The notes under the pieces are model-generated. The model did no database searches. It saw nothing but the letters and a program-made list of their open reading frames with translations, and was not told where the DNA came from. Below, piece after piece: positions 1-17,774 of a stretch of DNA of 17,774 nucleotides. Positions within the stretch are counted from its first letter, which is position 1. Every line of letters starts with the position of its first letter. The stretch lies in the NCBI GenBank assembly GCA_051439505.1, contig JBFRWI010000068.1, positions 1 to 17,774 on the forward strand. The letters run 5' to 3'. Made by a program: the position numbers and the translations under genes. The DNA is from Hormoscilla sp. (GTDB lineage Bacteria; Cyanobacteriota; Cyanobacteriia; Cyanobacteriales; Desertifilaceae).

Positions 1-158
1 GCGCGACGCAGGAGCGCTATTGTCAATGGTTAATTGAGAGCGTCATTTATAGTCATGAATAGATAGCTTTACTCTTTTCAATTAGCAATTAGCCATTAGC
101 AAAGTTGAAAAATTGGCTGCTATCATCGGTAAAAATGTGCAACGCCACCATTTTTATA

Positions 159-211
159 TAGCCCGCGCAGGCGGGCTTTGTTAATGTAGCCGGACCCTTT
201 AGGGTTCGGGC
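159..211. repeat. REP-like double-hairpin repeat, copy 1
   Basis: tagcccgcgcaggcgggctttgttaatgtagccggaccctttagggttcgggc matches 15897-15949 at 48/53. It has two stems (agcccgc/gcgggct and ccggaccct/agggttcgg) and lies downstream of the pfkB stop. Confidence 0.85.
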
Positions 212-263
212 TTTAATCAATTGGTATAATCTCCCAAAGCGTTATCATCTAGAAATATTTTTT

Positions 264-1133
264 TTACGATCGCATCTCTACCTGCATCCAACTGCGAGTC
301 CCAAAATGCAGACAGGACTCAGAAGCTATCTGGGCCGCAGCAGCTAAAGCATCTGTAAAATTGTGCTGTCCGATATAATGGCAGAATGCCCCGTGAAATA
401 TATCTCCTGCTCCTAAGGTATCAATAGGATTAATTGGCGGCACTTTGATAGTTCCAAAACTGCCAGCATCCAGGTATTGAATGGGGTTTTCCCCCTGGGT
501 GATAGCAATATGGGGAATACCCATGTCCGCAAGATAGGCCATCACCTCTTCGGGATTATGGCATCCGGGAGGATAAAAGTTAGCAGAACAAATGGCATAA
601 TCTACAAAGGGCAACAATTCTTCAAACCCCGGCTTCCAACTGCCGCCATCGATCGCCACGGGAATATGGTAAGATTTGGCTAGCCGGGCAAGGTGACAGC
701 CAACTGCCATCTGATGACCGTCAATTAACAGGATGTCAACCCCCTGCAAAATATCGGGTGCAAGTTGGTCGGGCCTGGCCTGGGTTTTGCTGGCGTTGAG
801 GGAAATTACCGCCCGTTCGCCCCGTTCTTGAGTTACAATAATAGAAGATACTGGGGGAGGCGACTCTCTTGTCGGTTCTAAATCCCTCACAGCGACCTCA
901 TGGCTATCTAAATCAGATAAAATCAGATTAGTCATGGGATGCTTACCGACAACAGCAAGTAAAGTCGAGTGGTTACCCAGATAAGCGAAGGTAACCGCAG
1001 CATTAGTAGCGGGTCCGCCAGCGGCAAAACTATAATCAGCAGCAACTATTTTCTGGTTAGGATGGGGAACATCCGCCGCGAGGTAGATAAAATCTAAAGT
1101 TACTAAACCTACGAATAGTCCTTTTATTGCCAT
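264..1133 (-). CDS. PfkB/ribokinase-family sugar kinase
   Basis: 289 aa. N-terminal GGPATNAAV motif (PfkB signature 1) and C-terminal DTLGAGDIFHGAF (signature 2). Confidence 0.92.
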   Translation of the reverse strand: MAIKGLFVGLVTLDFIYLAADVPHPNQKIVAADYSFAAGGPATNAAVTFAYLGNHSTLLAVVGKHPMTNLILSDLDSHEVAVRDLEPTRESPPPVSSIIVTQERGERAVISLNASKTQARPDQLAPDILQGVDILLIDGHQMAVGCHLARLAKSYHIPVAIDGGSWKPGFEELLPFVDYAICSANFYPPGCHNPEEVMAYLADMGIPHIAITQGENPIQYLDAGSFGTIKVPPINPIDTLGAGDIFHGAFCHYIGQHNFTDALAAAAQIASESCLHFGTRSWMQVEMRS

Positions 1134-1139
1134 TATTCA

Positions 1140-1976
1140 ATGCTTTATGTAGTAGGAACGCCAATTGGTAATCTGGAAGATATGACATTCCGGGCAGTGC
1201 GGATCTTGAAAACAGTCCAGGCGATCGCCTCAGAAGACACCCGCCACACGGGCAAGCTATTACAACATTATCAGATTACCACGCCCCAGGTGAGTTACCA
1301 CGAACATAACCAGCAGCAGCGCATTCCCGAATTGCTACAGATGCTAAAAGAGGGAAAGGCGATCGCCCTGGTCAGCGATGCCGGGATGCCTACCATATCC
1401 GACCCCGGATATGAATTAATTGTCGCCTGTAGGGAGGCCGGAATTCCTGTAGTGCCCATTCCCGGTGCTAATGCAGCTATTACTGCCTTGTGTGCGGCAG
1501 GGTTACCGACAACCAGGTTTGTGTTTGAAGGCTTTTTACCCGTTAAGGCCCAGCAACGCAACTCCCGCCTGGAATTTCTCAAATCAGAATCCCGGACTAT
1601 CATATTATATGAAGCTCCCCATCGAATCGAGCAAACCTTACAAGACTTACTTGCGGTCCTGGGAGGAAACCGTCCGATAGTTTTAGCTAGAGAATTGACA
1701 AAGCTGCATGAAGAATTCTGGCCCGGTACCATAGAAGAGGCGATCGCCCATTTGGGCGATCGCCCACCCAAAGGAGAATTTACCATCGTCCTGGCTGGCG
1801 GACAACAGGCAGATCGGGTATTATCAGAAGAGGTACTCAAGGCTGAATTAGCAGCATTGATAGCACAGGGAATCTCCCGATCGCAAGCCAGTCGCCAACT
1901 CGCCCAACTCACCAACCTCCCCAAACGCCAACTTTATCAGCTAGCTTTAGCCCTTCCCGACTCCCAGGAGATTTAA
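1140..1976 (+). CDS. rsmI: 16S rRNA (cytidine1402-2'-O)-methyltransferase
   Basis: 278 aa with LYVVGTPIGNLEDMT, EDTRHT, LVSDAGMPTISDPG, YEAPHR, ARELTKLHEE and PKGEF motifs typical of RsmI. Confidence 0.96.
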   Translation: MLYVVGTPIGNLEDMTFRAVRILKTVQAIASEDTRHTGKLLQHYQITTPQVSYHEHNQQQRIPELLQMLKEGKAIALVSDAGMPTISDPGYELIVACREAGIPVVPIPGANAAITALCAAGLPTTRFVFEGFLPVKAQQRNSRLEFLKSESRTIILYEAPHRIEQTLQDLLAVLGGNRPIVLARELTKLHEEFWPGTIEEAIAHLGDRPPKGEFTIVLAGGQQADRVLSEEVLKAELAALIAQGISRSQASRQLAQLTNLPKRQLYQLALALPDSQEI

Positions 1977-1977
1977 G

Positions 1978-2244
1978 ATGGAAAGAATCAAAATAATTCC
2001 GCCAGTATTAATGGCGATCGTCCTGGCCCTGTGGGTGAGTGCGATCGCCATTATCTCCGTCCAGAACTCCACCGCGATCTCCTTAAAATTTATTGTCTTC
2101 CAATCAGTGAGCTTGCCCGTAGGAATAATGCTAGGATTTACTGTCGGAGTCGGAGTAATCGCAGGTGCGATCGCTCAACCCCTTTGGCTCTTCTTAGCAC
2201 AGATAAATCACCAAACAGAATATCCCGACTACGAACATGACTAA
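1978..2244 (+). CDS. Small two-TM membrane protein, LapA/DUF1049-like
   Basis: 88 aa with two hydrophobic helices around SVQN..ISLKF..FQS..LPVG. It starts 1 nt after the rsmI stop. Confidence 0.75.
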   Translation: MERIKIIPPVLMAIVLALWVSAIAIISVQNSTAISLKFIVFQSVSLPVGIMLGFTVGVGVIAGAIAQPLWLFLAQINHQTEYPDYEHD

Positions 2245-2265
2245 AAACTGCACGGGTTCTAGAGA

Positions 2266-3159
2266 CTACAAGGAATAAACCCGACCATCGATCAGCAGGC
2301 GAGTAATACCCTTAGCTTGCAGATAGGAACTCACCTTTTGCAACATCGAACCATCAGGAACCTTAATGACGCGATGACTGCGTTTTGAGAACCGGCGGGC
2401 CACCCGGTGATTCTCAAAAATCGGCAGAGTCGGCGACCCATTTTCCGCTGGTGGTATTTGACCCAGCTCGCTAAAATCATTCAGGGGTCGGGTAATCAAC
2501 TCCGCCGCCTTGTCTATCACCACATAACATATTTTCGGCAGTTCTGCCTCCGACAAGGGCAGAATTTGAATCAAAGCTTGGGACTTCTTCCCCAACGAGG
2601 CCAAATTAAGGGACTGCTTGCCAAACAACCTGCGATCGCCTGATGAGTCTTCCTCATCTTCAGAGTCATCCTCATCATCTTCATCATCTTGGTCTTCCGG
2701 CAGCAATTCCTCTCCTAGCAATTCCTGGAGCGTACTAACTTGGGAGCGATAAGTATCATCATCGATCTCCCCGAGCATTGCATCCTCTGGGGATGATGTT
2801 GCTGTAGCATTAAGCTGTAAGGGGATTTCCGTCTGCACTATCTGGGAGGTTCTCTCATTACCCTTGTCGGGCGAGCCTCCGATCGCCGGCAGTGACTCCT
2901 GCGCAGGCTGCTCCAGAACCTCCTCATCCGACTCTCTACTGGATATAAGCTTAGGAGGCTGACCCTTGCCAGCCGCAGCACGCTTTTGCTGAACGAGAAT
3001 TTCATATTCCTCTGCTGGCAAACGGCTTTTGAGCAGGCGGCTAATCGTCGAATTACTGACATTATAGCGACTGGCCAAGGTTGAGGTCGTATCTCCCGTT
3101 TCTCGATACAGAGCAATGATATCAATTTTTTCAGAGTCAGACAGTTTTCTGGGAGCCAT
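2266..3159 (-). CDS. Cyanobacterial protein with N-terminal HTH, acidic linker and folded C-terminal domain
   Basis: 297 aa. HTH-like TTSTLASRYNVSNSTISRLLK, an Asp/Glu tract, and a C-terminal LPKICYVVID...LLIDGRVYSL segment. No DDE domain recognised. Confidence 0.8.
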   Translation of the reverse strand: MAPRKLSDSEKIDIIALYRETGDTTSTLASRYNVSNSTISRLLKSRLPAEEYEILVQQKRAAAGKGQPPKLISSRESDEEVLEQPAQESLPAIGGSPDKGNERTSQIVQTEIPLQLNATATSSPEDAMLGEIDDDTYRSQVSTLQELLGEELLPEDQDDEDDEDDSEDEEDSSGDRRLFGKQSLNLASLGKKSQALIQILPLSEAELPKICYVVIDKAAELITRPLNDFSELGQIPPAENGSPTLPIFENHRVARRFSKRSHRVIKVPDGSMLQKVSSYLQAKGITRLLIDGRVYSL

Positions 3160-3164
3160 GGCAA

Positions 3165-4076
3165 TTAAGAACGCCTCCGACTGCGGCGAGTGGTGCGGGT
3201 TGACAAATCATATTCTAGAGCAGCGCCAATAGCAAACAGCACGGGACTAAATATCCAAAATACTTCTATGAGTCCTCCACTTTCGTAATTAGCGACGTGG
3301 TCTAGGGCATAATTAAACCCCATATCTGCTATATAGAGCGAAAATGCAGCTGCCGCTATCATCCGCCAGGACTGAGAGAAACGTCCGCCCCAAAAAGCTA
3401 GCAGTAGAGTGGCCGCCGCAATTAGCAGCGCTGCATCCAGAACCGTATATAGCATAGTCACCGGTGCTTCTATCGGTGCTAGTATGTCCTGTAGTTTTAG
3501 CACCCAATCAGGAGCCGTTGCTGTTGCCGCGATCTCGCTTGCCACCTCAATAGTTGCTTCCACAGGTGCTTCCACAGGTGCGCTTAAAGACAGCCATACA
3601 GCTATGGCGATCGCCACCACCCCGATCGCCCCGATAATCAGCCACTGAGCCATTTCCAGGTTTAGTCGCCGACCCGTCACTACCTGAAGCATACCCCAAG
3701 ACAGACAAATATATGTCAGCAGGTACAATATATCTCCTGGCGACACTGCTGGATCTTGTTCCCATACCAACTCCCAGACCCCAAACAAGACATCTCCAAT
3801 GAAATAAGAAAGCATTCCCAGACCAATTAACAGCCAAACATTCCGTCCGCTGACTATCTTCGGGCTCTGCCAGTTTCTCAAACATAATAAGAACGCACCC
3901 AGGTAAGGGGTACATTCAAACACATAGGTAACTGGAGAGTACCAGTCTGGTGTCTTAGTGCTAAACAGCAGAAAATACACCAGAGCCACTGTTGCCCAAG
4001 TGATTCCCATCAGGACGAGCGCATCTGACTTTAGAGAGAATTTTGAATCTGATAAATTTTCTGGAGCAGAACTCAT
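3165..4076 (-). CDS. Polytopic membrane protein, paralog 1 (resembles membrane sensor modules)
   Basis: 303 aa, about 8 hydrophobic segments, Arg-rich C-terminus. Collinear with 4113-5036. Confidence 0.85.
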   Translation of the reverse strand: MSSAPENLSDSKFSLKSDALVLMGITWATVALVYFLLFSTKTPDWYSPVTYVFECTPYLGAFLLCLRNWQSPKIVSGRNVWLLIGLGMLSYFIGDVLFGVWELVWEQDPAVSPGDILYLLTYICLSWGMLQVVTGRRLNLEMAQWLIIGAIGVVAIAIAVWLSLSAPVEAPVEATIEVASEIAATATAPDWVLKLQDILAPIEAPVTMLYTVLDAALLIAAATLLLAFWGGRFSQSWRMIAAAAFSLYIADMGFNYALDHVANYESGGLIEVFWIFSPVLFAIGAALEYDLSTRTTRRSRRRS

Positions 4077-4112
4077 AGTATGCTAATGATTTTTACTCTG
4101 TCTGAATCACAA

Positions 4113-5036
4113 TTAAGATCGTCTACGGCGACGACTAGAGGAGCGGGTTGACAAGTCATATTCTAGGGCCGCGCCCATGCCAAACAGGACGGGACTAAAT
4201 ATCCAAAACACTTCTATTAGTCCTCCACTTTCATAATTTTCCACCCGGTTAATAGCATAGTTAAACCCCATATCCGCTATATATAGTGAGATTGCCGCTG
4301 CTGCAATCATCCGCCATGACTGAGCGAAACGTCCTCCCCAAAAAGCCAACAGTAGGGTTACCGCAGCAATCAGTAGCGCTACATCCAAAACCGTATACAG
4401 CAGACTCACCGGTTCTTCAAGGGGTGCTAGGGTGTTTTCTAGTTTCACTACCCAACCCGGAGCTGGCGACTCTGACTCTGGGGTCTGTGCCACTTGTTCG
4501 GTAGCTGCTGGATTGTTGTCCAGGGGTGTTTCTGGGGCCGAACTTGGGAATGACACCAATACAGCTAATACAATACCCAAGATACCAATCCCCGCTACAA
4601 TCGACCACTGCTTAACTTCCAAGTTAAGTCGCCGATTGGTTACCGCTAGAATCATGCCCCAAGACAGACCTACATAGGTTAGTAAGAAAAACATATCTGC
4701 TGGTGACACGGTCGGGTCTTGTTGCCATACTAGCTCCCAGAGGCCAAACAGCAGGTTTCCGATCAAGTAGGACAGCATTCCCATGCCAATCCCCAGCCAG
4801 ACATTCCGTCCGCTGACAATCTGAGAGCTGCGCCAGTTTCTTAAGCATAACAGGGCCGCTGCTAGGTAAGCTACACATTCAAATACATATGTCACTGGAG
4901 AGTACCAGTCGGGAGGGTTGGCGCTAAAGAGCAGAAAAAACAACAGCGCCGCTATAGACCAAGCAACTCCAGCCAGCACAATATTACGGGCTGTCAGGAT
5001 AGATTTTTTCGATGACTTTTTTTTTGTCCTGGTCAT
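4113..5036 (-). CDS. Polytopic membrane protein, paralog 2
   Basis: The ORF track starts at 5120, but ATG 5036 (MTRTKKKSS) matches the paralog's N-terminal length. Shared blocks include PDWYSPVTYVFEC, IVSGRNVWL, LLLAFWGGRF.QSWRMIAAAA and NYESGGLIEVFWIFSPVLF. Confidence 0.85.
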   Translation of the reverse strand: MTRTKKKSSKKSILTARNIVLAGVAWSIAALLFFLLFSANPPDWYSPVTYVFECVAYLAAALLCLRNWRSSQIVSGRNVWLGIGMGMLSYLIGNLLFGLWELVWQQDPTVSPADMFFLLTYVGLSWGMILAVTNRRLNLEVKQWSIVAGIGILGIVLAVLVSFPSSAPETPLDNNPAATEQVAQTPESESPAPGWVVKLENTLAPLEEPVSLLYTVLDVALLIAAVTLLLAFWGGRFAQSWRMIAAAAISLYIADMGFNYAINRVENYESGGLIEVFWIFSPVLFGMGAALEYDLSTRSSSRRRRRS

Positions 5037-5127
5037 ATCAGAGGCATCCTGGTAACTGGCAATGTGATTGACGGCTGAAGAAGCTGAGAGCCTGACTGCT
5101 GGACCGGTCCAGTATGGCAAGCAACCT

Positions 5128-5796
5128 TTAAGTAGTTTCCCACAATTTTCCCAGGTTTGATTTATTCAGCCAAGCCATAAACTGAGCCCTCTCCCCTGCC
5201 TCCATATCTTCTAACACCTCAGTAGCTGCGGTAAAACTGTTATTGCCAAAATATGCCTGGCCCAGGCCGTGCAGATCTTGCAATAACTTATTCAGATGGG
5301 TCTCTTCCCAAGGAGGAATCTGGAGATCGTTGAGGGGGTCTGCCGTCAGTAACTGTTTGACTGCCTTTGGGGAGTCTGTTTGGGGGAAGCTGCCCTTCTG
5401 AAACACCTTAGTGATGTCTTTTTCAAAAGCTTTAGCTTGTCTGCCGCCCAACAGGTCTTCGATATCGATGTAAACCGCTTGTAGCAGTAACAGACAGGCT
5501 ATCGTGAACGGGGGCGGCAGAGCTTCCCCAGGGCCTGGTTCTTCGCTAGCGAGCTGTTCTAGACGGACCTTACCCCAGACACTATGTCTGTCTGGTTCCT
5601 GTAGTAGGACGCAGACTTTCCCACGGTTATCGGTAAGATCTCGCCAGTAAGCCTTTGCTTCTTCTGCTTGGGATCCCCCAAAGGACTTAATCAGGCGAAA
5701 GGTCTGTCCCTGATAGGTGAGAATCGGAACTTGATGATCGCGTTTAGGGTGTTGAACACTCTTAATTTCAACATCCTGCCTTTTGAGAATAAACAT
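5128..5796 (-). CDS. Npun_F0813-family cyanobacterial protein
   Basis: 222 aa. The N-terminus MFILKRQDVEI...VPILTYQGQTFRL...YWRDLTDNRGKVCVLL is recalled as this family. Confidence 0.75.
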   Translation of the reverse strand: MFILKRQDVEIKSVQHPKRDHQVPILTYQGQTFRLIKSFGGSQAEEAKAYWRDLTDNRGKVCVLLQEPDRHSVWGKVRLEQLASEEPGPGEALPPPFTIACLLLLQAVYIDIEDLLGGRQAKAFEKDITKVFQKGSFPQTDSPKAVKQLLTADPLNDLQIPPWEETHLNKLLQDLHGLGQAYFGNNSFTAATEVLEDMEAGERAQFMAWLNKSNLGKLWETT

Positions 5797-5903
5797 GACG
5801 CTGCCAATTGACTCCTGTCAGGGCGGGGGTGCTGTGCGACTAGCGTGAATGCTGAGACTGTGGCCTGATGACCGGCAGTCATCTGGTGCGCCCTCTGGGT
5901 CTC

Positions 5904-5932
5904 TTGACACGCCTAATCAGCTATTGTATCAT
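5904..5932 (+). promoter_or_regulatory. Putative sigma70-type promoter
   Basis: TTGACA (5904-5909), a 17-nt spacer, then TATCAT (5927-5932). Confidence 0.4.
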
Positions 5933-6625
5933 CCCTGTCAACAGACACAGCGCCTGCAGGGATGGCAAGTCACCCTGTCTCTAGAGCCAGGGGTGACACC
6001 CCTCTTTACTTTCAACTCTAAACTCAATCTAGTTTATACCAATTTGAGCGAGTTGCGATCTTGCTAGCTTGGCGGCTATCATCGCGCGGTGGCCCCTGAT
6101 TTTCATGTATGGCCCGCGATTTCAGCCTCTAGTTGTCGAGAATATATTTTCCTAAATAGTATTACCCTTATCATAAATGCTCTAGGAAGTCAAGACAGCA
6201 GGCCATCCGACAACCGCTACGGTCCTAGGCGGTGCTCGTTGACTATCCCTGGACCATCCAGTTCGGAGTTTTGCTATACTTAAATTCTCTGTCGAGGCAT
6301 CACCGGTACTGGATAACGGCGAAATTGGCGTCAGTTAATGTCCGATGAGCATCGCCTGGGCTGTTCGCGAGAGTCCGATGGCCCTCACTGGACGTGGATG
6401 ATGCGCATGTCAAGTGATACTGGGACAAGCACCCGGTTTCGCCGGTGTAATCAGTGGTTTAATCAATTCATGCTATTCTTAAGTCAGATTACTAGAGTAT
6501 GCTTTAGTCATGGTTCAGATGGGGCTACAGATTTTTGGCAGGTATAAACTATGTGGGTTTTTTACTTGAAAACAGCCTCTCAGGCAGCCAGTTTGTTTTT
6601 GTTACAAGTTATCCTGGCATTAAGT

Positions 6626-8260
6626 TTACTCCCGATCGGGATGAATTGTCGGGTCTAATGATTGCACTAACTTCCAGAGGACGCGATATAATTGCAAAGG
6701 CTTCTCTTTACCTTTAACTTGGACTGGAGCTAATTTTTCTAGAGGTATATTCTGAGTATCGATCTTGTCCAAAGTGGTTTGGTTGATCAGAATATCACCA
6801 GACTTAGCAGCGCTACAAATGCGACTTGCAACATTGATAGTATCCCCAATGGTGGCATATTGAATAAGTTTCTTCGAGCCAATGTTTCCTGCTGCTACTT
6901 TGCCAGTATTGATGCCAATGTGGATGTAAAGTGGTTGCTTGTGATGGGCCGCCCGATCGCGATTCATCTGGCGCACAGCCCATTGCATCTCGATCGCGGC
7001 TTGCACGGCTCGCTGGGCATCATCTGGCTTCTGGTAAGGTGCGCCCCAAACGGCCAGCAAGGCATCTCCGATATATTTTTCTAAAGTGCCTTCGTAGGGA
7101 AAGACTATTTCCTCGACTATCACTTGGAAATATTCGTTGAGCAGTTCAATTACCTGGCGCGGTTCCATGCATGAGGACATTTTTGTAAAGCCCGTAATAT
7201 CGGAAAATAATGCAGTGACTTCTGTATCGACAATTTCTGATATCTTGCCTTCTTCTCTGATCTTTTGACTGACCGCTGTCGGGAAGAAACGCTCCAGTTT
7301 ATCCCGGACGATCGCCTCCGCTTGCATCTGTTGATATAGTTGGGCGTGGTTAAGGGCGATCGCGGCTTGGTTAGCCAGGGCCGTCAGGAACTCCACATCT
7401 TCGTCAACATAGACATTGGACATGGACAAGTTATCAACGTATAATACTCCAATCACCTCCTCTCGCGGTTTCAGAGGTACGCAGATCGAGGCATGAATAT
7501 TTAGTAATAAAATCGACGGGGAATCTTGAAACCGATCGTCCGCGCAAGCATCGGCAGTGATGATCGCATCCCCTCGATCCCGCACCATATTAGTAATTTT
7601 TCTGCTGTAGAACTTATGGGGAGTTGGCACTCCCGATCGGGACTTAACTGCCTTGCATTGCAGTTGTCCGGTTGCTGCATTCACCAGCAAGATTGCCGCC
7701 CGGTCTACATTCATAATCTCGAACAGCAGGTTGAGTATTTTCTTGAGCAGTTTGTCAGGTTTCTCCGGAGAGGACAACTGCTTGCTCACTTCTAGCAAAA
7801 TTTGCAATTTGTCTACCACCCGCTGGTTGCTATCCTGCTCTCTCAGCTTGATTAACGATCCCTCTACGGATTTATCATTATCCAGCAATTCGGATATCTC
7901 CGTGTTAGTTTGACGAGTGGAGAATTGCTTGAAAATGGTTGCCGGGCCCGATCGCTTTGGCCCTGACTTTTTCTGGACAAATTGGAAATTCACCTGTCCG
8001 CAACGAACTATATCCCCATCTTTCAGTTGGGATTCCTCAATTTCTACCTCGTTGACATAGGTGTGATTGCGGCTTTGTAGATCCCTGATCTTCACCCCAT
8101 CTGAGTCGATCGATATCACTGCATGCTTGCGAGATAAACTCCTATGAGGTACAATAACATTGTTGTCCAGAGCACGCCCGATCGAGTTGATCCCCTGATT
8201 TAATTCATAAACTGTTTCCTTTCCTATTTTGAATTTGTAAATTAAATACGCTACTCCCAT
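6626..8260 (-). CDS. FHA-GAF-class III nucleotidyl (adenylate) cyclase, CyaD-like architecture
   Basis: FHA motifs IGR, SRKHA and DLQSRNHTYVN. GAF motifs DACADDRF and CVPL..VIGVLYVDN. Cyclase motifs LFSDITGFT, EKYIGDA, HIGINTG and GDTINVASR. Confidence 0.92.
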   Translation of the reverse strand: MGVAYLIYKFKIGKETVYELNQGINSIGRALDNNVIVPHRSLSRKHAVISIDSDGVKIRDLQSRNHTYVNEVEIEESQLKDGDIVRCGQVNFQFVQKKSGPKRSGPATIFKQFSTRQTNTEISELLDNDKSVEGSLIKLREQDSNQRVVDKLQILLEVSKQLSSPEKPDKLLKKILNLLFEIMNVDRAAILLVNAATGQLQCKAVKSRSGVPTPHKFYSRKITNMVRDRGDAIITADACADDRFQDSPSILLLNIHASICVPLKPREEVIGVLYVDNLSMSNVYVDEDVEFLTALANQAAIALNHAQLYQQMQAEAIVRDKLERFFPTAVSQKIREEGKISEIVDTEVTALFSDITGFTKMSSCMEPRQVIELLNEYFQVIVEEIVFPYEGTLEKYIGDALLAVWGAPYQKPDDAQRAVQAAIEMQWAVRQMNRDRAAHHKQPLYIHIGINTGKVAAGNIGSKKLIQYATIGDTINVASRICSAAKSGDILINQTTLDKIDTQNIPLEKLAPVQVKGKEKPLQLYRVLWKLVQSLDPTIHPDRE

Positions 8261-8335
8261 CTCTTCTCCTTAATAATTTTCATATCCTTTTTATTGCGCT
8301 TCTCAAATTGATCTAGTACAAAAAATCGCCTCCTT

Positions 8336-8448
8336 GTCATTGCGATTTTTCGCGCAGCGTGGGGGGGGGTAGTAAGGCAAGTAACTTTTGATTTGTGAGT
8401 TGCCCCCCCGCCAGCGCAGCGGCCCGACGCAGGAGGGCTAGCAATCTC
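8336..8448. repeat. Composite of nested small palindromic repeats
   Basis: Outer frame gtcattgcga...agcgcagcg...agcaatctc. It contains a G9 (8361-8369)/C7 (8403-8409) stem and gcccgacgcaggagggcta (8422-8440), related to 1-19 and 15830-15848. Confidence 0.6.
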
Positions 8449-8513
8449 CGACAGCATATCACACTAATATGAGAACTGCTATATCTATCAATGCGACTTT
8501 GATTATTTCTCAA

Positions 8514-11267
8514 CTATTCTACTTTCATCTCAGCAAAATGTTCCAGCAGCAGTCTGTGAATAAAAATGTAGCCGCCACCTACTTTTTGCAAAAATATCAA
8601 CTGGGTGGCGTAGTCGAGAAAACGGGCATAGTTCCAGGGGATATAGCGATTAAAATAGAGGACAAGGCGCAGGATTACATGTTGAATGCATGCGATACCC
8701 GCAGGAGAAAATAGCCCCAGAGCCATGCCAGCAATAACTCCCGCCAGCATGGGAATACCTATGATAATTTTAGCAATAATCCCCCAAGTTATTGCTGCCA
8801 TCACCGTCAAAATTGCCGCATTTTTGCCTGACTGCCAAATTCCTTGATTGCACATAATACTCGTTCCAATCGTACCACCCTTGACGGAACGAATTAGGGC
8901 AACAATTAAGCCAGCATCCAATCCTACTAGACCCGCTGATATCATATCCATTATCCTGAGCACGGGTCTCTGATAGATTAAACTCAAAGCCGCCCAACCA
9001 GCCAGTCCAAATATCACTCCGGCGATTAAACCGATACGCAAGCCGAAGAATAGATTATCTTTGAGTCTTTTGTAGGACCAAAAGCTAATGTTTTCAACCG
9101 GTTCTATACGATCCTTCACTAGGAAGAAGATCAGAGCACCAATTAATCCGCATGCCAGGACCTGAATCAGATAAGCATCCGACCTCACCTTGGCATAAAT
9201 CATACCAAAAATTAGCCCAGCACCGACTCCAGCTACTAGAGTGCCTATTAGTACCATACTGAGGGTGTAGATCCATTTTTGCTGTCTAGTTTCCAACCAA
9301 CTCGGCTGCATGCGCTCGATTAAAAATACTGTTTGCGACTCCTTCACCATCTGCTGTGCTAGCCGCATTAACCACTGCTTCGCTTGGGCTTGGGAGTAGG
9401 GAATGCTAGCACCTTTGCGGTTAAACATCCGTTCGATGTAGGTATTAAATAGGTGATGGCGTCGTTCTGACAAGCTGCTACTGGGTAAGGACTCAACCGA
9501 CATCCCCTGATAAGCGAGGGCGATGATATTTAAGAGCAAGGGACATTGGGTTAACTCTTGTAGAGTTGCATCGGTAGCAATTGCGGTACGAATTTCTGCT
9601 AATTCTTCTCCAGCAGTCTTGAAATATTGCTGAATTTGCTGGTCTGTTAGCGGTTGCAGGTAGATGGCGGCTTGTAATTGCAGGCGTCGAGATAAAACTT
9701 CATAGTCGCCGATGCGGCTGCATACTACGAGTTCAGTCTGTCCGTGGGACTGCATGAATTGATTGATCGCATCAACGCAGGCTTCTCGCCGTTCGGCACT
9801 GACTTCATCTAAGCCATCCAGTAACAGCAGCATTTGCCGTTCCTCGGCCACCCAAGTTTTGCCTATGTCCTGGGAAACTTGATATTTGCTATGCAGTTCT
9901 TGCACTAGCCAATCGGCGATCGCTTGATTGTTCCAAGAGGACAGATTGAACACCACAGGCATTGCTTGTCCTAAGTCTGTCTCCGCACGTGAGATTAAGT
10001 CGCGAGTCAACTCTAACAGACTTGTGGTTTTCCCCGAACCCGGTTTGCCCAAAATTAAGAGCGATCGCCCCTCTCCCAACTGGTCAAATTTATCAATGAC
10101 GCGAGTCCCTGGGGGTAGCTGTTGCTGGGGGACATCGCAACTTTCCCACACCAGGCCCCAAGGGCGTTCCACGGCATCTAGTTTCTCGGTAAGTCCCAAT
10201 TCAATCAGGGATCTGCCGTGCAAAGAAGTTTCCAATACACCTTTAACCCAGTAATTTTTGACCTTATTGAGCAAAATCTGGCGATTGCGGTATGATTGCC
10301 GACTGAGGCCCGGTGCCGTTGATGGTTCCGTTGCGATTGGCTGATTTTCTGGAAGCTGAATGGTGATAGTTCGTTCTGAAGCTTCGGACCGGGGAGGCGG
10401 GGTTGGTGGCATGGGGATGGTGAAGGCGTCGTCACCGCCAAGTAATTCTTCTAATGCTTGCAGGGCTTCTGTGGCAGAAGGGTAGCGCTGGCGATAGTCA
10501 TAACGTACCATCCGATCGAGAACTGTTGCCAAACCCGGACTGATGGAGAGACACGGTGCCAATGCAGCACAACAAAACTCTCCAGTTCTTTCATCTTGGG
10601 GGATATTTCTCACTCTTTCCCCACTCAAAGCTTGCAGACAAACCATGCCCACAGCATAGATATCGCTACTGAAATGGGGTTGGCCAGACATTTGTTCGCT
10701 GGGCATATAGCCCGGAGAACCAACCGCAATGGTCAAGCTAGCTTGTCCGTGGTTAGAAGCTGCCCGGTTACTCACTGCTTTGACTGCGCCAAAATCAATC
10801 AGGACAATCTTGCCATCCGAGGCGCGTCCGATCAAGTTAGCAGGTTTAATGTCCCGGTGGATGACTTGCTGCTGATGCACAAATGCCAGCACTTTCAGGA
10901 TATCTCGCAACAGATCCATTACCTGGGTTTCGTGCAACTGCTTGCCATGGCTTAGTTCTCGGTCTAGGGGCTGACCTGGGATATACTCTTGCACTAGATA
11001 GAATTCGCCATTTTCCTCGAAGTGCGCTAGCAGGCCAGGAATCTGGGCGTGAACTCCCAATTGGTATAATGTTTGCGCCTCCCGATCGAATAGGCGTTTT
11101 GCCGTTTGCAGGGTTTGGGCATCGGAGACTTGAGGTTGGAGCCGCTTCACGACACATTCGGGGTTTCCCGGTAAATGGGCATCTCTGGCCAGAAAGGTTT
11201 GACCAAACCCGCCGCCCCCTAGGTGTCTGACGATTTGATAACGACCTGCTAATGTTGTTTTTCTCAT
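8514..11267 (-). CDS. Ser/Thr protein kinase fused to a NACHT NTPase and C-terminal transmembrane helices
   Basis: 917 aa. Hanks kinase motifs LGGGGFG, VVKRL, HRDIKPAN, DFG and SDIYAVG. Pro-rich linker, Walker A GKPGSGKTT, Walker B LLLLDGLDEV, Gly-rich TM segments, and C-terminal PWNYARFLDYA...GGGYIFIH. Confidence 0.93.
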   Translation of the reverse strand: MRKTTLAGRYQIVRHLGGGGFGQTFLARDAHLPGNPECVVKRLQPQVSDAQTLQTAKRLFDREAQTLYQLGVHAQIPGLLAHFEENGEFYLVQEYIPGQPLDRELSHGKQLHETQVMDLLRDILKVLAFVHQQQVIHRDIKPANLIGRASDGKIVLIDFGAVKAVSNRAASNHGQASLTIAVGSPGYMPSEQMSGQPHFSSDIYAVGMVCLQALSGERVRNIPQDERTGEFCCAALAPCLSISPGLATVLDRMVRYDYRQRYPSATEALQALEELLGGDDAFTIPMPPTPPPRSEASERTITIQLPENQPIATEPSTAPGLSRQSYRNRQILLNKVKNYWVKGVLETSLHGRSLIELGLTEKLDAVERPWGLVWESCDVPQQQLPPGTRVIDKFDQLGEGRSLLILGKPGSGKTTSLLELTRDLISRAETDLGQAMPVVFNLSSWNNQAIADWLVQELHSKYQVSQDIGKTWVAEERQMLLLLDGLDEVSAERREACVDAINQFMQSHGQTELVVCSRIGDYEVLSRRLQLQAAIYLQPLTDQQIQQYFKTAGEELAEIRTAIATDATLQELTQCPLLLNIIALAYQGMSVESLPSSSLSERRHHLFNTYIERMFNRKGASIPYSQAQAKQWLMRLAQQMVKESQTVFLIERMQPSWLETRQQKWIYTLSMVLIGTLVAGVGAGLIFGMIYAKVRSDAYLIQVLACGLIGALIFFLVKDRIEPVENISFWSYKRLKDNLFFGLRIGLIAGVIFGLAGWAALSLIYQRPVLRIMDMISAGLVGLDAGLIVALIRSVKGGTIGTSIMCNQGIWQSGKNAAILTVMAAITWGIIAKIIIGIPMLAGVIAGMALGLFSPAGIACIQHVILRLVLYFNRYIPWNYARFLDYATQLIFLQKVGGGYIFIHRLLLEHFAEMKVE

Positions 11268-11422
11268 AGAAACCTCCGGAGCGTCAACCCCGATCGCCAG
11301 GGAGGGACAAGATGATGGTAATTTTCACTATTGTATTAATATACTGAACTATGGGGAGTTCTGGGGCCTAGATTAATAAGCAATTGGTAAATTCTCCCAT
11401 TGCTAAATTCTTGCATGCGGGT

Positions 11423-11509
11423 CTTCAAATAGCTGATATCCTCAACTAGAGAGCAACTTTCAACAGTTGCATTGGGAAAATTCAATAATTTATCGAGATG
11501 CAAATCCAT
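11423..11509 (-). pseudogene. Truncated ISL3-family transposase 5' fragment
   Basis: MDLHLDKLLNFPNATVESCSLVEDISYLK resembles the N-terminus of cyanobacterial ISL3 transposases as I recall them. Similarity ends before the expected CPxC zinc finger. An upstream TGtTACAAT extended -10-like motif is present. Confidence 0.55.
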
Positions 11510-11604
11510 TTCATAAATCCTCAAATTGTAACACAGTATACATTTGGCGTTGCACAACGACGGGTGTGGTCTTGCGTTCGTTAGTAGGAGACCTCGTAGC
11601 CTCC

Positions 11605-11854
11605 CAATACCTCAAGGTTTTGGATATAGGTGTGTTTTTCCGACCTCCAGCTGGCGGCAGCGAGTTTCTGGGTGATGCCGCTTCCCCCAATGGAGTTCGG
11701 AGTACCGTTCCGGCAAAATCGGAGTTATCATATTTCAAAAAATATCAGATAACATAAAGCATTTCCGGGCCTGCCTTTCACATTCTGATTTGTAGCAATT
11801 GTTTTTGATAAATTTTGACGGTGCATTGAATAATCCCTATCCCTTGAGGTATTG
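11605..11854. mobile_element. Putative MITE, 250 bp with 13-bp terminal inverted repeats
   Basis: caatacctcaagg (11605-11617) is the exact reverse complement of ccttgaggtattg (11842-11854). No transposase ORF and no clear target duplication. Confidence 0.5.
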
Positions 11855-11862
11855 CCACCTCC

Positions 11863-12208
11863 CCGCCTTGGTCGGATCGTCTGACCGCCTTGGTCGGATC
11901 GTCTGACCGCTTTGGTCGGATGGTCTGACCGCCTTGGTCGGATAGTCTCCCCGCCTTGGTCGGATAGTCTCCCCGCCCGGGTCTGAGGATCTCCCCGCCC
12001 GGGTCTGAGGATCTCCCCGCCCGGGTCTGAGGATCTCCCCGCCCGGGTCTGAGGATCTCCCCGCCCGGGTCTGAGGATCTCCCCGCCCGGGTCGGATGGT
12101 CTGACCGCCTTGGTCGGATGGTCTGACCGCCTTGGTCGGATCGTCTGACTGCCTTGGTCGGATGGTCTGACCGCCTTGGTCGGATGGTCTGACCGCCTTG
12201 GTCGGATA
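11863..12208. repeat. 22-bp tandem repeat array, 15 full units plus a 16-nt partial
   Basis: Units ccgccttggtcggat(c/g/a)gtct(ga/cc) flank five identical ccgcccgggtctgaggatctcc units (11973-12082). The 22-nt period is unbroken. Confidence 0.97.
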
Positions 12209-12371
12209 AACTGTCGTGCATTTACATTGCTACGACAGCTCCGCCGAGATCCTTGTTCTGGCGGGACTTTTCCAATATAGAATTGCTGAATTTTGAATGA
12301 GAGAATTGCTTTGGCCTCGGGGGGATCGTCGCTTGGATCCCTAAAATGTTTGGGGGTTGCAACCCCATCAC

Positions 12372-14009
12372 CTAAAAAATAAAGGTGGTTCTGAAAAGGC
12401 CAATAAAGATATCATCGTTATTGGTATTTTGGTTAGGGGCTGGGAGCCAAATAAATCCCGGTGTAATCGAGATATTCTCAGTTACCTGATACTTGTAAGA
12501 TGCTTCGATATGATATGCCCAATCCCGATGGAATGATGTAGAAGCAGGAACATCAAGCCCTCTGAGAGTTGGCTCCGCACCAAGGACGATCGTCCCTAGG
12601 TTACCTTCACCAACAAGGTCGGGAAATTTAAGGGCTACAGCGTAATTCCAAATTTCCGCATCCCCATAACCAATCAAACGGGCTTTTGTCAGACCTACCC
12701 AACCACTGAGAGTAAATTTGGAACTCAGAGTCCAGGATGTTTGTACGCCATAGGAATTGGCGATCGCAGGGAAATCATCTCTGAGACCATTTAAGCTATT
12801 GGCAACATTGGTGCCAGCCAGACTAACGTCACTGCCATTACCATAAGCGAAGTTTTCGGCAGTAAAGTAAGAATTGAGATAAGTAAAAGCCAGGCTGAAG
12901 CGATTACTAGGAGTCAGAGTCAATTGGGCTAAAACGGAGTAGTCGCCATTGAATAAACCCTCTTCCGAGATGGGACTGTCTGCGGATCCTGCTAAGTAGA
13001 CCCCGGTAAACTGTAGAGATTTATTCAATTTATAGTTAATTGATAAGCCCGCACCGCCACCTAATGCATAAATGGGATTTCTCTGAGCAAAAAAAGATAC
13101 AGCACCACTCCCTCCTGAAAAATCGTCTAGGTACGGATTGAGGGTGGGAGCGAAGTAGGCAAAAAAGAGGCCATAGCCAGCCAGACCGATTTCTAAGTTC
13201 TCGTTCAGAGGTGTGGTGTAGACGATCACAGAATCATTTTCGCCATCGCTATCACCGAAAACTTGAATTGCTTGCAATCCCTCTCCTGTATTACCTGTAA
13301 AGTCAAATTCATTTGCGTTCCCAGATTGAGTGACGATGAGCAACAGATCCTTGCCCGTAAAGCTAGTATTGAAGAACAGACGTATCCGACTTTGGAAGAC
13401 AGGCTGAACATCTATATTCTGACCAAAGGCATCGGCAAGAGAGAAGATTACCTCACCTGTCAAGGTAGTGGTAGTCGAGAATTGATTTGCTTCCAGTTGA
13501 GCCGTGCGAGCTTCTAGCGCCTCTACTTGGTTTTGGAGAGTCCTTAGTTCTAGGGCAAACTCCTGTTGCAACCGTAGGATGACAGTCAGATCCGCTTGGG
13601 TGATTTGGTTAGCAATGCCAGAAGTTATTAATTCAGAGATCCGATCGAGGGCTGTATTCAAAGCAGCGGCAAACTCGTAGCGCGTCATTGCCCGGTTCCC
13701 TCTGAATGTACCATCTGGGTAACCGGAAATAATGCCATAGCGTTCGACTAAAGACCGCAATGCCTGGAATGCCCAGTCAGTTGGTTGTACATCCGACAGT
13801 TGGGAAACCGAGGTGACTTGCCCCATTCCTAGATAGCCATTAGGGCTACTTGCGGAACTATTCTTCCTGTCTAGAAGGGGAGTAATATCTTCTTTAAAAT
13901 GCCCTAACTCCCCTACAATTTCCCCAGCAATAACAGGAGTTAAGAAAAGCAATTGAGCCGCTATACTGGTTGCGCCCAGCGGCAAGGATGACCACAATAA
14001 TTTCTGCAT
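12372..14009 (-). CDS. Outer-membrane porin with SLH domain (OprB / iron-uptake porin family)
   Basis: Signal peptide, then SLH motif QVTSVSQLSDVQPTDWAFQALRSLVERYG...RAMTRYEFAAAL, a coiled coil, QFSTTTTLTGEVIF, a beta-barrel-like region and a terminal Phe. Confidence 0.93.
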   Translation of the reverse strand: MQKLLWSSLPLGATSIAAQLLFLTPVIAGEIVGELGHFKEDITPLLDRKNSSASSPNGYLGMGQVTSVSQLSDVQPTDWAFQALRSLVERYGIISGYPDGTFRGNRAMTRYEFAAALNTALDRISELITSGIANQITQADLTVILRLQQEFALELRTLQNQVEALEARTAQLEANQFSTTTTLTGEVIFSLADAFGQNIDVQPVFQSRIRLFFNTSFTGKDLLLIVTQSGNANEFDFTGNTGEGLQAIQVFGDSDGENDSVIVYTTPLNENLEIGLAGYGLFFAYFAPTLNPYLDDFSGGSGAVSFFAQRNPIYALGGGAGLSINYKLNKSLQFTGVYLAGSADSPISEEGLFNGDYSVLAQLTLTPSNRFSLAFTYLNSYFTAENFAYGNGSDVSLAGTNVANSLNGLRDDFPAIANSYGVQTSWTLSSKFTLSGWVGLTKARLIGYGDAEIWNYAVALKFPDLVGEGNLGTIVLGAEPTLRGLDVPASTSFHRDWAYHIEASYKYQVTENISITPGFIWLPAPNQNTNNDDIFIGLFRTTFIF

Positions 14010-14066
14010 TTATCCTCACACCTTTTACTCATCAATTTGCAGATGCATCCTCTATTAATAAACCAG

Positions 14067-15824
14067 TTACATCCTCTCCAAAACTGAAATGCCCAACAAA
14101 GACAATCCCAACTTTAGAGTTCTCGCTGTCAGGTCGCACAGCAACAAGCGGGAAGTACGCTCTCGATCTGCCGCTTTCAGAACCGGACAGCGATCGTAAA
14201 ACTGATTAAACTTCTGAGATAGCTCAAATAAATATTGACACAAGCGGTTAGGCATTAAATCAGCTTCCACAGCCAGGATAACTTCCGACAGTTGCAACAA
14301 ATGCTTCGCCAGCACCAACTCAGTCGGTTCTGACAAGAGAACTTTCCCATTTTCTGCCAATTGGGAAAAGTCAATCTCACCCTTACGACTAATCCCCTGA
14401 ATCCGGACATAGGCATAAAGTAGATAAGGTGCCGTATTTCCTTGCAGGGAGAGCATCTTATTGTAGCTAAAGATGTAATTGCTAGTGCGATTTTGACTTA
14501 GATCGGCGTATTTAACTGCACTCATGCCCACCACTTTGGCCACCTGAGCTTTGAACTCCTCAGTTTCGGTGCGATCTTCTGCCGCCAGTCGAGATTCTAG
14601 GTCAGCCCTAGCCCGCGCGATCGCCTCATCCAGCAAATCCCGCAGTCGCACCGTTTCCCCCGAACGAGTTTTCAACTTCTTACCATCTTCGCCCTGAACC
14701 AGACCAAAAGGAACATGAACCACATCTACCTGTTCCGTCAGCCAACCGGCACGTCGTGCTACCTGAAACACCTGAGCAAAGTGAGCAGCCTGACCGGCAT
14801 CTGTAACATAGATAATGCGATCGGCCCCGTCTTGGCCTATCCGATAGCGTAAAGCGGCCAAATCTGTCGTCGCGTAATTGTAGCCGCCATCGGACTTTTG
14901 CACGATCAAGGGTAATGGATCTCCAGCCTTATTCGTAAAACCTTCCAGAAAAACGCACTGGGCACCGGCATCCTCTTCGAGCAAACCTAGCTGGTCCAGG
15001 TCGGCTATCACAGCCGGTAAGAACGGATTATAGAAAGACTCTCCCCGTTCCGTTAACTGGACATCCAGGCGATCGTAAATCACCTGAAACTCTCGGCGGG
15101 ACTGGTCGCATAGCAACTGCCAGGCCCGACGGGTATCCTCAGCACCGGCTTGTAGCTGTACCACTTCTTGGCGGGAAGTTTCCTTAAATGCCTCATCAGC
15201 GTCGAACCGGTGCTTTGCCTGCTTATAAAAGGTAACTAAATCTCCCAAGTCCAGAGCGTCGGCAGTGGTCAGGGCCTGTGGGTAAGCTTCCCGCAGATAA
15301 GCGATCAGCATCCCGAACTGAGTGCCCCAGTCCCCGACATGATTGAGTCGCAGCACCTCGTGACCGCGAAATTCCAAAATCCGGGTAATGCAATCCCCAA
15401 TAATAGTAGAGCGCAGATGACCGACATGCATCTCCTTAGCAATATTGGGGCTAGAAAAATCCACGATCGCCCGCTGGGGCTTTTGCACCGGTGCCACTCC
15501 CAGTCGTGCATCTATATATATAGTATTCAGTTGGGCTTCCAAGTATGCCGGTTGGAGAGTGAGATTAATGAAGCCGGGGCCCGCGATTTCTGCTGGTGCG
15601 CACAAGTCAGAAATCTCTAGACGTTCTACTAGCTTTTGAGCGATATCTCTAGGCTTTTGCTTAAGTCGCTTCGTCAGAGACATGGCCACATTCGACTGGT
15701 AATCACCAAACTTGGGATTACTAGCTAGCACTACCATTGGGTCACATCCTGCCAACTCTTCACCAAAAGCAGCAACCAAAGCCTGCTCAAATCTAGTTTT
15801 CAGTAATTCGATCGTCGAGTTCAT
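14067..15824 (-). CDS. argS: Arginine--tRNA ligase
   Basis: 585 aa with [33 protein letters not shown] (HIGH), [20 protein letters not shown] and a terminal ERM. Confidence 0.98.
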
Positions 15825-15896
15825 AGTTCTAGCGCCTCTGCGTCGCGCACTGGGTATCGGGCCTCACATCAGGGTGCATCGATGATGCATGTAATT

Positions 15897-15949
15897 TAGC
15901 CCGCGCAGGCGGGCTTAGTTCGAGTAGCCGGGCCCTTTAGGGTTCGGGC
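15897..15949. repeat. REP-like double-hairpin repeat, copy 2
   Basis: Matches 159-211 at 48/53. It is enclosed by a 10-bp inverted repeat, agggtgcatc (15871-15880) and gatgcaccct (15966-15975). Confidence 0.85.
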
Positions 15950-15979
15950 GGCGAGGCAAATATGGGATGCACCCTCAAA

Positions 15980-16873
15980 TCATCCCCTCCAGAGACCTTC
16001 GGGGGATAGCCGCATACTCAAGTCCAGCCAACTGGAGCGAGTAATTGGAGCACTGGTTGAAATGTAGTCTACCCCAGTTTCCGCCACAGCGCGAACAGTC
16101 TCTAGGGTGACGTTACCCGAAGCTTCGATTTTAATTTCGCTCCGGTCATCCTTCTGGCGAATCAACTGCACCGCCTGACGCATCCTATCTACCGGCATAT
16201 TGTCCAGCATGATGATATCCGCAGAAGAGTGCAAAGCCTCTTCCACCTGTTCGAGGGTTTCCGTCTCCACTTCTATACTCAGGGGAAAGGGGATTTGGGC
16301 ACGGATGCGTGCGATCGCCTCTGTGATACTACCGGCGGCAGCAATATGATTATCCTTAATCATCACAGCATCATCCAGGCCCATGCGATGATTTCTGGCT
16401 CCACCTACAGCCGCAGCATACTTTTCCAGCACCCTCAACCCAGGCGTTGTTTTGCGCGTATCCACTAGCCTCGCCGGTAGGTCTGCGATTTCCTCCACAT
16501 ACCGGCGGGTGAGGGTGGCAATGCCACTCAAGCGCATTGTCAGATTCAAAGCCACCCGTTCTCCCATTAATAATGCCTCTAACCCACCAGACAAACGAGC
16601 GATCGCCTGTCCGGGAGAGCACCGGTCCCCTTCAGCTACCATTGCCTCAAACCTGACATCCCGGTCCAAAAGCTGAAACACCCGCTCTGCCACCGGCAAT
16701 CCCGCGATCGTTCCTGGTGCTTTCGCCACCCATTCCCCTCGGATCACCAGCATTTCTGGTCCTAAGAGGGCCGAAGTCGTGCGATCGCCCCTACCAATAT
16801 CCTCCAGCAACCATGATTTCAGGAGATCGTCCAAGCCTAGCCAAGGGGGTAACGCCGGCGATAAATCTAGCAT
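15980..16873 (-). CDS. nadC: Nicotinate-nucleotide diphosphorylase (carboxylating), quinolinate phosphoribosyltransferase
   Basis: Motifs LLEDIGRGDRTT, ERVALN, DTRKTTPGLR, NHRMGLDDAVMIKDNH, EVE, IMLDNM and EASGNV. ATG 16873 is preferred to the TTG at 16912. Confidence 0.96.
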   Translation of the reverse strand: MLDLSPALPPWLGLDDLLKSWLLEDIGRGDRTTSALLGPEMLVIRGEWVAKAPGTIAGLPVAERVFQLLDRDVRFEAMVAEGDRCSPGQAIARLSGGLEALLMGERVALNLTMRLSGIATLTRRYVEEIADLPARLVDTRKTTPGLRVLEKYAAAVGGARNHRMGLDDAVMIKDNHIAAAGSITEAIARIRAQIPFPLSIEVETETLEQVEEALHSSADIIMLDNMPVDRMRQAVQLIRQKDDRSEIKIEASGNVTLETVRAVAETGVDYISTSAPITRSSWLDLSMRLSPEGLWRG

Positions 16874-16970
16874 TTCAACTGCCTCCGGAACTTTTTTCGC
16901 TTTTTGGATCAAAATTTTATCGCCTCAAATCCTTGCCTGGTCAAGCTTTTCAGACATATTGACCATCCGA

Positions 16971-17216
16971 GAGCGATCGCTCTCCTCTCCGGGCACCGGT
17001 TTCCCTCAGCAGATAGCAGTCCCTAAGCTGGAACAATCGCTCCAGCACCGGCAATATTCAGATCTTGCCTGATGGTTTCGCTTATCCTTCAAGATGGTCC
17101 AAGCCTCGCCCATGGGCGAGCACTGGCGATTTCTCCATTCTTTCAACTGCCGAGGGAACTTTTAGGTTTTGTATATTAAGTTTTTGCCTCAAACCCTTAT
17201 AGGTCAAGCTTTTCAG
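16971..17216 (-). pseudogene. Degenerate copy A of the nadC 5' end plus upstream motif
   Basis: 17011-17081 aligns to 16656-16726, 17092-17163 to 16824-16895, and 17202-17216 is identical to 16939-16953. Translation KVPSAVERMEKSPVLAHGRGLDHL versus nadC-frame KVPEAVEMLDLSPALPPWLGLDDL. Confidence 0.8.
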
Positions 17217-17223
17217 CCTTCTT

Positions 17224-17419
17224 ACCCACCATAATTGCTCGCACGAGCCCCTCCGGTGAGAGCACCGGTCTTCTGAATTACATACCGGTCCAGAACCTAT
17301 AACAATTGCCACACCACCGGCAAACCTGAGAGCGCCTCCGAGGTTTACACAGGCAACTTAGCTCGGGCCACCCTCCTAGATCGTCCCTACAGCGCCCAAT
17401 TCGTGAGTTATTAGCTACC
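17224..17419 (-). pseudogene. Degenerate copy B of a nadC 5' internal fragment
   Basis: 17280-17419 aligns without gaps to 16656-16795 (offset 624). 17253-17270 matches 16611-16627. Confidence 0.75.
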
Positions 17420-17431
17420 CACCTCCGAGGC

Positions 17432-17730
17432 ACATACCGGTCCCTAAGCTGGAACAATCGCTCCACCACCGGCAATCATGAGAGCGAATCTTGTGTTTTC
17501 ACCGGCAACTCACCTCGGGCCACAACCATTTTTAGTCACTTGAGCGCCGAATTCGTGAGTTATTACCTACCTTGAGCCGACTAAAACCCGGATTTCAGGA
17601 GAAGCAGCAAGCCTCTCCCAGGGGGTTTCACCGGCGATTTATCCCGAATTTCCACCGCCTCGGGAACTTTTTTCGCTTTTTTTCAGAAAAATTTTAGCGG
17701 CTCAAACCCTTACCCAGAAAGCATTTCAGA
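17432..17730 (-). pseudogene. Degenerate copy C of the nadC 5' end plus upstream motif
   Basis: 17432-17676 aligns without gaps to 16656-16900 (offset 776), 174/245 identical by hand count. The ATG is changed to ATT and there is an in-frame TAG. Translation LPVVERLFQLRDRYV versus nadC LPVAERVFQLLDRDV. Confidence 0.85.
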
Positions 17731-17774
17731 ATTTGGAGAAAAAAAACTTCCCAAAAAACTTGAAATTGGGGTTG
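17731..17774 (+). promoter_or_regulatory. A-tract-rich upstream element of a probable strong promoter continuing past the window
   Basis: A8 (17739-17746), A6 (17753-17758) and aaatt tracts, ending in ggggTTG, which could be the first half of a -35 box. The remainder is outside the window. Confidence 0.4.

Follow-up and report, generated by a model that had tools for sequence, protein, structure and literature searches.

A helically phased, non-coding copy of the nadC 5' end before rRNA promoters of Hormoscilla: a candidate curved upstream element

Background

Curved DNA has been reported to pin plectonemes upstream of promoters (PMC6301789), and bendable upstream sequences are described as buffering the stable-RNA promoters of E. 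coli (PMC9221221). Knockdown of gyrase in Synechocystis is followed by a fall in rRNA, according to PMC9825172, where phased A-tracts near bacterial promoters figure as a long-standing open question.

The locus considered here lies in Hormoscilla sp. (GCA_051439505.1), and the window, which is the whole stretch of 17,774 nt that was analysed, is an entire contig (JBFRWI010000068.1). An earlier note on this DNA had described the region upstream of nadC as an array of three degenerate copies of the 5' end of nadC and its upstream motif, and had considered for them a DNA- or RNA-level role or a relic of repeated duplication. The helical periodicity which is the main finding of this study was absent from that note. 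No description of this arrangement was found in the literature covered, from which subscription journals are mostly missing, and the accessible part of PMC6520454 makes no mention of nadC.

Layout of the array

The features discussed below are as follows.

15980..16873, minus strand: nadC (quinolinate phosphoribosyltransferase; Pfam QRPTase_N and QRPTase_C), donor of the duplicated segment
16873-16871: ATG of nadC, placed by alignments with the paralog and with outgroups; an in-frame TTG lies further upstream at 16912
16580..16959: template of the tandem duplication, that is, nadC codons 1 to ~98 with the upstream A-tract and palindrome-like motif
16960..17216: copy A, distal, with an internal deletion and a 47-nt patch apparently converted with copy C; phase decays as chance predicts
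17224..17426: copy B, a tandem offshoot (152 nt) of the proximal copy; its loss of phase is what chance would give
17432..17650: non-coding stretch of copy C that descends from nadC coding sequence, AA/AT/TT phased at 10.75-10.8 nt in alternation with CCGG; the proposed curved upstream element
17437, 17469, 17502, 17631: CCGG sites in copy C
17550..17570: derived conserved block within copy C, in place of the HIP1 site
17560-17565: TTATTA, which is TAA TAA in the nadC frame, in 11/11 copies
17651..17730: copy C, part derived from the nadC upstream region, with phased T-/A-tracts and the AAACCCTT...TTTCAG motif
17731..17774, plus strand: rRNA operon promoter, with upstream A-tracts and TTG (17772-17774) as the first three bases of the -35 box

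On alignment, copies A, B and C all match 16582-16954 in the same orientation, as had been claimed. Copy C runs for 263 nt without gaps (17432-17694 versus 16656-16918, 71%), where 245 nt had been given at about the same identity, and a second comparison gives 300 nt at 71.7% (E 3e-36). The nadC ATG has become ATT in copy C, and the site at 16781-16788 (GCGATCGC, which we take to be HIP1) has been replaced; both losses had been reported correctly, whereas the single stop reported with them turned out to be five in-frame stops (two TGA, one TAG and two TAA).

It had also been proposed that the copies amplified or converted each other after diverging from nadC. The later amplification is supported, B being a tandem offshoot of C. 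Conversion is supported for A and C: the 47 nt common to them (17009-17055 and 17430-17476, 91%) are a variant peculiar to this genome, which none of the ten other proximal copies carries, and this fits a recent conversion. For B and C conversion is not indicated, since both motifs that they have in common occur genus-wide in the proximal copy and therefore reflect common descent. Support for the assembly comes from four public DNA runs of one study (the source sample may be among them), whose contigs tile these repeats at single-copy depth and mismatch them at 0-1 positions. Among the public runs listed as containing this DNA, none is of RNA. The two rrn operons of this genome are identical over 17651..17730, and read depth doubles from 17648 on.

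Elsewhere in the window, a palindromic dispersed repeat is located between argS and nadC (15870-15975). It has 201 BLAST matches in this genome, 35 of them of at least 80 nt, and a read depth ~300x background; a weak CRISPR-DR28 match stems from it. A 22-nt tandem repeat lies within a 147-aa ORF at ~11960-12200.

The adjoining rRNA promoter

The divergent promoter suggested for the window end is an rRNA promoter: the last 45 nt form its upstream part, and relatives continue with TTGACA, the leader and, ~210 nt later, 16S. This genome's assembly contains no assembled 16S; in two runs that hold the window, contigs tile promoter, leader and 16S start at ~2x single-copy depth, and one contig, from a run of another study, extends from 16S to a C-type copy. 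Copy C is positioned directly before the rRNA promoter, 120-340 nt upstream of the -35 box. A promoter and terminator scan of 15800-17774 gave counts at chance level. nadC and rrn stand head-to-head in many cyanobacteria: this orientation was seen in each of the four complete outgroup genomes that were inspected, and a leader or 16S motif indicates it for 30 of 53 outgroup loci.

Rearranged rrn promoters were observed in two other genomes. In G002 (L031/L032, C1:1398130-1415430), the nadC-linked operon consists of the promoter and ~70 nt of 16S followed by ~17 kb of other genes, after which come a second copy C, a promoter and a complete rrn operon. In G004, the rrn core promoter with upstream A-tracts is dispersed (L053:2785-3170 on C24, and on C1, C15, C21 and C22), beside or between copies of the palindromic repeat of window 15870-15975; from its sequence, the combination appears to be a mobile cassette with a strong promoter.

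Helical phasing of the proximal copy

The AA/AT/TT class (AT2) was taken from PMC4132750 and was tested after the spacing of ACCGG-type sites had been noticed (22, 32, 33, 21, 43 and 65 nt; the ACC-centred motifs lie at -357, -335, -303, -270, -249, -206 and -141 from the -35 box). The period of AA/AT/TT and CCGG is 10.75-10.95 nt in each of the 11 proximal copies, and their AT2 amplitudes are 20-29, each at p<=0.0025 against 400 dinucleotide shuffles; five nadC homologs reach 15-19, and the paralog of nadC 10.5. When 321,055 genome windows of 220 nt are ranked by distinct locus, this genome's two copies come 5th and 7th, and the five other loci in the top seven comprise four that are tandem-repeat-like and one (on C84) that is not. 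The nadC template is itself phased at ~10.8 nt, 16661-16880 being in the top 0.12% of genome windows, and windows over A and most of B show ordinary phasing.

Between -340 and -120, where the phase of copy C is continuous over more than 220 nt, phasing scores are 3.7-4.3 in five operons with C, against 1.0-2.4 in all 11 outgroup rrn promoters and in the copy-free glyQ-linked operon of G002 (one further locus had no -35 match). Since the outgroup promoters are not phased in this way so far upstream and the glyQ-linked operon lacks a copy in two of five genomes, the element is dispensable.

Three readings of this rhythm, as a curved element, as an array of protein sites and as a gyrase site, can overlap. 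Copy C may be an array of sequence-specific sites for a regulator on one helix face, whose spacing the periodicity would follow; the Fis sites of enterobacterial rrn promoters are the functional analogue. The ACC-centred motifs, several of them at derived sites, agree with this, as do three runs (14, 12 and 12 nt) that are invariant across the 11 copies and are longer than shuffled columns give (p=0.0002), although shared conversion tracts can produce such runs. The signal, however, is spread across all AA/AT/TT steps, variable stretches included, and its phase with respect to the -35 box varies (4.5-8.2 nt of 10.8, a third of a turn, across 11 related copies). A search for a Fis-type HTH_8 protein found no match in this genome, which is 93% complete, and we consider a protein-site array unlikely.

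As a strong gyrase site, copy C would offer phased arms to be wrapped, and negative supercoils would be pumped beside the rrn promoter. This genome encodes the GyrA C-terminal domain with its repeats, and G+C periodicity peaks in both of its copies at 10.75 nt, the same period as the E. coli gyrase motif is reported to have (PMC6379681); SELEX is also reported to enrich GC-rich motifs broken by short A/T runs (bioRxiv 10.1101/2025.10.21.683783). The period nevertheless does not separate gyrase from other wrapping proteins. The motif described in PMC6379681 spans 130 nt, with two periodic arms on either side of a non-periodic cleavage segment of 36 nt, whereas the phased tract of copy C is unbroken; in E. 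coli, according to that study, sites were located on the downstream side of rRNA operons, the upstream control site having none. We regard a gyrase site as improbable.

Two candidate explanations of the phasing were rejected. A methylase- or HIP-driven gain of RCCGGY does not apply, these words not being over-represented genome-wide, and phasing is not a general trait of stable-RNA promoters, as 55 tRNA upstream regions average the genome median. Separately, another intergenic stretch that is strongly phased (10.6 nt) without being a repeat, and that contains CCGG and A/T tracts, was seen at C84:23900-24160 of this genome (L081). It precedes a promoter-like sequence, is unrelated to nadC, has a counterpart of 86% identity in G004 (C34, L082) and has no Rfam match.

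Direction of substitutions

Majority sequences stood in for ancestors, and under the null the same substitutions were placed at random in matched base and neighbour context. The 44 substitutions leading from the nadC majority to the C majority changed the in-phase signal by +5.1 against a null of -5.3 +- 3.1 (p=0.0005). All nine gap-free copies were significant relative to the nadC majority (p<=0.0085), two G001 copies having been left out of this full-length test because of a gap. Relative to the C majority, five of the nine were significant (p<=0.002), namely those with 32-41 differences, and the four copies nearest to it showed no significant retention, at low power. As three of the five long-branch copies stand at operons without nadC, the target would be the rrn promoter region. 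The copies are related and exchange sequence, so that the tests are not independent, and the independence of lineages rests on the majority sequences and a rough tree.

Copy B, by comparison, gave -6.7 against a null of -7.3 +- 2.4. The nadC paralog and 13 distal or dispersed segments, including A and B, followed the null; none of the 13 was significant relative to the C majority and one reached p=0.04 relative to the nadC majority, and the distal pieces pooled show slight retention (z ~1.6, by arithmetic on the segment results). Changes from A/T to G/C were found at 16 of 21 sites at G/C peaks versus 19 of 51 at A/T peaks (Fisher p=0.004). Substitutions are thus random with respect to sequence features in A and B, and are not random in C. 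The earlier idea of a DNA-level role is supported by this directional signal in the proximal copy, whereas the three copies are not equivalent stacked elements, as C alone keeps the signal.

Alternatively, repeated duplication in a repeat-rich genome may have left the array as a whole as a neutral relic, which rrn gene conversion carried along. This reading suits A, B and the other distal pieces; array length and content also differ in every genome, and two operons have no copy. Random placement of the substitutions in C, however, would cut the phase by 5-10 units, and instead it rose or held. Neutral decay describes A and B and fails for C (p about 0.0005). As an account of the whole array it is very improbable, and for copy C, which on this comparison would not be a neutral relic, it is disfavoured.

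The rhythm could also be an unselected footprint, left by mutation or repair that acted periodically on DNA whose rotational setting was fixed close to a very strong promoter. On average the copies differ from each other about as much as fourfold-degenerate sites do (mean divergence 0.06-0.31), with no overall slowing, and a mutational bias in C. elegans is reported to remodel repeats to helical periodicity (bioRxiv 10.64898/2026.08.08.743475). Against this, the signal survives the context-matched nulls and the adjacent copy B decays, and the full-length retention, the near absence of small indels and the spread to a second operon would be left unexplained. Such a footprint, which would still need a positioned bent complex, is quite improbable.

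Coding capacity and RNA

Differences per nadC codon position amount to 168/154/106 between orthologous copies, against 56/33/101 in nadC; copy C has lost coding and has no codon-position bias. Every reading frame is closed in at least one copy, the 19- and 22-nt indels would disrupt any frame, and the three small ORFs over the array have no Pfam match. Copy C might instead give rise to a structured or antisense RNA, as the earlier note had suggested, or to a short leader peptide, regulating nadC. The double stop and the loss of the ATG are common to all 11 copies, and could reflect selection against a truncated NadC peptide. Folding of seven copies on the nadC-sense strand, however, gave a covariation term of +2.95, which is a penalty; the array has no Rfam match, and C is kept at operons without nadC. 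We regard an RNA or peptide role as extremely unlikely.

Origin of the rhythm in nadC

The 5' ends of outgroup nadC genes have the same phase, and synonymous shuffles retain most of it (7.6 versus 10.2 observed, means, n=51), so that part of the phase is set by the protein; 3.6 residues correspond to 10.8 nt. Short helix-induced patterns of this kind are noted in PMC4132750. The excess over synonymous shuffles is restricted to the 5' segment (mean z 0.82 versus -0.13 to 0.19, n=53). An ancestral rrn-specific phasing of nadC is not supported: the excess peaks at loci without an adjacent rrn (mean z 1.77, n=10, versus 0.56, n=30), which argues against an old rrn-specific role. What the sequences compared do show is a rhythm that was ready-made and already in the right place. 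Very strong synonymous-site phasing (z 2.6-4.7) was also observed in the nadC 5' coding regions of L087, L099, L100 and L096 (another family), three of which have no 16S start in the upstream DNA fetched.

Distribution and history in the genus

In all five genomes of Hormoscilla, which is a marine cyanobacterial genus, a C-type copy precedes an rrn promoter; matches in 56 other genomes amount to four, all short (21-40 nt) and weak. No upstream self-duplicate of nadC was seen at the 51 outgroup loci scored (two were skipped), many of which have less than 300 nt of upstream DNA or lie at contig ends, and a pattern search of metagenome contigs gave 0 matches. The simplest state, in G001 and G002, is a single tandem duplication of 16580-16959 (~380 nt) with a 19-nt deletion. 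The second rrn operon faces a gene which we take to be glyQ, and there a C-type copy with distal pieces is present in three of the five genomes (this genome, G001 and G004) and no copy in G002 and G003. The copy is present both in relatives and at other rRNA operons, two places where the earlier note had proposed to look.

Distal copies vary in number and content between genomes. The three long indels among the copies, of 19, 19 and 22 nt, are near two helical turns. A helical register of the whole array was rejected, only 10 of 28 genus offsets being within 0.2 turn, as chance gives; in this window the offsets are 152, 421, 508 and 776 nt, or 14.1, 39.05, 47.1 and 72.0 turns of 10.78.

Further rearrangements of nadC were observed. 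G002 (L033:9884-10476) and G004 (L038:5594-6191) contain an almost identical block in which a nadC fragment, copy C and an rrn promoter are fused to a hairpin and a non-rRNA gene; the nadC fragment in G004 is of the G002/G003 type, and the block suggests transfer between lineages. A second full nadC (83% identity) lies away from rrn in G001, G003 and G004 (L005, L036, L039), and in this genome only a 5' fragment of it was found (C72:41677-41817). Extra nadC matches in ten other genomes turned out to be full-length but distant paralogs, together with a single 3' fragment and a single 5' fragment, the latter in front of another 16S gene; such a 5' fragment (residues 5-37) is that of L120 (G215), in a different family.

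Proposed mechanism

On balance we favour the reading of copy C as curved or wrappable DNA that serves as an upstream element of the rrn promoter and was exapted from a pseudogene fragment, with A and B as likely decaying by-products. A wedge model estimates the net bend of C to lie within the genome's top 0.02% for a 10.8 repeat, 1.1% for the model's own twist and 8% for a uniform 10.5, and a bend suited to negatively supercoiled DNA would fit these values.

The proposed course starts from the head-to-head layout of nadC and rrn and from the one tandem duplication common to the genus, after which coding was lost in the duplicate and phase was gained and retained in the promoter-proximal copy only; a copy also stands at the second rrn operon, away from nadC. 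The starting rhythm would have come partly from the protein sequence of the NadC N-terminus and would have been sharpened once released from coding, A and B may have arisen by unequal exchange between repeats, and C presumably spread by conversion between rrn operons. The scheme predicts real curvature, together with plectoneme pinning or wrapping by RNA polymerase, HU (one HU-family gene is present in this genome) or gyrase, by which C would couple the rRNA promoter to negative supercoiling and affect rRNA output. A fuller version is possible and is put forward tentatively: a pseudogene fragment would have become a purely mechanical element, its protein-imposed rhythm sharpened by selection until it ranked with the most strongly phased non-repeat stretches of the genome, and spread between operons, pinning a supercoil or loading gyrase and setting ribosome synthesis without Fis.

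The locus offers a natural series: a coding donor, proximal copies in several diverged versions, distal copies that have decayed, and operons that have or lack the element, all of clonable length. It would provide rare comparative evidence for selection, or a directional process, acting on DNA shape and not on a motif, and would exemplify how a regulatory element of bacteria can arise from a dead gene copy.

Comparison with known systems

The cyanobacterial AT2 'structural code' (PMC4132750, PMC9825172) involves the same dinucleotide class at a period near 11 nt and, as in the nadC 5' end, is embedded in coding DNA. As described there it is diffuse, genome-wide or in core promoters, whereas here the rhythm belongs to one locus, where it was copied from a gene and then amplified. 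With the gyrase motif and the Mu SGS (PMC6379681) copy C shares the G+C periodicity of 10.75 nt, but no central non-periodic cleavage segment was seen in it and it lies upstream, not downstream, of rrn, so that it remains a candidate only. The PATCs of C. elegans, which derive from Helitron minisatellites (bioRxiv 10.64898/2026.08.08.743475), resemble copy C in that a pre-existing sequence was remodelled toward the helical repeat and co-opted mechanically; they differ in their animal chromatin, transposon origin, 10-nt period and attribution to mutational bias.

Plectoneme-pinning sequences (PMC6301789) are closer, having phased bends over more than 70 nt upstream of the start site. Their reported peak is ~100 nt upstream and genome-wide, whereas copy C lies further upstream, is far above its genome background and has a traceable origin. 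The upstream activating sequences of enterobacterial stable-RNA promoters (rrn P1, tyrT; PMC9221221) likewise place a long, helically phased bendable region before an rRNA promoter, for which a bent microloop acting as a supercoiling buffer has been proposed. They carry Fis sites, according to the same source, and no Fis-type protein was found in the present genome. Unlike them, copy C extends as far as -340, is confined to one genus and originated as a duplicated piece of a protein-coding gene, and what appears to be new, as far as sequence comparison can tell, is a phased upstream element of an rRNA promoter whose birth from a dead gene copy can be traced.
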